IMG/VR virus record: IMGVR_UViG_3300032219_002765
Location: 1-64,000 of that record
From: a virus
Taxonomy: Duplodnaviria > Caudoviricetes
Strand: one strand, 5' to 3'
Length of the DNA: 64,000 nt
This document shows, in pieces, positions 1 to 64,000 of this stretch. Under the pieces are notes generated by a model that ran no database searches, was not told where the DNA came from, and saw only the letters and a program-made list of their open reading frames with translations. Position 1 is the stretch's first letter. Every line of letters begins with the position of its first letter. The position numbers were made by a program, and so were the translations under genes.

Positions 1-721
1 AGGCGCTATCTGTCATTGCATTTCCTAAAAATGCGTTGGCATATGTTGAACTCCAAACAGTACCGTTATTAGGATTTGTTCCAAACACATAATCAATTGG
101 TTGCAGTTCGCCGTTGGAGTCTGTAGTTGTAAATACTGTGGGGTCCGTGACAGCTATGCCGTCCAGAAAAAATACGTCAGCCAAATAAGCAGAAAGATAA
201 CTACTCCCAATAGTGGTCTTACCAATGCCATGAGCGTTTGCTTGGTTAATCCCGTAGTCTGTATTTTGAGTTGGATCAGAGCTTGAAGCAAACGTAGTTA
301 CTTGTACTCCGTTTACAAAAACTCTTACACGGTTTGCTGCTGTTGCTTGGGTGGTATCAAATGAAACAATAATATGATACCAGGCTGAATAATCCCGAAA
401 AAGTTGTGCAGTTTCTCTCCAGGTAGCTGAATATCCGTTTACTCGTAGTGAATCGTTGCTAGCAAAAATAACTTGGCCAAACGTCGAGTTGTTGCTTCCA
501 GTGCCACCCGAAAAAAGACATTGCTCAGCACCACCTGCACTTCTTTTTACCCAGCCAGCCCACGTCCAGATCTTACGATTACCTGGTAAAGAGGGAGTCC
601 TAGAAAGAAAAGCAGAATCTGCAGGATTATTAAAACGGAGGGACCTGCTTATCTGGTAGGCACTACTACCGCCGCCTGCAGTAGGGGTTAGTAAAAAAGG
701 ATTTCCGATTAAAATGCTCAT
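1..721 (-). CDS. tail fibre / LamG (concanavalin-A-like) domain protein, partial (runs off left end)
   Basis: Not in the ORF track because it has no stop in the window. Hand translation from ATG at 721 gives MSILIGNPFLLTPTAGGGSSAYQISRSLRFNNPADSAFLSRTPSLPGNRKIWTWAGWVKR; the SRSLRFN...RTP...NRKxWTWxGWVKR signature is typical of LamG-type fibre proteins of aquatic phages. Confidence 0.8.
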   Translation of the reverse strand, partial: MSILIGNPFLLTPTAGGGSSAYQISRSLRFNNPADSAFLSRTPSLPGNRKIWTWAGWVKRSAGGAEQCLFSGGTGSNNSTFGQVIFASNDSLRVNGYSATWRETAQLFRDYSAWYHIIVSFDTTQATAANRVRVFVNGVQVTTFASSSDPTQNTDYGINQANAHGIGKTTIGSSYLSAYLADVFFLDGIAVTDPTVFTTTDSNGELQPIDYVFGTNPNNGTVWSSTYANAFLGNAMTDSA

Positions 722-732
722 TTATATCACCT

Positions 733-1401
733 TTAACCAACAGTTCCTGAACCATAATTTAATGTAGCAACAGCATTAACGCGGCGGGGATTAGCAACAT
801 AGTAAGCCAAGATATCCACGCCGCTGGCGGTTGTCGTCAAAGTAGGTGCGGTATTTGATTGAAACGCCCAAGAACCGCTATAGGTAAGTAAACGTGTTCC
901 GGTATTATCTTGACGAACAATAATAGTGCCTGTTTGACCGCCACTAGCGTTAATAGGAGACGCTAATGTTTGTGTGCCGCTGGTAAGAACAATTTCAAAA
1001 TTATTGCCGGCGCCAAAATTTAATGTAATAACACCAGAAGCTTGAATATAAGTTGAAGTTCCAATAGCTTGTGATTGTACAATTACGGGACCAGAAATCG
1101 GACCGCCAACCTTATCGTATTTACTGCCAACTGCACTCAGAGCTGCGTTACCGGAAGCTTGAGCCGTAGCAGCACTTGCAAGTGCAGCGTTACCAGAAGC
1201 TAAAGCAGCGTTGCCGGACGCAAGAGCTTGGTTTGCAGTGTTTTGAGCAGTAACTCCACTAGCAGCAGAGGTATAACGTACGTCTAAAACACCAACGTCA
1301 ACACGTTTATTACTAGTACCAGAAGCTTGAATTACAGGAAAATAATCGCCACTAGCCAGCGTCGTAATAGCAGTAAACTGTGATATCTTTTGGCTAGCCA
1401 T
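733..1401 (-). CDS. tail fibre-associated virion protein
   Basis: N-terminal KISQFTAITTL fibre-type start; ASGNAAL heptad repeats; C-terminal QDNTGTRLLTYSGSWAF...TLTTTASGVDIL domain common in fibre genes. Confidence 0.65.
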   Translation of the reverse strand: MASQKISQFTAITTLASGDYFPVIQASGTSNKRVDVGVLDVRYTSAASGVTAQNTANQALASGNAALASGNAALASAATAQASGNAALSAVGSKYDKVGGPISGPVIVQSQAIGTSTYIQASGVITLNFGAGNNFEIVLTSGTQTLASPINASGGQTGTIIVRQDNTGTRLLTYSGSWAFQSNTAPTLTTTASGVDILAYYVANPRRVNAVATLNYGSGTVG

Positions 1402-1403
1402 GT

Positions 1404-1880
1404 TTAGGCAATCTCTAAATTAATTGTAGACCCATCTTCCTGAAGAATAGCATCTAGAAGCCCTCCAGTGCTTGTTTCCAGTAAGAAAACTGAAGTTGGG
1501 TTAGCAATAAACAGAGGTTTAGAGGTTTCAACCTCCACACCGGAAGAAGTAATTGCGCGGCCAACAATAGTTAAATAAGCGCCGTCATACGAAGTTAAAG
1601 CAAGATCAGAAGCCCAACCCGCATAAGAAACAGTTTGTCCCGAAGTAAGAATCGAAGCATATCGATATTCTCCAGGCGTTAATCCGCTCGCAGACGCATA
1701 AATATCGTCCGAATTAACTCGAATTAAAGCACCGGCAGAACCAGAATCAATAGATAGACCAACAACGGACGCTTGATCTAAGTAAACCGCAGTTGATTTA
1801 TAAAGAAATCCGCTAGAACTAACAAATACGGCGTTACCAGCCGAGATGGCTTCACCTGCTGTAAAAGAAGTAATTGCCAT
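1404..1880 (-). CDS. virion structural protein (capsid-cement/fibre-like beta protein)
   Basis: FTAGEAISAGNAVFV...VVGLS pattern; lies in fibre cluster. Confidence 0.5.
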   Translation of the reverse strand: MAITSFTAGEAISAGNAVFVSSSGFLYKSTAVYLDQASVVGLSIDSGSAGALIRVNSDDIYASASGLTPGEYRYASILTSGQTVSYAGWASDLALTSYDGAYLTIVGRAITSSGVEVETSKPLFIANPTSVFLLETSTGGLLDAILQEDGSTINLEIA

Positions 1881-1904
1881 CTCGACTTTATCAATAATTA
1901 CAGT

Positions 1905-2030
1905 TTAGCCCTTACCTTGGCCACGTGACTTTTTACGTCCGTGAGACGGTTTGCTGTGCATTCCGTCCCCTTGACAAGTTTTTTTGGGTTTTGATTCGAT
2001 TTTGCTAGTCGTGGACTTGGGTTTCGCCAT
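1905..2030 (-). CDS. small basic protein (41 aa)
   Basis: Hand translation MAKPKSTTSKIESKPKKTCQGDGMHSKPSHGRKKSRGQGKG; resembles the KKTxQGxG...KxRGQG peptides recurrent in cyanophages; below the ORF track cutoff. Confidence 0.7.
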   Translation of the reverse strand: MAKPKSTTSKIESKPKKTCQGDGMHSKPSHGRKKSRGQGKG

Positions 2031-2074
2031 GTGTTGGAAGCAACTCCATTAGCATACAGATAAAACCAAAAACG

Positions 2075-2986
2075 TCAAGGCACAGAAATGGCGACCCATG
2101 AGGACCCGTCCCACACCTTCAGGCGATTAACCGTCGTATCTAACCAACCGGCTCCAGCGGTGCTGGTACTAGCAGGTGCAGCAGCACCATAAGCAAAAGA
2201 ACGAGAGGGTCCAGTTTCGTACCATCCGCTTGAAGTTGCGTCGTATACAAATAAATTACCCATCAGGTCGTTAAACCAAAGAGATCCGTCCCGAGGAGGA
2301 GCGTTATATCCCGCACCAGATGGCGGATTCTCACCTTTATATGCAAGAGCTTCAGCATTTGTCTGATACCACGCAGGATCGGAAATACCGTTACCGCTGG
2401 CATAAACAAACAAACGGCCTTCGTTAGTGTCGAACCAGAGCGAACCCGCTGCATAGCTGGCACCCGGTGCGCCAGATACAGTGACGGAAACTCCGCCGCC
2501 TGAAGATCCTCCTGTTATACCGCTGCCGCTAATTGTTACAGTATTTCCGCTGTAACTAACGGTATTGTCGCCAGCGCCAAAAATATGGCCGGAAACAGAA
2601 TTTTGGAAAACTTGATCGTAATTAACGTTAAATTGAGTCCCGTTAACTAAATACAGACCAGAACCAGCGGTAAATACAGCGCCAGACGCCGAAGTAATTG
2701 TTGCGTTAATAACAGTAGTTGTACCGCTAGCTGTGAAATAAATGCCTGAACCAGCTTGAACAGCTGAACCGCCACCTGCGGATATACCGCTCATGGTAAA
2801 GTTCAGGTCTTCTATACACTGCACTAAACCTTCAAAGTTACTGGCGTAACCGGAAGGATCTATTGTAAAAGTAGTTGTGCCCACGCCGCTAATCGTATAA
2901 ATACATTGTACAAGTGCGTCGATCGTACCCCGAAAATTGGGTGTGTGAAAACTATGGCGACTCGGATAATGAGGACAAGCGCCCAT
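2075..2986 (-). CDS. tail fibre-like virion protein
   Basis: G/S/T-rich; repeated GSLWFDTNEGRLFVY / GSLWFNDLMGNLFVY / AGWLDTTVNRLKVW fibre modules. Confidence 0.7.
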   Translation of the reverse strand: MGACPHYPSRHSFHTPNFRGTIDALVQCIYTISGVGTTTFTIDPSGYASNFEGLVQCIEDLNFTMSGISAGGGSAVQAGSGIYFTASGTTTVINATITSASGAVFTAGSGLYLVNGTQFNVNYDQVFQNSVSGHIFGAGDNTVSYSGNTVTISGSGITGGSSGGGVSVTVSGAPGASYAAGSLWFDTNEGRLFVYASGNGISDPAWYQTNAEALAYKGENPPSGAGYNAPPRDGSLWFNDLMGNLFVYDATSSGWYETGPSRSFAYGAAAPASTSTAGAGWLDTTVNRLKVWDGSSWVAISVP

Positions 2987-3025
2987 ACTAATTATGCTTT
3001 AGTTGAGAGCCTCCTACTGTCAAGT

Positions 3026-3397
3026 TTAGCTCTTTTTAGAGTCTACTTTAATATTGTTTTGCGGGTTTTGTTTGTCTTTGTTGTATCGAGCGGAAATTCG
3101 TTTTACAGCGCTTACTGAGATATTTAAAATTCTTGCAACAGCAGAACAGCTGTTACCAATATTTAACAAATTTATAATTTCAGCTGTTTGCCAAGTTTTG
3201 GATTTGCGCGTATCAATTGCTTCTTTGATTTTGCGATATTCGAATGAAGTTGAACGTGTTGTCAGAATTTGGCGAACTCTTTCGTGCGAAATACCAACGA
3301 GCGCAGATATTGCTCGCAGGCTTTTTCCTTCTAAATAAAATTCGTAAATTTGCCTAAACCGATCTTGACGCTGTTCAAGGGTTAGTTCTGAAAACAT
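3026..3397 (-). CDS. helix-turn-helix DNA-binding protein (two HTH, sigma region-4-like)
   Basis: GKSLRAISALVGISHERVRQIL and NSCSAVARILNISVSAVKRI. Confidence 0.7.
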   Translation of the reverse strand: MFSELTLEQRQDRFRQIYEFYLEGKSLRAISALVGISHERVRQILTTRSTSFEYRKIKEAIDTRKSKTWQTAEIINLLNIGNSCSAVARILNISVSAVKRISARYNKDKQNPQNNIKVDSKKS

Positions 3398-3428
3398 TTA
3401 AAATTTTTAAATTTGGCCAACCAAGAGA

Positions 3429-3593
3429 CTATCGATTCCTGGAACGTTTGTCAAGCGCAGGGTGCTCATAGCCTTCTTCTGCTAGCTTCCAGGCAGGAAT
3501 TCCTAACTCTGCAGCGCGTTTACGGCACTCTTGCCAGAATTTAACTTCCGGATCCTCAACAACAACCTGAGGTTTAGTGGTTATAGGAGCCAT
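3429..3593 (-). CDS. hypothetical protein (54 aa)
   Basis: Hand translation MAPITTKPQVVVEDPEVKFWQECRKRAAELGIPAWKLAEEGYEHPALDKRSRNR. Confidence 0.5.
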   Translation of the reverse strand: MAPITTKPQVVVEDPEVKFWQECRKRAAELGIPAWKLAEEGYEHPALDKRSRNR

Positions 3594-3873
3594 GGATACC
3601 CCAGAAAGTTTATGTTGATATCATATTAACAGAGATTATTAAAAAAGTTAGGAAATTGCGTACTACCACGGTGCTTCTGTCGCACGCTGCGATCCAAAAA
3701 AATATTCTCAAATAAACTGCTTAACAAAAATTGCGTGCGTATTGAATTATTTAAATAAATTTAAACTTAATTTAAAAGTACTATGACACCGGGCTCCACA
3801 AGCTCAAAACACCTTAAAACTGCGATTTAATAAGCAATTTGCGTTAAGCGCTTACTGAAAATAAAAAACTTTT

Positions 3874-3902
3874 TTTAAAGGCAGGGCTGACCGTGCTATG
3901 CT
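3874..3902 (+). promoter_or_regulatory. sigma70-type promoter for the 3945-7086 operon
   Basis: TTTAAA-17 nt-TATGCT with extended TG (TGcTATGCT). Confidence 0.5.
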
Positions 3903-3944
3903 TGTGTGCGTACCAGAGCACTCAGTGACCTCAAATAATCCTTT

Positions 3945-4604
3945 ATGTCGCCCATCGACTTAATTTCGGTCTTTGGGCTTCTTGAACCCAGACCTTTACA
4001 GAATTACAACCAGACAGTTCAGAGGTCATACACGCTGGATTCCTTCGTGGTCGAATGCCATGGCGGAGTCTCCAAATTGACTTGTAAATGCCGCCGTACC
4101 GAGCCCTATGCGTTGGCTACGGAGGACTTGAGCCGATGCCACCCTCCGGGTGGTCTCTACGCTTGCTGGCTTTGTCTGAACGAACTAAAAAACGCTCGCA
4201 CACCGTCGGACCGAATAGGAGTATGGTTTGCACAGAACCGCCCCTCAATCACAAACGACCAACATTTACATTTACCTAAAGCGTTTACTCGCTTAGTAAA
4301 TACTGAAGACAATGTGATTATGAGACCACGGCGATTCGTCTACGCAAAATTTTATAACGTTGCGTTAAGCCAACGTAATAAGGTGTTATGTACCTGCGGG
4401 GATACTATTTGCGTTAATCCTTACCATATGATGCTTGCTGCTAGCCCAGCCACAAAGGTCACTCCCGAAATGAAAAAAGATGTGCATCTATGGCTTACCA
4501 AGAACATCAAATGCAGCTTGATTCGCGAGATGTTACAGACAAAATACAACAAATCGTTATCGCTAAGAACGATCACGAATTTAAAAAAATCATTGCTTGT
4601 GTAA
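3945..4604 (+). CDS. degenerate His-Me finger (HNH-like) protein with C-terminal HTH
   Basis: CGDTICVNPYHM Zn loop; catalytic His position reads VLCTC; C-terminal helical HTH-like tail. Confidence 0.6.
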   Translation: MSPIDLISVFGLLEPRPLQNYNQTVQRSYTLDSFVVECHGGVSKLTCKCRRTEPYALATEDLSRCHPPGGLYACWLCLNELKNARTPSDRIGVWFAQNRPSITNDQHLHLPKAFTRLVNTEDNVIMRPRRFVYAKFYNVALSQRNKVLCTCGDTICVNPYHMMLAASPATKVTPEMKKDVHLWLTKNIKCSLIREMLQTKYNKSLSLRTITNLKKSLLV

Positions 4605-4822
4605 ATTTCCACTCAGATTTGCTACATCTGTTAAACTTTCGACAGCCTCTATCGACACAAGAATTTATTAGTGAGATTGGAATTTCAAAGCAAAAGCTTT
4701 TACGAGATTTAAAACAACTTATAAAATATAATCTCGTTAAAAAAATTTCATTTGAATCTAATGTTCTTTACGTCATAAACGGCGATTTTAACTCTGTAAT
4801 TTTCAGAACTTTAAATCTATGA
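4490..4822 (+). CDS. winged-helix DNA-binding protein (true start probably further downstream)
   Basis: LSTQEFISEIGISKQKLLRDLKQLIKYNLV wHTH pattern. Confidence 0.6.
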   Translation: MAYQEHQMQLDSRDVTDKIQQIVIAKNDHEFKKIIACVNFHSDLLHLLNFRQPLSTQEFISEIGISKQKLLRDLKQLIKYNLVKKISFESNVLYVINGDFNSVIFRTLNL

Positions 4823-5235
4823 CTTATTCCACAGAAAACAAGCCTTGCTTGTGGGACAAAAAATATATCATTGAGAATCTGCCGTCTTGGATTTATTCAG
4901 ATAATCCTCAACCAGATTCAATTACAGAATGTAAAGCTAAGATTTCGTCTACGGAATATACAGTTCGGGATATTGATCTTCAAATTGAAGTTCGTGAATT
5001 GGAACTAAAAACAGGTAGTAGTCGCCATTCTTCAAGTTTTGACTTTGAAAAATGGCGTGCACAGGCACTGAGGGCAAAACAAACTCATTTGTACTTGTTA
5101 AACGCATACACTTACTGGTTTTTGCTGAATCAAAAAGAAGAAACTCAAGGTGAAAATGATAAAGTTAGTAAAGTCATCAAATTGCTTATTGAAGAACCAG
5201 CTGATTTTGTACAACAACTTGTAGCGTTACTTTGA
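4819..5235 (+). CDS. hypothetical protein (coiled-coil)
   Basis: ORF track; overlaps neighbours by 4 nt in operon. Confidence 0.55.
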   Translation: MTYSTENKPCLWDKKYIIENLPSWIYSDNPQPDSITECKAKISSTEYTVRDIDLQIEVRELELKTGSSRHSSSFDFEKWRAQALRAKQTHLYLLNAYTYWFLLNQKEETQGENDKVSKVIKLLIEEPADFVQQLVALL

Positions 5236-5657
5236 CTTGTTTACGTAATCAAAACCACAACAAAACTGAAACAGTTTGCGCGGATTGTCTTAAAACAATA
5301 GATAATCCGCCAGAAGAACCTGACTTAAATCTTGTAAACCCTGAGTTAAGAGCACTTTTTTCTCAGTTAACGCTACAAAACAGAGATTTAGCTGATTGCT
5401 GGAAATCTAACTACACCTATTTAACAATTGAAAAAAAACGTTTAAGAGTAGAAAACGTTTTATACGGTTTTTACAAAGGAGATATAGGAAATTACAAACT
5501 GAAGCGCATTTGCGGCACAATAAACTGTGTCAATCCTGCTCACCATCGTTCTCGATTTGAGTCAACAGACATATTTAAATCTGTACGAATCGGTTTTAAC
5601 AGGAAAACCACGCTGCTAAACGAGTTAAGCGATGCTTATTGGCTGCAACAACCCTAA
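5232..5657 (+). CDS. degenerate His-Me finger (HNH-like) protein
   Basis: DCWK...KKRLRVENVLY...LKRICGTINCVNPAHH. Confidence 0.6.
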   Translation: MTCLRNQNHNKTETVCADCLKTIDNPPEEPDLNLVNPELRALFSQLTLQNRDLADCWKSNYTYLTIEKKRLRVENVLYGFYKGDIGNYKLKRICGTINCVNPAHHRSRFESTDIFKSVRIGFNRKTTLLNELSDAYWLQQP

Positions 5658-5766
5658 AATGGGGCGCTGGCTCTTGTAAGAACGGTCTTTAGCCAGTACC
5701 GTAGGGGTGCACTCAGTTTTTACCGTTTCCTGAGTGCTGTAAACGATCTGAAATGCTTGGTACCAA

Positions 5767-6105
5767 GTGTTTTGGCGGCCCCTACATCTTTTTCCAATGA
5801 TCTCAAAAGAACTTACTGATTTACTGCGCAACATCGACACAAGTTTACAAGTAATTGCAAACTCAAGTGCCGGCAACTTAACTACTGCTTTTATAAATAA
5901 AAAAGCTATTGCTTCACGTTTAGGAGTAGCTCCTGTAACTGTAGATAAATTAATTTTTCAGGGAATTACCTCAAAAGGAGAATCGGGTTTAGTTGAAGGG
6001 CGGCATTATTGCCGATTGGACCCCACCGACGCCAACACGAGTAATTTTCTCTTCGATAGCGCTAAAGTGCTTCAGGACGCTTGGACCTCATTCACAGGAT
6101 ATTGA
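5767..6105 (+). CDS. excisionase/MerR-like winged-HTH protein (likely start 5797)
   Basis: KKAIASRLGVAPVTVDKLI...LVEGRHY. Confidence 0.5.
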   Translation: MFWRPLHLFPMISKELTDLLRNIDTSLQVIANSSAGNLTTAFINKKAIASRLGVAPVTVDKLIFQGITSKGESGLVEGRHYCRLDPTDANTSNFLFDSAKVLQDAWTSFTGY

Positions 6106-6527
6106 ACATGACCAGCAAAAACACCGTTGAAAGACTTGCCAAAGCTATCTTTGGTAAAAATGAAGTACAAAATCGTATTGCAATTAATGCCGTAAAAATG
6201 ATTATTGGCGATATAACCACGCTGTATGAGGAGTTTAGAAAAACAGAAGGACTTGGTGCTCTATTTTTTAACCCAGTCAACCCAGAGTGCAGTCACTTTA
6301 TGACGTTAAAAGATATACATACTGATGTTATTTTGGCAGAAGAAATAATGGACGATTATTTAAAAGATTTTTTAAATAAACTTATTAATGTAATTAACAA
6401 AGAAGCAGAATCTAATCAACCAATTGTTGTTATGGTTGATGAAATGTCAATGAGTGTTCATGTTATTGATCTTAATTCCGCAGAAGAACGAATTAACGAG
6501 GTGGTAAATGCCGTTAGCGGAGATTGA
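6081..6527 (+). CDS. hypothetical protein (likely start 6108)
   Basis: ORF track; operon context. Confidence 0.55.
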   Translation: MDLIHRILNMTSKNTVERLAKAIFGKNEVQNRIAINAVKMIIGDITTLYEEFRKTEGLGALFFNPVNPECSHFMTLKDIHTDVILAEEIMDDYLKDFLNKLINVINKEAESNQPIVVMVDEMSMSVHVIDLNSAEERINEVVNAVSGD

Positions 6528-7086
6528 TTTTGTATCACCGCCCAATCTGGTAGCAGTAACAACATCATTTTTTGGCGGTCAAATTGATTTAGATCCTGCT
6601 TCTAGCGAAGAAGCTAACCAACTTATAAACGCCTATCGATTTTTTACACAAATCGATAATGGATTAAATCAAATATGGAAAGCACAAAGCGTGTATTTAT
6701 ACCCGCCAAGGGATTTTTTACTTTCCAATGAACAACCGCCAGATCACGTACTGTTTAAAAGACGAAGACGGTTTCAAAAATCAGCACAACGTGTTTGGTT
6801 AGAAGAAATATTACGTAAGTACCGTCGTGCTGAATTTGAAGAAGCAATAATTTTTTTAACTTCTTCAGAAGTTGCTCTTTTAGTAACTCAAAAATTAAAT
6901 ATTGACTTACCTATGTGCATAATGAAAGAACACCCTCAATTATTACTAGATGAACCGGGATTACCTAAGTTAACAAACACAAGGTGCTTAGGTTTTATTT
7001 TATATTTACCTTCGCCAACAAATACGGAACAGAGAATTATGGAATTTACTACACAATTCAGTATTCTTGGACGGGTGTATAACTAA
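6508..7086 (+). CDS. Dam-like DNA N6-adenine methyltransferase homologue with altered catalytic motif
   Basis: IDLDPASSEEAN...FFTQIDNGLNQIW matches the phage Dam family, but the NPPY position reads YPPR. Confidence 0.6.
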   Translation: MPLAEIDFVSPPNLVAVTTSFFGGQIDLDPASSEEANQLINAYRFFTQIDNGLNQIWKAQSVYLYPPRDFLLSNEQPPDHVLFKRRRRFQKSAQRVWLEEILRKYRRAEFEEAIIFLTSSEVALLVTQKLNIDLPMCIMKEHPQLLLDEPGLPKLTNTRCLGFILYLPSPTNTEQRIMEFTTQFSILGRVYN

Positions 7087-7351
7087 GATAATTTACAGAT
7101 TCATAAGAGTCATCGGGACCAAACGTATCTTTATTACCAAAACCTACTCCCACCGGGGTTTGGCGCATTTTTGCAAAAGACCGTTCGCGACTTAATCTTT
7201 TTGTACGTTCAGCAGGACTTTCGCTCCAAACTTGCCCGGCCATTCTTATAACACTACGACTACGATACCTGTAGTCATGTTTAGCGAAGGGCGCCTCCGC
7301 ATGAAAATTTATACTACGTTCATGTTTTGATTCGCGAATCGAATCAGACAT
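7058..7351 (-). CDS. hypothetical protein
   Basis: ORF track; last gene of a minus-strand run. Confidence 0.5.
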   Translation of the reverse strand: MSDSIRESKHERSINFHAEAPFAKHDYRYRSRSVIRMAGQVWSESPAERTKRLSRERSFAKMRQTPVGVGFGNKDTFGPDDSYESVNYLSYTPVQEY

Positions 7352-7880
7352 TGTAAGTATATAAATTCTTCATCGAATCCACGTCGCTTCTAACTGTTGG
7401 GGGTTTTGAAGCCAGACTCATCGCACGTGGATCATATTGAAGGTTAAAGGCTTCGTTTTTACTAACAGCATTAAAACCTAAAATAGGAGCAGCTAAAGTT
7501 TTATACAAACGTGCTGAACTTTCTTCACTAACATCTTGCACTCCCTCTTTGTATGCTCCAGTTGAATCAAGTAAAGATTCAGTTAATTTAGAATAAGAAG
7601 GTGAATTTATAAGATTAGGTTGATAATTTTCTAGCTGAGGTTTATATTCTTTGTTTAAATTTGCAATTGTGTTATAAAAATTTGTTGTATATGTGTTAAC
7701 AGCTTCTTTTCCCGTAAGACCAAAAATCTTCTCTAAATCACTCTGAGAAGCTTCTGTCTTAGCTACGTAAGTATCAGCTCGTTCTCTAATATCTTTAGTT
7801 AATTCTTTTTGTTCCACTAAAGCTCTATCAACAGCTTGCTTAGCGGCTTCTTGGGCACGTCTTGCGGGTGATTTACCCAT
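7344..7880 (-). CDS. hypothetical virion-associated protein
   Basis: ORF track; directly downstream of the lysozyme-like gene. Confidence 0.5.
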   Translation of the reverse strand: MGKSPARRAQEAAKQAVDRALVEQKELTKDIRERADTYVAKTEASQSDLEKIFGLTGKEAVNTYTTNFYNTIANLNKEYKPQLENYQPNLINSPSYSKLTESLLDSTGAYKEGVQDVSEESSARLYKTLAAPILGFNAVSKNEAFNLQYDPRAMSLASKPPTVRSDVDSMKNLYTYNV

Positions 7881-7882
7881 GA

Positions 7883-9172
7883 TTAAAACACTGCTTGACC
7901 TTTAGCCAGTCTATCTCGAATTTGGTAACCGATGCTCATTGTTTCTGAACTTGTTGAGTTTTTACCGGGATCATAAAAATCAGCAGAAACATGAGCACCC
8001 GTCGTGGAACCTGTTCGGCCTTGTGTCCCTATAACTGTTCCGGCACCAATGACACTTCCGGGTTTTAAACCAGGATTTAACTTATCAAAGTGAGCCAACA
8101 AAACATCAAATTGTTTACCTGTTTTTGGATCTACTCCACGAATTTCAACATGATTTCCATAACCGCGTTTGCCTGGTCCTTTTTCTAAATTAGTTTCCCA
8201 ATTTTGATCGCCAACTACTTTTAAAACTTGAGCTTGGAAAGGTAATTTAAATTCTGCTCCTCTGCCCCCCGGAATAACAAAATCAAAACCGGGTTCTCCG
8301 CTAGTATCTGTTGCTGAAGTAATAACCACGCCGGGAATTGCTATTCCTTTGCCACCGGTCGGCGAAACAGACTGTGTGGGAGCTGCATTTACTGCTTGTT
8401 CCGCTTTTGCTACTTGTTGGTTATAAACAGCTTCTTGCATTTTTGCTTGAAATAATTTCTGAACCAGTTCTTCTGCTCCTGAAGAAGATGATTCCACTGA
8501 ATTTCCTGCCTCAGCTAAAGCTTTGTTTCTTAATGCATCCGCTACAGCAAGAGCATCTTCAGAATCACTAGTTTCAAGCTGGTTTGCAAGAGCTAAATAC
8601 TGAGATGTTGTACTTTCAGGAGCCGCTTGAGAGATACGTTTTACAGCAAATGTTTTGATAATGTTATCAAGAGCACCCTTGAAGTCAAAGCGAGGAAGAG
8701 GGGGAGGAGGCCCTACACTAACTGCACCAGTATCAACTACAGGAGGAGCCTTTGCGCCCAGGGCTTCTGTAAAACTAAATTTATCTGGACCAATAATTTT
8801 TGAAATATAATTTTTAGTTTCGTCTGGTAAATAGCGACCGACACTACCAGGACCGGCATTATATGCCTGTAGTGCTTTTTCGTAAGCTGATCTAACTTTT
8901 ACAGGATCGTTGCTAGATTTTCCGCCATAAGTTTTAATATAAGCTGCCATATTTCGAGCAGCGGCATCTAAAGAAGCTACTGGATCCCGAGGGTTAACGC
9001 CCCAACCACGAGCGGTAGAAGGCATTATCTGAGCAATACCTAAAGCGCCTGCTTCGCTTACTGCTCCTGGGTTAAAACCGGATTCTTGTTGAATTTGACG
9101 TAAAAAAACGTCAGGCAATAAGCCATATTTTTCGGCTTTTTGTTTAGCGATAGCGCGAAAATCAGTCGGCAT
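7883..9172 (-). CDS. lytic transglycosylase (SLT) fused to an M23-like domain; probable virion-associated murein hydrolase
   Basis: IQQESGFNPGAVSEAGALGIAQIMP and ALQAYNAG (SLT); GYGNHV...LLAHF...VIGTQGRTGSTTGAHV (M23 fold). Confidence 0.85.
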   Translation of the reverse strand: MPTDFRAIAKQKAEKYGLLPDVFLRQIQQESGFNPGAVSEAGALGIAQIMPSTARGWGVNPRDPVASLDAAARNMAAYIKTYGGKSSNDPVKVRSAYEKALQAYNAGPGSVGRYLPDETKNYISKIIGPDKFSFTEALGAKAPPVVDTGAVSVGPPPPLPRFDFKGALDNIIKTFAVKRISQAAPESTTSQYLALANQLETSDSEDALAVADALRNKALAEAGNSVESSSSGAEELVQKLFQAKMQEAVYNQQVAKAEQAVNAAPTQSVSPTGGKGIAIPGVVITSATDTSGEPGFDFVIPGGRGAEFKLPFQAQVLKVVGDQNWETNLEKGPGKRGYGNHVEIRGVDPKTGKQFDVLLAHFDKLNPGLKPGSVIGAGTVIGTQGRTGSTTGAHVSADFYDPGKNSTSSETMSIGYQIRDRLAKGQAVF

Positions 9173-9224
9173 TTTTTGCGCTGCATCTACACACGTATAA
9201 ACTAGTTTAGAGCTTATTTAAAAA

Positions 9225-9482
9225 TTATTCTTCGCTGCAACTAAGTTCTTCATCATCAAATAAATTCATATTAGTGTCTACATTTACACCTACTTCCTGC
9301 ATAACTGTCTTATAAGCTCGTTCTCGGCAAATTAATCGAAAAACTGTCGTCCATAAAAATTGATCGCGGTCTTTATTGACCAATGCGTGAGCTTTTGTAC
9401 GAATGCGTGTCAGTACAAACTCATCTTCTAACGTCAAGCCGCAGGAGACACTAGTAGACTCATCAGACATGTGAGAAGCCAT
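9225..9482 (-). CDS. nblA: NblA-like phycobilisome degradation adaptor
   Basis: LTLEDEF...QFLW...RERAYKTVM aligns gaplessly by eye with the NblA pattern LSLEQQF...DFL...RExxYxxLL. Confidence 0.65.
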   Translation of the reverse strand: MASHMSDESTSVSCGLTLEDEFVLTRIRTKAHALVNKDRDQFLWTTVFRLICRERAYKTVMQEVGVNVDTNMNLFDDEELSCSEE

Positions 9483-9569
9483 TTGCTTGAGCTAGCTATC
9501 TAAAGTCTAGCTCTAGCAGATTGCTTGGAGAAAAAGCTTGGTACCCTAATTTTTTTTAATATTTATTTA

Positions 9570-9818
9570 CTACCAAGCTTTGCAGGACCAATAACCTGGC
9601 GTTAACTTGCTTTTTTTCTCGTCGCAACTGTGGCGGGAACGAAACGCACGCTTGCGATCAGGGTCATCGCTTTTGTTTTCCATATTAGGGTCACCAAAGC
9701 GCACTAAACGCACAGTATCGCCTTCTTTTGCCGCCACGGAAAACTCTTTACCGCTTTGAACGTCTCGTTTGGGTTGGTTATACCCCTTAAAAATTTCACC
9801 AGCTAATCGAATCGTCAT
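9570..9818 (-). CDS. conserved basic phage protein
   Basis: VRFGDPNM...RKRAFRSRHSCD...TPGYWSCKAW signature widespread in aquatic phages. Confidence 0.7.
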   Translation of the reverse strand: MTIRLAGEIFKGYNQPKRDVQSGKEFSVAAKEGDTVRLVRFGDPNMENKSDDPDRKRAFRSRHSCDEKKSKLTPGYWSCKAW

Positions 9819-9946
9819 GAGTTCAACCCGTACACCTAGATACTAGCTGATCGAAATCTTAAGACCACATTTGAGCTACGATATTTCGTTGCTCATACAG
9901 CAAATAGAGTTAATATACATCCGTTACATTTTTTTCCGCGTACACA

Positions 9947-10216
9947 ATGTCGGACGGTAAAGCCCTTCTTACCATCGCCGAAACTGCTGAACTACTTAAT
10001 TGCAGTTCTGGTTTTGTGCGGAAACGTATTGCTCTGTCGGAAGCCAATCAGCCCGGTGGCTGGCCCAAGACTGTTTACGTTAACTTGCAGCCTAATGGCG
10101 CTAAATCTCTGTATCGAGTAAACAAAAACGCTCTTGAAGAATATCTTCAGAGCACCTCTAACGCTAAAGTAGAAACAGAAGAGTCTGCACCCGAACTGGC
10201 AGTTTGTTCTTTCTAA
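9947..10216 (+). CDS. excisionase-like HTH DNA-binding protein
   Basis: LLTIAETAELLNCSSGFVRKRI...LYRVNKNALEEYL. Confidence 0.7.
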   Translation: MSDGKALLTIAETAELLNCSSGFVRKRIALSEANQPGGWPKTVYVNLQPNGAKSLYRVNKNALEEYLQSTSNAKVETEESAPELAVCSF

Positions 10217-10219
10217 ACA

Positions 10220-10753
10220 ATGACGTATTCCGGCTCCTTTGAATCCACACCGCAGCCTGCTGATATGCAGGAAATGCCGGCTCTAGAGGAGCGGGAAGCG
10301 GCACCCAAGGCATCAGTCGAGGAGTTAATCCAAGAGCTGGTGTCTTTGGGTTCCTACGTGAATCAATTGTATCTTCAATCGCATTTAATTCACTTAAATG
10401 TTGAAGGACCTTTATTTCTATCTATTCATAAATTTTTAAACGATCAATATAATGATCACATTGAGCAGTTTGATACTATCGGCGAATTTGTTCGTTCGAT
10501 GGACTATCTAATGCCTATGTGTGCTTGTGGGTTAGCTGAAGCATACAGAGGTTTTAACAACGTAAAGTCTTACGAAGCTCGCGAGATGCTGACAGTATAT
10601 TTAAAAAATCTTGAACTTGGCGGTATGGCCGCAAAAGCTGTCGGTTGTCTCGCTAAAGAAGTTGAAGCACCCGACGTAGAAAATTATATGGCTGATCTTG
10701 TTAAAGCTATGTTTAAAGCTGCGTGGTTCCTAAAAGCAACTCTACGAGGTTAA
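10220..10753 (+). CDS. dps: Dps/ferritin-like protein
   Basis: HLNVEGPLFLSIHKFLNDQY...FDTIGEFVR matches Dps HWNVxG..F..LH...Y.....D.IAER. Confidence 0.75.
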   Translation: MTYSGSFESTPQPADMQEMPALEEREAAPKASVEELIQELVSLGSYVNQLYLQSHLIHLNVEGPLFLSIHKFLNDQYNDHIEQFDTIGEFVRSMDYLMPMCACGLAEAYRGFNNVKSYEAREMLTVYLKNLELGGMAAKAVGCLAKEVEAPDVENYMADLVKAMFKAAWFLKATLRG

Positions 10754-11394
10754 ACCAGCAACCACGTATTAGTTGCTCTGACATACATTCCGGCAGCAAA
10801 AGCACCCGAAGATTGTACTTGGTAGTACAAAGAACCTGAAGGTTGAGTTGTCGGAGAAGGAAGGCCGCTAAGGACAACAGTAGATCCTTGAATAACTCCA
10901 GAAGCCAAGATTGCTCCTGATGCAAGAGTCGCACTACGGGCAGTAATGGCACCTGAGGCCAAAATAGTACCTGACGACAAAGTTGCAGTTAAAGCTCCGG
11001 AAGCCACGATTGTTCCTGATGCAATAAGAGCTGATCCAGCTTGTATTGCAAACGTAGCTGTAGCTGCAGCAGCGGTATCAGCAAAACCTGCACTAATTTT
11101 GGACCACGTTGATCCAGTCCAAACTTTTAGATAATAATCTGTCGTTGAACTATCGGTCCAAAGTTCACCCGTGGAATTACCCGGCAAACCAGCCGGAGTT
11201 GAGTTAGGTGCTGTCGCTGCGTAACTACTGGGGCCGATTTTTCGAACAGCACCAACAGAATCTTCAAAATAAAGACCAGGATCTGTTGCACCGAAACAAA
11301 GCGCTAATTCTCCGCCCTGTAAAATAGTGCCACTGGGTCTATCCGAGGATAAACCGGATCGCTTTGAAAGCAGGATAACAGGTGTTGATGTCAT
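10750..11394 (-). CDS. tail fibre-type virion protein
   Basis: KRSGLSSDRP...GELALCFGATDPGLYFED fibre N-domain; GELWTDS...LKVWTG; ASG repeats. Confidence 0.65.
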   Translation of the reverse strand: MTSTPVILLSKRSGLSSDRPSGTILQGGELALCFGATDPGLYFEDSVGAVRKIGPSSYAATAPNSTPAGLPGNSTGELWTDSSTTDYYLKVWTGSTWSKISAGFADTAAAATATFAIQAGSALIASGTIVASGALTATLSSGTILASGAITARSATLASGAILASGVIQGSTVVLSGLPSPTTQPSGSLYYQVQSSGAFAAGMYVRATNTWLLV

Positions 11395-12923
11395 TAATAA
11401 ATACCTCCGTTAAGGGAATAAGCTGCTGGTGGAATTTGAGTGCCGTTTCTATAAGTAGACCCGTCCAGTATATTAACAGGCTCAAGTACGGGATTTGCGT
11501 TTAAATAAGTACCGCCATCATAAACAAGAAGATTTTCAAAATTAACAGGGGCAAACGGATCATATTCAGGAATTGTAAACATCTCAAAATTTTGAGGGTA
11601 CATCTCACTCACAGTTTCTAATCCGCCAACATTTAATGTTTTCGTCATCATGTTATACATATCCGGATACGTGATCCGAGCAGGCATGTCATTTATCGTG
11701 GGGCTATACCGTTGCCACCACACAAGATCTTTTTCCCTTTTTAAAAATTCAAATTGTTTTTTTAAATCTATGTCAAATTTTTCACGATAATATTCGTTCA
11801 TAGGCTCATCATTAGGCTGGTGTAGCCACGGTTGAGTTGCGTTGCCTTGGTTATATCTAATTTGCATATCCCACATAGCCGCGTAAATATGTTTACACCA
11901 TTTAGGTTGGTAGTAATAAAGATTTGGATCTGAATAACTTTGCTCACTAACAGAAGGAATATTGTAAATTTGACGCAAATAAATAAAACCAAATGCGCGT
12001 GCATACCCAGGATTATCTTGAGCATCAACTAAACGGGTAGTTTGATCAGGACCGGCATCATAAAATCCCGGATCTAAATTTTGTACGCGAGTAAAAGGGT
12101 AACGGTTTCGTAAAGAAAGGTCATATAAGTTAAAATTTTCCCTATTTAAAAAGTCAGGGCATGTGCACTGAGTACGCATTTCAGTCGTAAAATACTCTCC
12201 TACTAACGGTGGTCCTGTAGCCGGAACTGCCAATGTGGTCGCGTCAACCACGCTCCAACTGTTATCCGCCGTAACGGAAATAAACAAGGTATTAAAAATA
12301 GGCGCGTAACTAGGTGTTCGCGGTACGTTATTAACACCTACGGCGGTAACGGTGTAATTGTTATATCCGTATTGTTTTTCGGTACCATCTGCATTAAACC
12401 TATTAGATAGAACTTCCCCAGTAAATAAAGAAATAGGTGCACCAAATCGAGTATTTAATTGAACTGCATAAGTGGAATCGTTGTATTTAGTTACAGCTGA
12501 AATTGCGTACCCAAAATTCAAAAAATTAAAAGAATCTCGCGGACGTACCCCAACCATCCACATACGCATATCCGCACGGGTAGACGGATACATAAAACAA
12601 GCACCTGGCACATAAGCGCCAGCACCAATAGTTCCTGTTGGAAAGTATTTAAACGAATACGTAAGGCCGTCATAAGCCTGCTGCGAATACATACTAAGTT
12701 CATATCCACGACGCCAACGAGCCCAAAGTGACACATAATCGTACTCACTTAAAAGACTGAAATTTTTTGTACCTGTAGCCGGCCTAAATCTTCTTTTAAA
12801 AGGAAGCGGAGTTATAAGTTCACGTGGATTATCCGAACCTCTAATTGTGCGCGGCTGTTCTACAGACTTATTAGCCTTGTAGCTATTGAATCCAAAATTA
12901 TCAGATCCTTTTTTCCGCGCCAC
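11394..12923 (-). CDS. SWIM-type Zn-finger protein in structural block
   Basis: QCTCPDF and WCKHIYAA separated by a long insert. Confidence 0.55.
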   Translation of the reverse strand: MARKKGSDNFGFNSYKANKSVEQPRTIRGSDNPRELITPLPFKRRFRPATGTKNFSLLSEYDYVSLWARWRRGYELSMYSQQAYDGLTYSFKYFPTGTIGAGAYVPGACFMYPSTRADMRMWMVGVRPRDSFNFLNFGYAISAVTKYNDSTYAVQLNTRFGAPISLFTGEVLSNRFNADGTEKQYGYNNYTVTAVGVNNVPRTPSYAPIFNTLFISVTADNSWSVVDATTLAVPATGPPLVGEYFTTEMRTQCTCPDFLNRENFNLYDLSLRNRYPFTRVQNLDPGFYDAGPDQTTRLVDAQDNPGYARAFGFIYLRQIYNIPSVSEQSYSDPNLYYYQPKWCKHIYAAMWDMQIRYNQGNATQPWLHQPNDEPMNEYYREKFDIDLKKQFEFLKREKDLVWWQRYSPTINDMPARITYPDMYNMMTKTLNVGGLETVSEMYPQNFEMFTIPEYDPFAPVNFENLLVYDGGTYLNANPVLEPVNILDGSTYRNGTQIPPAAYSLNGGIY

Positions 12924-12925
12924 GA

Positions 12926-13492
12926 TTAATAAAAACCGCCTTGAGCCCAGATTGTAACTCCAGAAGAGCTTAAACCACCCGAAACAGAAGCAGCTCCATT
13001 ACCGATATATCCAGCACACAAGATATAACCTTTCTCCAAATAAAGACCTTCACCTTTACCAATTTGGATAGGAGCCACGATGTTCGTATCTCCTACTTGC
13101 GGCACAGGCGCGTTAACAGCAAAAAGTTGTACCGGCAAAGGATACCCGTAGGTGCCTCCGCTTAAACCAACTTCAAAACGACCAACCATTAAGGCAGCTG
13201 AAGTTGAAGGTGCTGATTGATTCGGAGCATAAACATAGAGCGCAATATCAGCACTACGAACTCCAGATCTATCTGGATAATTTTCGTTGCTAACGATGGT
13301 GATATCTTCAACCAAAGCAGCGTCTTCTGAAGGAAGATCACCAACACGAACTAACTGAATTAAGTCCGTTAAATTCGGATTGGTAGGATCACAACGACCA
13401 GTGCTAGCTGTAATTCGCGCCCCACGCAGGAAAGGGCGGTCGATTAAGCAGGGTTGCTTGTTTGTACTAGTACTAGCTATTTTACTAAACAC
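12926..13492 (-). CDS. hypothetical virion structural protein
   Basis: ORF track; beta-rich; structural context. Confidence 0.5.
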   Translation of the reverse strand: MFSKIASTSTNKQPCLIDRPFLRGARITASTGRCDPTNPNLTDLIQLVRVGDLPSEDAALVEDITIVSNENYPDRSGVRSADIALYVYAPNQSAPSTSAALMVGRFEVGLSGGTYGYPLPVQLFAVNAPVPQVGDTNIVAPIQIGKGEGLYLEKGYILCAGYIGNGAASVSGGLSSSGVTIWAQGGFY

Positions 13493-13569
13493 CCTGTCTT
13501 TGGAAAATTGACAGGGGCCTCCAAAAAACTTCTTTTATTCTAATGGCACAAGTTAAATTTGCGCCTTAG

Positions 13570-13995
13570 TTAGTTAATAATAATACGAGGTTCAATTTTA
13601 TATTTGTCAGGGTTAGTTTTCATATCTGTTTTCAAGGTTTCAATATCAGGATTACTTTCAGCCTGAGTTTTAGAAATAATAGATGAAATCAAATTAGTTA
13701 GAAACTGATCCTGATCATTATTTTGTAAATAATTTCCTAATCCCATACCGGCCATGGGGATAGGAGCTTCGCCGCGAATGCCGCGAATAAGATTTCCTAC
13801 ACCGCCCATAAGGCCGCCAAGAGCATTTCCGGCACCCTTCCAGTCAAAGGGTTTTGGAGCTGCAGAAGCACTGACTGAATTAATTGCAGTCCTTAATTCA
13901 GATGAAACAGGTCTTCCGTAAGCAGAACCATCAGACGGCGGCAGAACACCAGATTGCGTGTAATACTGCGGATCAGTTACAGAACCCATGATCAA
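13570..13995 (-). CDS. hypothetical protein, ejection/pilot-like
   Basis: GAGNALGGLMGGVGNLIRG glycine-rich amphipathic segment. Confidence 0.45.
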   Translation of the reverse strand: MIMGSVTDPQYYTQSGVLPPSDGSAYGRPVSSELRTAINSVSASAAPKPFDWKGAGNALGGLMGGVGNLIRGIRGEAPIPMAGMGLGNYLQNNDQDQFLTNLISSIISKTQAESNPDIETLKTDMKTNPDKYKIEPRIIIN

Positions 13996-14023
13996 TACTC
14001 AACTGTGGTTATTGTAGGGGATT

Positions 14024-15529
14024 TTAGCGGTAATTAAATGCCCGTTCGTTAGCTTCGGGAGTTGAATAGTGATTAATAAGCTCAAGTAACTGAGGTGTGA
14101 GAGCATCACGCATATCAGCAGCACCTTGAGTGGCGTTATAAGCTGATTGACCTGCGCTTTGAGCACTGCCAATAGCGTTATTTGGGTTGTTAGTACCCAT
14201 AGAAGTTCCAATTACAACTTGCTTATTTGGAACAGTCTGTTGACTAGGCAGTTTACGATTACCTAATTGTTTCTCTAGTAATTCATACGCAAGAGCAGGG
14301 TTAGATTCGGCCCAACGCATTAGATCATCGTTGTTAATAGCTCCCACACCAATAAGTTGATCAATAATTTGAGTTTTATTGGTATTAGCGTAAGCATCAC
14401 GTTCTGCAAAGTAACGCTGCATGGGGCTTGCTGCTGTTTTTGAACCAGAAGCGTATTGTTGCTTCATGGAACGTAACTCTTCGTTATCTCCTCGCGTAAC
14501 TGTAGGAGTTTGACGACCATCAACACCGCGATACTCGGGGGCGAGGATATCAACGCCGCTACCCGCTTGCATGGCGGCAGCTGCGGCAGCTACAGCTTGT
14601 TGCTGATTCTGAACTCCCGGATCATTAAACGCACCTGTAGTAGGGGTTGCAGTAACAGGACCCATGGAAGTTTCCACGGGTTGTTCTTGACCGCCGCCAC
14701 CCATATTGCGAGCGATTAAACCGGCACCCAAACCGACACCGCCAGCGCCCAGAAAATAAGGAGCTAGTTTGCTTAAAGCACTCAGATCCATCTGCTTTAA
14801 ACCGCCTGCTGCATTATTTATTTGGCTAGATACAGCACTTAAATCATTTGGATTAAAATTCTGTTCTACTGTTCCCAAATCGCGAATATCAACGGGGGAG
14901 ATAGACTGTCGGCCTAAAGAACCACCGGGGGAGGGCACTAAATCACCGCCTCTAACATAAAGATCGCCCCGACCGTATCCAGGTGGGACAGGAGGTTGAT
15001 TCCCGCCAGCAAAACGTTGGGGCATTGCTTCGCGAGCAATTCCGTACTGACCTGTGAAGGGATCAGGTTCAGTAAATAATGAACGTTGTGAAGGATTTGG
15101 ACCAGGAATCGAAGGAGTTTCTAAAATATTACGCGCCGAAGGGCCGGGTAAGTCACCTTCGATGACTCGACCCGTATAAGAAGTACCTGTACCACGAGTG
15201 GGTTGAGGTGCTTGACCAGGACCCCAAAAACGACCTTGATCGTTGCGTAACTCTAACCTTTGTTGGAATGCAGCAGGTTCCGGTGCTCGCTGAGGTGATC
15301 CGATATATTGACCGCTCTGAGGCCGAGGAGCAGTAGCACCACGCAGCATGGGAACTTGACTATCCGCAGCCCGCATAAGAGGACCGGGTTGAGCCCGCCG
15401 AGAAAGAGCACCGACAGCTTCAAGTCCTTCGCGGGCCATTCCTTGTGCGGGCTTTAAAATCCCACTTTGTACCAACCCTTTACCAAAAACTTGAAGTAAT
15501 TGAAGTAACTGGGGGTTTTTCTGGTTCAC
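14024..15529 (-). CDS. putative internal virion/ejection protein
   Basis: 501 aa, low complexity P/G/Q/A; hydrophobic LGAGGVGLGAGLIA segment. Confidence 0.5.
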   Translation of the reverse strand: MNQKNPQLLQLLQVFGKGLVQSGILKPAQGMAREGLEAVGALSRRAQPGPLMRAADSQVPMLRGATAPRPQSGQYIGSPQRAPEPAAFQQRLELRNDQGRFWGPGQAPQPTRGTGTSYTGRVIEGDLPGPSARNILETPSIPGPNPSQRSLFTEPDPFTGQYGIAREAMPQRFAGGNQPPVPPGYGRGDLYVRGGDLVPSPGGSLGRQSISPVDIRDLGTVEQNFNPNDLSAVSSQINNAAGGLKQMDLSALSKLAPYFLGAGGVGLGAGLIARNMGGGGQEQPVETSMGPVTATPTTGAFNDPGVQNQQQAVAAAAAAMQAGSGVDILAPEYRGVDGRQTPTVTRGDNEELRSMKQQYASGSKTAASPMQRYFAERDAYANTNKTQIIDQLIGVGAINNDDLMRWAESNPALAYELLEKQLGNRKLPSQQTVPNKQVVIGTSMGTNNPNNAIGSAQSAGQSAYNATQGAADMRDALTPQLLELINHYSTPEANERAFNYR

Positions 15530-15564
15530 AAAACTAATGCTCAGTCCTTACATAACTATAGCTT

Positions 15565-16185
15565 TTATCGCCAATTTGCGTAGAAATACAATCTATCTGC
15601 CCGCGAAACATCGGGAGGTCCAGGAATAGCTTGAATAAATTCACCGCCACTCCGTTCAAACCGATACCGAGCTGCCACGGGGTCACGGTAATTAGGAATA
15701 TAAAGCATGTGCGCCAGACGATCGCACTCATAGAGATAATTTTCTCGCCAGATTCGAGCAGTTTCTCTTTTATCTTGAATATTAATTGAACGGCTAACGT
15801 CGCCCAAAATTGTTTCTTGACGGCTCGATGCTCGTCCGGTTGCAAGTTCAGTTAAACGCTCAGCTTCTTCGCAACGTTCAATTTGCTGAACAATTTTGTC
15901 GTAATAAAATTCGCTGGGAATAGCGTTACTAGCTTCCATTAAACGGGCATAATCACCCGCTGGAACGGTGGCAATATTGTATCCGAGGTGATATGCAACG
16001 CGACTAAAGTTAAAGTCATCTAAACGGTACCCAAAAACCTGAGCAGGATTCCTGGATAATTGATTTATTGCAGCGTAAACAACTTCCCTTTTAGTAGCAT
16101 CTGTCGTGTCAGGTTGAAAAACAACCCCCTGACCGGACAAATAACTCTGAATTTGTTCTAGCTCTTGCTGGGTTAACTGAGCCAT
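15565..16185 (-). CDS. conserved virion morphogenesis protein (head-tail adaptor candidate)
   Basis: Helical 206 aa protein just downstream of the capsid genes; role inferred from position only. Confidence 0.4.
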   Translation of the reverse strand: MAQLTQQELEQIQSYLSGQGVVFQPDTTDATKREVVYAAINQLSRNPAQVFGYRLDDFNFSRVAYHLGYNIATVPAGDYARLMEASNAIPSEFYYDKIVQQIERCEEAERLTELATGRASSRQETILGDVSRSINIQDKRETARIWRENYLYECDRLAHMLYIPNYRDPVAARYRFERSGGEFIQAIPGPPDVSRADRLYFYANWR

Positions 16186-16265
16186 AGCAATATTTGACTA
16201 TGAACTTAGTCTAAATAAACCCTTTGGTTATATACGCTTTTAAAAAATAAAAAACTACTAATTAT

Positions 16266-16703
16266 TCACTCAACATAAACATGATCACCTTCTAAAACAG
16301 AATCCCAATCAACACGAGTAATAGATTTAAGTTGCTCTAGTTTTGTAAACCGTTCACCAGGCATAGACTGCTGCAATTCTTTAATTTCAGTAGCCGTTTT
16401 CAGTCCAACTCCTTTAAGAACTTGCGTCAGCAACTGAGGAGTGGCGCTATTGATGTTAACCCGGTTAAAAGCTTGAACTTCGGGCTTAACAATCTGCCTA
16501 CCACGGCGTTGTTTAACGTCTTTTGCTTCTAGTTCGGCTTCTTTAACAATCTCGTCAATTTGATTGCGATGTGCAAAAAAGACTTTCCCTGTAGTCAGGG
16601 ACTTTACCATTTTATACTCGCCCTCGTCGTGTTCACTCAACACTTCGACTTTTACACCATTAGGGGTGTAAGTAAATTCTTTAACGGTAACAGCAGTCAT
16701 CAT
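16266..16703 (-). CDS. helix-hairpin-helix (ComEA-like) protein
   Basis: RVNINSATPQLLTQVLKGVGLKTATEI...RFTKLEQL. Confidence 0.75.
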   Translation of the reverse strand: MMTAVTVKEFTYTPNGVKVEVLSEHDEGEYKMVKSLTTGKVFFAHRNQIDEIVKEAELEAKDVKQRRGRQIVKPEVQAFNRVNINSATPQLLTQVLKGVGLKTATEIKELQQSMPGERFTKLEQLKSITRVDWDSVLEGDHVYVE

Positions 16704-16740
16704 GTAGACAGTGCTCTGAGCTTATTTATAGCACGGATCA

Positions 16741-16768
16741 AAAGAAAAAACCCCCTCCGGAGAGGGGG
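16741..16768 (-). terminator. rho-independent terminator after the capsid genes
   Basis: CCCCCTC-loop-GAGGGGG stem followed by a T-run on the minus strand. Confidence 0.85.
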
Positions 16769-16792
16769 CTTGAACATTCCGCCTGAAGTTTA

Positions 16793-17656
16793 TCAGGAAG
16801 GAACAGTCGAGGTGTAAGCGTTGGACTCAATAAGACCAGCGGGCTGCAGAGCCAGATCATCACGCAGAGGTGCTTGGTCAGGAAGCAACCAGCAGACTTC
16901 GGCGATACCGAGAGCCTTGTTACGACCGGCAAGCTTGTTAGCACCAGCGCGGGGGTCATAGACACCAGAACCAAGACCAATACCGGAACCAGGAACGGTA
17001 GCGGTGCTGTAGAGACGATACTTAGTATCGGCTTTAACAGCTTGCATGTTGGCAGTGTTCCAGGCATCGCTGGAATTCCAGGAGCCGTTCTCGATGCGGT
17101 TGCTAGCGCCCACAAGGTTGGCAAAGAAACCGCTGGGGCTGGGAGCTGTGGTCAGACCTGAAGACAGGGCAGGACCAACGCCAAGAGCAGGAGCAGCTTG
17201 AGCACCAGCGATACCACTGGAGATCACGTCGCCGCCGTCAAGGCGAACGCTCACACGGTACACATAGGCACCAGAGGGAACGACGATACCGTCGGTGATG
17301 TCAGGGCGAACATCCTTATAAGCGTCAGGAGACGGAATAATGATGTCGGCAGCCCGGAACGGTTGGTTAGTGGAGTTCTGACCTGAACTGTAAGGTTGAG
17401 TGTAGTACTCAAGCTGGTTGGTGCTAGAGCTGGCCTGATAAGACAGGTCAACGTAGCCTACGGCTTGCTGGGCAACCCAGCCGGGACGGTAGACAACGCC
17501 AACGGGACCGCCAACAGGCTGATTGCTGTAGGTCTCGTTAGTGCCGTTCTCGTTCTGAAACGAGAAGCTGCTTTCGCTGTGCCAGTAGCGAAGAACATTG
17601 ACGTAGTTACCAGGATAAATCTTGGCAACTGCGATTTGCTGAGGGTTAGTAGCCAT
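16793..17656 (-). CDS. abundant capsid-associated protein (decoration/minor capsid)
   Basis: 17 nt after the MCP stop; AAGGAG SD; same C-ending codon bias as MCP; followed by terminator. Confidence 0.6.
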   Translation of the reverse strand: MATNPQQIAVAKIYPGNYVNVLRYWHSESSFSFQNENGTNETYSNQPVGGPVGVVYRPGWVAQQAVGYVDLSYQASSSTNQLEYYTQPYSSGQNSTNQPFRAADIIIPSPDAYKDVRPDITDGIVVPSGAYVYRVSVRLDGGDVISSGIAGAQAAPALGVGPALSSGLTTAPSPSGFFANLVGASNRIENGSWNSSDAWNTANMQAVKADTKYRLYSTATVPGSGIGLGSGVYDPRAGANKLAGRNKALGIAEVCWLLPDQAPLRDDLALQPAGLIESNAYTSTVPS

Positions 17657-17673
17657 CGTTAGTTATCTCCTTA

Positions 17674-18789
17674 TTAAACGTTAAAGGAGTAAGCGATGGT
17701 GGCGAAGTCAGCGTTCAGAAGTTCGAAACCTGCGTACAGGCTCCAAATCATCATGATGAAACGGCTGAAGTCGTCGTTATTGTTCAACAGAACTTGAGCA
17801 TTGTTACCGCCGATACCGACGCCAACAGCTTGAGGACCGAAGAACATACCAATGGCAGTGTCATAAGTGCCAGCGGTACCACCAATCGTTGCAGAAGCGG
17901 TTTGGGAAGGCATGTTGGTGGATTCGAAGAATCGCACACCTTCAAACACAAAACCGGTGGGCATAATCGGTTCGCCAGCCACGAAGGTGGCTTGACCGAA
18001 GCCCTGACCCATGTACAGCGCAGCGTTAGGCTGCATTGCGGACATGAGGGGGTTGATTTGACCGTTGCCGGGGTAACGAGCAACTTCGCGGAAGTCGCTG
18101 TTCTGGCGCAGGTGCATCAGGAAGGTGGGGTCCACCACGGCGCGGTAGAAACCGTCCTGATAAGTAGGAGTGTTGCGCTTGCGCAGGCTCTTCACCACGC
18201 GCAGCAAGTCATCCTTAACGTCGAACTTAGCTTGTTCGGCGTTGGTGTAGGTAAGACCACCAACGGCAAGGTTGCCGGGGTAGTAGTAACCACCTTGGGA
18301 GTCAGAAGACTGACCTTTCGAAACAGCTTTCAGGAGTTCATTGATGAACACCCGATCGCGCCAACGACGATAATCGTCGAGCAGCGTCAGTGAGCCGATC
18401 GATTGGTGGAAAGCAGTCAGGTTGCCGGTATCCAGCAGAAGACGCTGCGCGGTGATCAGAGTCTCGCGAGCAATCTTAAAGGTGCTGGGCTGAGTCGGAT
18501 CACTGGGATCTGCAGGGCCGGTGTACTCACGAAGAGTCACCAGCACCTTGTCCTTGACAATGTTCCGACTATTAGCTGTGCCGATTGTTTGTTCGGCGGT
18601 CCGTTCGCGGGACTCCTTAGAGCCAGGGTTTCCCCAGAAGCGATAACGGTCAAGCTGCACAGTCTGGCCGGGTTGTTTCGAAAAATCGTGAACAACCACG
18701 GGTTCAGCCGCCATTTCTACGATATACGCAGGATGGGGACGGTAGAGTTCCGCACCAAGCAGCTTTGGAAAATCGTTGTCAACGAACAT
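17674..18789 (-). CDS. major capsid protein (N4-gp56-like)
   Basis: 371 aa, MFVDNDFPKLLGAELYRPHP...QPGQTVQLDRY; downstream of portal and scaffold; strong codon bias. Confidence 0.8.
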   Translation of the reverse strand: MFVDNDFPKLLGAELYRPHPAYIVEMAAEPVVVHDFSKQPGQTVQLDRYRFWGNPGSKESRERTAEQTIGTANSRNIVKDKVLVTLREYTGPADPSDPTQPSTFKIARETLITAQRLLLDTGNLTAFHQSIGSLTLLDDYRRWRDRVFINELLKAVSKGQSSDSQGGYYYPGNLAVGGLTYTNAEQAKFDVKDDLLRVVKSLRKRNTPTYQDGFYRAVVDPTFLMHLRQNSDFREVARYPGNGQINPLMSAMQPNAALYMGQGFGQATFVAGEPIMPTGFVFEGVRFFESTNMPSQTASATIGGTAGTYDTAIGMFFGPQAVGVGIGGNNAQVLLNNNDDFSRFIMMIWSLYAGFELLNADFATIAYSFNV

Positions 18790-18871
18790 GCGCTGACGAC
18801 CTCCAAAATACTACAAAGTAATAATAAGGGAAATTAATAACAACAGCACACCGTTTGTCGCATTTATAGCG

Positions 18872-19624
18872 TTAAATATTTTTTTGATTACTGCTGTTAA
18901 TGCTGGGACTAAAGGAACGCACAATATTGCGGACTGACTCAGAACCTTGATGGTATACAGAGCCGTAATTGTATGCGTACCGAGACGATTTACCGCGATA
19001 AACATACCGCAAAGGAGTAGACATTAAACCAGGAGATTGAGAACGAATGGTTTCAGTAAAAGTTTGACAGTATACAGGAGCGTTATAGACCCATTCAGCA
19101 CGATTCTGTGTGCCTTGCGAGCCTAATATATTGGTTAGAAGGCCACCTTCGTAATTACGGTGAGTAACTCCTCCACCAGTTGTTCCCTCAGCTGCTGTAT
19201 TACTATCTGGCGTATTATATGGAGTGTATGCTTGGTCTGCCGGAGCTAAACCCCTGTAATACGTGTATTTTCCTGTATCGCGTAAACCATAATTAGCTCC
19301 TTCAGAAGTTACAACTTTGGCGTTTGCAATTGTTGTTGTAAATAATCCTCTATACCCCGTGTAGGAACTTAAAGATCCACTAGGCAGATAATCCGTATTT
19401 TCGTAATCAACCCAGTAACCAGATACTGCTTGAGGAACCGCACGCCACGCGGTTGTCGAATACCAAGAACCGCTATTCGGTGGCCCTGCTGTAATTACAC
19501 CAAGATCAGCTCCGGTATCTCGAATACCAGAACTTAAAACAACGTAGCCCTCGTGGTTAGGCCCACTTTGAATACGGTGCGGACCGCTGTCGTATTTGTA
19601 ATTGCTGAGAGGGCTATAAACCAC
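18872..19624 (-). CDS. hypothetical virion protein
   Basis: ORF track; Y/G/S/T-rich; adjacent to MCP. Confidence 0.5.
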   Translation of the reverse strand: MVYSPLSNYKYDSGPHRIQSGPNHEGYVVLSSGIRDTGADLGVITAGPPNSGSWYSTTAWRAVPQAVSGYWVDYENTDYLPSGSLSSYTGYRGLFTTTIANAKVVTSEGANYGLRDTGKYTYYRGLAPADQAYTPYNTPDSNTAAEGTTGGGVTHRNYEGGLLTNILGSQGTQNRAEWVYNAPVYCQTFTETIRSQSPGLMSTPLRYVYRGKSSRYAYNYGSVYHQGSESVRNIVRSFSPSINSSNQKNI

Positions 19625-19669
19625 GATAAATTCGCAGGCTTATACCCATTATAAGTTTTTAATCAAACT

Positions 19670-19855
19670 TCAATTTGTTTTAAGTTGTTCAATTTTGTCA
19701 TTAAGACCAATCATATCTATGCCGATATTGCCCATATCTTCGGCATAGGTTTGTTTCAAGGCTGCAAGTTCTGCTTCTAACTGCTGAATTTTTTCAGCAT
19801 CAGCACTGGCAGAACTTTGACTGTTACGGCGACGACCACCAAGTGAGTTAGACAT
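19670..19855 (-). CDS. small coiled-coil protein
   Basis: ORF track. Confidence 0.5.
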   Translation of the reverse strand: MSNSLGGRRRNSQSSASADAEKIQQLEAELAALKQTYAEDMGNIGIDMIGLNDKIEQLKTN

Positions 19856-19918
19856 TTTTCAGGAGGTTTTCTTTTTCTCAGTGTACTTGCAGGCCTTCTC
19901 CTTCGCTTGCAAAAGGAA

Positions 19919-20587
19919 TTACTCAATAAGCAGGCCTGTTTCTATATTAACTAAACCTGTCCCAGAAAAATGCCCGAAGGAACTGATGTCCAATTTCGGT
20001 GATTTTATAGAGCGCCACAAATGGACCATATTGTCAAATCGAATGTCGTCAATTAAAAGCCAACGAGGACGATTAAACGGTTTTAATCTTCTGCAAAGAT
20101 GCAGGAAAGTTCGTTCAAACTCGTCATCTTTAGGTCCATCCAACATGATGAAATCTGCAGATTCAAGTAAATCTCTGTGTTTTTCAAATTCAGAAACATC
20201 TTTAAGATCCGAAAGATGTTGCGTAAGACGCCCGGAAATAAAATCTTGTTCGGCTAAAACAGTCCAATCAAAACTGCAATAATCGTATAAATCAAAAGTA
20301 CTTACAGTAGCTTCAGACTCACTGAAATCAAGCATTACTCTTGAAGAACATCCTCGGTAAGTACCAATATCAATTAACTTGTTTGGTTTTAAAGTTTTTA
20401 CAAGACCAGCAAGAATGCGATAGTGCTCACCAGGAAAAATATTTGCGTACTCAAAATCAGGAATAATAGGTTCTGAAGCAGCAAACTTAATAGCTTCTGC
20501 AATCAACTCGTAATCTTTAAATTGTTGAGTAGCAAAGTCATCATCTAATGAGCAAAAAATGGACGGAATAACGTGACGAGCAATCAT
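19919..20587 (-). CDS. class I SAM-dependent methyltransferase (Methyltransf_24-like)
   Basis: LIDIGTYRGCSS; DFIMLDGPK; LLIDDI. Confidence 0.8.
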   Translation of the reverse strand: MIARHVIPSIFCSLDDDFATQQFKDYELIAEAIKFAASEPIIPDFEYANIFPGEHYRILAGLVKTLKPNKLIDIGTYRGCSSRVMLDFSESEATVSTFDLYDYCSFDWTVLAEQDFISGRLTQHLSDLKDVSEFEKHRDLLESADFIMLDGPKDDEFERTFLHLCRRLKPFNRPRWLLIDDIRFDNMVHLWRSIKSPKLDISSFGHFSGTGLVNIETGLLIE

Positions 20588-20591
20588 AGAT

Positions 20592-20621
20592 AAAAAAAAC
20601 CCCGTTCAATTATGAACGAGG
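20592..20621 (-). terminator. rho-independent terminator after the scaffold gene
   Basis: CCTCGTTCA-loop-TGAACGGGG followed by T8 on the minus strand. Confidence 0.7.
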
Positions 20622-20655
20622 CTTCGTGGCTTTAGGGGCTAGTTACGAAACGTAA

Positions 20656-21570
20656 TCAGCTGGCATCCATGAACAAGAGCTTGCTGCGGAACGCATCAGG
20701 ACTCATTTGAGACAGATAACGCCAAGCTTGATCGGGGTTACGGTTCATGGTGTCCGTAAAACCGTTCCACTGGGTGTCGCTGTTTGCAGCAGGAGCACCA
20801 GCCATAGCCGAAGCAGGAACAGCGGGAAGCTGATCGTAACGGGGCTGATAAGATTGCTGCTCGCTGACATCAGCATCAACAGGATACACTTCGGTAAAGA
20901 ACCGATTGGTGTAATCAGCAAGTTGATCGGGGTTTGTCAGAATCTGCTCCATGGCGGCGCCACGAGAGACAGCTGCATCAAGCACTTCATGCTGAGCAAT
21001 CAGTGCATCTTCAAGAACAACAGAGTACTGGTTAAGGATTCCAGGAGCGTCAATACCGAAGTGATTAACGACGGCGACGGTTTCTGGGCTTAACTGGGCT
21101 TTGGACTGCTGCTCCGTAGAAGTCGGATAAGAAGTCTGGGTTGTAGACTCGTTGTTGTACGAGGTCGGCTGAGCCGTAGGAGCCTGGTACAGATAAGGCT
21201 GGGCCTGTAAACTCTGACTGTAAAGTTGAGTATCCTGCGGTGCCGTTTGATACTGCGGATACTGTGCTGCCTGGCTGGGGGACGGGGAGATCCGAGAAAC
21301 CACCCGTTCCAAACTGCCCATCGCTGCTTCCCACGGGTTGGACGGGGAGGACGTTGACGGAAACTGGTTGTACTGGTTGCTGGTAGAAGGGACCGTACCC
21401 TGTGTTGCCTGCGACGGCGCTTGCGGCATAGTTGCCGAAGGTGCCACCTGGGTATTGGCTACCCACTGGGGGTAGGCTGTTGAGCCCTGGTCTGCCGATG
21501 GAGCCGCCGAAGGGGCCGCTACCGCCGGGGATGCCGGGCTCGGGATCGAAGCTGGGATCTGCTGGCTCAT
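20656..21570 (-). CDS. putative capsid scaffolding protein
   Basis: Low-complexity P/S/Q/A N-half, helical C-half; lies between portal and MCP; own terminator; first 506 nt overlap the portal ORF in another frame. Confidence 0.6.
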   Translation of the reverse strand: MSQQIPASIPSPASPAVAAPSAAPSADQGSTAYPQWVANTQVAPSATMPQAPSQATQGTVPSTSNQYNQFPSTSSPSNPWEAAMGSLERVVSRISPSPSQAAQYPQYQTAPQDTQLYSQSLQAQPYLYQAPTAQPTSYNNESTTQTSYPTSTEQQSKAQLSPETVAVVNHFGIDAPGILNQYSVVLEDALIAQHEVLDAAVSRGAAMEQILTNPDQLADYTNRFFTEVYPVDADVSEQQSYQPRYDQLPAVPASAMAGAPAANSDTQWNGFTDTMNRNPDQAWRYLSQMSPDAFRSKLLFMDAS

Positions 21571-23299
21571 AGCTGCCCGAGTAAGTCAGTTCTTGCGCAA
21601 GGTGGTCAAACGTCCTATAAAGCAAGGGCGTTATGTTTAGCCGAGGGTCAGCCGCAAGCGGTTGATTCGGCGCAAGTGGATGTGGCGCTTGCAACATCTG
21701 ATTTAATAATAATAGAAATTGTTGCATTGCGCCCTGTGTTTGCTGAATCATTCGGAAAGGAAATCCTTTCAACATCTCAGCACGCTCTGTATCAGTTTTA
21801 TCGGGGAATAAATATTTCAGAGCTTCGATGCTATCCACACCGAGTTCTTGGAGGTTTCGAACGACAATAGATTTCTGGTTAATGTCGTACGCCGTATCCT
21901 CATAAACATCCCCTTGGAACCGATAAGAAACCTCACGATCTCCGTCAGAAGGTAAGCCATAAACCCCGTTCGGGACTTTGTTTTGCTGCAACGCAGACAC
22001 CATTGCCGCGTCAATTTCGGTTTCGTATTTATTTATTTTTTTCTGGTATTTCTCTTGTGCTTCTTGAGTATTTTCTTTGGGCGGTTTGGGAGCTTCAAAC
22101 CCCATTACCTGTATAAAACTTTCGCGGAAAATTTGTTCTTGATGGAAAATAATCATCTCCAACAAGCGACAAAAACCGTACGAAAGAAAACTTTTATTTT
22201 TACGAAGGGCCGTAGCTTGAGCCCGACCCATTAGACCTTTAATCTCCGTTGCAGTGGCACCTGCCGAAATAGAAATTTCGTCGACACCCCCTAACGCAGT
22301 ACGTATTTCCTCTCTTAGCAAGAGCGAATAACGATTCATGTCCCCGTTAACCGGGTCGGGCGTCATATAGCCCACGCGGTCTGACGGCTCCACGTTGGCA
22401 ATAACGCGAGGCACACGCAGTCCGCCCATCAATGCGCTTGAACCAAAAGGTTCAGAAACACGAGTAGACGGAGTATCTCGTCCGCTAAATCCGCTTTGAC
22501 TACTAATTGTGGGACGGAAAGTCCGATCAGAATCCGCAGCTTCGACAAGATCGCTGCGTGGTCGGGAACTGATCAGAGTGGGGTTACCAAAAAATTCAAT
22601 ATTTTTAGCAATATTCTGCATCATGCTGTCATGCAGCACGATTTGTTCCATGAAGGGTTCAAATTCCCCTTCCCCTTCCGTTCCGCTACTGTTTGGTTTA
22701 TTTAAAACTTCAACAGCGGGAATAAAACCAAGTTCGTTTTTACGGCTATTTTTTGGAGTTAAAACAGTGCCTGGTTCTAACTCAAAACTAAGTTCACTGT
22801 TAGATTCAAACTCATTAATCTTATCTACAGTTATTGAAATACGAACGTAGCGTTTATTTTGCCCATAAGTATCGGCAGGCAACCCTAAAGTAGAATTTCT
22901 AACTTTATAACTGTAAATAATTACAACTTCTTCAATCTCACCGTTTACGTCGTGGTAAACACGGTACTGATGCTTCGAAAAAAAGTAAATTTGGTATTTT
23001 AATTTAGGATCAGGGCGAAAGTAAAATAAACCGCACCCGTCTATTAAAAAATTACGAATAATACTTGGAAAACGAATATCAATTTTGTTTAAAGACATCA
23101 AAGAGTCAATAAACTTATTCCTAGCTTTATAAGTATCCTGTTCGCAATAAAAAAGAACGCCTTTTTTAATCATAAGCAGCGTCATCTGCTGCAAATGGCT
23201 CAAAACCACCAGGGTGGCAGATTGTTTGCTTCGATCTTGCGTGCGAGAAGCTTCAAGAATCTCGCTAAAACGCTGACGAATGCTTAAATTGTCTGCCAT
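21065..23299 (-). CDS. portal protein with long G/P/S-rich C-terminal tail
   Basis: FIPAVEV...GEGEFEPFMEQIVLHDSMMQNIAKNIEFFGNPTLI resembles SPP1-type portals; context terminase-portal-scaffold-MCP. Confidence 0.7.
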   Translation of the reverse strand: MADNLSIRQRFSEILEASRTQDRSKQSATLVVLSHLQQMTLLMIKKGVLFYCEQDTYKARNKFIDSLMSLNKIDIRFPSIIRNFLIDGCGLFYFRPDPKLKYQIYFFSKHQYRVYHDVNGEIEEVVIIYSYKVRNSTLGLPADTYGQNKRYVRISITVDKINEFESNSELSFELEPGTVLTPKNSRKNELGFIPAVEVLNKPNSSGTEGEGEFEPFMEQIVLHDSMMQNIAKNIEFFGNPTLISSRPRSDLVEAADSDRTFRPTISSQSGFSGRDTPSTRVSEPFGSSALMGGLRVPRVIANVEPSDRVGYMTPDPVNGDMNRYSLLLREEIRTALGGVDEISISAGATATEIKGLMGRAQATALRKNKSFLSYGFCRLLEMIIFHQEQIFRESFIQVMGFEAPKPPKENTQEAQEKYQKKINKYETEIDAAMVSALQQNKVPNGVYGLPSDGDREVSYRFQGDVYEDTAYDINQKSIVVRNLQELGVDSIEALKYLFPDKTDTERAEMLKGFPFRMIQQTQGAMQQFLLLLNQMLQAPHPLAPNQPLAADPRLNITPLLYRTFDHLAQELTYSGSYEPADPSFDPEPGIPGGSGPFGGSIGRPGLNSLPPVGSQYPGGTFGNYAASAVAGNTGYGPFYQQPVQPVSVNVLPVQPVGSSDGQFGTGGFSDLPVPQPGSTVSAVSNGTAGYSTLQSEFTGPALSVPGSYGSADLVQQRVYNPDFLSDFYGAAVQSPVKPRNRRRR

Positions 23300-23329
23300 G
23301 ACCTGTTATCCGAGTTTTTCAGGCAGAGA

Positions 23330-23503
23330 TTACTTGCCCGAGTTTTCTTTATCAGCGCTACGTTTTACTTTAGCTTTTTTAGCCTTACGAAGAGCTTCGA
23401 TCCGAGCCATTTTTTTGCTTTTGTCATCAGTTTCGCCGTTTTTACCGGTCTCTTCCTTTTTTTTGAAACGTTCCAGTAATTCCTTAGGCATTTGATTGGC
23501 CAT
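23330..23503 (-). CDS. small basic protein (57 aa)
   Basis: Hand translation MANQMPKELLERFKKKEETGK...ALRKAKKAKVKRSADKENSGK. Confidence 0.6.
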   Translation of the reverse strand: MANQMPKELLERFKKKEETGKNGETDDKSKKMARIEALRKAKKAKVKRSADKENSGK

Positions 23504-24338
23504 TTGGCAGTAAATAGTTCTTTACTCGCTCTAGTTTAAACAGTTCTGGCGGTAAAAGCTCATGTGGGTACTGTTCCAGAATGTGATCTGCACGACCTAG
23601 AGGATCTGTACCGCCTGCTGTTGCTTTATAAGCTTCTAAATGAGTTAACATTTCGTCGCTGTAGGCCGGAGCAACTGCATTCGGGATGTCATCGAAACAA
23701 TGAGAAAACGAAGTTACTTTACGCTTCATTCGCTCAGCATCTCCCATCCACGAAAAATGCCACCCGGCATCGCAGTCACCTAGAACAATGTCATTCGGAT
23801 TCATACGAATCTGAGAAGGAGTTTTTTCTAAATGTTCTGCTAGAACAACAGTTCCACAAGTCCAGTTATCTGGAGCTTTTGTCCCATCTCCTAAGGGATC
23901 TCGCACACGTAAATCAGCTCGACCATAAAACATTGGCATAGACAGACGCACACAGCGATCACGATGTGCTTGAGCTAAATCAACAGCTTCTAAAAGACGA
24001 TCTGGTTTAGGAATTTCATCAACATCGCTGAAGAAAAATACTGAATCAGGTGGACACATCCTCATTCCGACACCTAAAGCATCCCTCTGTGCGTGTTCTC
24101 TTGACCAGGGAATGGAGCACTCCTCCACCGTGGGAAGCTCAACATGAAGAACTTGAATTTTTTCCTCGGGAAGTCCTAGCTCTCTAATTGTTTCTAAACA
24201 CGTAAAAGGTTTAGGATCGCCACGAAACGTCCGATTACCGTCTGTAATAATAAAAGCATCAACTATATCTTTTAGAATATTAATACGCAGCTCTAGTAGC
24301 TCCTTTTCATCAAAATATAAAAAGCAGTCAAACAGCAC
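23484..24338 (-). CDS. glycosyltransferase family 17-like (GnT-III-like)
   Basis: FDCFLYFDEKELLELR...REHAQR...FSDVDEIP...AGWHFSWMG...SFSH. Confidence 0.8.
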   Translation of the reverse strand: MLFDCFLYFDEKELLELRINILKDIVDAFIITDGNRTFRGDPKPFTCLETIRELGLPEEKIQVLHVELPTVEECSIPWSREHAQRDALGVGMRMCPPDSVFFFSDVDEIPKPDRLLEAVDLAQAHRDRCVRLSMPMFYGRADLRVRDPLGDGTKAPDNWTCGTVVLAEHLEKTPSQIRMNPNDIVLGDCDAGWHFSWMGDAERMKRKVTSFSHCFDDIPNAVAPAYSDEMLTHLEAYKATAGGTDPLGRADHILEQYPHELLPPELFKLERVKNYLLPNGQSNA

Positions 24339-24364
24339 GGAACTTTATTTCGACTGTCAGTATA

Positions 24365-24694
24365 TTAGCTCATCACGGCGGGGTTAGAACCGCCACCAGC
24401 ACGAATGTTTACGCTCCCATTAGAAGGTCGATTTTGCTGCTTGTTTTTTGCAGACTCAATTAACTGACGTTTAACAGCTTCCAAATTATATGTATCTGAT
24501 TCTGTTGCCGGGGCTGTACCTGTCTGAGGAGGAACAGCTCCACTCATGTAAGAATTGTCATCCTGCGAATCAAATTGATCCTCTTCCATAAAAGGACCGT
24601 CATAACGAATTTGATTATTTGAAGCAGAGGTCATAGCACCATAAGCTTTGCCAAAAAATTGACTAGCTTGGTCATAAGGAGATGCGAGGCCCAT
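24365..24694 (-). CDS. hypothetical protein
   Basis: ORF track. Confidence 0.5.
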   Translation of the reverse strand: MGLASPYDQASQFFGKAYGAMTSASNNQIRYDGPFMEEDQFDSQDDNSYMSGAVPPQTGTAPATESDTYNLEAVKRQLIESAKNKQQNRPSNGSVNIRAGGGSNPAVMS

Positions 24695-24738
24695 AAATCT
24701 GTTTATTTATTTACTAATAATAAACTGTAAAAGTAGTA

Positions 24739-24945
24739 TCAATCCATAATTTTATTAGCTATGAGAGCTTTGCTAATAAGGGCATCTTTTGTTTCATCAA
24801 GCAATTGCTGCATAAGCAAATATTGATCATTAGAAGAACTAGATAATTCTTGAGCAAAATCTGAAGACTCAGGTAATGCCCTTGAACGCCAAGTGGGGCG
24901 AGATGGTTTACCACCAAGTGATGTTAAAAGCGTAGTTAAGTCCAT
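24739..24945 (-). CDS. hypothetical protein
   Basis: ORF track; TAGACT 21 nt upstream. Confidence 0.5.
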   Translation of the reverse strand: MDLTTLLTSLGGKPSRPTWRSRALPESSDFAQELSSSSNDQYLLMQQLLDETKDALISKALIANKIMD

Positions 24946-24974
24946 AAAAAAACAGATTTGTAACTAGTCTACAT

Positions 24975-25193
24975 TTATTTTTTTAAGTTTTGTTCGATGT
25001 ACTTAGAAGCTTTCCTACGAGCTTCCTTAGCTTTTTCTGTATTTTGAACCCGAGTTCCCACGGGTTTTGAACCTGAGGTAGCTTTTTTCTTAATTTCGTC
25101 GGTTTCACGACGTTCTTCAGGCGTTAATGCAGCCCAAGCAGCCCGAGGTAAATAACGTTCGGTTCGACCTTTTTCGCGAGCTAAGTCAGCCAT
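24975..25193 (-). CDS. DUF5872-like basic protein, C-terminal half
   Basis: TERYLPRAAWAALTPEERRETDEIKK. Confidence 0.55.
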   Translation of the reverse strand: MADLAREKGRTERYLPRAAWAALTPEERRETDEIKKKATSGSKPVGTRVQNTEKAKEARRKASKYIEQNLKK

Positions 25194-25202
25194 ACAGTTA
25201 TT

Positions 25203-25436
25203 TTACTTGTCTTTTTCATGCTCCTCTCGTGTTTGCCAATCTTCTTTTGTCCATTGGCTAAGACGATTGGAAGAAGATTTTTTACCAGAATATTCTCCTC
25301 CCATATCCTTATAGTATTTAGTCGCTAACTGCATAGCTCGCGCACTATGTCCGCCTAATTTTGCTCGCGCTTTAGCTTTAGCGCGGGACCATTTTTCAGG
25401 ATCTCGTTTTTTAGCAATATCGTCAGCCATGATCAA
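25203..25436 (-). CDS. DUF5872-like basic protein, N-terminal half
   Basis: HSARAMQLATKYYKDMGGEYSGKK...LSQWTKEDW. Confidence 0.6.
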   Translation of the reverse strand: MIMADDIAKKRDPEKWSRAKAKARAKLGGHSARAMQLATKYYKDMGGEYSGKKSSSNRLSQWTKEDWQTREEHEKDK

Positions 25437-25717
25437 TAAAGCACATGACAGTGTTCAATAGTCGAGGTGCCGCTAATTTGCACAATAGAAATAGGTATAA
25501 TACCGTTAGTTGTAATATGATTTAAAGTAAAAGGAGTTTTAGAATCCGCTAAAACAACAACAAGTGATTTATCGGTTAACCTACTGCCATTTTCAACATA
25601 AATTGCTCTGGACGCCGCAAAAGTAATATTAGTTCCAGAAGGTGAAACAGAAAAACCGCTTGCATACGGGAGTGCGGCTGTCTGCCCGTATACGGAACCA
25701 AATGCTCTAACGTCCAT
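25433..25717 (-). CDS. hypothetical protein
   Basis: ORF track. Confidence 0.5.
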   Translation of the reverse strand: MDVRAFGSVYGQTAALPYASGFSVSPSGTNITFAASRAIYVENGSRLTDKSLVVVLADSKTPFTLNHITTNGIIPISIVQISGTSTIEHCHVLY

Positions 25718-25718
25718 T

Positions 25719-25958
25719 TTATTCGAGTGTTTCTAATAGTTTAGTCAAATATTCTACGGCTTTCTCAAGATCTTGTTTTCCGTTTTTATTTTCCCATCGC
25801 CACAGATATTTTTGTACATTTCCCCACAAAAAGCCTTGGTACTTTACTTCCCCCATACTAACCCTTATAACTTCAAAACATTCTAAACCAGACTTTTTAT
25901 AATAATCAGGTTGCACAGGATTATTACTAATCAAATGAGATGACTCCATGTGTTTCAA
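25719..25958 (-). CDS. DUF3310 family protein
   Basis: PVQPDYY...GFLWGNVQKYLWRWENKNGKQDLEKAVEYL. Confidence 0.85.
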   Translation of the reverse strand: MKHMESSHLISNNPVQPDYYKKSGLECFEVIRVSMGEVKYQGFLWGNVQKYLWRWENKNGKQDLEKAVEYLTKLLETLE

Positions 25959-26421
25959 GCCTATGGCAATTCGAGCATAGTATACGGCACTTTGCTATTT
26001 CAGCATAAATTTTGTCGATGTTTCGACAAAGAAGTTTAGAAACGTCAAATAACTTTGTTGTTTGAATTTTATGAGCAAAGTCAAGAGCACAAGGATGTTC
26101 TTTGTATCCACATCGCTCACAACCTTTTTGCATTTTTATAAAATTTAAAATCTGTCGTCTTTCCTTATATTTGGTTTTATTGCTACTAGCAATGGCTGCT
26201 TTAGATATTTTTTCAAAATTTTTATGAGCTTGAGGAGATAACCAACTTTCTTTGTAAAAACCATTTTCTAATATTTTAGATTTTTCATAAGTTCGAAATA
26301 TATAACCGTCTTCACGTATATCTCCTTTTTTATAGGGAACTTGCGTTTCAGAATTTAATCGTTTTTTTGGATCATAAGTTCCTAAATAATTCTTACATTT
26401 AATAAACTTCATAAAACTCAA
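25927..26421 (-). CDS. HNH endonuclease
   Basis: CERCG...ALDFAH...CRILCSNCHRLET. Confidence 0.75.
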   Translation of the reverse strand: MSFMKFIKCKNYLGTYDPKKRLNSETQVPYKKGDIREDGYIFRTYEKSKILENGFYKESWLSPQAHKNFEKISKAAIASSNKTKYKERRQILNFIKMQKGCERCGYKEHPCALDFAHKIQTTKLFDVSKLLCRNIDKIYAEIAKCRILCSNCHRLETHGVISFD

Positions 26422-27341
26422 AAAACTAACATTTCCTCAACGGATAATAAGTCACCATGCTGCTCTTTTAAGCGAGCAGAGTACTTATTGTCGTCGTGTT
26501 GAATCAAACCGCAATCTAAAATTTTATAAATTCCATTATCTCCAACAACAGGAACACATCTTCGATGCTCGTGGTTAGGTGGGGGATTTTCAAAAGCAAG
26601 TCCCATGGAACTTCGATCAGCTATAGGCCAATTTCTAATTCCCGTTTTTATATAACTTTTTTCGGGATCGTAACTATCCGATCGAATATAAGTTTCCCCA
26701 TCACGTTGATCCAAAATCATCCCGCAGTAATAAGGGCTTCCTAACTGCACAAAAAAATCAATTTCAAAATCAACAACCAATAATTTGGGAACTGTAAAAC
26801 CAATGTTATGCCAAACATTAGGTGTTTCTTTTGTCAAATACCATTTTTCGTAATTGCCAATGGGGATACGTTTATTGTCAAAATTTTCAAACAATGCAAA
26901 ACCCGGCTCTAAGTTGTAGCGGCTTAAAACAGGTTTCCACTTCATAAAATAATCAAAATTATCCCGACGAATCAAAACATCGTTTTCTTGATAAATATAA
27001 AAATCTGCCTGCCTATTAAGGATGGCAAGCGCAAGATCGGTTTTATGCGCCCAAGTCAAATACCAATTTTGGTATTCAGGCGACGCTACTTTGACGTTAA
27101 TTTTTAACTTATCGAACTGCTCAAGCACCGATTCCAGTGTCGGTACGTCTTCTTGAGCTTCGTAATTAACGTAAATATTAACACAGATTTCATGCGGAAA
27201 TTTTTGATACTCGTTTAGAACATTGATTAAAGAATTTAATCGTTGCAAGGGGTTATGGGCAGTAATTGCAACCCAAATTTTCTTAGACATATCGCGAGGC
27301 TCGGCAGTGCCGAGAGACTGTTCGAACTTTAGTTGTTCCAC
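26418..27341 (-). CDS. glycosyltransferase-like (GT-A fold) protein
   Basis: IWVAITAHN start strand; YIYQEND at the DxD position. Confidence 0.45.
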   Translation of the reverse strand: MEQLKFEQSLGTAEPRDMSKKIWVAITAHNPLQRLNSLINVLNEYQKFPHEICVNIYVNYEAQEDVPTLESVLEQFDKLKINVKVASPEYQNWYLTWAHKTDLALAILNRQADFYIYQENDVLIRRDNFDYFMKWKPVLSRYNLEPGFALFENFDNKRIPIGNYEKWYLTKETPNVWHNIGFTVPKLLVVDFEIDFFVQLGSPYYCGMILDQRDGETYIRSDSYDPEKSYIKTGIRNWPIADRSSMGLAFENPPPNHEHRRCVPVVGDNGIYKILDCGLIQHDDNKYSARLKEQHGDLLSVEEMLVF

Positions 27342-27351
27342 GGAGGGAAAA

Positions 27352-28872
27352 TCAATACTCCACTGAAAACTGTCCTCTTCGTTGCAAATATTGAATCAGC
27401 CAGGTGTAAGCGTCCAGGAGGTCATCGTGTGACGTAGCCCCGACGTTGATCAACTGGTCAAACAAAGCGTCAAATTTTCGGTATTTATTGAACGTGATTT
27501 TCTTGTTTTCTAGCAAACCTAAAGTCCCACGAAAGCGGGCAATTTTGTCGCCCCTAAAACCTTTAACTTCATGAATATGAAGATTGCCTAGTTCACGCTC
27601 GTTTACCAGAACCCGTCTTAAGTCAGCTGCCAGTGAAGCTTGGTACGCAACCGATTCAACAACCAAGGTAATAGTTGAATACGTCGGCAAAAACGTACCG
27701 TCGTGATTTGTCAGAATTCCCCACTCCAACAACATATCGCACAGCAAATCAATCTTCTCTAAGTTTCCAATCGAGCGACACTGGTGCGCATCGATGATGT
27801 AATACTTGTCCTTCAGCCGTCCACCTAAAACAAACGCGGTGTAGTCACTCGTTTCGTTCTTACTTGCCGAGAGGTCAATGCCCACGGCTAAGGTGTCGAA
27901 TTCGGTTACCACTTCGCCTTTAATCAACAGATCTGGCGACACAACCAGATCCGAAGTCATAACAGGTTGCTGCTGATACTGGAACGCAAACGCAACAGGA
28001 TCAAGTTCTTTCTGACCTAGTAAGTACTCGACCGACCACTGAGCGGGCCAATAACTAACAGGCTCGCCCATGTTGTTGTAGGTAATGGCTTCCTGCGTAA
28101 CTTGTTTCCAGCCTTTTTCAGGCACGAACATTGTTTTGTGGATATCCAAAGGATGAAATCGAGTACCCAGGCAAATTGAACGTCCGCCTTCAAAGATAAT
28201 CGGCGCGATAACGGATGACCAGTTGTTGTTCATCTCTTCCCGAATGGTCGGGTTTTTAATGTCCGCGCTGGATTTAATAGGGTCATCCACGATGACCAAG
28301 TGGGCGCGTTTAGAGGTAATAGAGCCCCGAAGGCCCGCAGCCCTGAGCGTAAATTCTTCGTCACCCACCCGTGGAATGCCGGCGTAGTCGAAGTCAATCG
28401 ACCAACCGATATCCGACTGCATCCCTGCTTTTAGCTTGACCTTAGGGAAGATCTTGCGGTACTCAGGAGAGTCAATAATCTGTCTAATAATGCGACTTTT
28501 CGGAATAGCCGTAGCAATGTTGTACGAAACATAAATAATCTGCAACGGCATCTTAGCCGTCGTATGCCGCCCAATAATCCATGCAGTAAACAGGTTTAGT
28601 ACAGTGCTCTTAGCGCTACCCCTAGGAGCAAGAATATCTAGGTTAGGTCCCGCTATGTCAATTAGATATTTATTTGATTCACCTGTTATCAAATGGCTGT
28701 ACCACTCCAACATATGTTTCTGAGGAGCTTTGTCAAGCAGCGTACAGAACGTATGAAAATCGCTGGTAGCTTTGGAGTATATAGTATCTACTACAGTAGA
28801 AGTATCGTCAATAGCCCGAGCTGCTCGTAATTGTGCGCCACGGCGATATGCGAAAGTTTCTTTGCTAGGCAT
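27352..28872 (-). CDS. terL: terminase large subunit
   Basis: Walker A LAPRGSAKST; Walker B LVIVDDP; GTRFHPLD; nuclease VGIDLS, SDYTA, HDDLLDA. Confidence 0.92.
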   Translation of the reverse strand: MPSKETFAYRRGAQLRAARAIDDTSTVVDTIYSKATSDFHTFCTLLDKAPQKHMLEWYSHLITGESNKYLIDIAGPNLDILAPRGSAKSTVLNLFTAWIIGRHTTAKMPLQIIYVSYNIATAIPKSRIIRQIIDSPEYRKIFPKVKLKAGMQSDIGWSIDFDYAGIPRVGDEEFTLRAAGLRGSITSKRAHLVIVDDPIKSSADIKNPTIREEMNNNWSSVIAPIIFEGGRSICLGTRFHPLDIHKTMFVPEKGWKQVTQEAITYNNMGEPVSYWPAQWSVEYLLGQKELDPVAFAFQYQQQPVMTSDLVVSPDLLIKGEVVTEFDTLAVGIDLSASKNETSDYTAFVLGGRLKDKYYIIDAHQCRSIGNLEKIDLLCDMLLEWGILTNHDGTFLPTYSTITLVVESVAYQASLAADLRRVLVNERELGNLHIHEVKGFRGDKIARFRGTLGLLENKKITFNKYRKFDALFDQLINVGATSHDDLLDAYTWLIQYLQRRGQFSVEY

Positions 28873-28926
28873 ATCACTAAGTTGACAGTATCGCTATATT
28901 AGTCGTATCTGAACGATACTTCAGGA

Positions 28927-30099
28927 ATGGCTAAAATTCTTTGGTACGGCGACGCATGTTGTAATACAGGTTTTGCTCGTGTAACTCATAGTGTTCTAGA
29001 GCATCTGGCAAAAGAGCACGAAGTACACGTACTGGCAATTAACTACAGCGGCGACCCGCATGATTATCCGTTTAAAGCGTATCCGGCAGCGAACGTACAC
29101 TGCGGCGATCGTTTCGGTATTCCGCGTTTACCAGAACTCTTAAACAAAATTAAACCAGATGTCTTTATATGTCTGCAAGACATTTGGGTTTGTAATCAAG
29201 TGTGGGAACGATGCCAGTTCCTAAAAGACGAGTTGAAATTTAAATTCATCTGCTATTTCCCAATCGATAGCGAGATGTATTACAGCGATATGCTGCGCAA
29301 CATTCCTGCGTGGGATATGGCGATTACCTTCACCATTAACTCCGCTCACAGGATCCTCAAGCACGGGATTAAAGCTGAACGACTAGGAGTTCTGCCTCAC
29401 GGAGTAGATACGGGCAAATTTACGCCAATGGACCGAGGCGAAGCCCGCGATGCCCTAGGTCTGCCAAAGGATAAATTTATTGTCCTAAACGCCAATCGCA
29501 ACCAACCGCGAAAACGGATTGATTTAACAATTCAGACATTCGCCAAATTTGCAGCGGATAAACCTGACACCATGCTCTACCTACACATGGGAGCAAAGGA
29601 TATGGGTTGGGATGTCGTACCGTTGTTTGATCGCGAAATGAAAAAATACGATTTAGATAGTGCCAAACGATTAATCCTTACATCAAAAGATATCAACTAT
29701 ATGGATGCTCCTTCTGACGAATTGTTAAACAAAATTTATAACAGTTGTGATGCCGGCATTAATACGGCAGATGGAGAAGGTTGGGGTTTAGTTCCTTTCG
29801 AACACGCAAGTTGCCGCAAACCTCAAGTAGTTCCGAATCACACAGCTTGTGCTGACATCTGGGAAGAAGCTGCTCTCTTGGTTGATATTGCCACGTGGGT
29901 AACTGATAAAGATCTTGGTGTCGAACGCGGTTTAATCAACGTGAATCACGCTGTTGAGATGCTTAACAGACTGTATTACGACAAAGAGTTTTACGACGAA
30001 ATAGCTGATTGCTGCTACGCCGTAACTCAGCGTCCGGAATACCGCTGGGAAAACGTGGCTGCGGGCTTCTCGCAAGCCATTAAAGATTTAATGGAGTGA
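28927..30099 (+). CDS. GT-B glycosyltransferase (family 4-like)
   Basis: TGFARV; LPHGVD; NRNQPRKR; EGWGLVPFEHASCRKPQV. Confidence 0.88.
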   Translation: MAKILWYGDACCNTGFARVTHSVLEHLAKEHEVHVLAINYSGDPHDYPFKAYPAANVHCGDRFGIPRLPELLNKIKPDVFICLQDIWVCNQVWERCQFLKDELKFKFICYFPIDSEMYYSDMLRNIPAWDMAITFTINSAHRILKHGIKAERLGVLPHGVDTGKFTPMDRGEARDALGLPKDKFIVLNANRNQPRKRIDLTIQTFAKFAADKPDTMLYLHMGAKDMGWDVVPLFDREMKKYDLDSAKRLILTSKDINYMDAPSDELLNKIYNSCDAGINTADGEGWGLVPFEHASCRKPQVVPNHTACADIWEEAALLVDIATWVTDKDLGVERGLINVNHAVEMLNRLYYDKEFYDEIADCCYAVTQRPEYRWENVAAGFSQAIKDLME

Positions 30100-30103
30100 T
30101 TCA

Positions 30104-31183
30104 ATGCAAACAACACATCGTTTTTATCACGCTCACAGCCAAGTACTTTTTCCTTTGCGAGTTCCTCAGGAAGGAATTCCTGACGTATACGAGCAAGCTC
30201 GCGCTCTAAATGGCGAATTTACTCGAATCTCAAAAGGTCTTCCGGAAGGTGCTGTAGCTAATTTCAGTCCATCAATTCAAAAACACAAAGGAAAAACTTA
30301 CATCGCGTGGAGGTCACAAGCCGAACCATTTGGTTTTAAATACGACAATAATTATTTTTATCTGAATAATTCTCCCACAGAGATTTATATTGGAATTTTG
30401 CGGGACGATGACACTATTGTTGGAGCTAAAAAACTTCGGTCTAAACCTCACCGATTAAGTTACGAGGATCCCCGTCTTTTTGTGGGACCCGATGACGAAC
30501 TTTACGTGCAGTTTGTTGGGTCTACTTACGCAAGCCGATACAACAAAGGCGGCAAAAAATTATTCGACGATCCGAAAATTGTTGTTGCTTATATTGATGA
30601 GTTTTGCGAAGCAACTAATGCTGTAGTTCCGCCAATTGGAAAAAACAGGCAAAAGGGATCACCGGAAAAAAATTGGTGTTTCTTCAGCCATAAAGATGAA
30701 CTGCGGTGCTTGTACTCAACCCGACCTATAACCATTGAGAGGGAAAACGGCAAAGCTATCGAGATTGATTCGTCAATCCTGGACGAAGTTACGGGCGGCG
30801 CACCAACGTTTAATTCGCTAGCACCTATTAATCTAGGTTACGCTTATTTAACTTTTTATCACTGGAAACATACAGTATGTGACCGTAACGGTCAGTACTA
30901 TCTGATATATCATCTAAGTGCTTATTTAATGGATAAAACTTTTACTAAGATTACCCACGCGGTGAGGAGACCTTTGTTCTCTGGTTCGTTAAATGATCAA
31001 CTTATTAGCTGGACTGATTATGTGGGAAACCCCGTATCGAAACAACCAGCTGTAATCCTACCTTTTGGTGCTTATATAGAAAGCACTAATTTAGTTATGG
31101 CTCTAGGTGTTAACGATGCGTTTATGGGTATCTTCCGTTGCCCATTAGAAGCCGTTATGCGGGAAATGCAGCCAGTCGACTAA
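30104..31183 (+). CDS. GH130-like five-bladed beta-propeller (glycosidase/phosphorylase-like)
   Basis: FSPSI...SYEDPRLF...EKNW...YGVND-like propeller motifs. Confidence 0.6.
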   Translation: MQTTHRFYHAHSQVLFPLRVPQEGIPDVYEQARALNGEFTRISKGLPEGAVANFSPSIQKHKGKTYIAWRSQAEPFGFKYDNNYFYLNNSPTEIYIGILRDDDTIVGAKKLRSKPHRLSYEDPRLFVGPDDELYVQFVGSTYASRYNKGGKKLFDDPKIVVAYIDEFCEATNAVVPPIGKNRQKGSPEKNWCFFSHKDELRCLYSTRPITIERENGKAIEIDSSILDEVTGGAPTFNSLAPINLGYAYLTFYHWKHTVCDRNGQYYLIYHLSAYLMDKTFTKITHAVRRPLFSGSLNDQLISWTDYVGNPVSKQPAVILPFGAYIESTNLVMALGVNDAFMGIFRCPLEAVMREMQPVD

Positions 31184-31710
31184 GACTTCTCTTCACGTTC
31201 AAGCGTGGACCATACCAGCAATGCAGAATCATCTAATAGATTTTGTATTGCTGGTTGACCGTCAAAAGTCTGCATTAACTCCCGAAGGCAACGGTCCGCA
31301 CCAGCTAATAAAAGCCCGCGTCGATCAAGACCATCTGAAATAGCTCGAACAGCTTGAATATGGGAACGAAGTTCTTTCTGTAGCGAAGCAATTTTTGTTG
31401 CAGCTGTTGCGTAATCCAACATCCCCGTGGTCGTCATTTGACGCACGTTTTGAATATCTTGATTTAATCCGTCAATCTCACAAAGAAGAATTTTACGTAA
31501 ATCCTCTTTAGGATATTTTTCTTGTATCCACGCAGTAATATCCGAAATACTGCCGGTGTACGACGGTTTTAAAAACCTAGCGTATAAATACGCCTCAATA
31601 TCACTTGTAGCATTCTTAGCGTAATAAACAAAAGAATCTTTTTGCGATTTTTCTAAACTGGCTAGCCAACCTGCAACGGTTGCAGAGGTGCCGATTTCAG
31701 ACTGAATCAT
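31180..31710 (-). CDS. hypothetical helical protein (small terminase candidate)
   Basis: ORF track; near terL; positional inference only. Confidence 0.35.
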   Translation of the reverse strand: MIQSEIGTSATVAGWLASLEKSQKDSFVYYAKNATSDIEAYLYARFLKPSYTGSISDITAWIQEKYPKEDLRKILLCEIDGLNQDIQNVRQMTTTGMLDYATAATKIASLQKELRSHIQAVRAISDGLDRRGLLLAGADRCLRELMQTFDGQPAIQNLLDDSALLVWSTLEREEKS

Positions 31711-32390
31711 CCGAAAGCTTGATGACCAGCTAAAGCCATGCCAGCTCCGAAACGTTTGAGTGCTAACTGCCCTTCGACCTGACCACGCTGGAGTGCAAGA
31801 GCATTACGTGTATCTTCTTGTCTCTCACTAATACGCAGATTGCTGGACATTAAGTCATTAACTTGTTTGTTCTTAGCTGTTTGAGCGGATAAACCGGCCT
31901 GAGCAAGTCCTTGCGCTGTAGGGCTTAGTAGTGAAGTTTCTCCGGTTAATGTTTTTTCTTGTAACGATTGAACGGCTTCTCCGTATTGTTTAGCTAAAGC
32001 CGAAGCAACCTCAGGCCCCATCATTTCCGTGGCAAGCTTCGATTTACCTTGGAGATCTTGCAGACCCAAGACACTGCTTGCATACTGGGATGCGATACCT
32101 GCTTGTAAACCAGCTTGCGTCTGTTCTTTATTAGCTGCTTGTGTAAATTGATCGTAAGCTTGCTGCCCTAGAACTTTTGTTTGTGCTGCTTCAGTTCCCG
32201 TATAGGGAGCCATAAGCATTGCAAGTTCCTGACCAGCAATTGTTAAATTGGTATTACCGGGCGCTAATTGAGTTGAATATAAAGAAGCATAATCGGTTTG
32301 ATCGCCCCCGCCTTTGATGGCACCAAAAAGACTCCCTGCTCCGCCTAAAACGGAACCGATAGCAGTAACAGCAGCAAGTGGAATTGGCAT
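31707..32390 (-). CDS. DNA ejection/pilot-like internal virion protein
   Basis: MPIPLAAVTAIGSVLGGAGSLFGA start typical of pilot proteins; Q/A-rich coiled coil. Confidence 0.55.
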   Translation of the reverse strand: MPIPLAAVTAIGSVLGGAGSLFGAIKGGGDQTDYASLYSTQLAPGNTNLTIAGQELAMLMAPYTGTEAAQTKVLGQQAYDQFTQAANKEQTQAGLQAGIASQYASSVLGLQDLQGKSKLATEMMGPEVASALAKQYGEAVQSLQEKTLTGETSLLSPTAQGLAQAGLSAQTAKNKQVNDLMSSNLRISERQEDTRNALALQRGQVEGQLALKRFGAGMALAGHQAFG

Positions 32391-32394
32391 TGTT

Positions 32395-33207
32395 TTACTT
32401 CAGGGTAAAGTTTTCAAAGGGCTTAAGAGCAGCACCATAAGCAGTACTTAAGGCTTGAGAAAAACCTTGGTTAGGTGTTAACGACAATGCAATTGTTTGA
32501 GCAGTAGCAATTGTTTGTCGAGTGTTTGCTTCAATTTTTGCTTGCTCCAAAGCTTTCCACGCTTCGATATTCTTAATTTCTACTTGGCGTGCAGTATTTT
32601 CACGCGACTGCCGCATCGATAAAGCATTAGTAACGAGCATACGACGAATCGCATTTTCGGTATCAATGGCTGCGCGTCGTTGTACACGCTCAGGATCCAA
32701 CTCTTTAACAATTTGAGTCCAGTAATCCTGAGGACCTTTTTCCTCACCTTGCTTTACCTTATCAGGATCAGTAGTACCGGGAAGCTTTCCATCCGGTTTA
32801 CCTTGACCATTCTCTCCTACCGGAGGAACTACTTTTCCTCCGCCAGGTTTAGAACCATCGCTCCCAGTATCGGTAGGCATATCTGTAGCTCCTTTAACTC
32901 GCGCCATATCCCCACGGAGGCGATCTTGAATAGCGCGAATACGAGCTTGCTCACGCGAATCATCAGTAGCCCGTGTGGGATCAACTTTTAGGAAAGAACC
33001 GGGAGATTGATAGCCGTAATTTTCCCCCGCATAATATGTGTCCAGACCTAGACCAGTGTCTCTTTTAGGATTCCCAATCTCTGTATTATTGCTGCTCCCA
33101 CCAGGGAAAAGTTTGGGAATTTGAGTTGCAGCAGTCCCGATACCTGGAAAGGCTGCTTGGAGAAGAAGATCCTGTAATGCACCAAAATAACCTACAGATT
33201 CAGCCAT
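32395..33207 (-). CDS. putative internal virion protein
   Basis: ORF track; low complexity plus C-terminal coil. Confidence 0.45.
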   Translation of the reverse strand: MAESVGYFGALQDLLLQAAFPGIGTAATQIPKLFPGGSSNNTEIGNPKRDTGLGLDTYYAGENYGYQSPGSFLKVDPTRATDDSREQARIRAIQDRLRGDMARVKGATDMPTDTGSDGSKPGGGKVVPPVGENGQGKPDGKLPGTTDPDKVKQGEEKGPQDYWTQIVKELDPERVQRRAAIDTENAIRRMLVTNALSMRQSRENTARQVEIKNIEAWKALEQAKIEANTRQTIATAQTIALSLTPNQGFSQALSTAYGAALKPFENFTLK

Positions 33208-33217
33208 GATTATTTCC

Positions 33218-34054
33218 TCAAACAGGTTTTGCTAGTTCAGCCAGCGTAGTGTTATTTTCATAACGCTCGCGAGCAACGACATCTTTTATAACTTGATTCA
33301 ACATACTAGATGCTGCGTTATAACCAGATTCTACTCGCTGACGCTGCACTGCACCAAGAGATCTTTCTCGTTCAGTAGCAACTTGAGCTTGACTTGCTAG
33401 AGATTGAATTGCAACATCAAATTCACGATTTGCTTGTGTTTGACGAATAAAACGATTAGTTGCTTCCTCTTGTTGCTGACTTAAAACATCAGCACTGCGC
33501 TGAACAAACTCTTGAGGAGTTTCGGGTTCAGGTAATTCCGCTTGACCTAATGCACGCAAGATAGCGTTTACATTGCGAGTTTTATATAATTGATCTGCAT
33601 AATATTGCTGATACGCCATCCCCGTTTCTGGAGATATTAAATATTTACTAGCCCCAGTAGGCGCAACGGTGGCATAATTAGTGGGACTTAGATTACCAGC
33701 AGCAGAATTAGCTAATTTTTCAGCAAAAAAATTAGCTCCCGTAGCTGTAGCAAAACCGCCAAGGCTAGCTAACAGTCCGCCACCCCCACCGCCCTGCGCA
33801 GCAGCCACAATAGGAGCCGCAATACCAGCTGCGGCTGCAGGGGGAATTGCTGAAGCCAGCATTGATTCAATGTTCGTTACAGAAGGAACAACTGTTTTTA
33901 TAGCACCTTGCTTAACGAGATTTTCATACACATCTGGGTTATTTAAATATTTGCCAAAGATCTGAGAAGCCTTCGCAGTATCTCCACCCAACTCCGAAAC
34001 AAGCTTATTAAAAAGCCCGCTTAAGCTTTCAACTTGATTAATACCGCGTGCCAT
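33218..34054 (-). CDS. putative internal virion protein
   Basis: AAAAGIAAPIVAAA hydrophobic stretch plus coiled coil. Confidence 0.45.
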   Translation of the reverse strand: MARGINQVESLSGLFNKLVSELGGDTAKASQIFGKYLNNPDVYENLVKQGAIKTVVPSVTNIESMLASAIPPAAAAGIAAPIVAAAQGGGGGGLLASLGGFATATGANFFAEKLANSAAGNLSPTNYATVAPTGASKYLISPETGMAYQQYYADQLYKTRNVNAILRALGQAELPEPETPQEFVQRSADVLSQQQEEATNRFIRQTQANREFDVAIQSLASQAQVATERERSLGAVQRQRVESGYNAASSMLNQVIKDVVARERYENNTTLAELAKPV

Positions 34055-34287
34055 CAGGAACTTGCCGGGTTATCAAACGATGTGCCGGATAACGGCTTCT
34101 TTGTATAGTTTACATCGTTAGGGTTAGCTTGCGGGAAAATACCAGCAAGTTTCTGCTCAGCAGATTGGTAAGCAGCAGTTTGCGGAAAATTAGATTCCAG
34201 ATACATAGATAAAAATGACACTGGATCAAGATCAGGCGCTCCCCGTCTAACGTCGCGTTCTTGTAACTGCTGCTGACGTATGTTCAT
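34054..34287 (-). CDS. hypothetical protein
   Basis: ORF track. Confidence 0.45.
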   Translation of the reverse strand: MNIRQQQLQERDVRRGAPDLDPVSFLSMYLESNFPQTAAYQSAEQKLAGIFPQANPNDVNYTKKPLSGTSFDNPASS

Positions 34288-34290
34288 CGA

Positions 34291-34794
34291 TCAACCCAAC
34301 TCTTGATAACGTTCAGACGCAGGGATCGAAGAAGTATTCGGAGCATTTAATACTGAATACTGACCGCCGAAGTTCGGAAGGTCATACTCCAGGGGCCGCT
34401 GCCGACTTAGATATTCACCACTTTCGTATGAATCTTCGTTTTGATTCTGAATAAACTCAATAAACATCTGCATCAATTGCGGATTATTGAGCAAAACATG
34501 AATCAGTTCTTCAACTTCTTCTACATCACTGGGGTTAGTAACACCAGCTTGTAACCGGCGCCCAAGATCAACTCGCGCTTCAGGCTGAGTATTTGCAGGA
34601 TAAGAATTTAACGAACGAGTAGCTCCGGTCTGAATGCCTTCACCCTCATGACCTGGAACAGGTGGGGCAGCGCGGTGGAAATTGCGGATCACCACGGAGA
34701 CCATGGGAGCTGCGGCAGCTTGTTCAGCAGGAGTCCGGGGGACAGGAAGACCCAGAATGCGAGCCGCTAATTCATAATCCTGAGGCGAGAACAC
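34291..34794 (-). CDS. hypothetical protein
   Basis: ORF track; TAAACT about 27 nt upstream. Confidence 0.55.
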   Translation of the reverse strand: MFSPQDYELAARILGLPVPRTPAEQAAAAPMVSVVIRNFHRAAPPVPGHEGEGIQTGATRSLNSYPANTQPEARVDLGRRLQAGVTNPSDVEEVEELIHVLLNNPQLMQMFIEFIQNQNEDSYESGEYLSRQRPLEYDLPNFGGQYSVLNAPNTSSIPASERYQELG

Positions 34795-35092
34795 CAGAAC
34801 ACACTGCTACCGATGTTTCTAGTTTAGGCGCAATCTGTAGAATATCGCCAGGTTGAACTTCTAAACTTAAACAAATACGCTCTATAACATCAGGAGACGG
34901 TATATATTTTTCGTCTGCGTATATTTTTCGTGTTGTAGTAGGCGAAAGAGCAGAAATTTTACTTAATTTGAACGATGAGACTCCACGGTGATCCAATAAC
35001 TCCCGCAAACGATTGACCAAACGACCGTAAGTTGTATAAGAGGAGTAAAACGGCATTTTATTAACAGTATATTGAGTTGTTTTATTGATCAT
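34772..35092 (-). CDS. Cro/C1-type (XRE) transcriptional regulator
   Basis: RLRELLDHRGVSSFKLSKISALSPTTTRKI...IERICLSLEVQPGDIL. Confidence 0.8.
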   Translation of the reverse strand: MINKTTQYTVNKMPFYSSYTTYGRLVNRLRELLDHRGVSSFKLSKISALSPTTTRKIYADEKYIPSPDVIERICLSLEVQPGDILQIAPKLETSVAVCSGVLASGL

Positions 35093-35418
35093 AATTCGTT
35101 TATTAAGAAAGATTCGTCCAGACCAGCGTTCTTAATCATAAAATTGCAGGCTTGAGCAGCTTTTTTAAAGTATTCAGTCCGGGGTATACCCTGTGTATCT
35201 GCCATAGCGGCGACATTACAGACCAAAGGACGGTCTTCGTAGATCGAACATCGGTTATCAATCAGCTTTTCGCAAGCACCAAACGCATCAGTCTCATAAG
35301 GAAAACTTTTAAATAACGCTTTTAACAAAAGATTATCTTGTTGATCAATAGTGGCCAAGATGAGACCGACATGACGGCAACAGAGGCCGCATTCAGTACA
35401 GGGAAATCCTTCAGACAT
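35089..35418 (-). CDS. YkgJ-family CxxCxxCC cysteine-cluster protein
   Basis: CTECGLCC...CEKL...CSIYEDRPLVC. Confidence 0.85.
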   Translation of the reverse strand: MSEGFPCTECGLCCRHVGLILATIDQQDNLLLKALFKSFPYETDAFGACEKLIDNRCSIYEDRPLVCNVAAMADTQGIPRTEYFKKAAQACNFMIKNAGLDESFLINEL

Positions 35419-35420
35419 AC

Positions 35421-36188
35421 CTAAAAACCTAGGTTTTTGCTTCTTACGAAATGTAAATCGTAAGTTGTAAAATCAAGAGGAATATTCGGATTATTAAAAG
35501 GCGTTCTGTACACCTCCCCTTCGACGTGAGATTGCCACGCGGGATTCCACTTAGCGTGTAAGTACTCCTTGTTGAGTTCGTGAGCCCTATGAATACCCGC
35601 AGCAAGTTCAGGTTCAGTACGCCAGGTCTGGCTTCCATCGTCGTAGTTTCCGCTCTTCTCCCCGTGGTAATAAGGAATGCCGACCGTCAGATGCCGCTTA
35701 AGCTCTCGATGCTTGAACCTCATCCCGTAATCCATGTCCTCGCAGTACCCCGGATACAAGTTTTCATCAAACAGACCGAAGTTCTGAACGACCCAATCTT
35801 TGATAAGAAAGATATCCCAACTTCCGTTCTCGCCATGAACAATCCCCGTCTCTGCGTCGCTGGCGTGTGCGACCATAGCGTCTAGAAAACCGGGCGTGAA
35901 CATAATGTCGTGGTTAACGATCAACCAATAAGGAGATCGCATAAACGATTTAATAATTAAATTCCATGCTCCTGGGCAACCTAGGTTTGCAGGTAAGTGA
36001 CAGACCGTTATTTTCTTAACGTGCTTATGCGGTACTTTTTGCAGAAGGTCTAACTCTTCTGTTAGTTCTCCTCGTCCGTTGTTGTTAAAGACAACAAAGT
36101 TATCCACAGGGTAATCAATGCTGTATAAAAGCCTATAAACCCAATGAGGACCGTTAACACAAGCTGTACCAATAACGGGAATGCTCAT
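35421..36188 (-). CDS. glycosyltransferase family 2-like
   Basis: NLGCPGAWN; LIVNHDI; GLFDENLYPGYCEDMDY. Confidence 0.85.
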   Translation of the reverse strand: MSIPVIGTACVNGPHWVYRLLYSIDYPVDNFVVFNNNGRGELTEELDLLQKVPHKHVKKITVCHLPANLGCPGAWNLIIKSFMRSPYWLIVNHDIMFTPGFLDAMVAHASDAETGIVHGENGSWDIFLIKDWVVQNFGLFDENLYPGYCEDMDYGMRFKHRELKRHLTVGIPYYHGEKSGNYDDGSQTWRTEPELAAGIHRAHELNKEYLHAKWNPAWQSHVEGEVYRTPFNNPNIPLDFTTYDLHFVRSKNLGF

Positions 36189-36232
36189 ACCCAGTCTAAA
36201 GCTGGTAACATATTAACACTGAGATCTGGGCA

Positions 36233-36934
36233 ATGACGACGTACTTCTGGGGTCCTGAGCAATCTCTGATCGTACCCACGCCGGAAGTGGCGTTCCTGAT
36301 GCACGATGACGATTCAGGTCGTTGTCAGATGCACCAAGTAGGAATCCCTGAACTGCCAATTATCGAGTGGGCTAAGCAGTTCGGATCAAAAGACAAAAAT
36401 TTTATTGATTGTGGCGCACACATGGGCGCGTACTCCATCTTGTTAGCAGATAGTTTTAAAGGAGTTTATTCGTTTGAAGCGCAGCGTCGAACGTATATGC
36501 AGTTATGTGGAAACATTTTTATTAATGAAAAAGCGAACATAACTCCCTACCACAACGCAGTAACCGATTTAGTACATTCACACGCAAACGTAGTTCTATC
36601 CGTTGTGTCCGAAGACGGAGGCGGATCGACAATCAGGCAAACGAAGCAAAAAGTACTAAATACAGAGTTAGTTAAAACTACAGATATTGATCACCATCGT
36701 ATTAATGATGTTGGTTTAATTAAGTTAGATATAGAAGGTAACGAATTAGCTGCACTTAAAGGCGCAGAAAAAACATTAGAGCGCTCAGGGTATCCACCGA
36801 TAATTTTTGAAGCGAACAACGATGACTGGTATGCAGAAGAGAAGGAAGAACTTTTCAAATATTTAACTAAGTTAAATTATAAAATCGTTGAAATTCGTCC
36901 GTACGAAAACATGTTTGCCGCTTTTAGTAGCTAG
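36233..36934 (+). CDS. FkbM-family methyltransferase
   Basis: FIDCGAHMG; FEAQ; LIKLDIEGNELAALKGA. Confidence 0.88.
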   Translation: MTTYFWGPEQSLIVPTPEVAFLMHDDDSGRCQMHQVGIPELPIIEWAKQFGSKDKNFIDCGAHMGAYSILLADSFKGVYSFEAQRRTYMQLCGNIFINEKANITPYHNAVTDLVHSHANVVLSVVSEDGGGSTIRQTKQKVLNTELVKTTDIDHHRINDVGLIKLDIEGNELAALKGAEKTLERSGYPPIIFEANNDDWYAEEKEELFKYLTKLNYKIVEIRPYENMFAAFSS

Positions 36935-37054
36935 CTTGCGCCCACAGCTCTTACCAATTACTGCTAGTAGAACGCGCTCGTTATAAGACTCATGAGACTC
37001 AATATGAAACAACACCGTTTTACCTGTTTTCAAAATCTTAAATAATTTATACAT
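36872..37054 (-). CDS. hypothetical protein
   Basis: ORF track. Confidence 0.35.
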   Translation of the reverse strand: MYKLFKILKTGKTVLFHIESHESYNERVLLAVIGKSCGRKLATKSGKHVFVRTNFNDFII

Positions 37055-37102
37055 TGCCCCGTTCTTTCGATGCGCTACAGTAAGCTGACGCTAGAAAATT
37101 AA

Positions 37103-37729
37103 ATGAGTTACCTAAATCACAACCTGCCGACATTTACTTGCTATATCCGAAACGAATTTCTATACAATCACAAGGAAGGACATGGGGATGTAACGTTGTG
37201 TGACGTGCACTCTGTAGCATCCCTGGAGAAGCGCGTCCCCCTGTTTGAAGTGTTTCTAGAAAATGGTGTTAATTGGACGCGACGCCCAATCCACGCCTTG
37301 TGCTGGAAACCCGATGCCCCTAAACCAGAACTAAATCAGTGCATCTGGTGGGATTGTTTTTCTCCGTATATTGACGTACAAGTTAGAGCACGACTTTCTA
37401 ATTTGCGTGCGCAATTAATTAACTTTAAAGGTGAGAAAAACGAGGGTATCTACATGTTCACCCTTGACTGGTCTTGGGAGTCTAAATCAATTCTCAATAC
37501 TAACTTCAGTGAGACGCCCGAACACAAGTGTGCACACTTCTTTCGGATGGATGACGGTAATTTTTATGCGTATCCAAACAACCGAATTATTTGGTATGAC
37601 GATGCGTGGCTTAAAAACAGAATTGAAAAAAATCCTGGATATGAAATTGATCTCACTGAGTACAGTGTTGAGAATTCTCGCAAGATAGAAACGTCAGATC
37701 ACTTTCTATACGAAACAACTGTCACGTAA
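37103..37729 (+). CDS. conserved aquatic-phage protein
   Basis: MSYLNHNLP...RNEFLYN...WTRRPIHAL...WDCFS...HKC...AYPNNRI. Confidence 0.65.
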   Translation: MSYLNHNLPTFTCYIRNEFLYNHKEGHGDVTLCDVHSVASLEKRVPLFEVFLENGVNWTRRPIHALCWKPDAPKPELNQCIWWDCFSPYIDVQVRARLSNLRAQLINFKGEKNEGIYMFTLDWSWESKSILNTNFSETPEHKCAHFFRMDDGNFYAYPNNRIIWYDDAWLKNRIEKNPGYEIDLTEYSVENSRKIETSDHFLYETTVT

Positions 37730-38597
37730 TAGGAAGAATGTAATTATAAAAAGTACTACTTAAATTCTGCTCCCAGCTGTTTGCAGGCAACTCAATAACA
37801 TTTGACAATTTTATATTACTTAAAACACTAAATGCAGGGCGCAGAATAAGTGATCCGTAGTCCTCAGTAGTCGTTGGTTCCACGGTGCCCAGCGTGGTGT
37901 ACAACTTGGACTTCTGCATAACATTTCGGATGTTTACAGCGAAGTCATACCAGCTCATCGCCGGAGCTTCCCCGTAATGAAATAAACCATTTGCATTCGA
38001 TTCAATCAAACGCCAACACACCAAAGCCAATGCAGTTGCCGACGTGGGGCGCCCAATCTGATCATTAATAATTGAAAGATCTTTTCCTCTGACTAACGAG
38101 TCAAAGATCGTTTTAAAGAAATTTTTCCGAAATTCACTATAAATCCAACTCGTTCGAAGTATACAATAAGCGGTTGATTGCATAATATCCTGGATAGCTC
38201 GTTCACCTTGTAACTTGGTGTGCCCGTAATAATTAATAGGATTCGGAGAAGCATCAGTCTCATACGGAGTCGACGCCGTGCCATCGAAGACATAATCTGT
38301 TGAAATGTGTAAAAGTTTTGATCCGGTAAATCCGCACGCCCAAGCCAGGCAAGTGGGGCCGCCGTGATTTGCTGTCAAAGCAGCATTCTTATCTGTCTCA
38401 GCTTGGTCTACATTTGTATACGCTGCCGCATTAATAACCCACGCAGGTTCATGTTGCAGAACGTAATCACAGATTTTTGACCCGTCGTAAAAATCAAGTT
38501 CAAATCTAGAAGGTATTAGAAGTTCAACATCATCCGGTTTCGAACGAAGTAAGTGCTTACCCAGCTGTCCGCTAGCGCCAAAAACCAGAACCTTCAT
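37722..38597 (-). CDS. rfbD: dTDP-4-dehydrorhamnose reductase
   Basis: GASGQLG; INAAAYTNVDQAE; HISTDYVFDG; PINYYGHTK; DQIGRPT; RPAFSVLS. Confidence 0.92.
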   Translation of the reverse strand: MKVLVFGASGQLGKHLLRSKPDDVELLIPSRFELDFYDGSKICDYVLQHEPAWVINAAAYTNVDQAETDKNAALTANHGGPTCLAWACGFTGSKLLHISTDYVFDGTASTPYETDASPNPINYYGHTKLQGERAIQDIMQSTAYCILRTSWIYSEFRKNFFKTIFDSLVRGKDLSIINDQIGRPTSATALALVCWRLIESNANGLFHYGEAPAMSWYDFAVNIRNVMQKSKLYTTLGTVEPTTTEDYGSLILRPAFSVLSNIKLSNVIELPANSWEQNLSSTFYNYILPIT

Positions 38598-38631
38598 AAC
38601 CGATCGGAACTGGCATCATGTTACCAGTTTT

Positions 38632-39090
38632 TCAGTGCTCAGGAAGTAAAAACAGGGTAATCCCTGCCTCTTTAAGCAAATCTACAGAAGTAGAGAAACT
38701 GTCTTTCCATCGGTCTGGGATGGGGCGATCTGGTGCCACGATGCGACTGACGCCAGCTTGCATGAGAAGCGTGCAGCAACTCGCACATGGGAGGAAAGGC
38801 CAGATATAAATCCATGCGTCTTCCAGACTTACGCCGTGGCGAGACGCCTGCGCAACAATATTGGCCTCCGCGTGCACAGTCCGCAAGAGCTTTGCTTCAC
38901 GATTTTCTAGGTGAATCTGCGTGTCAGCGATCCCACGAGGAAATCCGTTGTACCCCGTGGCCAAAATCCTTCGATCACGTACCGCTACAGCCCCAACCTG
39001 GGTTGAGGGGTCTTTACTCCACAAGGAGATATGTTGCGCTAAATCAAGAAAACGTTGATCCCAATCCATTAACACTCGTACAGACTGCAC
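38632..39090 (-). CDS. dCMP deaminase
   Basis: WSKDPSTQVG; TGYNGFPRG; HAEAN; PCASC. Confidence 0.9.
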   Translation of the reverse strand: MQSVRVLMDWDQRFLDLAQHISLWSKDPSTQVGAVAVRDRRILATGYNGFPRGIADTQIHLENREAKLLRTVHAEANIVAQASRHGVSLEDAWIYIWPFLPCASCCTLLMQAGVSRIVAPDRPIPDRWKDSFSTSVDLLKEAGITLFLLPEH

Positions 39091-39117
39091 TAAACTAAAG
39101 AAAAACTAACAGAGATA

Positions 39118-39903
39118 ATGAGTTGGCTTGACGATGCAGTTAAAAAAGTTCGAATGGCGGGAGAAGATCCCCTTATAAAGGCTCTTCTCGGAACTACAGC
39201 TATTGGAGCGTTAACGGACAAAATTCCTGTTGCACTTAACCCTCTAAAAACTCGCACACCAACAACTTCATTAGGAAAATTGGGTAAAGGAGTTAACCCA
39301 TTTAATCCTTCTAACGCTGCAATGCTAGGTGTCGGGGCACTAGCGCGTCAATTTTTGTCTCCTGATGATGCGCAACGTGTTGAAATGTTTGGTTGGGGGC
39401 CACAGGTAGGTATACTTTGGAATACCATACACGCAGGTGCCCTTAACGCTTCCGAAGATCAAGAGCTACAAAAGGCTAGAACTCAATATCTGCAGAGAGC
39501 TAACGCAGAAGTAGCCGCAAAAACAAACTTAGGTGCACCTACTCCCGCACCAATCGCTGGTAACCGAGTAGATGCTGCCACACCGCAGATCGGAAACCGC
39601 CAAGCAGCGCCGGTTCAAGCTCCCATCGTACCCCAGTTCACAGAAGCGTCTCTGCAAGCGGCAAACGCGGGCTACGAAGCACCTAGGAACGTACCTTTGA
39701 GTCAGTTTTACGGCGCACAGCAAGCACTGGGTCGTGAACTAGAGCAAACAGGTGAGCTGCAACGTCGCCTGAGAGAAAGTGGCGGTGGTTCAGGCATGAC
39801 GGACGAGGCACTCATGGCCTGGGCACAAAAAAATCCCGGACTTGCGTACCGGGAATTGGTTAACAGGGAGTCTCGCTCCGGTATTCGCCCGACAGCCGAC
39901 TAA
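39118..39903 (+). CDS. putative internal virion protein
   Basis: Shares WAxxNPxLAY motif with 14024..15529. Confidence 0.5.
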   Translation: MSWLDDAVKKVRMAGEDPLIKALLGTTAIGALTDKIPVALNPLKTRTPTTSLGKLGKGVNPFNPSNAAMLGVGALARQFLSPDDAQRVEMFGWGPQVGILWNTIHAGALNASEDQELQKARTQYLQRANAEVAAKTNLGAPTPAPIAGNRVDAATPQIGNRQAAPVQAPIVPQFTEASLQAANAGYEAPRNVPLSQFYGAQQALGRELEQTGELQRRLRESGGGSGMTDEALMAWAQKNPGLAYRELVNRESRSGIRPTAD

Positions 39904-40142
39904 TGCCTGGCAAAAGCCACGCGGGATGCACTCTCGTCTGAGGCTAAGTACGTAATTCCTGGTGCCCACTCTTCGCGTTTACCGGTGTTGTCGCACTGAA
40001 CAACGTAAAAAAGTGATTTAACACCCTTCTTATTTGTTTTTGTAACAAAATCCACGACGGTACCTTTTTTATTTGGGAGTTCTAAGCCCGCTGAAGGCTT
40101 TTTCTTTGCGACAACATCACCGATCTTAAATTTGGTCTTCAT
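39900..40142 (-). CDS. hypothetical protein (SH3-like)
   Basis: FKIGDVV...GTVV...YVVQ. Confidence 0.5.
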   Translation of the reverse strand: MKTKFKIGDVVAKKKPSAGLELPNKKGTVVDFVTKTNKKGVKSLFYVVQCDNTGKREEWAPGITYLASDESASRVAFARH

Positions 40143-40207
40143 AAAGTGCCTGGTAATTTTAAAAATGTCTAAAGGGCGCTGGCCTAACTCTTACTGAACA
40201 GAAACCG

Positions 40208-40576
40208 CTAACCATCAGAAGTGTACACAGGACACTCTGCAGCAAAATCATCCCCGGCTTCCGGAAAATCAAAGCCACAGCCAGATGACATCATATGAGC
40301 ACAGGAGTCACACGTAACTGAAGGAGTCTCAGTACGAGGAGTAGTGCACGCAACAGAGTGAACTTTAAGTTTGTCAATTAAGTAATTGATCAGCCGTTTA
40401 TTTTCAACAGCTTCTTCAAAAAACTGTTCGCTGACTTCGTGGCTTGTGTGCCGTTGATTGCATGATTGGCACTCTTTACGGCGCCGACGACTCTCTCTGG
40501 TAACCCTGGACTCAATTGTTATACAATTTTTCTCCTTACAAGAGGGACATTGATCGCGTATTTCAAAAGCCATCAA
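40208..40576 (-). CDS. NrdR-like Zn-ribbon protein without ATP cone
   Basis: CPSC...IESR...RRRRKECQSCNQRHTSHE; extra C-terminal Cys cluster. Confidence 0.7.
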   Translation of the reverse strand: MMAFEIRDQCPSCKEKNCITIESRVTRESRRRRKECQSCNQRHTSHEVSEQFFEEAVENKRLINYLIDKLKVHSVACTTPRTETPSVTCDSCAHMMSSGCGFDFPEAGDDFAAECPVYTSDG

Positions 40577-40825
40577 TTATTCTCTTTCTTACAAGCTGCG
40601 TACTCGTTTAAACATTCGTTTAAAGCTAGAACATAATCAGCAAAAGCCACGTGGGTATTCACGGCCTGCTTGTTTGGAGGAACCAGAGGAAAAGATTCGT
40701 TCCACCAGGCGCAAAAAAGTTCAGTGAGTTCTTCAGAAGTCATGGGATTAGTTTTTTAGCGAGACAAAATAAACCAACGTTAACAAGAATATATCCAAAA
40801 AATAATTCACAAGCTGTTGTCCAAG

Positions 40826-41068
40826 TCATTCTTTTTCCATTTCAGCAGCGAGCACTGCTGCAGACCGCAGCATTGTGCTTAGTTTAATTGGCTTCATATC
40901 ACGCCCATTGGCATAACGAATGCACCAGCGCACACCCATGGAGATGTTGCCGTCCCCTAGACGCCGAGCAGCCTCAATTTCTTCACGAGACAAACGTATG
41001 TTGACTGTAAAGTTAAGACCTTTGTTACGGGCTGCACGGTCTTTTGTAAAGTCGTTAGCGTTAGCCAT
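40826..41068 (-). CDS. small DNA-binding protein (ribbon-helix-helix-like)
   Basis: TVNIRLSREEIEAARRLGDGNISMGVR. Confidence 0.5.
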   Translation of the reverse strand: MANANDFTKDRAARNKGLNFTVNIRLSREEIEAARRLGDGNISMGVRWCIRYANGRDMKPIKLSTMLRSAAVLAAEMEKE

Positions 41069-41312
41069 GTGCCTCCAGCTCGTCGGCGATCATAAAAAGT
41101 TGGTTACTTGACCAATTAACTCCGGTTGATTCAATGTGCCCAGGCCACGGGCTTGTCTCACGTAAATGATCCGCAGCATAGCGAAGGGCGGCAACAGCAG
41201 CGGCCATGTGCTGAGAGTTTAGTTCGTAGAACTGGTCATCCAGTGCATCCAGCACTGCCTGCGCGGCGGTGGACAAGACCTTTTTCGTGGCGTCAGGAAA
41301 ATGGTCAGTCAT
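41061..41312 (-). CDS. small cassette protein (LSxAAQAV family)
   Basis: LSTAAQAVLDA...AAALR...IADELE. Confidence 0.6.
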   Translation of the reverse strand: MTDHFPDATKKVLSTAAQAVLDALDDQFYELNSQHMAAAVAALRYAADHLRETSPWPGHIESTGVNWSSNQLFMIADELEAHG

Positions 41313-41527
41313 TGGGCAACGTTTTCCAATAGTTTTTGCGCTGCTTCTAACAGCAATGGAAATTCCTCGGGATCCACTTCAATCACTTGGTCTTCTTGCT
41401 GTAAACGCAAAAAGTACCCACCGTCAGGGTCGCCAGCAAGTTGCACCCGAACGGCGCTGTGATGTAGTGGAAACGTATCAGTTTGAAAAACAGCAACGTC
41501 TGTGAAAATCATGCGATATTCAGCCAT
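41309..41527 (-). CDS. hypothetical protein
   Basis: ORF track; coupled stop/start. Confidence 0.55.
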   Translation of the reverse strand: MAEYRMIFTDVAVFQTDTFPLHHSAVRVQLAGDPDGGYFLRLQQEDQVIEVDPEEFPLLLEAAQKLLENVAQ

Positions 41528-41723
41528 TGGGCAATGCCTCCAAAGTGATCAGGCGAGACACGGTTTCAAACGCTTTGATAGCTTCCATAGCCTCAGACAA
41601 TTCCTCTGCTGCACCGTAAACACTATTGCAGGCAAGTAGTGCATCGGCTGCTGCTACGTGTCGAGCAAGCTTGGCGTAGATCAAGGCGTAATTAGGTGGT
41701 GTCATTGTTAGTGATTCAATCAT
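41520..41723 (-). CDS. hypothetical protein
   Basis: ORF track; coupled stop/start. Confidence 0.5.
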   Translation of the reverse strand: MIESLTMTPPNYALIYAKLARHVAAADALLACNSVYGAAEELSEAMEAIKAFETVSRLITLEALPNG

Positions 41724-41925
41724 TGAATTGCTCCAGTTCGTTGGCGATGGCTAGAAGTTCATAACGTATTTTGTTTTGCCTGAGGTTAGTCGACAAAGGG
41801 GTTACTTGAGTCGCAACAGTTCGCAGAGCGGCGGCGACTACTTGATTTGGAGTTAGCCAGTGGTTTGTTTCGTAATGGTTTACAGCATTTGCAACTGCCT
41901 GCGCGGCGGGGGAGAGGTTAGTCAA
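41716..41925 (-). CDS. small cassette protein (LSxAAQAV family), TTG start
   Basis: TNLSPAAQAV...VAAALR...LLAIANELE; paralogue of 41061..41312. Confidence 0.55.
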   Translation of the reverse strand: MTNLSPAAQAVANAVNHYETNHWLTPNQVVAAALRTVATQVTPLSTNLRQNKIRYELLAIANELEQFND

Positions 41926-42118
41926 TTGGAAGCTCCTCGTAAGAAAGAAATGCAACCCACTCAAGTACCTCAACTAAAGCTGGATACTTTCGATGAAACT
42001 CTTCAGCAGCAGCAATGTTAAGAGCCTTGACACCGTGCTCAAAGTCACTCTGAAGAGCGTCATTGATTCTGTCGTCAAGTTCTTTGATCAGTTGCTGGCG
42101 TGGGGAGAGGTCAGTCAT
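41918..42118 (-). CDS. small cassette protein
   Basis: MTDLSPRQQL start overlapping the upstream stop (ATGACTGA). Confidence 0.55.
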   Translation of the reverse strand: MTDLSPRQQLIKELDDRINDALQSDFEHGVKALNIAAAEEFHRKYPALVEVLEWVAFLSYEELPID

Positions 42119-42461
42119 TGGGCAATGCCTCCAGTGCGCGGCGAATGGTGTCCCCGAGTCCATTGAGATGAAGACAGTCGCTGGACTCAGCTTCATCCAA
42201 CGCATAAAGCGCCTGCTCCTTCAAGCTTGGCGGCTTGGGGCGGCGGGCGGCGCGGAGTTGAGGGTCCAAGCACCAGCCAGTGTTTATTTCTTTGCTCAGC
42301 CACCAACAACACGCCTCCAGCTCCTGGTCGGCACCCCAGCGGGCGGCTTGGGTGGCAATGTGATCCTCAAGTTGAATGTGTTTGACCTTGCTCTTATACC
42401 AGTCTTGGCGCCACTTATCTTGAAGCTCAAGCGGTGGGGTAATTGGGTGTTGGTTAGTCAT
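42111..42461 (-). CDS. small cassette protein
   Basis: MTNQHPITPP...AARWGADQELEACC...RPKPPSLKEQAL. Confidence 0.6.
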   Translation of the reverse strand: MTNQHPITPPLELQDKWRQDWYKSKVKHIQLEDHIATQAARWGADQELEACCWWLSKEINTGWCLDPQLRAARRPKPPSLKEQALYALDEAESSDCLHLNGLGDTIRRALEALPND

Positions 42462-42660
42462 TCCAATGACGCAGGACGCCTGCGCAGATAAGGGTGTTGG
42501 TGATCATGTAAGTACCTAGAATCAACAACCGTACAAAAGCCACTTGATCAGCCACGCGGTTATGGTGGTGCGCTTTTTCTCCGAGAGCTTTAGCGATAAT
42601 CCGCCACAACCGCGACGACAAAGAAGCAAGCGGGAGCCCAGTTGATTGAGACTTGCTCAT
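42454..42660 (-). CDS. small membrane-associated protein
   Basis: LWRIIAKALGEKA...ADQVAFVRLLILGTYMITNTLICAGVLRHW. Confidence 0.6.
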   Translation of the reverse strand: MSKSQSTGLPLASLSSRLWRIIAKALGEKAHHHNRVADQVAFVRLLILGTYMITNTLICAGVLRHWND

Positions 42661-42668
42661 CAGAAAAA

Positions 42669-42714
42669 GTTGATGCTTGAAAAAAGGAGGTGTTGATGCT
42701 TGAAAAAAAGAGGT
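42669..42714. repeat. 23-bp tandem duplication at the 3' end of tRNA-Leu
   Basis: gttgatgcttgaaaaaaggaggt / gttgatgcttgaaaaaaagaggt (1 mismatch). Confidence 0.85.
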
Positions 42715-42796
42715 GTCACGGGCGGGATTTGAACCCGCAAGAGCAATGCCCGACGCATTTTAAGTGCGTTTCGTATACCGATTCCGACACCGTGAC
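42714..42796 (-). tRNA. trnL: tRNA-Leu(TAA), intronless, CCA not fully encoded
   Basis: GTCACGG/CCGTGAC acceptor; ACGCA-CTTAAAA-TGCGT anticodon arm; long variable arm; GCGGG-TTCAAAT-CCCGC T-arm. Confidence 0.95.
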
Positions 42797-42797
42797 A

Positions 42798-42873
42798 TGG
42801 TGCGCGTCGTCAGGATCGAACTGACCTACCGCGAATTATGAGTTCGCTGCCTTCACCAGATGGCTAGACGCGC
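42798..42873 (-). tRNA. tRNA with CAT anticodon (elongator Met or lysidine Ile2), CCA encoded
   Basis: GCGCGTC/GACGCGC acceptor; GCGAA-CTCATAA-TTCGC; GTCAG-TTCGATC-CTGAC; ends ACCA; no initiator hallmarks. Confidence 0.93.
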
Positions 42874-42886
42874 TCAAGGCTCCAAA

Positions 42887-43180
42887 TTAACTCAGATCGT
42901 CCGATAAAAGCGCTTTGTCGTTTTTCTTTGATTTTCCTCTGGTAGCTAAGTGTGCATTGAGTACGTTTACCCGAGAAGAGCACCTGTAATTGCAATAAGG
43001 ACCTTTGCGATCAGGGTTTTGCTGTTTAGCAGCGACCCATTTACGCAATTTATGACCCTTTAAAACAAACAAAGAAGCGCAGACGGGGCAAACGGCGTGT
43101 AAGAAGCGATTTTCCACGGGGTAGAGAAGGAACGTTACCAGTAAACCATGCGCTTTAGCGCACTGCAAGCCTTCAGACAA
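42887..43180 (-). CDS. small Zn-finger protein
   Basis: CPVC...YCNYRC. Confidence 0.45.
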   Translation of the reverse strand: MSEGLQCAKAHGLLVTFLLYPVENRFLHAVCPVCASLFVLKGHKLRKWVAAKQQNPDRKGPYCNYRCSSRVNVLNAHLATRGKSKKNDKALLSDDLS

Positions 43181-43203
43181 AAATCAAGTGTATTTTTTGA
43201 GTC

Positions 43204-43521
43204 TCAAAGTGGATCTTGCGCAAGAGCAGCCTGCCGAGCACGGGCGTAGCAGTAGCTGATGCCTTTATTCCGCTCAACAGTGCTGGGCTTGGCTAGATCC
43301 CAGACAGCTTTGCAGCGCTCATAATAATTTTCCTGCACTTTAACGTTCTCATTGAAAAAAGTGGTCTGAGAAAGCAGCCCACCTACAGCGCCTACACAAA
43401 TTATTGTGCCGATACCGGCAAGACCTGCGACGGTACCGACAGCTAGGACTTTCCACAGCTGCCAAACGGCAACGGTCGGAATCAGATGAGACGATTTGAG
43501 ATCAAGTGGAGGTCGGGTCAA
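43204..43521 (-). CDS. single-pass membrane protein
   Basis: Hydrophobic VLAVGTVAGLAGIGTIICVGAVGGLL. Confidence 0.5.
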   Translation of the reverse strand: MTRPPLDLKSSHLIPTVAVWQLWKVLAVGTVAGLAGIGTIICVGAVGGLLSQTTFFNENVKVQENYYERCKAVWDLAKPSTVERNKGISYCYARARQAALAQDPL

Positions 43522-43611
43522 GGTCTGATGTGATCTGGAACGAACACATCATAGCACTCTGTGCGCTCAGTCAACCAAAAGCTTCTCGGACGGGAGCTAT
43601 AGGAGAAAAAC

Positions 43612-43941
43612 CTATACGCCCCGGATAATGTGTCCGTACTTCCCTTGCATCTCCTTAATGCGCCTCTGAAAATTTGGACTCTGAAGTGCTTTATTCATCC
43701 GATCTTGAGCTGCAGGATCTTCCTGATCAAAACGAAGATTCGCATCAGGAACGCCAATTTCAAAACTAGGAGAACCAGCAACTAGATAATTGTCTAAAAA
43801 CTCAACGGGAGTAGGAAGCGCGTTTGGTACATTCATACTTCCTTGAGCCTCTGGACTGTAACCGCGACCGGGAGGCAGCGCAGAAGTTGCGCCGGGCAAA
43901 CTAGGACTAGCAGCTAATAACTGCCCGATGTTTTCGTACAT
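43612..43941 (-). CDS. hypothetical protein
   Basis: ORF track. Confidence 0.5.
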   Translation of the reverse strand: MYENIGQLLAASPSLPGATSALPPGRGYSPEAQGSMNVPNALPTPVEFLDNYLVAGSPSFEIGVPDANLRFDQEDPAAQDRMNKALQSPNFQRRIKEMQGKYGHIIRGV

Positions 43942-44008
43942 GATTAGAACCCTATAAAAATATTTTACTAGTTTTTACTTGTATTAATGATAAATGCCTT
44001 TTATCGAG

Positions 44009-44821
44009 TTAACGAGTATACGGAAGTTTTCCTCTCAGGAAAGACTTAGCCATGTACTCCAGTTCGTTACCAGCTTTATCTACAACGCCAGAATCAGCAA
44101 GGACTTTACTGGCGGCGATACCAGCAGCAAGTCCTAATCCAGCAGCTCCGGCAGGTCCACGCATCCGTGTGGCAGCAGGAATAGCTCGACTCAACAATGC
44201 ACTGGCGCTAACCGCAGCGGCAGGTGCGGCTACCCGAGCAACATCTTCGACAGCAGCCGCAGGAATTCGCCGACTTCCCTGCTGAGCAATAAAACTATTT
44301 AACAAATTCAAAGCTTGCCGTTCAGGAGCGTATTCAGTAAAACGATGTAGTTCAGGAATATCAGCCATCCCAGGTCCGGTAGCCCGAATCGTTGCACCAG
44401 GACGATAAGGATTGTTTCCTAGTTGTAACCCAGGGATACTTAACTGACCTGGAGCCACGCGGGAAGCTAAAGCGTTAATTTCTTCAGCAATGGGTACATT
44501 AACCGGAACAGGGTCAAAAGCTATAAACGGTTGTCCTCTGCGGAAATTTTGTGGGTTTCCAGCTCGTGTAAAAAGGTTACCTTGAAAATATTCTGCGTTT
44601 GCAGGCGTGGGAGTTATCTTTGGTGGGTACAAGGGAAGATCTAACTGCCCTGGAGTTCGAGTAACTGCTTGACTTAAAGCTTCAATTTCAGCTGCGACGT
44701 TTGCAGGAATCGGGTCATAGGCAATAAAAGGTTGGCGCCGACCCGAAAAATTTTGAGGATTTCCTGCTCGGGTAAACAAATTACCCTGCAGTACGTCGTT
44801 CAAAAGCGCTGAAGGATCCAC
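44009..44821 (-). CDS. protein with internal 68-aa duplication, ejection-like
   Basis: QGNLFTRAGNPQNF...PGQLxxP occurs twice, 204-nt period. Confidence 0.6.
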   Translation of the reverse strand: MDPSALLNDVLQGNLFTRAGNPQNFSGRRQPFIAYDPIPANVAAEIEALSQAVTRTPGQLDLPLYPPKITPTPANAEYFQGNLFTRAGNPQNFRRGQPFIAFDPVPVNVPIAEEINALASRVAPGQLSIPGLQLGNNPYRPGATIRATGPGMADIPELHRFTEYAPERQALNLLNSFIAQQGSRRIPAAAVEDVARVAAPAAAVSASALLSRAIPAATRMRGPAGAAGLGLAAGIAASKVLADSGVVDKAGNELEYMAKSFLRGKLPYTR

Positions 44822-44869
44822 TTTAAGTCTAAAAAGCAGTCTTGACCTCGAATTATTCTACTCGAACAA

Positions 44870-45130
44870 CGCAAACGGAAAAAAATTTTTAGGTCTCCCA
44901 CGAGGGAAAAAAATTTTAAAAAAGGCATCCTACCCCGTTCTGGGGTGGCAAAACTCAGTTTTTGAGTCATTTCGGAGGATAAAACCCGATTTTTAGCCCC
45001 GCGTGGAAAATGTCAGTTTATTAACATACAGGAGGTTTCGCCCCACTTTACCCGCAAGATTATGAAAGTGTTCTCGCCCACCCCGTCGATCAAAGCGCGT
45101 ATATAAAAAAAAGGGCGTTTTGCGGGCAGA
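44870..45130. other. non-coding strand-switch junction; candidate packaging (pac/cos) or origin region
   Basis: gaaaaaaatttt twice, A-tracts alternating with G/C runs; divergent transcription on either side. Confidence 0.4.
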
Positions 45131-45373
45131 TTGCGGCCAAGTTTGTTACACATAGCGCCAGGGGTTAGTTATATCGGGGTCCTATCACGTTTTTCCACAG
45201 GCAAACATTTAGTTTTATGTAGTTTTACACTTAGTGGGGCACGTTACAACTTTTTAAGTTTGCTTGACAAAGCGGCCGAGCCCATGGTATTTGCGCGAGC
45301 GGGCGCGGGCGCGGTTCCGTTACTAGGTGAGCTCGATGCGCAGTGTGCCAATCAAATCACTGACACAAATCTA

Positions 45374-45403
45374 TTGACGGGCGAACCACCCTGCGAATAC
45401 CTT
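45374..45403 (+). promoter_or_regulatory. sigma70-type early promoter
   Basis: TTGACG-18 nt-TACCTT immediately before the structured RNA. Confidence 0.55.
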
Positions 45404-45409
45404 TATGGA

Positions 45410-46160
45410 GTCGGAGGCGAGAGCCCCGGCCGAACCTAGACAACCGAACCAACCCGCGACGGCCGAACGGGCCCCGCGCCTGTCCCTGATGGTAGGGAGT
45501 ACCTCCCCGAAGTGTAGGGAATGGCAGGCATGGTGTGCCCCAACGTGAGCGGCGGGAAAGGTAAGGTCTCTAGGTTTGCGAACCTTGACAACAGAATAAG
45601 TGTAAGCAAGTAGGGAGCCGTGAGGTAACCGAAACGTACTGCGCTTGTTCTTTAATATAATTCCCATACAGTGTGGACAATGCAGCTGAACCTAAGTAGG
45701 CCATTGGATAAGCACTCTCCACTGTATGTCAGCGGGCATCTTGTCTTTAACTAAGGCAAAGTAGCGACGCTAAACGTCAGCAACTCTCGTCAGGTTGCAG
45801 CTGAATACAACCCTTGTCTGGTTGCAGTTAGTTACAGTTGCCGCAGATTCTATGTCCAGCGTACCTGTGTCTAATGCAGATACGCTGGCCACTGGACACT
45901 AGTACTTCACCACGGCGTTTCCGTGCGATGGCAGGACTAGTTATCAGCCAGTGATTCATTCTGTGCACTGTAACTAACTGTATGCCTGGCAATTTGTTTT
46001 AAGTTTCCTCAGAGAAGTTTACTCTGAGCGGTTGCAGATCTGCTGTAACTTGTCAACAGGCAGGATCAATTAAAGATCACATTGGATCATATATGATCAT
46101 GAGACTTCAGACTCTCTCCTGCTGAGTTTAACTAACTCAGCCCGAGGGATTCATTCTCTC
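45410..46160 (+). ncRNA. putative large structured non-coding RNA, class unknown
   Basis: More than 15 helices found by eye, including a perfect 14-bp long-range helix 45825-45838/45967-45980, nested multibranch junctions, a GAGA tetraloop, and G-U pairs that work only on the + strand. Confidence 0.7.
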
Positions 46161-46192
46161 ACCCTTCCACTTTGTTTCAACAGGTGTTAATC

Positions 46193-46438
46193 ATGACTGC
46201 TACACAAGTGTTACATTATTGCGCATCAAACGATCGCAACGGCAACCCTCAACGTTGCTACGTTCTAGTTGATGCTGACGGCAACAAGTTAGCTGCCTGG
46301 GATGAGGGATACGAAGGCCATCATGCTGTGCCCGATGTATGGCGGGATGCTGCATACGCTGCAGAGCGTATCAATTGCAGCATGACATGGTATCGTAAGA
46401 TGTTACGCACACTGCCTACATATCCTTTCTCACTGTAA
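46193..46438 (+). CDS. early hypothetical protein
   Basis: ORF track 46172; ATCATG start at 46193; ASNDRNGNPQRCY. Confidence 0.6.
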   Translation: MTATQVLHYCASNDRNGNPQRCYVLVDADGNKLAAWDEGYEGHHAVPDVWRDAAYAAERINCSMTWYRKMLRTLPTYPFSL

Positions 46439-46462
46439 TTAACTCACTCACTCTTTAACATC

Positions 46463-46786
46463 ATGTCCCTCACAATCAAGACTAACAACGTGCCACGTGA
46501 AACATTCTGTGGCATGTTAGCTGACATGTTTGTCGGCGAGGCTAAGGCTAATAAACTGCGTGAGCAGTTTGATTATCTAACTGATGAGGAGTTTGAAGTA
46601 ACCGACTTCATACAGTATCGCGGTTACTTCTATTCTATGGGTGACTTTATGCGTACAGAATCTAATGCTAGTCATGACCTATCTGGCTGGGATGGTTATG
46701 CATCAGATAGTTTCTTCAGTGGGGTATGTATTAAGTTTTACGATAGTCCGTATGGTGAAGTTATAGTCGGCACATATTACTGCTGA
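46463..46786 (+). CDS. conserved early phage protein
   Basis: QFDYL...FIQYRGYFYSMGDFMR...WDGYASDSFFSG. Confidence 0.65.
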   Translation: MSLTIKTNNVPRETFCGMLADMFVGEAKANKLREQFDYLTDEEFEVTDFIQYRGYFYSMGDFMRTESNASHDLSGWDGYASDSFFSGVCIKFYDSPYGEVIVGTYYC

Positions 46787-46800
46787 TACATATAACTAAC

Positions 46801-46845
46801 GGGAACGCTTAGTGTGAGCGGGGGATCGAATCCCTAGCGTTCCTA
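46801..46845 (+). ncRNA. tRNA-like minihelix (acceptor stem plus T-arm, no anticodon arm)
   Basis: GGGAACGCT/AGCGTTCCT 9-bp stem contiguous with GGGG-ATCGAAT-CCCT; 11-nt linker; A at the discriminator position. Confidence 0.55.
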
Positions 46846-46895
46846 TTGCCCTTCACTTAAATGTGTAGGGCTTTGTTCTATACCTACATCACATC

Positions 46896-47243
46896 ATGCG
46901 AGTGATCGAACAGCAAATGCTGGATGCAATCCGCGATCATAAAGATTGGCGGCTAAGCAATACCAGCGTTCAGTGTACACAATTTGTACACAGCGATAGA
47001 GTTATCGACAGGATCACAGTGTATCTGCATAACAGCGCGATCGCAGTGATTACTCCCACGGATGTAACTGTCTGCGATTGTGGTTATCAGACACCTACAA
47101 CTAAGTCGCGACTTAATGTAATACTGCGCGAGCTATGTGGCGCTGGTATTTATCAGAAGAATCATACATGGTTTGCATCTGCATTAGAAGAAACTGACTG
47201 GGAGATTGAATCTAACAGCCGTCATTGTTTCGTACGAGGTTAA
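46896..47243 (+). CDS. conserved early phage protein
   Basis: MRVIEQQM...VYLH...GYQTPTTKSRLN signature common in cyanophages. Confidence 0.7.
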   Translation: MRVIEQQMLDAIRDHKDWRLSNTSVQCTQFVHSDRVIDRITVYLHNSAIAVITPTDVTVCDCGYQTPTTKSRLNVILRELCGAGIYQKNHTWFASALEETDWEIESNSRHCFVRG

Positions 47244-47247
47244 CCAA

Positions 47248-47412
47248 ATGGCTTACTACATTCAACGGCGCGAAGGTGGCAAGATCGAAACTATTGACGA
47301 GATTGATGATAGGAGGGAGGCATACAAAGTGGTCAGGGAATATAACATTTCCGATCAAAGTGCGTTCCATTATGTATCAATCCGTGCATGTAAGTCATGG
47401 GCAAACCGCTAA
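47248..47412 (+). CDS. early hypothetical protein
   Basis: MAYYIQRREGGKIETIDE. Confidence 0.6.
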   Translation: MAYYIQRREGGKIETIDEIDDRREAYKVVREYNISDQSAFHYVSIRACKSWANR

Positions 47413-47463
47413 CGCGGGCCGCCGCACAGTTTACTTTAGTGTACACACATTCTCTTTAACATC

Positions 47464-47724
47464 ATGACCAAACGCAAAACAGTTAGTGTTGCTTACCTGA
47501 GAGATTGGGTCAATGAACGACTCACGTCGGACCACTTAACGCCAGAGCATAAACGTGGGCTGGCAAATGCACTAGATCAAGTGTTACATAACACTGGAAA
47601 CTACAACGGATTTGGCTACATTTACTGTGACGATGAGCGCCCATGCTTACCAGATAAAGTAGGCGCTGAGGCTTGCAATCCCAACTGGACTGAGTATCAC
47701 GAAACCCGTCGCTTCTATTACTAA
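47464..47724 (+). CDS. early hypothetical protein
   Basis: ORF track; ctctttaacatcATG leader. Confidence 0.6.
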   Translation: MTKRKTVSVAYLRDWVNERLTSDHLTPEHKRGLANALDQVLHNTGNYNGFGYIYCDDERPCLPDKVGAEACNPNWTEYHETRRFYY

Positions 47725-47728
47725 CACC

Positions 47729-47950
47729 ATGACTATTAACAACACCGTATCTACTTTTAACCCTGAAACTGTGCGGGAAGCCTATGCTCAAGAGATACTA
47801 GATGGAATGGATTACAAGACAATGGAACGTTTCGTTTATGACACTTTGTGTGACAACTTAACCTCTTATTCTAATGAACAACTAAAGACTGAGATTGTGG
47901 AGTGTTACGGTGAAGAATGGTTTGCATCTTTAATCACAAACAACAACTAA
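47729..47950 (+). CDS. early hypothetical protein
   Basis: ORF track. Confidence 0.6.
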   Translation: MTINNTVSTFNPETVREAYAQEILDGMDYKTMERFVYDTLCDNLTSYSNEQLKTEIVECYGEEWFASLITNNN

Positions 47951-47954
47951 CATC

Positions 47955-48167
47955 ATGAAATACACATTTCGCCGCCACGATGGTCGTGGCAAACGTTGGT
48001 CAGTCTATGCTGCTCGTTTTATTACAGATGTAGGCACAACGTATGCACTCGAATGGTTTGATACATACGAGGATGCAAATCAAGCAGCTGATGAGATGAA
48101 AGCAGATGGCAGATTCCGTGGAATCTCTATCTACTCACGCAGCCAAGAGACTGCAAACTTTAACTAA
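47955..48167 (+). CDS. early hypothetical protein
   Basis: ORF track; acatcATG leader. Confidence 0.55.
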   Translation: MKYTFRRHDGRGKRWSVYAARFITDVGTTYALEWFDTYEDANQAADEMKADGRFRGISIYSRSQETANFN

Positions 48168-48181
48168 CACAACTACACATC

Positions 48182-48445
48182 ATGGAAGTTTCATTCCCGC
48201 TAACTCTTACAGAGCAACAACTGTACATTTTGCAGGATCTAGCTAAAGATCACTATCGAACGCTACAGAATCTAATCGGTATGCTAATTACTGACGGCAT
48301 ACAAAGTTACAAATACAGTCACGACTATTGCGTTAAAAAACGCGCCGAAGATCGTGAAGGTGACAAAGAGTTTCAACAGTATAGCGAGGAGGAGATTGAT
48401 ACTATCTTTTCTTCTCTCCCTTTTCTCTCTACACAATCACACTAA
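48182..48445 (+). CDS. early hypothetical protein
   Basis: ORF track; acatcATG leader. Confidence 0.55.
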   Translation: MEVSFPLTLTEQQLYILQDLAKDHYRTLQNLIGMLITDGIQSYKYSHDYCVKKRAEDREGDKEFQQYSEEEIDTIFSSLPFLSTQSH

Positions 48446-48448
48446 ATC

Positions 48449-48718
48449 ATGATTAACACTGAACTGGACTACACTTACAAGACTGCACATTATCCCAACA
48501 CAGTTAGTTGGTACCGCGAACTTGTTTATCTTGGTGATGAACTTGTGGGTGAGATCTGCGAACCTACTGAGTCCACGTCGCGAGCAAAGATCTACAACGT
48601 ACGCAAATATATACCGCTACAGGTTACTGACGGCAACGTTGGTATCAGCAAAGTCATTAAATCATATGCAACAGTGTATGAATGTAAAGAGTACATCAAC
48701 AACGGAGGAATCAAATGA
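48449..48718 (+). CDS. early hypothetical protein
   Basis: ORF track. Confidence 0.55.
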   Translation: MINTELDYTYKTAHYPNTVSWYRELVYLGDELVGEICEPTESTSRAKIYNVRKYIPLQVTDGNVGISKVIKSYATVYECKEYINNGGIK

Positions 48719-48912
48719 TTGACTTCACTAATGTCGTGGACTACCTAACAGTTACATGGCAAAACTGTGATGATCCTTTGGATACATACCAGCTTGCCGA
48801 GCAAATAATCGACCGCATTACATCAGACAACCCCTCTATGAATGAAATTGACGAGATTATTGATGAACTTAACGCCGAATATCGTTTAGTAAGTAAGCAT
48901 GATGAATACTAA
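48715..48912 (+). CDS. early acidic hypothetical protein
   Basis: ORF track; coupled to the previous gene. Confidence 0.5.
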   Translation: MIDFTNVVDYLTVTWQNCDDPLDTYQLAEQIIDRITSDNPSMNEIDEIIDELNAEYRLVSKHDEY

Positions 48913-49150
48913 TCATGTACCTCATACCACGGAGGCTGTTCTAGATCTTATACCGCCCGATTCACTGTTAGCTGCTATCAGATACAATATATCAGGGTTT
49001 TACTCTGACGATTGGGAAGCACGGCATCAATTAGCCGGTAACTCTTTGTGTCTATATGTGTTTCAAACGCATGGGCAACAATCTAAAGTTGGGCAAGCTG
49101 CACAACAACTGTTTGATCTGATTAACAAACCCTGCACTAAACCCCAATGA
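48899..49150 (+). CDS. early hypothetical protein
   Basis: ORF track. Confidence 0.5.
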   Translation: MMNTNHVPHTTEAVLDLIPPDSLLAAIRYNISGFYSDDWEARHQLAGNSLCLYVFQTHGQQSKVGQAAQQLFDLINKPCTKPQ

Positions 49151-49308
49151 CTCACATGAAAGCTCAGACTAAGCTCAACCTATTTTTGAGCTTGTTTGTT
49201 ATGTTCATCGTACTTTCTTGTTCTACTACTACATTTGCAGCAAGTGCAATCTTTCTCGCACTTAGTTTTGCTTGTTTGTTTCTTGATCATCTATTCCCCC
49301 ACGCTTGA
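49147..49308 (+). CDS. small membrane protein (53 aa)
   Basis: Hand translation MTHMKAQTKLNLFLSLFVMFIVLSCSTTTFAASAIFLALSFACLFLDHLFPHA; ATGA overlap with the previous stop. Confidence 0.5.
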   Translation: MTHMKAQTKLNLFLSLFVMFIVLSCSTTTFAASAIFLALSFACLFLDHLFPHA

Positions 49309-49314
49309 CTAACA

Positions 49315-49530
49315 ATGGACATCTTACCTTGCAGCTCTATTGACATTACCAACTTTATAGGAGCGCTACTCGTTAACGAGAATGGTGGCGAATTCTATTG
49401 CACCAGAATTAAATTCTCTTTAAACGATAACATCATCTTGATAGAACTTAGCGAAGAACGTGGTGGGCAACCGTATGCTTCTATCCCATTTAAAAATCTA
49501 AATAAACATAACTGGTCAGTTCAATTCTGA
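49315..49530 (+). CDS. early hypothetical protein
   Basis: ORF track. Confidence 0.5.
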   Translation: MDILPCSSIDITNFIGALLVNENGGEFYCTRIKFSLNDNIILIELSEERGGQPYASIPFKNLNKHNWSVQF

Positions 49531-49597
49531 CCTTGCGGGTAAGTAATTGTACAAGTAACTGTACAAGTAAACCATCACACAGTTTCACACAAACACA

Positions 49598-49822
49598 ATG
49601 AACTACTACTTCATCGAAGTCACCGATACATTTGGTGGCGAAGCAAACTACAGCTGGGTTAACAAGTACTGCGTCGAAGCTACTGACAAGACAGCAGTAC
49701 GTAGAGCCAAGAAAGCTATTGGCTGGAACGGCATACGGTGTGATCGAGAAGACTGTGGGGAATACATAAAGTTAATCCCACGCGGTATGTGTCAGGTAGC
49801 GTTCATTCAAATGGAGTCCTAA
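49598..49822 (+). CDS. conserved early phage protein
   Basis: IEVTDTFGGEANYSWV...AVRRAKKAIGWNG. Confidence 0.7.
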   Translation: MNYYFIEVTDTFGGEANYSWVNKYCVEATDKTAVRRAKKAIGWNGIRCDREDCGEYIKLIPRGMCQVAFIQMES

Positions 49823-49869
49823 ATTACTACTTGCTTCGCAAGGCCCGAATCACCTAACGCACACAACAA

Positions 49870-50079
49870 ATGAATTACTACAAGATTAAAGTACAGATTG
49901 AATCTAATAACGGTGAAGAACTACAAATGGAAACACATAGAAACTTCACCGAAAATCGAAAAGCTCACGTCTTTGCTAGCGGATTTGCTGCTGGTTTTGC
50001 GATGGCATACGATGGCGCCATTTTAAACATGCAAATTGAGCAAATAGAGGATGATAGTAGGCAACAAACCTTATATTAG
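49870..50079 (+). CDS. early hypothetical protein
   Basis: ORF track. Confidence 0.5.
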   Translation: MNYYKIKVQIESNNGEELQMETHRNFTENRKAHVFASGFAAGFAMAYDGAILNMQIEQIEDDSRQQTLY

Positions 50080-50267
50080 TTCTATAGCTACAGGAAACGG
50101 GAGGAAAATTACGTTAAGTAATTGAGAACTATAAAAGATTTATATATAAGACAGGCTTGCCGAGCTAGCGTATTAAATTACTGTATACATCTGTGGTTAC
50201 ACTAACGCAAAACTTAAACTTTGCGGAGGTGATTCCACAGGTGGTGCGGTACACTTGATAAGATTGC

Positions 50268-50468
50268 TTGGTTTATTTCAATCCCGTGTTCTCAACTTCA
50301 TCAACTGCATTAGCTAAGCAATTTGATGTTTTCGCGAAAAAGCCGAAAACTGGCTGGGCTTACTACCAAACAATCGAAGCCAACACGCCAGAGGAAGCTA
50401 AATCCAAGGTTATAGCCGAAAATTCTGATATACAGAACTATAAATTGGCGGTTTACCCTAAACGCTGA
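50268..50468 (+). CDS. early hypothetical protein
   Basis: ORF track; TIEANTPEEAK motif. Confidence 0.5.
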   Translation: MVYFNPVFSTSSTALAKQFDVFAKKPKTGWAYYQTIEANTPEEAKSKVIAENSDIQNYKLAVYPKR

Positions 50469-50518
50469 CTGTATCCTTTAATTTCAGCCCCTGTATCATT
50501 AGATATGGGCTGATGTAC

Positions 50519-50589
50519 CGGAACGTCTGATGACCGTTGCGTATTGCGCAACGCGCAACGCGAGTAGGGTTTGATTCCCTCGGTTCCGA
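50519..50589 (+). ncRNA. degenerate tRNA-like element
   Basis: CGGAAC/GTTCCG acceptor-like stem; AGGG-TTTGATT-CCCT T-arm; central CGTTGCG/CGCAACG hairpin; 71 nt. Confidence 0.4.
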
Positions 50590-50683
50590 TTTACGCGCAG
50601 ATATAGAGCCTGTATGGTGGTATAGTAGGCACAGGCGGCACAGAGCCTTTAACGTGGTGCGATCACATCCAAATCAAAACCCC

Positions 50684-51109
50684 ATGGCCATCAAAACAAC
50701 AGAGCTTGTGGCGCTAGCTGCCACGGCGGCAGAGGCTTACGATGAATGCGACACAGCTTTAACGGAGTTAAATCAATCCTTTGGAGTAGTGTACGAAGCA
50801 ACTAAAGACAATTTGTTGCGCGATGTAACCATTGCGTCAACACAAGGATTGGATCTTTCTGTATTCTCCGGAGAAGAAAGCCGCTTTAAGTTCCCTACTT
50901 ACAACACAAACATTGTCGTAAGAATTACACGCAAACCAACTCCACACGTAAAGCTGGATAAACTACTCAGTGAAGTAGAGCAGCTAGAAAAGAGGTTAAA
51001 ACTAGCTAAAACACGACTTAAAAACACTGCGGAAGAATTGGTGATTGCCGGTGAGTGTGATGAGACTATAGAGAAAATTGTACTAGCTTTTACCAGATTG
51101 CGTAAATAG
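50684..51109 (+). CDS. coiled-coil hypothetical protein
   Basis: ORF track 50537; likely start MAIKTTEL at 50684. Confidence 0.6.
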   Translation: MAIKTTELVALAATAAEAYDECDTALTELNQSFGVVYEATKDNLLRDVTIASTQGLDLSVFSGEESRFKFPTYNTNIVVRITRKPTPHVKLDKLLSEVEQLEKRLKLAKTRLKNTAEELVIAGECDETIEKIVLAFTRLRK

Positions 51110-51125
51110 AACAGTTTCAGTTTAC

Positions 51126-51154
51126 TTGCTGTACTGCATTCAATAAGGTATAGT
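51126..51154 (+). promoter_or_regulatory. sigma70-type promoter for the DUF3150-AAA-vWA operon
   Basis: TTGCTG-17 nt-TATAGT, followed by a leader hairpin TTGCTT...AAGCAA. Confidence 0.6.
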
Positions 51155-51210
51155 TGCTTGGGCTTAACGCCGCGAAGCAAGCCTCATCACTTTGTTTTTA
51201 ACTAACTCAA

Positions 51211-52428
51211 ATGACTTCACATTATCTTCTGTCCTGTTCAATCTCCGCAGATGTACGTCAAAGCGTACAAATCAAATTCGATGATCTAAAACTTCCAGTT
51301 TCTGTAATCGAAACTCTGCAACGGAATAACACAGTCAGCCTGCGCCCCAATCTCTCAAATGCACTTAAAGCAGAGCTTGATTCGCTTCGTATTATGCAGC
51401 GTGAACTGTATGACAGCTATTGCATTCATTACGGCGACGCTCACTTTGTCACTGCTTCCTACTTTTATTCTGCTAAAACACTGATTAAACAAATTAGAGA
51501 TAGTGCAACTGAAGCTAACGATCGCTTGAAAGACTTGTGGGAATCGGAATATAACTCTTGGCAGGAGACTGCTGAGGGAATTCTGAAGCCATTGTTTGTT
51601 GATTCAGACGAATTTAAATTGGCATTTAGTGCTTACATGAAATTCTTCCCTACAAAAGAAGAATACAAGACTCCGATTCGTGTTTCAGTCTTAGGGCCAT
51701 TGCCTGCTTCAATGGAGAGAGTAGAAAAACCAGTAGAGGGCGATATCGATTCATTGATTGCATACGAAAATCAAATCAACACACAGCAAGTGTTGGAAGC
51801 AGCTCGTAACAACGCAGCTGATAAAGCTTTGATGATTAGTGCTGAGCTGCTAGATGATTTGGATGCTCGTTCATCGACTAAGGTTGGTCGCCAACAAACG
51901 GGTGGAGACAAGAAACGAGGGAGCTGGCAAATCACTGCTCAGAAACTGAAACTAATCAGCGACAGTGTTCCAGGGTTTGACAATCTAACTTCACTCGCTG
52001 ATCGCCTACTTCAAGCAGGCGTAGACATCCAATCGACTGAACGAATTACCCGGAATAAAGGTGCTGATGATTTCCACGAGGTTCAAGATCTAATTAGGTC
52101 AGAGTTGGAAACAATCTGTGATCAAAGAGATAACTCTAAAGGACTAGAAACTCTTAAGCAATCTCTTTCACTCTCAAACAACTATAAGACTCTATGTGAA
52201 CGAATTAAAACAACTGAGAATGCAAGTGCTCTCAATTTACTGATTAAAAATGCAAACCTAGAGTTGGATATCTATGCTCAACGATCCAAACAACTGAACA
52301 AACTTATCAATCAACGTAAAGAATTTATTGGTGTTGCCGGTGAAAATCTAGATGATCTTATTTCAACAATTGTTGAAAGCGAAACTGAGGAGTTTGAAAT
52401 GGCAACGGATTCAGAGGTTGACTTCTAA
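51211..52428 (+). CDS. DUF3150-like helical protein
   Basis: 405 aa helical protein directly upstream of the MoxR AAA and vWA genes, the usual context of DUF3150; motif recognition weak. Confidence 0.45.
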   Translation: MTSHYLLSCSISADVRQSVQIKFDDLKLPVSVIETLQRNNTVSLRPNLSNALKAELDSLRIMQRELYDSYCIHYGDAHFVTASYFYSAKTLIKQIRDSATEANDRLKDLWESEYNSWQETAEGILKPLFVDSDEFKLAFSAYMKFFPTKEEYKTPIRVSVLGPLPASMERVEKPVEGDIDSLIAYENQINTQQVLEAARNNAADKALMISAELLDDLDARSSTKVGRQQTGGDKKRGSWQITAQKLKLISDSVPGFDNLTSLADRLLQAGVDIQSTERITRNKGADDFHEVQDLIRSELETICDQRDNSKGLETLKQSLSLSNNYKTLCERIKTTENASALNLLIKNANLELDIYAQRSKQLNKLINQRKEFIGVAGENLDDLISTIVESETEEFEMATDSEVDF

Positions 52429-52658
52429 TGAAACGCTTACTGTACACAATCGAATCGACCAAAGGTTTCTTAGCAGACATTGAACGTTACACAGATAACA
52501 TTTTAGATGCTGTAACTTTTGTTGATTTTGATAATGCAGCTCATCGACTTGCGCAAGTGAACGATTTGCTGGTCGAACCATGCTGGATTGTGGCTAAGTA
52601 TGTACCTTTCCCAAGGCCAATTGCGGTTTGTTTAAACACTCATTCTTCCCAAAAATGA
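52428..52658 (+). CDS. hypothetical protein
   Basis: ORF track; coupled. Confidence 0.5.
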   Translation: MKRLLYTIESTKGFLADIERYTDNILDAVTFVDFDNAAHRLAQVNDLLVEPCWIVAKYVPFPRPIAVCLNTHSSQK

Positions 52659-53845
52659 AAGACACTTTATTCACCAAGCTTCAAAATTTCCGAGGAGCAC
52701 TTAACAACTCTGCACTTGAACGTGAACACATTATCGATGGTCTTTTAGCAACACTTTTGAGCAAACAAAATGCGTTTTTGTTGGGTGTTCCCGGTACAGG
52801 TAAGTCAGATCTTGTTAGAAGTATTTGTAGAGGAATTATCGGAGCAAATTACTTCGGTTATTTACTGACTCCAACAACGGATCCTTCTGAAGTGTTTGGT
52901 CCTGTTGCTGTAACTAAACTCCTCAAAGATGAATACACACGCGACATAGAAGGTTACTTACCTAGCAGCCACATTGGATTTCTGGATGAACTCTTTAGAG
53001 GGAGTTCGGCAATTTTAAATTCATTACTAACTTTGCTAAATGAACGCACATTTAATAACGGCAAGGACTTAGTTGAAACCCCGATTCAGTCCATCGTTTC
53101 CGCTACAAACAGTTGGCCCGATGAGGAATCTCTACAGGCATTTGCCGATAGGTTCCTATTCCGTCCCACAGTGGATCTTCTCCGTAAACCAGTATCAAAA
53201 CGAAAACTAGACGAGTGGGCACTCGGTATTACTGAGCGTCCACAAGTTGGTGAACATATAACACTTGCGGAACTGCAAGAACTTCAAGAATCTGCTCAAA
53301 CGATTGAAATTTCAGAAGAATTTCTTGATCGATTCAGTAGTGTCTGGGAGATGCTTGCCAACCGTAACATTTTTATTAGTGATCGTCGCCGCGTACAAGT
53401 GCTTAAGTTTTTAAAAGCTTGGGCAATAGTTCAGGGTGACGATAAGCTCTACCCAGAACATATGCATAACAGTTTGATACACATTGTTTATCAGACTAAA
53501 GAAGATCAGGAGGTAATCTTAGAAGTATTAGATCACGAGGTTCCCACGGCGGATCATGTTTTCAATGACGCTAAGCGGGCAGCAGCTGGAATAGTAACTG
53601 AATATACAAATCTGCAGCATAAATTCCAGGCAAAAGGACTAGGAGAGTTAAATGAGTTTGTTACCTTATTGAAGAAATATCACAAAGATATGACAACTGT
53701 ACGAGATAAAGTCAGTGAGATACTTGACGGAACTCGATTCCGAATGTCAATTACTACTAGGTCTAAAGGCGTAAAACTTCAGCAAAATTTACAAAATAAC
53801 TGTAATACACTTACACGAGCTATTAGTGACATTAGTAAAGAGTAA
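52655..53845 (+). CDS. MoxR/RavA-like AAA+ ATPase
   Basis: ALEREHIIDGLL...GVPGTGKS; LLTPTTDPSEVFGP; FLDELF...LNERTF; ATN; AFADRF; SDRR. Confidence 0.9.
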   Translation: MKDTLFTKLQNFRGALNNSALEREHIIDGLLATLLSKQNAFLLGVPGTGKSDLVRSICRGIIGANYFGYLLTPTTDPSEVFGPVAVTKLLKDEYTRDIEGYLPSSHIGFLDELFRGSSAILNSLLTLLNERTFNNGKDLVETPIQSIVSATNSWPDEESLQAFADRFLFRPTVDLLRKPVSKRKLDEWALGITERPQVGEHITLAELQELQESAQTIEISEEFLDRFSSVWEMLANRNIFISDRRRVQVLKFLKAWAIVQGDDKLYPEHMHNSLIHIVYQTKEDQEVILEVLDHEVPTADHVFNDAKRAAAGIVTEYTNLQHKFQAKGLGELNEFVTLLKKYHKDMTTVRDKVSEILDGTRFRMSITTRSKGVKLQQNLQNNCNTLTRAISDISKE

Positions 53846-53849
53846 TCAA

Positions 53850-55400
53850 ATGAACCTCACAACGCATTCCGAGATTATTCGTTTAATTGCTAACGAACCT
53901 CTAACTCTTTCATGCTCAGCTTTAGCAGATTTTTTGTGGGAAGACTTTATTAGGGATGCACGTCCCTCAGTAACTTATTTAATTGATTCCTATAACATCA
54001 AACAGTTATCTCGTTTTGGCAAAGAATTATTTGAAAGATTATATAACGGTGACAACGTTAATTGGTTGGTAACTGAAGATGACTACGAAGATTATTTCAG
54101 AAAGATGTGTGACGGAGATACCACAGCAGTGCCACGCGGGTTTAAACCGGAGAACAGTATCTGGTATGCGATTATGGGGGACTTAAGTCAAGCGGCTGCG
54201 TGGCCAACCCTGCTTCATAGGAGCATCGGTGATCAATTTAATGCGGGTAATAATGCCGTTAATATCCTTAACGAACTCTCAAAAGTTATTACTGAAGCTA
54301 TTGAGCAAGGTCAATTTGACGTACAGCTCTTGACTGACGCTGGTAAAAAACTAAGAGAGCTACGGGAACAGTTCCAAGAAGCTCAAGCAAAGGGTGATAG
54401 GACGAAAGCAGAGAAACTACGGAGAGAAGGAAAAGCTTTGGCTCAAGAGATATCTGATGCGGTAGAAAAAGCGAGGGATAAAATTCAAAGCCAGTCACAT
54501 AAAATTATTGATAAGGCTCTTGAAAATTGTCAGGAAACAAATGATGCTGTTGAAGCACTGCATGGAAGTCAAGCAGGTTCGGGATCACATTCACTAGACC
54601 TACAGGAAAAGAAAGATTTAGCAAAGAGCTTAAGCTATAACAAACAACTTCAACAATTAATTAAAAAGTTAGGTGCTCTCCGCCGTGTTTGGCAAGAACG
54701 GAAACGAGCAAGAAAAATTACAGACAAATATGAATCTATTACAGGAGCAAAATTTAGCGATGATGTTCCGAAAGCTTTCTCTAGTGAAATTGCATTAGCT
54801 GGTACTGATCAAGGTCGTGCGCTCTTTGCCCTCAAATATTCTCAAAAAACTCTTTTAACAAAAGATTTTACGGCACACCGTAAGGATATTGGCAAAGGAC
54901 CGATAGTTATGTACATTGATGTATCTGGTTCTATGGGAGGAGAACCTGAAATTTGGAGCAAAGCTATTGCATTTGTTATTGCCGAGCAAGCTCTTAAAGA
55001 GAAACGTAGTGTACAAATATATTTATTCGATACACAAATTGAAGATTCAGTCACACTTAGTGCTGACCGGAAGAATAATCTAGAACTACTCGACTTTGTT
55101 GGTACCTGGACACTCGGCGGAGGTACTAGCTTTAACGCGGTGCTCGCCCACGCTTTAGATAAAGCTGACATTAAAAAGAGAGCAGATGTTTTGATGATTA
55201 CTGATGGACACAGTGAAGTACACGATAATTTTATTGCTCGTTTAAATAAGTTCAAACAAACTATTGGGGTGCAGTGGAACACAATTTGTATAAATTCTTC
55301 AACACCTGCTGTCTGTAAAAGGTTCAGTGATGAACTTTACTCCGTAAACTTAAAGAATCAAAATGATACAGTTGATGTCATACAGAGGTGTCTGCGCTAG
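53850..55400 (+). CDS. ViaA/CoxE-like von Willebrand A domain protein
   Basis: MIDAS DVSGS; GGGTSF; LMITDG; downstream of the AAA gene. Confidence 0.88.
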   Translation: MNLTTHSEIIRLIANEPLTLSCSALADFLWEDFIRDARPSVTYLIDSYNIKQLSRFGKELFERLYNGDNVNWLVTEDDYEDYFRKMCDGDTTAVPRGFKPENSIWYAIMGDLSQAAAWPTLLHRSIGDQFNAGNNAVNILNELSKVITEAIEQGQFDVQLLTDAGKKLRELREQFQEAQAKGDRTKAEKLRREGKALAQEISDAVEKARDKIQSQSHKIIDKALENCQETNDAVEALHGSQAGSGSHSLDLQEKKDLAKSLSYNKQLQQLIKKLGALRRVWQERKRARKITDKYESITGAKFSDDVPKAFSSEIALAGTDQGRALFALKYSQKTLLTKDFTAHRKDIGKGPIVMYIDVSGSMGGEPEIWSKAIAFVIAEQALKEKRSVQIYLFDTQIEDSVTLSADRKNNLELLDFVGTWTLGGGTSFNAVLAHALDKADIKKRADVLMITDGHSEVHDNFIARLNKFKQTIGVQWNTICINSSTPAVCKRFSDELYSVNLKNQNDTVDVIQRCLR

Positions 55401-55445
55401 CTGATACTACAATTATTTGACTGCACTCTTCGACACCACCAGTAA

Positions 55446-55676
55446 ATGGATCCTCAACAAGAAATTTTAAAGATACTCGAAGAGTATTCGCTGCGTCGAA
55501 AAGTTAAAGTAGGCACTTTAAATGATCCTACAGATAAAGATCCCACATTTGGAGATTTGTTTTTTGATGTAACTTCTAATACACTTCACTACTGTCAAGG
55601 AAGGATTAATGGGCAGCCACGGTGGGTTAAAGTTGAAGACGAGCAATCTAAGCACATTCTCAGGAAGCTTCAGTGA
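55446..55676 (+). CDS. hypothetical protein
   Basis: ORF track; GDLFFD...LHYC fibre-like module. Confidence 0.5.
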   Translation: MDPQQEILKILEEYSLRRKVKVGTLNDPTDKDPTFGDLFFDVTSNTLHYCQGRINGQPRWVKVEDEQSKHILRKLQ

Positions 55677-56125
55677 GTCAATTAATGAGACTTGAATGCG
55701 CTCAAACTGTCGCAGAACTCAGGCACAAATACGACCCTCAAAATATAAACTTTGAAAGTTTAGGTAAGTGGATATTTAATTGTCTTTCGATATCGCTTAA
55801 CAACACTAAATATGAATCTAAACCGGAAACTTTATATTTAGATTGTTTATTGAATTATCACCCTCAGTTGCTTTTATTCAGCATTTATAAAAAACCTAAT
55901 GTGGACATGACTTCTGGGGAAGATGACGGATGTTCCTATGACGTGTCAATCTTTGGCGGGCCTCATTTTAAACAATTATTCGGCATAGCAAGTTTAGTTC
56001 AGTTAAAAAGTTTAATTTGGCTTTCATCTGCCGATGTTACTGACGTTAGTAATTCCATTCGAGAAGAAATACATGACTGGTGTAACAATATTGAAGAAAT
56101 TTTCCATGCTTTACAAGCTATATAG
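55673..56125 (+). CDS. hypothetical protein
   Basis: ORF track. Confidence 0.5.
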   Translation: MSQLMRLECAQTVAELRHKYDPQNINFESLGKWIFNCLSISLNNTKYESKPETLYLDCLLNYHPQLLLFSIYKKPNVDMTSGEDDGCSYDVSIFGGPHFKQLFGIASLVQLKSLIWLSSADVTDVSNSIREEIHDWCNNIEEIFHALQAI

Positions 56126-56217
56126 TAAGCTACAGCATAGAAAGATTAAGAAACTGCTTGCTTGCTTGCTTTTCATGCAAAGTCCTTTCTATCTTGAGTT
56201 GGTCATTTCTTTCTGAC

Positions 56218-57030
56218 ATGAACTTTCAATTCTGCCTCAAGGGAACGCCAATTGACCAAAACGAAGCTGCTGCTTTGTTAACGGCAACAAGGGGCGCCAA
56301 CAAAAAGCCACTCGATATTGAACTGTCCAATCTTTTGGATTTCAATACCGTAGACAGTAAAAAATTATTTGAGTTAGCTGTCGAGAACAACAACCAAGCT
56401 TTGGCTTCATTGGCTTGGAAAGTATCCGTCGATCAAAAACAAGATCGTCCGCAACTGCAACAAACACAAATTGCACTGCCAAAAAAAATTAAACAAGTTG
56501 TTAGCACTTCAGCTGACACCAGTATCGATAATCTTATCGACAAGATGGCTCAGTCCACGTCGCACCCCTTTGTGGGAGCGGCAATGCTTTTAAAAGCTGC
56601 TAACGATAAAGAGTGGATTACTCTTCGGGAAACAGCTTTAAGTTTCGCAAACACTATGTGGGCTGTCCCTACCGTCTCACGTAATTCGCGATTTTTTCGC
56701 GGCTTAACTTTGAACAAAGGTAAGCTTACAACGCTGGATTTAAGTTCCGGGGTTCCTCGGCGCCAAACTTTCCACGTGTCACCGCTCTACATCAGCCTCC
56801 GGGAGGGCTTGGTCTTCTGTATCAAAGAAGGTCTTGTAGAACAACGTCGGATGCTTTCGACGGGCTGCACGGATAAGAGCAGGGTCGTTTCCACGGCGAT
56901 CTCTCAGATGAAACGCATGTATTACAAAGTGCGTTTAACCAACAAAGGCCGTGAACTGTGCAGCCATTGGGGTGATATCGAGTACTACATCGCACAACAA
57001 TTTGCTGCGCAAGTGGATCGAGCACACTGA
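56218..57030 (+). CDS. hypothetical protein with possible C-terminal winged helix
   Basis: ORF track 56158; likely start MNFQF at 56218; YYKVRLTNKGRE wHTH-type end. Confidence 0.55.
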   Translation: MNFQFCLKGTPIDQNEAAALLTATRGANKKPLDIELSNLLDFNTVDSKKLFELAVENNNQALASLAWKVSVDQKQDRPQLQQTQIALPKKIKQVVSTSADTSIDNLIDKMAQSTSHPFVGAAMLLKAANDKEWITLRETALSFANTMWAVPTVSRNSRFFRGLTLNKGKLTTLDLSSGVPRRQTFHVSPLYISLREGLVFCIKEGLVEQRRMLSTGCTDKSRVVSTAISQMKRMYYKVRLTNKGRELCSHWGDIEYYIAQQFAAQVDRAH

Positions 57031-57055
57031 GCCAACAACCTAAAAGTAGAGTAAA

Positions 57056-57087
57056 GTGCGTCATCAAAAGGTGGCGCACATTTTTTT
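57056..57087 (+). terminator. rho-independent terminator
   Basis: GTGCGTCATC-AAAA-GGTGGCGCAC then T7. Confidence 0.75.
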
Positions 57088-57096
57088 ATCTTAAAA

Positions 57097-58989
57097 ATGA
57101 ACTTAATTTTTGTTGACTCTAACGATAAATGTGCAGAAGTTTTACCTGCTTTATATAAATACGAAAAGATTGTTTTAGACACAGAAACAACAGGATTAGA
57201 CAGCTGGATAGCAAAAGTTCGTTTAATCCAAATATGTTCTGCTTCAGTAGAGGATATAGACGACCCTGTTTACGTGTTTGATGTTTTTAAAATCGACACT
57301 ACGGAACTAAGCAAATATATCGAATCGAGATCCACGCTGGTTGCACATAACGCAAACTTCGATCTTCAGTTTTTACAATCCATAAATTGCGATTTTAAAA
57401 ACAAAATCTTTTGTACCTACGTTGCTGAACGTGTTCTCCGTGCTGGTTTTAAAGAGAAGCGGATAGCTCCGCAAACTAAGAAGCCATATTTTGCTGACGT
57501 TTCTTGTGGTTTAAAAGCTGTTGCACAGCGTCGACTGGAAATTGAACTGTCGAAAGAAGAACAAGTTTCAGATTGGAGTGCCGAAATTCTCACTGAAAGC
57601 CAATTAACTTATGCCGCTAAGGATGTAAAAATTCTTCCATTAATTGCTAAACAACAGTATGAAGAATTAAAAGAGGAAAATCTCCTCGGCCTTTACTCCA
57701 TTGAAAGTAAATGTATACGGCCTGTTTCGCAAATGTGCAGGCGAGGTTTTAGTGTTGATGTTACTAAATTAAAACAACTTAAATTTAAAATAGAAAATGA
57801 ATTAAGCATAAAAACAGAACACTTTATAAAAGAACTTGATCGGCGATTGCCTGATGATAGGAAGCTTCCAAGAACAGTTGCGAACGAAATTGCTATCGGT
57901 AAAAAACTCAAAAAAGAATTCAACCCTAGTTCTACTAGACAGTTAGTTTGTGCTTTTAAAGATTGCGGTATCGAATTGCCTCTTGACGGCAACACAAATA
58001 ATCCGACTTTAAATCAAGTTGCGCTAGCTGAGTTTGACAGCGAAGATCCCACGCTGTTGCTTTATAGAGAAAGAGCGAAGATAGAAACTCGGCTAGAGCA
58101 TGTGACAAAATTAATTGACAATATAAATCCTGTATCCCGCAGGATACACTCTGGTTACAATCAGTGCGGCGCAAACTCAGGTCGATTTACGAGCAGCGGT
58201 GCACCTAAAGTTGCTAAAACGAAACAAAAAACGGTTTTCGGAATAAATATCCAGCAAGTTCCTAGATCAAAAGACTTCAGAGAAACTTTTGTCGCTGCAC
58301 CAGGATATAAGTTAGTGATCTGTGACTGGGCTCAAATTGAACTTCGGCTAGGGGCTGAGCTTATTGGTATACCTCAGATGAAGCAAGCTTTTATAGATGA
58401 CATAGATTTACACACGTTGACAGCAAGTTTAATTTATAAGAAGGACATACAGCAAGTAACGAAAGAAGAACGCCAAGACGGTAAAACGCTTAATTTTGCT
58501 CTGTTATACGGAATGGGTTATAGAAAGTACAAAACATATGCCGCGCAAAGTGGCAAAATAATTAGTCTCTCAGAGGCTAAGGTTGCCCATACAGCGTTTC
58601 ACACTGCGTACCCACGGTTGAGGCAGTGGCACATGGAAAGAGCTGCTTTAGTTGCAGACGGTTGGACATATACGCGAACTGTTTGCGGTAGACGAAGACT
58701 ATTAAGTTACGATGATGCAACTATGATGTGTAGCGCAAACACATTAATACAAGGATCAGGTGCAGACATACTTAAAATAGCTATAGCAAACTTAAGCGAA
58801 CATCTAAATGATGATGCTTATTTAATTGCGTGCGTGCATGATGAACTGGTCCTGGAAGTTAAGGAGCAGTTAGCGGAACACTATAAAGAACTTCTAGAAA
58901 AAACTATGGTGCAAGCGGCGGAAAGTATACTAACCTCTGTTCCTGCCTCTGCTGATGCCAGCGTGGGAAATTCCTGGGCCGCTAAATAA
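57097..58989 (+). CDS. polA: family A DNA polymerase (3'-5' exonuclease plus polymerase; no 5'-3' exonuclease)
   Basis: Exo LDTET, HNANFD, YAAKD; motif A DWAQIELR; motif B KTLNFALLYG (Phe at the 762-equivalent position); motif C VHDE. Confidence 0.95.
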   Translation: MNLIFVDSNDKCAEVLPALYKYEKIVLDTETTGLDSWIAKVRLIQICSASVEDIDDPVYVFDVFKIDTTELSKYIESRSTLVAHNANFDLQFLQSINCDFKNKIFCTYVAERVLRAGFKEKRIAPQTKKPYFADVSCGLKAVAQRRLEIELSKEEQVSDWSAEILTESQLTYAAKDVKILPLIAKQQYEELKEENLLGLYSIESKCIRPVSQMCRRGFSVDVTKLKQLKFKIENELSIKTEHFIKELDRRLPDDRKLPRTVANEIAIGKKLKKEFNPSSTRQLVCAFKDCGIELPLDGNTNNPTLNQVALAEFDSEDPTLLLYRERAKIETRLEHVTKLIDNINPVSRRIHSGYNQCGANSGRFTSSGAPKVAKTKQKTVFGINIQQVPRSKDFRETFVAAPGYKLVICDWAQIELRLGAELIGIPQMKQAFIDDIDLHTLTASLIYKKDIQQVTKEERQDGKTLNFALLYGMGYRKYKTYAAQSGKIISLSEAKVAHTAFHTAYPRLRQWHMERAALVADGWTYTRTVCGRRRLLSYDDATMMCSANTLIQGSGADILKIAIANLSEHLNDDAYLIACVHDELVLEVKEQLAEHYKELLEKTMVQAAESILTSVPASADASVGNSWAAK

Positions 58990-59490
58990 ATGGAATTATT
59001 AGAAATCCCTAAAAACCCTGAAAAAGAAATATTTACTGTCAAACACGACGGTAAATATTTTGCTGTTATTACAGGAGATATAAGTATCTACGTAAGCCCA
59101 AAAGAATTTGATTCGCCTTTAGCGGCAAGTAACCACGCGAGAACTTTAAAACGGCAAAACGAAATAGTTGTAAATATTAAGAAACAAGAAAAATCAAGCA
59201 CAGCTAAAAATGCAGCTACAATAGCTAAGAAAAATAAATTTTATACCGAAGCCGAAATGGCCTCGCAAACTAAGCTGTCATTTCGCGAAATCTGGCTAAT
59301 CGTAAGTCCGGAAGGCTTATATGCTAGTAACATTTTGACTGACAATAAAGTAGTTAAATACGAAAAAGATAAAGATAAAGCACAAATGTTTAAAACTTAC
59401 GAAGACGCTTACATAAACTTAAATACTTTAAACATGGTAATCTGCTGTGGGCATAAGCTGCGTAGATTTTTCAAACGTATCGAAAATTAA
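58990..59490 (+). CDS. hypothetical protein
   Basis: ORF track; abuts polA. Confidence 0.55.
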   Translation: MELLEIPKNPEKEIFTVKHDGKYFAVITGDISIYVSPKEFDSPLAASNHARTLKRQNEIVVNIKKQEKSSTAKNAATIAKKNKFYTEAEMASQTKLSFREIWLIVSPEGLYASNILTDNKVVKYEKDKDKAQMFKTYEDAYINLNTLNMVICCGHKLRRFFKRIEN

Positions 59491-59531
59491 ATAGAGGGCA
59501 TTATAATCAGAGGAGATACGCTCTTAAATTA

Positions 59532-61118
59532 ATGGCGCGGCGATATAACTTAAATTTTGCTGGTCAAAATTTTGGCTTTGATTTACCAACTGTAACTGAC
59601 GCACAAGGAAATGTTCAAACAGAATCCGTTTTAGCGGATTACTTTCCAGAGTTAAAGCTTACATACGCTCCTAAGGGTTCACGCGGTGGGAGACTTGGAT
59701 CCTCGTCAAATCAAACCACGACAGACTTTGCGATAAGGCAGCGGGAGGCAGCTAGTGCAGGGGCCACAGGGGGTGTTCCTCCTAATACAGCTGCTCCTAC
59801 TACTCCCACTACTCCTGCTGCTCCTGTTGCTCCTGTTGCTCCTGCTGCGGCTAAAGCACCAGCGTTTAACTACGGAACATTTTCATTAGACGAATACAAT
59901 AAAGCTTTAGAACCATATAATGCTCAAAGTAGAATTTCAGAAGCTCGGAGAAGTTTAGGGCTTGGTGATGCGGATGCACCCTACCTCGGATTGCTTGCTG
60001 CATCAAACGTAGACGAAGATGTTTCAAAATTCTCTGAAAGCGAAAAAAATTATGCTTTATCTTTAGCAAAAGCAGCAAAAGCTGGTGGTGACTCAGCTTT
60101 TAGTCCGGCAGATTTAGGTAAAGTTGAATCTACTTTAGGTGCGTTCCAGAAACTAAATCCACGTGAATTCTTTAAACCAGGAGAAACTGAGCTTCGTACG
60201 GGAAGTTTCTTAGCTCGGACAAATCTGGGAGGATATTCTTACCAGGACTTTTTATCAGGAAAAGCTGCTCCTGCGGTAACATCACGCGAACAATACAAAG
60301 CACCAGCAGCAGCTCAAACAACGCTACCTGCTGCCACGCAAAGAACTGCACGTGAAAACGATATTAATTCGTTATATAAAACTGTACTTGGACGCGATGC
60401 AGATCCTGAAGGGTTAAAGAACTATTCCTCATCTTCGATGAGTTTGAATGATGTTCTCAGTCAGATTTCACAATCGCCTGAAAATAAGAAAAAACAAATT
60501 GGTGACTTATATAAAACTATTTTAAACCGAGAAGTTGATCCAGAAGGATTATCTCAATATTCTGAGCGAGATGCGCGAGCAGCTGGTGGTTTTACTTCTG
60601 AAGAACTTGAAAGCATCTCTCAAGATCTTCGCAACAGTACTGAATATAAAAATAGAGGTTTAAGTGCACGCCCAACCTTTAAATCATCTGCAGAATATGA
60701 CAGCGGATTACAAAGCGGAAACTTTAACTCTCCTGAAAGAATTGGTGAAGCTCGTAAAACTTTAGGTTTAGGCGAAAGCGATAGCCCTTATTTAGGTTTA
60801 TTAGCAGCGGCTAACACTGATTCTGATCCTAACGACTTTACTCAAGAAGAAGCTGACTACGCTAGAGAACTTGCACGTCGTGCTCAAACTAGTGGCGATA
60901 AACGTTTTGCAGGTCAAAATCTGGATCAGATTTATTCAGTAATTGATAAAGCAAACGCAGCAGATAAAAATATATTTAAAGACAATGAGAAAGAATTACG
61001 TTCAGGTCAGTTCTTATCTGGCACAGGTCAAACCGGTTTTCTCTTAGGAGACTACTTAAAATCAGTTGGCAAAACTACGTCAGGTGGAAACCAGAACACT
61101 GTATCGTTCTATAAGTAA
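59532..61118 (+). CDS. repeat protein (A-B-B-A) with DUF4214/phycobilisome-linker-like repeats
   Basis: LYKTVLGRDADPEGL and LYKTILNREVDPEGL; RIxEARxxLGLGxxDxPYLGLLAA twice. Confidence 0.6.
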   Translation: MARRYNLNFAGQNFGFDLPTVTDAQGNVQTESVLADYFPELKLTYAPKGSRGGRLGSSSNQTTTDFAIRQREAASAGATGGVPPNTAAPTTPTTPAAPVAPVAPAAAKAPAFNYGTFSLDEYNKALEPYNAQSRISEARRSLGLGDADAPYLGLLAASNVDEDVSKFSESEKNYALSLAKAAKAGGDSAFSPADLGKVESTLGAFQKLNPREFFKPGETELRTGSFLARTNLGGYSYQDFLSGKAAPAVTSREQYKAPAAAQTTLPAATQRTARENDINSLYKTVLGRDADPEGLKNYSSSSMSLNDVLSQISQSPENKKKQIGDLYKTILNREVDPEGLSQYSERDARAAGGFTSEELESISQDLRNSTEYKNRGLSARPTFKSSAEYDSGLQSGNFNSPERIGEARKTLGLGESDSPYLGLLAAANTDSDPNDFTQEEADYARELARRAQTSGDKRFAGQNLDQIYSVIDKANAADKNIFKDNEKELRSGQFLSGTGQTGFLLGDYLKSVGKTTSGGNQNTVSFYK

Positions 61119-61132
61119 AGTTAAAAAATTAT

Positions 61133-61684
61133 ATGATCGCTGAGTACACTTTGTTGTTGAAGAAGGGTGCTCAGAATTTTTTCTTACGTGTAAAAGCTTG
61201 CGATACTACCCACGCGCAAGCACAAGCTTCAGATATTTGTCGAGCTTTAGGGGCTGAAGAATTTCAACTTACATACGGTAATAGACATAAAAAGAAACTC
61301 TCAAAACTATTTGAAGATTTAGCGTTTAATAACTTTACGCATAAATCATGCTGCATATGGGAAGGTTCATTTACAAACAATGTGCCTTGTATTTATATAT
61401 TTGGTAAACGAATTTATGTTCGAGATTTAATTGTTAAATATTTAGATATACCAAAAGATAAACACAATCCAAAACCAAGTTGTAAATGTAAAAGTTGTAT
61501 AAACCCATATCATTTTGAGTATCGTTTGTATAAAAATGAGAAGCTGGGTTGCGGAGACACCATGTTGCTCCTAGCGTACCGAGGCCAAGGCACAAGCGTT
61601 TCGCAAATTGCCAAGGCTCTAAACGTCCACCGATCAACAATTTACCGCAAACTAAAAAATGAACGTTTTTCTTCTAGGTCTTAG
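61133..61684 (+). CDS. degenerate His-Me finger protein with C-terminal HTH
   Basis: CCIWEG...GKRIYVRD...PSCKCKSCINPYHF; GTSVSQIAKALNVHRSTIYRKL. Confidence 0.7.
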   Translation: MIAEYTLLLKKGAQNFFLRVKACDTTHAQAQASDICRALGAEEFQLTYGNRHKKKLSKLFEDLAFNNFTHKSCCIWEGSFTNNVPCIYIFGKRIYVRDLIVKYLDIPKDKHNPKPSCKCKSCINPYHFEYRLYKNEKLGCGDTMLLLAYRGQGTSVSQIAKALNVHRSTIYRKLKNERFSSRS

Positions 61685-62303
61685 GGTCACAGCATCCGCA
61701 CAAGAGGATGAGGGCGTCTTAAACGTCTTGACTGAATCACTACCTTCAAGTGATAAACGAGTTAAAACTAAAGTTCAGCTTCTTCAGCAAAAAGATCACT
61801 ATGTTGGGAAACTATTAGGTGATCTAAAGGAGGAACAGACTGTATTAGCTATAGGTCCTACAAGGCCAACTCCGGACGGAATTCTTCAAATGCAACCAAT
61901 TTTGGTTGTAACAAAAGATAATTTTGAAGATCTTCTGGCAGTTAACTTATTTGTAGCTACGGGAGGTCTAGGTCCGAAAGCAGAAGAGGTAGAGCTTAGC
62001 GACACGACTGTAACTAATCGTTCACTTGCATGGCAGACAGAAAACTCCGAAACTGCTTGGTTTAAACTGACAGCGTGGGGCGAACTGTCAAAACAACTTT
62101 CTGATCTTGCTCCGGGAACACCAACCATTGCTATTGGAAAAGTTTCGACAAGCGAAAAAGACGAAAAATTCTACCTAAACTACAACGTGGACAAGATCCT
62201 TTACTTGCCCAAATCAAACAAAACTGCACCTAAAAAAGCCGCTGATCCTGAAAAAGGTAAAGTTGCTGCAGCTGCTCTCGGTTCTATTGATTTCTCTCTC
62301 TGA
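61659..62303 (+). CDS. ssb: single-stranded DNA-binding protein, tandem OB folds
   Basis: TAWFKLTAWGELSKQLSDLAPGTPTIAIGKV; similar N-terminal half. Confidence 0.7.
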   Translation: MNVFLLGLRVTASAQEDEGVLNVLTESLPSSDKRVKTKVQLLQQKDHYVGKLLGDLKEEQTVLAIGPTRPTPDGILQMQPILVVTKDNFEDLLAVNLFVATGGLGPKAEEVELSDTTVTNRSLAWQTENSETAWFKLTAWGELSKQLSDLAPGTPTIAIGKVSTSEKDEKFYLNYNVDKILYLPKSNKTAPKKAADPEKGKVAAAALGSIDFSL

Positions 62304-62317
62304 TTTAGGTACTAACT

Positions 62318-63139
62318 ATGGTGTTTATTGCTGGCCAATTTTCTGAAGACGAAATTCTCTGTAATGTTCCTCCGCATACTTTGAGAATTGATTTACAAGC
62401 TCGCCGTTGGAAATCTGATGTAGATTCCGACAGCGCTATCGTTGACCGCAACGATAATGGAATTCCAATTGAGTTTGTGCTCTTAGGTTTTAGCCCATTT
62501 TTTGGCAATCTTGGAATGCGCAATCAAGAGGAGTTTCTTCGCATTGCTTACATTGGAGTCAGCCCTAACCACAGGTTGCTTCCACCGCGATGTGTAACTA
62601 CATCGATGATTTCCGGTAAATCTTCGCAGAAAAACTTTATTAGTTATTTCCAAACTTTGTATAACAATCGTATTAACTGTGCATCAGTTATTACAGCTAC
62701 TAAGTTTGTAACTAAAAGTTTTAACGAACGGGATCCCGTAACGGGTGCTGACGGAGCAAAGATTAACTTTAATGCTCTTGAATTTACAGATCGTCCTGTT
62801 TCCTCAGACGAAGAAACTAAACTAATTACTGACATCGATGACTGGATTTTGGGTAAAGGACCGGGGCTCATCTCCTCCGCCCTCAAGTCTCATATTCCTG
62901 GATCGGATTTGGTTGAGCTACCACTTGGCGAAGACCACACGGAGATTAAAGCGCAATTCGCTTCATCCAGACCACCATCGCAAGAGCGGACCTTTGCTGC
63001 GAGTGCGCCTCCTGCTAAGGCTCTTAAGTCTGCTGTGGTGGATGATGCTAGTGAATCAAGTGATACTCCTACCCCAAAACCTAAAAAAGCTGTTCAACTC
63101 ACCGAAGAACAAGCAAAAGCCTTAGGGTTGGATTTCTAA
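62318..63139 (+). CDS. replication-module protein (SSB/annealing-like) with acidic flexible tail
   Basis: Downstream of SSB; ends in a hydrophobic-acidic tail ...ALGLDF. Confidence 0.45.
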   Translation: MVFIAGQFSEDEILCNVPPHTLRIDLQARRWKSDVDSDSAIVDRNDNGIPIEFVLLGFSPFFGNLGMRNQEEFLRIAYIGVSPNHRLLPPRCVTTSMISGKSSQKNFISYFQTLYNNRINCASVITATKFVTKSFNERDPVTGADGAKINFNALEFTDRPVSSDEETKLITDIDDWILGKGPGLISSALKSHIPGSDLVELPLGEDHTEIKAQFASSRPPSQERTFAASAPPAKALKSAVVDDASESSDTPTPKPKKAVQLTEEQAKALGLDF

Positions 63140-63188
63140 GGTAGACTTTTACCACCTCCCATTAAGGGGAGACGGGAAAGGATGAATG

Positions 63189-63215
63189 AGGCGACCTCAA
63201 AGTCGCCTTTTTTTT
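63189..63215 (+). terminator. rho-independent terminator
   Basis: AGGCGAC-CTCAAA-GTCGCCT then T-run. Confidence 0.8.
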
Positions 63216-63624
63216 GTACATCATGAAAAACAAAACAGCTCGTATAAAACTCGACGGGATTTGGTCCACTCTGTATTTAGAGCCCATATCCCCACACATC
63301 TGGAACTTAGGGATTAGCGTCAACAAATCTAAACGAGCGACAAATGATTGGTATTCTGGAAGAAAAAATAAAAGATCAAGACGTGTTACTTCACAACAAC
63401 CTGTAGGTTCTTTCCAGCATTTGCTTGCAGCTTTTGTTTTACTTAAAAAACTTTTAAAGGAACTTCCAACGGATCATCATGTTTACACACAACCAGAATC
63501 AACTCGGTCAGCATTACTTTCTCGTTACATACAACGTCTAGGATTTACTCAGTCTCTAGCGGATGGTCAACAATTTTGGGTGTTAACAGCTGATCGAAGG
63601 AAGGAAGTTCTATTTGATTGCTGA
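63214..63624 (+). CDS. hypothetical protein
   Basis: ORF track; WNLGISVNKSKRATNDWY. Confidence 0.55.
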   Translation: MYIMKNKTARIKLDGIWSTLYLEPISPHIWNLGISVNKSKRATNDWYSGRKNKRSRRVTSQQPVGSFQHLLAAFVLLKKLLKELPTDHHVYTQPESTRSALLSRYIQRLGFTQSLADGQQFWVLTADRRKEVLFDC

Positions 63625-63823
63625 CACACCACTTAACTAAACAAGTAAATAAACGACTGTGCATTTGTTGTTGGCGATAAACAGAATCAAAGATACTTAA
63701 AAGTTTATCCTTATCAAGCTTTTTAGCCTCAAGCATGACCCGTTGATGAGTAAACCGCTGCTCAGGGGTCTCCCATTCCATGTCGATCACGGGGTGCGTA
63801 ATTATTGTGTTAACTATACTCAC
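63545..63823 (-). CDS. second, divergent NblA-like protein
   Basis: ETPEQRF...KLDKDKLLSIFDSVYRQ...LFTCLVK aligns gaplessly with NblA EQQF...Y.Q...Y..LLK. Confidence 0.5.
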   Translation of the reverse strand: MSIVNTIITHPVIDMEWETPEQRFTHQRVMLEAKKLDKDKLLSIFDSVYRQQQMHSRLFTCLVKWCVSNQIELPSFDQLLTPKIVDHPLETE

Positions 63824-63885
63824 TAAACGCTGGACGGCTCTAAAAAAAATCGCTAAGCTTTGACGTACCGAGGCCCCTTAAAACT

Positions 63886-64000
63886 TTGTCAGAATTTTAT
63901 AGTATTCCAAAAGGTGTAACGCACGCTCTAATTAAACATTCATTTATTTCTGGTTCAGTCCTAGTTCCCCACGATCCTCTTGGTGTTCTTAGCGATCAAT
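63886..64000 (+). CDS. hypothetical protein, 5' part only (runs off window)
   Basis: TTG start; LSEFYSIPKGVTHALIKHSFISGSVLVPHDPLGVLSDQ open to the window end. Confidence 0.4.
   Translation, partial: MSEFYSIPKGVTHALIKHSFISGSVLVPHDPLGVLSDQ

Follow-up and report, generated by a model that had tools for sequence, protein, structure and literature searches.

A conserved structured RNA carrying two boxA copies precedes the early genes of a putative freshwater cyanophage

The 64-kb window analysed here is the opening part of an IMG/VR virus record of 79.7 kb whose completeness is judged to be 99%. Its genes include a terminase, a family A DNA polymerase and a portal-like virion protein, besides many small ones, and no phage RNA polymerase of T7 size is encoded within these 64 kb. 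The closest isolate by TerL is the Synechococcus phage S-EIV1 (79.2 kb), at 52% identity, and one of the early ORFs carries a cyanophage Pfam domain. Judging from the TerL identity and this domain, the phage is probably an uncultured freshwater phage of picocyanobacteria that is distantly related to S-EIV1. The terminase gene of S-EIV1 occupies ~2.5 kb (KJ410740.1, 54080-56620; L162, 15080-17620), and the 506-aa TerL of the window aligns to it in two pieces, which suggests a ~1 kb insertion (intein or intron) in the S-EIV1 gene.

The RNA region sits between divergent gene blocks, with leftward genes on one side and small rightward early genes on the other. An adjacent pair of tRNA genes (Leu-TAA and Met-CAT, 42712-42873) lies 2.5 kb from the RNA on the minus strand. 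A first-pass annotation of the window had placed a structured RNA of ~750 nt at 45410-46160, at the head of the early operon. The + strand early genes do lie directly behind the RNA, both in the window and in its relatives, and the structured RNA is found in this interval; the conserved block, however, is wider than 45410-46160, extending from near 45260 to the first start codon at 46193. The features of the locus are as follows.

45264-45293, + strand: promoter-like site P1 (TTGACA, 18 nt, TG-extended TATTTG), proposed from sequence, ~110 bp before P2
45294-45317, no strand assigned: GC-rich tract of mostly alternating purines and pyrimidines, between P1 and P2 and found in all relatives
45374-45403, + strand: promoter P2, TTGACG (45374-45379), an 18-nt spacer and TACCTT (45398-45403), with conserved hexamers and spacing
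45410-45430, + strand: 5'-terminal hairpin in a boxB-like position with a GNRA-type loop, from the minimum free energy (MFE) fold
45431-45578, + strand: domain A, nested long-range helices A1-A4 with a highly conserved internal-loop core (45486-45520), supported by covariation
45432-45444, + strand: boxA copy 1, identical at 12/13 positions to the picocyanobacterial rrn spacer boxA and overlapping the 5' strand of helix A1
45580-45592, + strand: boxA copy 2, identical at 13/13 positions and followed by a D4-like word up to 45600, from sequence comparison
45596-45812, + strand: domain B, variable hairpins (45596-45650, 45665-45729, 45740-45760 and others), from fold and alignment
45814-45992, + strand: domain C, two branched arms enclosed by a ~23-bp closing helix (its core pairing 45825-38 with 45967-80), supported by covariation and folding z-score
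45993-46060, + strand: domain D, hairpins 46008-46028 and 46031-46048 and a segment complementary to boxA copy 2 (46049-46057), from the fold
46064-46098, no strand assigned: GATC cluster with four sites at intervals of 11, 10 and 10 nt; three of the sites do not vary in any member of the family
46110-46162, + strand: 3' module, whose variable, covarying hairpin (46110-46152) is closed by GAGGGA and a pyrimidine strand
46193-46438, + strand: first early ORF (81 aa, no family), from sequence
46463-46786, + strand: 107-aa ORF after the first early ORF, directly following the RNA in most relatives

In the promoter P2, both hexamers and their spacing are kept among the relatives while the sequence of the spacer is free to vary. 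The promoter had been proposed before as TTGACG-18-TACCTT and is present one base to the right of the position implied then; a strict consensus promoter scan of the window did not list it. Its placement would put the start of transcription at ~45409-45411. The -35 word of P1 is kept in most relatives and a good -10 in only some; P1 may be an additional promoter. The GC-rich tract between the two is of the CG/TG type, which is Z-DNA-prone, and its length ranges from ~20 to ~90 nt across family members (e.g. L019 2772-2870 and L069 99-200).

Every helix listed in the first-pass annotation was located, within one or two bases of where it had been placed. These include the GGC-GAGA-GCC hairpin (45416-45425), the pairings of 45478-84 with 45523-29, 45572-76 with 45581-85 and 45665-72 with 45722-29, the perfect 14-bp helix (45825-38 with 45967-80) together with its inner hairpins, 46008-14 with 46022-28, and the 3' hairpin (46110-46152). 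The MFE structure of the + strand from 45409 to 46165 has 250 pairs, 27 of them G-U, and leaves 66% of the bases paired. Compared with dinucleotide shuffles, a check that had been proposed along with the helices, the + strand of the whole region folds better than the shuffles with a z-score of -5.9 (minus strand, -4.1). The corresponding values are -7.4 and -5.5 for domain C, which contains the 14-bp helix, and -3.1 and -2.2 for domain A.

Homologues were gathered from IMG/VR and JGI metagenome contigs by way of the neighbouring early proteins and of conserved DNA words. A profile search yielded 54 distinct sequences, 40 of them full length, and at least four more were recovered by a looser domain C pattern among the matches listed, which were mostly noise, bringing the total to ~58 distinct viral and metagenomic sequences. 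As extracted, the sequences measure from ~0.9 to 1.7 kb, which includes ~150-250 nt of upstream promoter region as well as flanks, and the variation in length stems from insertions of 190-490 nt at fixed points. All lie between divergent gene blocks and before the same early genes. The runs holding the sequence belong to 11 studies with labels of freshwater, lake, estuary, marine and sediment. No ORF is conserved across the family. From member to member the longest ORFs change position and strand, in several members no ORF exceeds 50 codons, and the peptide of the RNA region that recurs best is found in 9 of 40 members; the first-pass annotation had judged the overlapping ORFs to look spurious. 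A protein search with the 81-aa product of the first early ORF found no match.

The family also stands apart from described RNAs. At the gathering thresholds of Rfam 15 the only matches in the window are the two phage tRNAs, with nothing in the RNA region and nothing in twelve relatives, and a permissive scan of the RNA region (E up to 10) gave nothing better than E = 9.7. Covariance models of GOLLD, ROOL, OLE, HEARO and other large RNAs of Rfam, and of group I and group II introns, RNase P, tmRNA, 6S RNA and riboswitches (Rfam, and dedicated tmRNA and tRNA detection) had no match. This supports the impression gained at first reading, that GOLLD and ROOL, introns of groups I and II, RNase P and tmRNA have left no recognisable mark on the region. 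A DNA search of deposited phage genomes with the region gave no match. S-EIV1 has a gene-poor stretch at the equivalent place, which matches neither the family HMM nor the domain C model and has no boxA. Two words from the RNA were also sought in 185,579 bacterial and archaeal species genomes, where nothing related was found. The domain A word had 0 matches, and the matches to the GATC pattern (six in bacterial and archaeal genomes, 23 in metagenomes) were rejected as unrelated GATCA-type tandem repeats. In the literature on cyanophage boxA, antitermination and large non-coding RNA, no description of this RNA family or of cyanophage boxA leaders was found. The ~10,000 candidates in a catalogue of structured viral RNAs average 67 nt in length (PMC10690425), and fragments of the family may be among them.

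The members of the family fold independently into the same architecture with differing sequences, and the covariation among them, which had been put forward as a check, is strong in domains A and C. In the covariance-model alignment of domain C (35 distinct sequences), 86.4% of the cells at paired positions hold standard pairs, compared with 27-38% when the 3' partners are slid by 1-3 columns. Changes on both sides occur in 39 of 62 pairs (18-22 in the slid controls), the covariation score is 0.344 (slid maximum 0.108), and none of 500 column shuffles attains the observed values. Domain A was aligned by sequence only with MAFFT (33 sequences) and fitted to no structure, which makes it the more conservative of the two tests. 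Here standard pairs fill 76.8% of the cells (33-40% with slid partners), 28 of 58 pairs have changed on both sides (12-19 in the controls), and the covariation score is 0.232 (slid maximum 0.105). Where a pair is not Watson-Crick, G-U exceeds A-C on the + strand by ~2-3 to 1 (177:54, 168:64 and 192:110), counts that are somewhat biased because the structures were derived from the + strand. They agree with the first-pass argument that such an excess of G-U reflects selection at the level of RNA. Based on the covariation, the G-U bias and the orientation of the promoter, the feature is a single-stranded fold of the + strand rather than a protein gene or mere DNA repeats. These observations confirm a conserved, non-coding and densely structured + strand RNA behind a host-type promoter.

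The GATC cluster does not share this kind of support. Its sites are spaced by about one helical turn, and the spacers between the three invariant sites vary. Genome-wide, 266 GATC sites are found where 175 are expected, and none occurs in the 950 nt of the RNA region upstream of 46037. No conserved -35/-10 pair could be made out by eye inside the cluster, which could act at either the DNA or the RNA level. It invites a reading of the whole region as a DNA-level element, such as a replication origin or a protein-binding control region, in which the phased GATC sites, the repeated CTTGAC/CTTGTC words and the alternating GC tract would be functional and the folding a by-product. The three sites one helical turn apart are invariant and no covariation explains them as a helix, and the position between divergent gene blocks would suit such an element. 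However, dozens of base pairs survive double changes and the wobble pairs favour one strand, neither of which is expected of DNA binding sites, and a conserved, correctly oriented promoter lies at the 5' edge. Features of the DNA may be present alongside the RNA, yet they cannot explain it, and a pure DNA-level element seems very improbable.

The individual parts of the RNA differ in how they are conserved. The 5'-terminal hairpin varies in length and sequence and keeps its pairing in the relatives; in helices 1-2, six of eight pairs have changed on both sides. The core of domain A is almost invariant, apart from one subfamily with a different core, and both domain A and domain C contain invariant internal-loop nucleotides. 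The hairpins of domain B, by contrast, are kept with unrelated sequence, as read by eye from the alignment, and some relatives carry insertions of ~190 nt in this domain. One hairpin-loop word of domain B is conserved (45746-45758 in the window) and contains stop codons in two or three of the frames (in most relatives TAA, TAG and TGA); similar words occur at 45971-45979 and 46127-46137. Some members have insertions of 190-490 nt at fixed points in domains B and C (L022 ~2040-2230, L081 5487-5974 and L153 in domain C). These have no Rfam match and no obvious ORF, and look like expansion segments. In domain D, the predicted fold of the window pairs boxA copy 2 with 46049-46057, and this pairing can be drawn by eye in many members. 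It was discarded as a candidate helix, as it does no better than shuffled controls (mean z -0.7).

The two boxA copies make up a direct repeat of 13 nt within the RNA. Cyanobacterial rRNA operons have a boxB hairpin, boxA and D4, and the Nus-factor antitermination complex is the one defined in rrn operons of E. coli. A published primer that targets the 'antitermination box A motif' of picocyanobacteria reads as the reverse complement of a 20-mer (PMC9769826), and the first 13 bases of this 20-mer are identical to 45580-45592; PMC8461337 lists the general boxA and D4 words of cyanobacteria. The comparison was made with published words, the host being inferred. The single differing base of copy 1 covaries with its partner in helix A1 (alignment columns 57 and 244). 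With one mismatch or fewer, the boxA word has only two sites in the 64 kb, both in the RNA and on the + strand, and no further copies beyond chance were found in the window. In all 40 full-length members both copies stand at fixed positions and distances from the promoter, and a D4-like word usually comes next. Across the family loci, 50 matches to a boxA 12-mer (at most one mismatch) fall in the RNA regions, and the flanking phage DNA, 299 kb searched on both strands, has 0. Copy 1 lies on the transcribed strand in the order P2, hairpin (45410-45430) and boxA (45432), in a region with no conserved ORF.

Three other cyanophage lineages were found by way of the 107-aa early protein. In these, a promoter-like site, a hairpin and the same boxA and D4-like word precede the early genes in the absence of the large RNA (L005 3100-3165, L011 ~3110-3165 and L012 ~2720-2775). 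Given that the same hairpin-boxA leader occurs in these lineages, the strategy may be general.

Based on these observations, we somewhat favour the view that the RNA is a heavily folded early leader, which would load the host Nus machinery so that polymerase can cross the untranslated structure and the hairpins downstream of it. Host RNA polymerase would start at P2, and perhaps also at P1 ~110 bp upstream. The nascent RNA would form the terminal hairpin, after which boxA copy 1 would be exposed, with copy 2 coming after the first folded domain. By analogy with rrn operons, the lambda nut site and the T7 early leader, boxA would be bound by NusB/S10, NusA and NusG, and the polymerase would become a fast complex resistant to pauses and terminators. 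This modified complex may also aid formation of the long-range helices. The polymerase would then pass ~750 nt of untranslated structure and the terminator-like 3' module or modules to reach the early genes. The start and end of the transcript and any processing are likewise putative. The order of the parts copies that of an rRNA operon, a phage-specific fold taking the place of the rRNAs.

Several observations sit less easily with an early leader. NusB/S10 binds single-stranded RNA, although both boxA copies are base-paired in the predicted final fold. Cyanobacteria lack Rho, so what antitermination would overcome is uncertain, and we know of no biochemical demonstration of boxA function in cyanobacteria. 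The 3' module of the window has no T-run and no predicted terminator, and the host is inferred only from the 52% TerL identity to S-EIV1 and the one cyanophage Pfam domain. In addition, a plain leader needs no ~600 nt of conserved structure. As the size and deep conservation of domains A and C exceed what the loading of boxA demands, the folded body probably has a further role, in stability, processing or the binding of a partner.

The 3' module bears on whether transcription continues into the early genes. GAGGGA (46144-49), which closes the hairpin with the upstream pyrimidine strand, can alternatively pair with a pyrimidine strand downstream (46155-60). In most relatives a T-run follows this alternative hairpin, and the scan calls it terminator-like; in the window there is no T-run and the scan predicts no terminator. 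In L021 (2322-2337 plus T-run) the terminator hairpin is predicted at -9.2 kcal/mol and the competing hairpin at -19.6. As the first hairpin is ~10 kcal/mol more stable, read-through is the default prediction. The module, along with a conserved start-codon context, is repeated before a second early gene in 8 of 54 loci (e.g. L022 3510-3625, L018 4782-4874 and L093 1319-1414), and has no second copy in the window. Since it recurs before a second early gene, the module is a general early-gene element and not part of the big fold.

Two mutually exclusive hairpins, with a T-run in the relatives, could also form the switch of an attenuator. The RNA would in that case bind a ligand, a protein or a tRNA, and the pyrimidine strand at 46112-46119 would either pair with GAGGGA, allowing read-through, or leave the terminator hairpin free to form, thus gating the early genes. 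The invariant internal-loop nucleotides of domains A and C are what might be expected of a sensor. However, the same module stands before a second early gene with no large RNA ahead of it, no segment was found by which the pyrimidine strand could be sequestered, riboswitch families give no match, and ~700 nt is far above the size of any known sensor of this type. We therefore regard such an attenuator as unlikely and, like the DNA-level element, as less likely than either an early leader or a stand-alone RNA.

A stand-alone RNA is the more substantial alternative to the early leader. Domains A-D would then be the product itself, released by termination at the 3' module or by cleavage at the long helices, as rRNA is released from its precursor. 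Once free, this stable RNA or ribonucleoprotein would act in trans, e.g. as a host-factor decoy or scaffold, or as a multimer of the GOLLD or ROOL type; boxA would serve its synthesis as it does that of rRNA. The conservation and covariation of domains A and C, far above the needs of a leader, argue for such a product, and so does its modular build, which like that of other large RNAs takes up insertions (190-490 nt) at fixed points. The 5'-terminal hairpin and the near-perfect closing helix of ~23 bp look like features of stability or processing, in most relatives a terminator-like hairpin stands between the RNA and the first ORF, and GOLLD and ROOL demonstrate that phages make RNAs of this kind (PMC12286853). 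Metatranscriptome contigs from three runs cover parts of the RNA of relatives. One small run holds the RNA region only, and in another run the contig with the RNA has a depth of 18.8 while other contigs beside it have 2.4-10.3. These contigs, which show neither strand nor transcript ends and may include DNA carried over into RNA libraries, point weakly to transcription of the RNA, and the greater depth would suit a separate product. On the other side, the competing hairpin is ~10 kcal/mol more stable than the terminator hairpin, which makes read-through the default; the window itself has no terminator; and no partner gene is consistently linked. A stand-alone RNA is possible, as a minority view. 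More tentative still, and rather doubtful, is the proposal that the machinery of host rRNA synthesis (boxA and the Nus factors) makes a free-standing RNA of a new class as the first product of the phage, which would be cut or terminated off the early message and act in trans on a host component during takeover, or form an RNA-only particle like those of GOLLD and ROOL.

The known system closest to an early leader of this kind is the cyanobacterial rRNA operon, with its leader and 16S-23S spacer. The phage RNA shares the boxA word (13/13 and 12/13), the D4-like word after it and the hairpin before it. Each of its two boxA copies directly precedes a large domain that a long-range helix closes, its promoters are possibly tandem (~110 bp apart), and its product is untranslated. 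Unlike the rRNA operon, its domains are not rRNA or tRNA and have no Rfam match, protein-coding early genes follow it, and Nus binding is predicted here. The early region of T7 has the host promoters A0-A3, boxA, and RNase III sites before each early gene. The recurrence of the 3' hairpin module before early genes is reminiscent of these RNase III sites. In lambda, nut requires the N protein and an N-binding boxB, whereas no such protein was identified in the window. The leaders of both T7 and lambda are short and lack large conserved folds. In T7, a genetically defined boxA lies behind the early host promoters (PMC3709561), so that there too a lytic phage sets a host boxA behind strong early promoters of host type (PMC3709561).

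Other large phage RNAs offer a different comparison. GOLLD and ROOL are large ornate RNAs of phages and prophages that form RNA-only nanocages. Like the present family they are phage-encoded, longer than 600 nt, multi-domain and covarying, occur in lake metagenomes and are of obscure function (PMC12286853). In contrast to them, the RNA described here does not match their covariance models, heads an early operon and carries boxA. GOLLD and ROOL are often near tRNA islands, while the RNA of the window is 2.5 kb from the tRNA genes and on the other strand.

The put RNA of HK022, which the first-pass annotation had named for comparison, has ~70 nt in two stem-loops and is not known to need host factors or boxA. 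Like put, the phage RNA heads an early operon in cis and, by analogy, would make polymerase resistant to terminators; unlike put, its signal is boxA, it is ten times larger, and no resemblance is seen by eye. Of the three functions offered earlier (an ornate RNA, an antitermination leader or a protein sponge), that of a leader is the closest, with the signal being not put-like but two copies of the host rrn boxA, which the first-pass annotation had not recognised. The proposal of a new large ncRNA class stands as far as sequence and structure are concerned, in that the family is new in both; a separate RNA, as distinct from the 5' untranslated part of the early message, remains putative. The novelty thus lies in an RNA family and in a variant of a known strategy, and not in the kind of system.

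Few folded RNAs of this size and depth of conservation exist, and most are without a known function. The present family offers a clear handle, as it ties a phage RNA to a host signal of the rRNA antitermination type at the onset of infection. If the RNA is indeed an early leader, lytic cyanophages would copy the layout of the rRNA operon and push polymerase through a long untranslated fold. It would then provide a concrete way to probe the role of boxA in cyanobacteria, which lack Rho, and a defined RNA of 0.75-1.4 kb with good covariation for structural study.

Follow-up and report, generated by a model that had tools for sequence, protein, structure and literature searches.

A 45-nt element with the layout of the top half of a tRNA, designated E1 (46801-46845), was found in the early operon of this phage. 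E1 is a real fold. It may be a lineage-specific, reduced, and recently acquired tRNA-like processing module that carries a terminator or 5'-cap hairpin with it. This reading, which we put somewhat below an even chance, was ranked first because the fold is real, the minihelix geometry fits, and the operon demonstrably uses one tRNA-like RNA. The latter RNA, designated E2, is a mini-cloverleaf at the end of the same operon, and it is a genuine conserved structured tRNA-like RNA. E2 is the firmer result and a stronger object than E1, i.e., conserved, covarying, absent from Rfam, and placed at the early/middle boundary in a group of 75-87-kb phages. E1 would be a minimal variant of the tRNA-like processing signals; the evidence from E1 alone is thin, and a plain stabilising hairpin is nearly as likely as a processing module.

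Genome and early operon

The virus record, from an uncultured freshwater phage, consists of 79,692 bp with a G+C content of 43% and is estimated to be 99% complete. The contigs used in the comparison originate from freshwater and sediment samples. The window, i.e., the whole stretch of DNA that was analysed, is its first 64 kb (64,000 nt). Terminase, portal-like protein, family-A DNA polymerase, and two tRNAs were found to be encoded in the record. The nearest matches to the family-A DNA polymerase were those of Pseudanabaena phages, at 28% identity. HIP1, a possible host clue, was present in one copy and showed no enrichment. ARAGORN predicted tRNA-Leu and tRNA-Met at 42.7 kb and nothing else. 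Neither an integrase nor phage tRNA-enzyme genes were detected among the 39 proteins scanned.

The early-type operon is composed of small plus-strand genes and extends from approximately 46.17 to 50.47 kb. E1 is placed on the coding strand in the transcribed spacer behind the second gene of this operon. The spacer is 109 nt in length and is the sole long spacer in the first part of the operon. The features of this region are given in Table 1.

Table 1. Positions of E1, E2, and neighbouring features in the window
Feature	Position	Strand	Description
Upstream early gene	46463..46786	+	107 aa; no Pfam family; stop codon 14 nt ahead of E1
Cassette, 1.17 kb	46787-47954		Carries E1, the terminator hairpin, and four small genes, Kyano_Gp96 and DUF7326 among them
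TAACTAAC motif	46793..46800	+	Directly adjoining E1
E1 outer (acceptor-like) helix	46801-46809 with 46836-46844	+	9 pairs; first pair G-U
E1 unpaired linker	46810-46820	+	11 nt; 5' side only
E1 inner T-arm-like hairpin	46821-46835	+	GGGG/CCCU around ATCGAAT
A at discriminator position of E1	46845	+	
Second hairpin	46848-46871	+	Intrinsic-terminator-like
T-rich tail	46872-46879	+	TTTGTTCT, behind second hairpin
Downstream early gene	46896..47243	+	Kyano_Gp96 family (PF23790, E = 1.9e-27)
E2, tRNA-like mini-cloverleaf	50519-50589	+	Covarying; unannotated

The TAACTAAC motif at the 5' side of E1 is repeated in the window, in 12 copies against 2.8 expected, and none of 100 shuffles reached 12. Five plus-strand copies are located in the leader or spacers of the early region, i.e., at 46793, 45971, 46129, 48161, and 51199. 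The motif was also found in the matching spacers of relatives.

Structure of E1

The first-pass annotation of this DNA had described a 9-bp acceptor-like helix, an 11-nt linker without an anticodon arm, and a trailing A followed by a separate hairpin. All of these parts were recovered (Table 1). No unpaired base lies between the inner and outer helices on the 3' side. The inner stem pairs 46821-46824 with 46832-46835 and leaves 46825-46831 as the loop. Stacked together, the two helices of E1 amount to 13 bp, compared with 12 in tRNA, and the linker contains no free GG that could serve as a D-loop mimic. The 91-nt stretch at this site has a folding energy of -32.5 kcal/mol (z = -3.0), which was matched by one of 200 shuffles.

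The same annotation had assigned the inner hairpin as a T arm with a T-loop, and this assignment stood in part. The stem, the ATCGAAT loop, its G:C closure, and the TCGA core (UCGA at positions 55-58) are all present, but position 54 holds A in place of T. Because of this A, the loop is self-complementary and a 3-nt-loop fold is predicted. The pairs A46825-U46831 and U46826-A46830 extend the stem to 6 bp in the minimum-energy structure, which closes on the loop CGA. The 3-nt-loop form is favoured at -19.3 kcal/mol versus -17.2 kcal/mol for the 7-nt-loop form, i.e., 2.1 kcal/mol more stable by prediction.

The chance level of such a fold was estimated with two descriptors. The strict descriptor called for an outer stem of 8 bp or more, an inner stem of 4 bp or more with G:C closure, and the loop WTYRANN; it gave 0.06 matches per dinucleotide-shuffled genome (6%) and two matches in the real genome. 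The loose descriptor gave approximately 1-2.5 chance matches per genome. A 7-nt loop satisfies the loose T-loop pattern by chance about once in 128.

The second hairpin has a stem of 5+3 bp in this genome and is followed by TTTGTTCT. This arrangement is that of an intrinsic terminator, i.e., a G/C-rich stem-loop and a T-rich tract. A consensus terminator scan did not list the hairpin, probably due to its internal mismatch. In the 95% relatives, two substitutions convert it to a perfect 9-bp stem.

Searches for E1 among known RNA classes

E1 was searched for as a member of several known classes, and these candidates were rejected. It is not a real tRNA; ARAGORN predicted none at this locus, and Rfam showed no tRNA match at E <= 10 in 46300-47300. 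Relaxed ARAGORN settings produced inconsistent calls only. No tmRNA was found by ARAGORN, and no Rfam family matched E1. A covariance model search had been proposed in the first-pass annotation as a check, and E1 was missed by Rfam as well as by the three models made here (R1, R2, and R3).

An N4-type hairpin promoter, with a 5-bp stem and a 3-nt loop, was also considered. It was rejected for lack of a giant virion RNA polymerase in the genome, whose largest ORF is 917 aa. To look for a host tRNA fragment or attachment site, a 22-mer pattern was run against 185,579 genomes, one per prokaryotic species. Nine matches, all attributed to chance and located in coding DNA, were obtained, and the complementary 5' strand accompanied none of them. 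As for a repeat or mobile mini-element, no second copy of E1 was detected in the genome or in the phage collection, and IMG/VR yielded one 95% relative. The other spacers of the early operon have no such fold, and E1 is therefore not part of a systematic punctuation of the operon; four complete relatives showed chance-level matches only.

Distribution and conservation of E1

E1 is carried by five contigs with flanking genes at 93-96% identity and was confined to genomes that are 95% identical or more. The sole change of E1 among these carriers is G to A in the unpaired linker of one contig. The conservation sample consists of three haplotypes, all 95% identical or more. The divergence at four-fold sites is approximately 5%, and zero changes in the 34 stem positions would be expected about 15% of the time. 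The invariance of E1 therefore carries no weight, since the neutral divergence is so low. E1 occurs only in near-identical relatives, too close for covariation or T-loop conservation to show.

As signs against its tRNA reading, the first-pass annotation had named a T-loop that is not conserved in relatives together with missing processed ends at the helix boundaries. The former is what the comparison gave, i.e., no relative below about 95% identity carried E1. It was missing from the region upstream of Gp96 homologues (45-71% identity) and from the region downstream of 107-aa-gene homologues (32-51% and 90% identity). Around the flanking-gene homologues at 32-71% identity, the neighbouring genes differ and this fold is missing. 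At the protein level, relatives of the 107-aa protein exist at 60-89% identity, among them two at 84% and 62%. A second IMG/VR scan gave nothing new.

The relative with the 90% identical upstream gene lacks E1 together with the next four genes. In this contig, the 107-aa gene (90%) is followed after 11 nt by a homologue of the gene at 47955. The missing segment corresponds to the 1.17-kb cassette of Table 1, and E1 is located at its exact 5' edge. Because this relative lacks E1 along with the four genes, E1 is dispensable.

Conserved cloverleaf E2

E2 was found in the same operon and on the same strand as E1. In this genome its acceptor-like stem has 6 bp (CGGAAC/GUUCCG), its D-like hairpin 3 bp, and its T arm 4 bp; the central hairpin is variable. 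The T arm bears the loop UUUGAUU here and UUYGAUU across relatives. The discriminator is A here and mostly A73 in relatives, and the C1:G72 pair is invariant. E2 is 58-85 nt in length upstream of homologues, at 58-78% identity, of the 141-aa gene (50684-51109).

The structure is strongly supported by comparison. E2 has 20 pairs, and compensatory changes were observed in 12 of them. Cells were paired at 98%, compared with 33-55% in slid-partner controls. Covariance model R1 detected exactly one E2 per genome in five complete relatives (75-87 kb), in addition to several fragments. The site is constant: E2 always follows the last early gene and precedes the promoter that serves the 141-aa gene, at the early/middle boundary. 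No Rfam family corresponds to E2. No E2-like element was found in the cultured Pseudanabaena phages PA-SR01 and Pam2, whose DNA polymerases are the closest at 28% identity.

E2 stands directly ahead of a conserved promoter-like extended -10 element and the leader hairpin of the next gene. At 50618-50661 on the plus strand, an extended -10-like TGnTAnnnT is followed by the leader hairpin GGYGGCAC...GUGGYGC, upstream of the 141-aa gene. Even relatives without E2 keep this pair of elements, preceded there by a clear TTGACG/TACGAT promoter.

In the closest relative, an IMG/VR contig at 95%, a 56-nt deletion has removed the 5' acceptor strand and the D-like hairpin of E2. The T stem of E2 also has a C-to-T change in this relative, and E1 is intact. 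The truncation of E2 alongside an intact E1 is compatible with some redundancy between both elements.

Comparison of E1 with E2

E1 and E2 lie in the same operon on the same strand. They have in common a GGAAC/GUUCC stem, a 4-bp G-rich T stem that ends in CCCU, and a trailing A-U-U. The 5' strands of E1 and of the E2 of this genome both contain GGAACG, and both 3' strands contain GUUCC. In contrast, the D-like and central hairpins, the invariant C1:G72 pair, the loop UUYGAUU, the covariation, and the wide distribution belong to E2 only. The loop of E1 deviates at positions that are invariant in E2.

A two-block query representing the top half of E2 was run against the whole 79.7-kb genome on both strands; the query was designed with both elements known. 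At a score of 25, E1 ranked first among the non-self matches to this query, and the next matches scored 23 and 22. In this two-block test, a score of 25 was reached by three of 100 dinucleotide shuffles. In a general gapped alignment scan, E2 was not among the top 25 matches of E1. The E2 models were built for the whole element (R1) and for the top half (R2), the latter from seven relatives with the window excluded. With filters off, neither model reported E1 at E <= 10. By these sequence comparisons, homology of E1 to E2 is possible; as a processing module, E1 would probably be derived from E2 or convergent with it.

Comparison with known tRNA-like systems

An acceptor/T-arm minihelix, with no anticodon arm, suffices as a substrate for RNase P and RNase Z and for the addition of CCA. 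The tRNA-like domain of tmRNA brings together the far-apart ends of a long RNA and has a G3:U70 pair and a CCA end. The tmRNA domain and synthetic minihelices resemble E1 in that an acceptor stem is stacked on a T arm with no anticodon arm. Intrinsic terminators and 3' stabilising stem-loops are also similar to E1, being G/C-rich and located right behind a stop codon and by a hairpin with a U-tract. However, these need neither a one-sided 11-nt bulge nor a T-loop-like loop, and E1 itself has no U-tract.

The t-elements of plant mitochondria are tRNA-like, non-decoding sequences near mRNA ends in polycistronic transcripts. They have been proposed to act in cis as signals for RNase P and RNase Z, and the transcript ends are mapped (Forner et al. 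2007, PMC1920247). These organellar elements are for the most part remnants of a fuller cloverleaf, whereas E1 is a 45-nt phage top half predicted from sequence. No report of tRNA-like processing signals in phage operons was found in the papers searched.

A matching layout was found in the cultured Mycobacterium phage Indlulamithi (accession MN585993; PMC8263002). In its genome, eleven unannotated tRNA top-half modules are located at 35034-42373, in spacers of approximately 90 nt between small genes. The order of each module is a stop codon, an acceptor-like stem (5-7 bp), a linker of 10-13 nt on the 5' side, a T arm (6 bp), and the 3' strand directly adjoining it. A purine, a small hairpin, a ribosome-binding site, and the next gene then follow. 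The modules have the linker AAYGGUUUUCG and the loop UUCGAUU. Model R3, built on five of the Indlulamithi copies, retrieved the other six (11 in all).

The order of parts and the linker length of these modules are the same as in E1, and the stack is 11-12 bp versus 13 in E1. However, Indlulamithi has 11 copies with an invariant GG-bearing linker, whereas E1 is single. R3 gave no match to E1, from which both the AAYGGUUUUCG linker and the UUCGAUU loop are absent. E1 thus resembles the Indlulamithi family in layout and is not recognized as a member by the model of that family. For the tRNA top-half reading as a whole, the minihelix geometry, the Indlulamithi-like context, and the presence of E2 in the operon speak in favour, while the failure of all tRNA and tRNA-mimic models to detect E1 speaks against.

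Possible function of E1

In the reading of E1 as a processing module, the tRNA end-processing enzymes of the host would accept the transcribed 13-bp coaxial helix, with its one-sided linker, as they do a minihelix. The predicted RNase P cut lies on the 5' border of E1, at approximately 46800/46801 or 46801/46802. RNase Z would cut behind the discriminator position, taken as 46844 or 46845. These cuts would divide the transcript into an upstream message of two genes and a downstream message. The second hairpin (46848-46871) would then either terminate unprotected transcription or cap the new 5' end of the downstream RNA. The fold, position, and strand of E1, its likeness in layout to the Indlulamithi modules, and the presence of E2 in the operon are shown; that E1 is homologous to E2, is recognized by RNase P or RNase Z, or affects the mRNA is inferred.

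A broader proposal, which we regard as rather unlikely, is that E1 and E2 are two punctuation marks of an early transcript that is handled like a stable-RNA operon of the host. RNase P and RNase Z would release a CCA-tailed mini-tRNA without an anticodon from it, and E1 would be the first example from a cyanophage, and the most reduced one, of a widespread phage tRNA-punctuation system.

E1 could instead be an ordinary strong bulged stem-loop that works together with the neighbouring hairpin, as a tandem terminator or a 3'-exonuclease block for the first two-gene segment of the early transcript, with a coincidental likeness to a T-loop. We consider this a substantial possibility. The minimum-energy inner hairpin is palindromic with a 3-nt loop, and a canonical terminator is located 3 nt further on, both as expected from such a stem-loop. 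The frequency of the T-loop pattern (about 1/128 by chance) and of the loose descriptors (1-2.5 matches per genome) agrees with coincidence, as does the fact that every tRNA or tRNA-mimic model misses E1. However, a stabiliser has no need of a one-sided 11-nt bulge and a 13-bp stack. The match to the acceptor and T arm of E2 appeared in just three of 100 shuffles, and the order of parts in E1 is the same as in the Indlulamithi top-half modules, which also argues for more than a plain stem-loop.

It is improbable that E1 is a decaying and functionless by-product, i.e., a copy of E2 or of a tRNA gene, stripped of its internal arms and brought in with the cassette. Its place at the exact 5' edge of a cassette missing from the 90% relative, its narrow distribution, and the departure of its loop from E2-invariant positions would suit such an origin. 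Against decay, both stems of E1 are perfect (15 pairs), and the only substitution among haplotypes falls in the unpaired linker, though the sample is shallow. Least probable by far is a trans-acting role of E1, excised and released as a stable mini-tRNA of 45 nt, for instance as a decoy for tRNA-targeting defences or as a competitor for tRNA-binding enzymes. Minihelices generally serve RNase P, RNase Z, and the CCA-adding enzyme, and the phage has two real tRNAs. However, the target of known anticodon nucleases is the anticodon arm, which E1 lacks. The 39 phage proteins scanned include no tRNA enzyme, and E1 has a single copy without conservation. The decoy role, which had been suggested in the first-pass annotation, received no particular support.

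If E1 is cut by tRNA-processing enzymes, the tRNA punctuation of mRNA, known from mitochondria, would extend to freshwater cyanophage-like viruses. In that case, 45 nt without the canonical T54 or the GG elbow would suffice as a tRNA mimic. If E1 is just a stabilising hairpin, the finding is an ordinary one.

Other features of the early region

Genes in this region have no Shine-Dalgarno sequences, and their starts are in the ACATCATG context. The 1.35-kb segment at 44822-46171 is without a long ORF and is locally G+C-rich. CTCTTTAACA-like strings were observed at 45646, 46448, and 47452. A long imperfect hairpin is located in the 188-nt spacer at 50080-50267; its arms (50188-50211/50220-50243) are 71% complementary, and the spacer folds at -50 kcal/mol.

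A further mini-cloverleaf of approximately 62 nt was observed in other IMG/VR contigs. It has a 7-bp acceptor stem, a D-like GCC-UGGC-GGC hairpin, a 5-bp central hairpin, and a 4-bp T arm with the loop UUCGAUU and an A discriminator. This structure looks like another reduced phage tRNA mimic.
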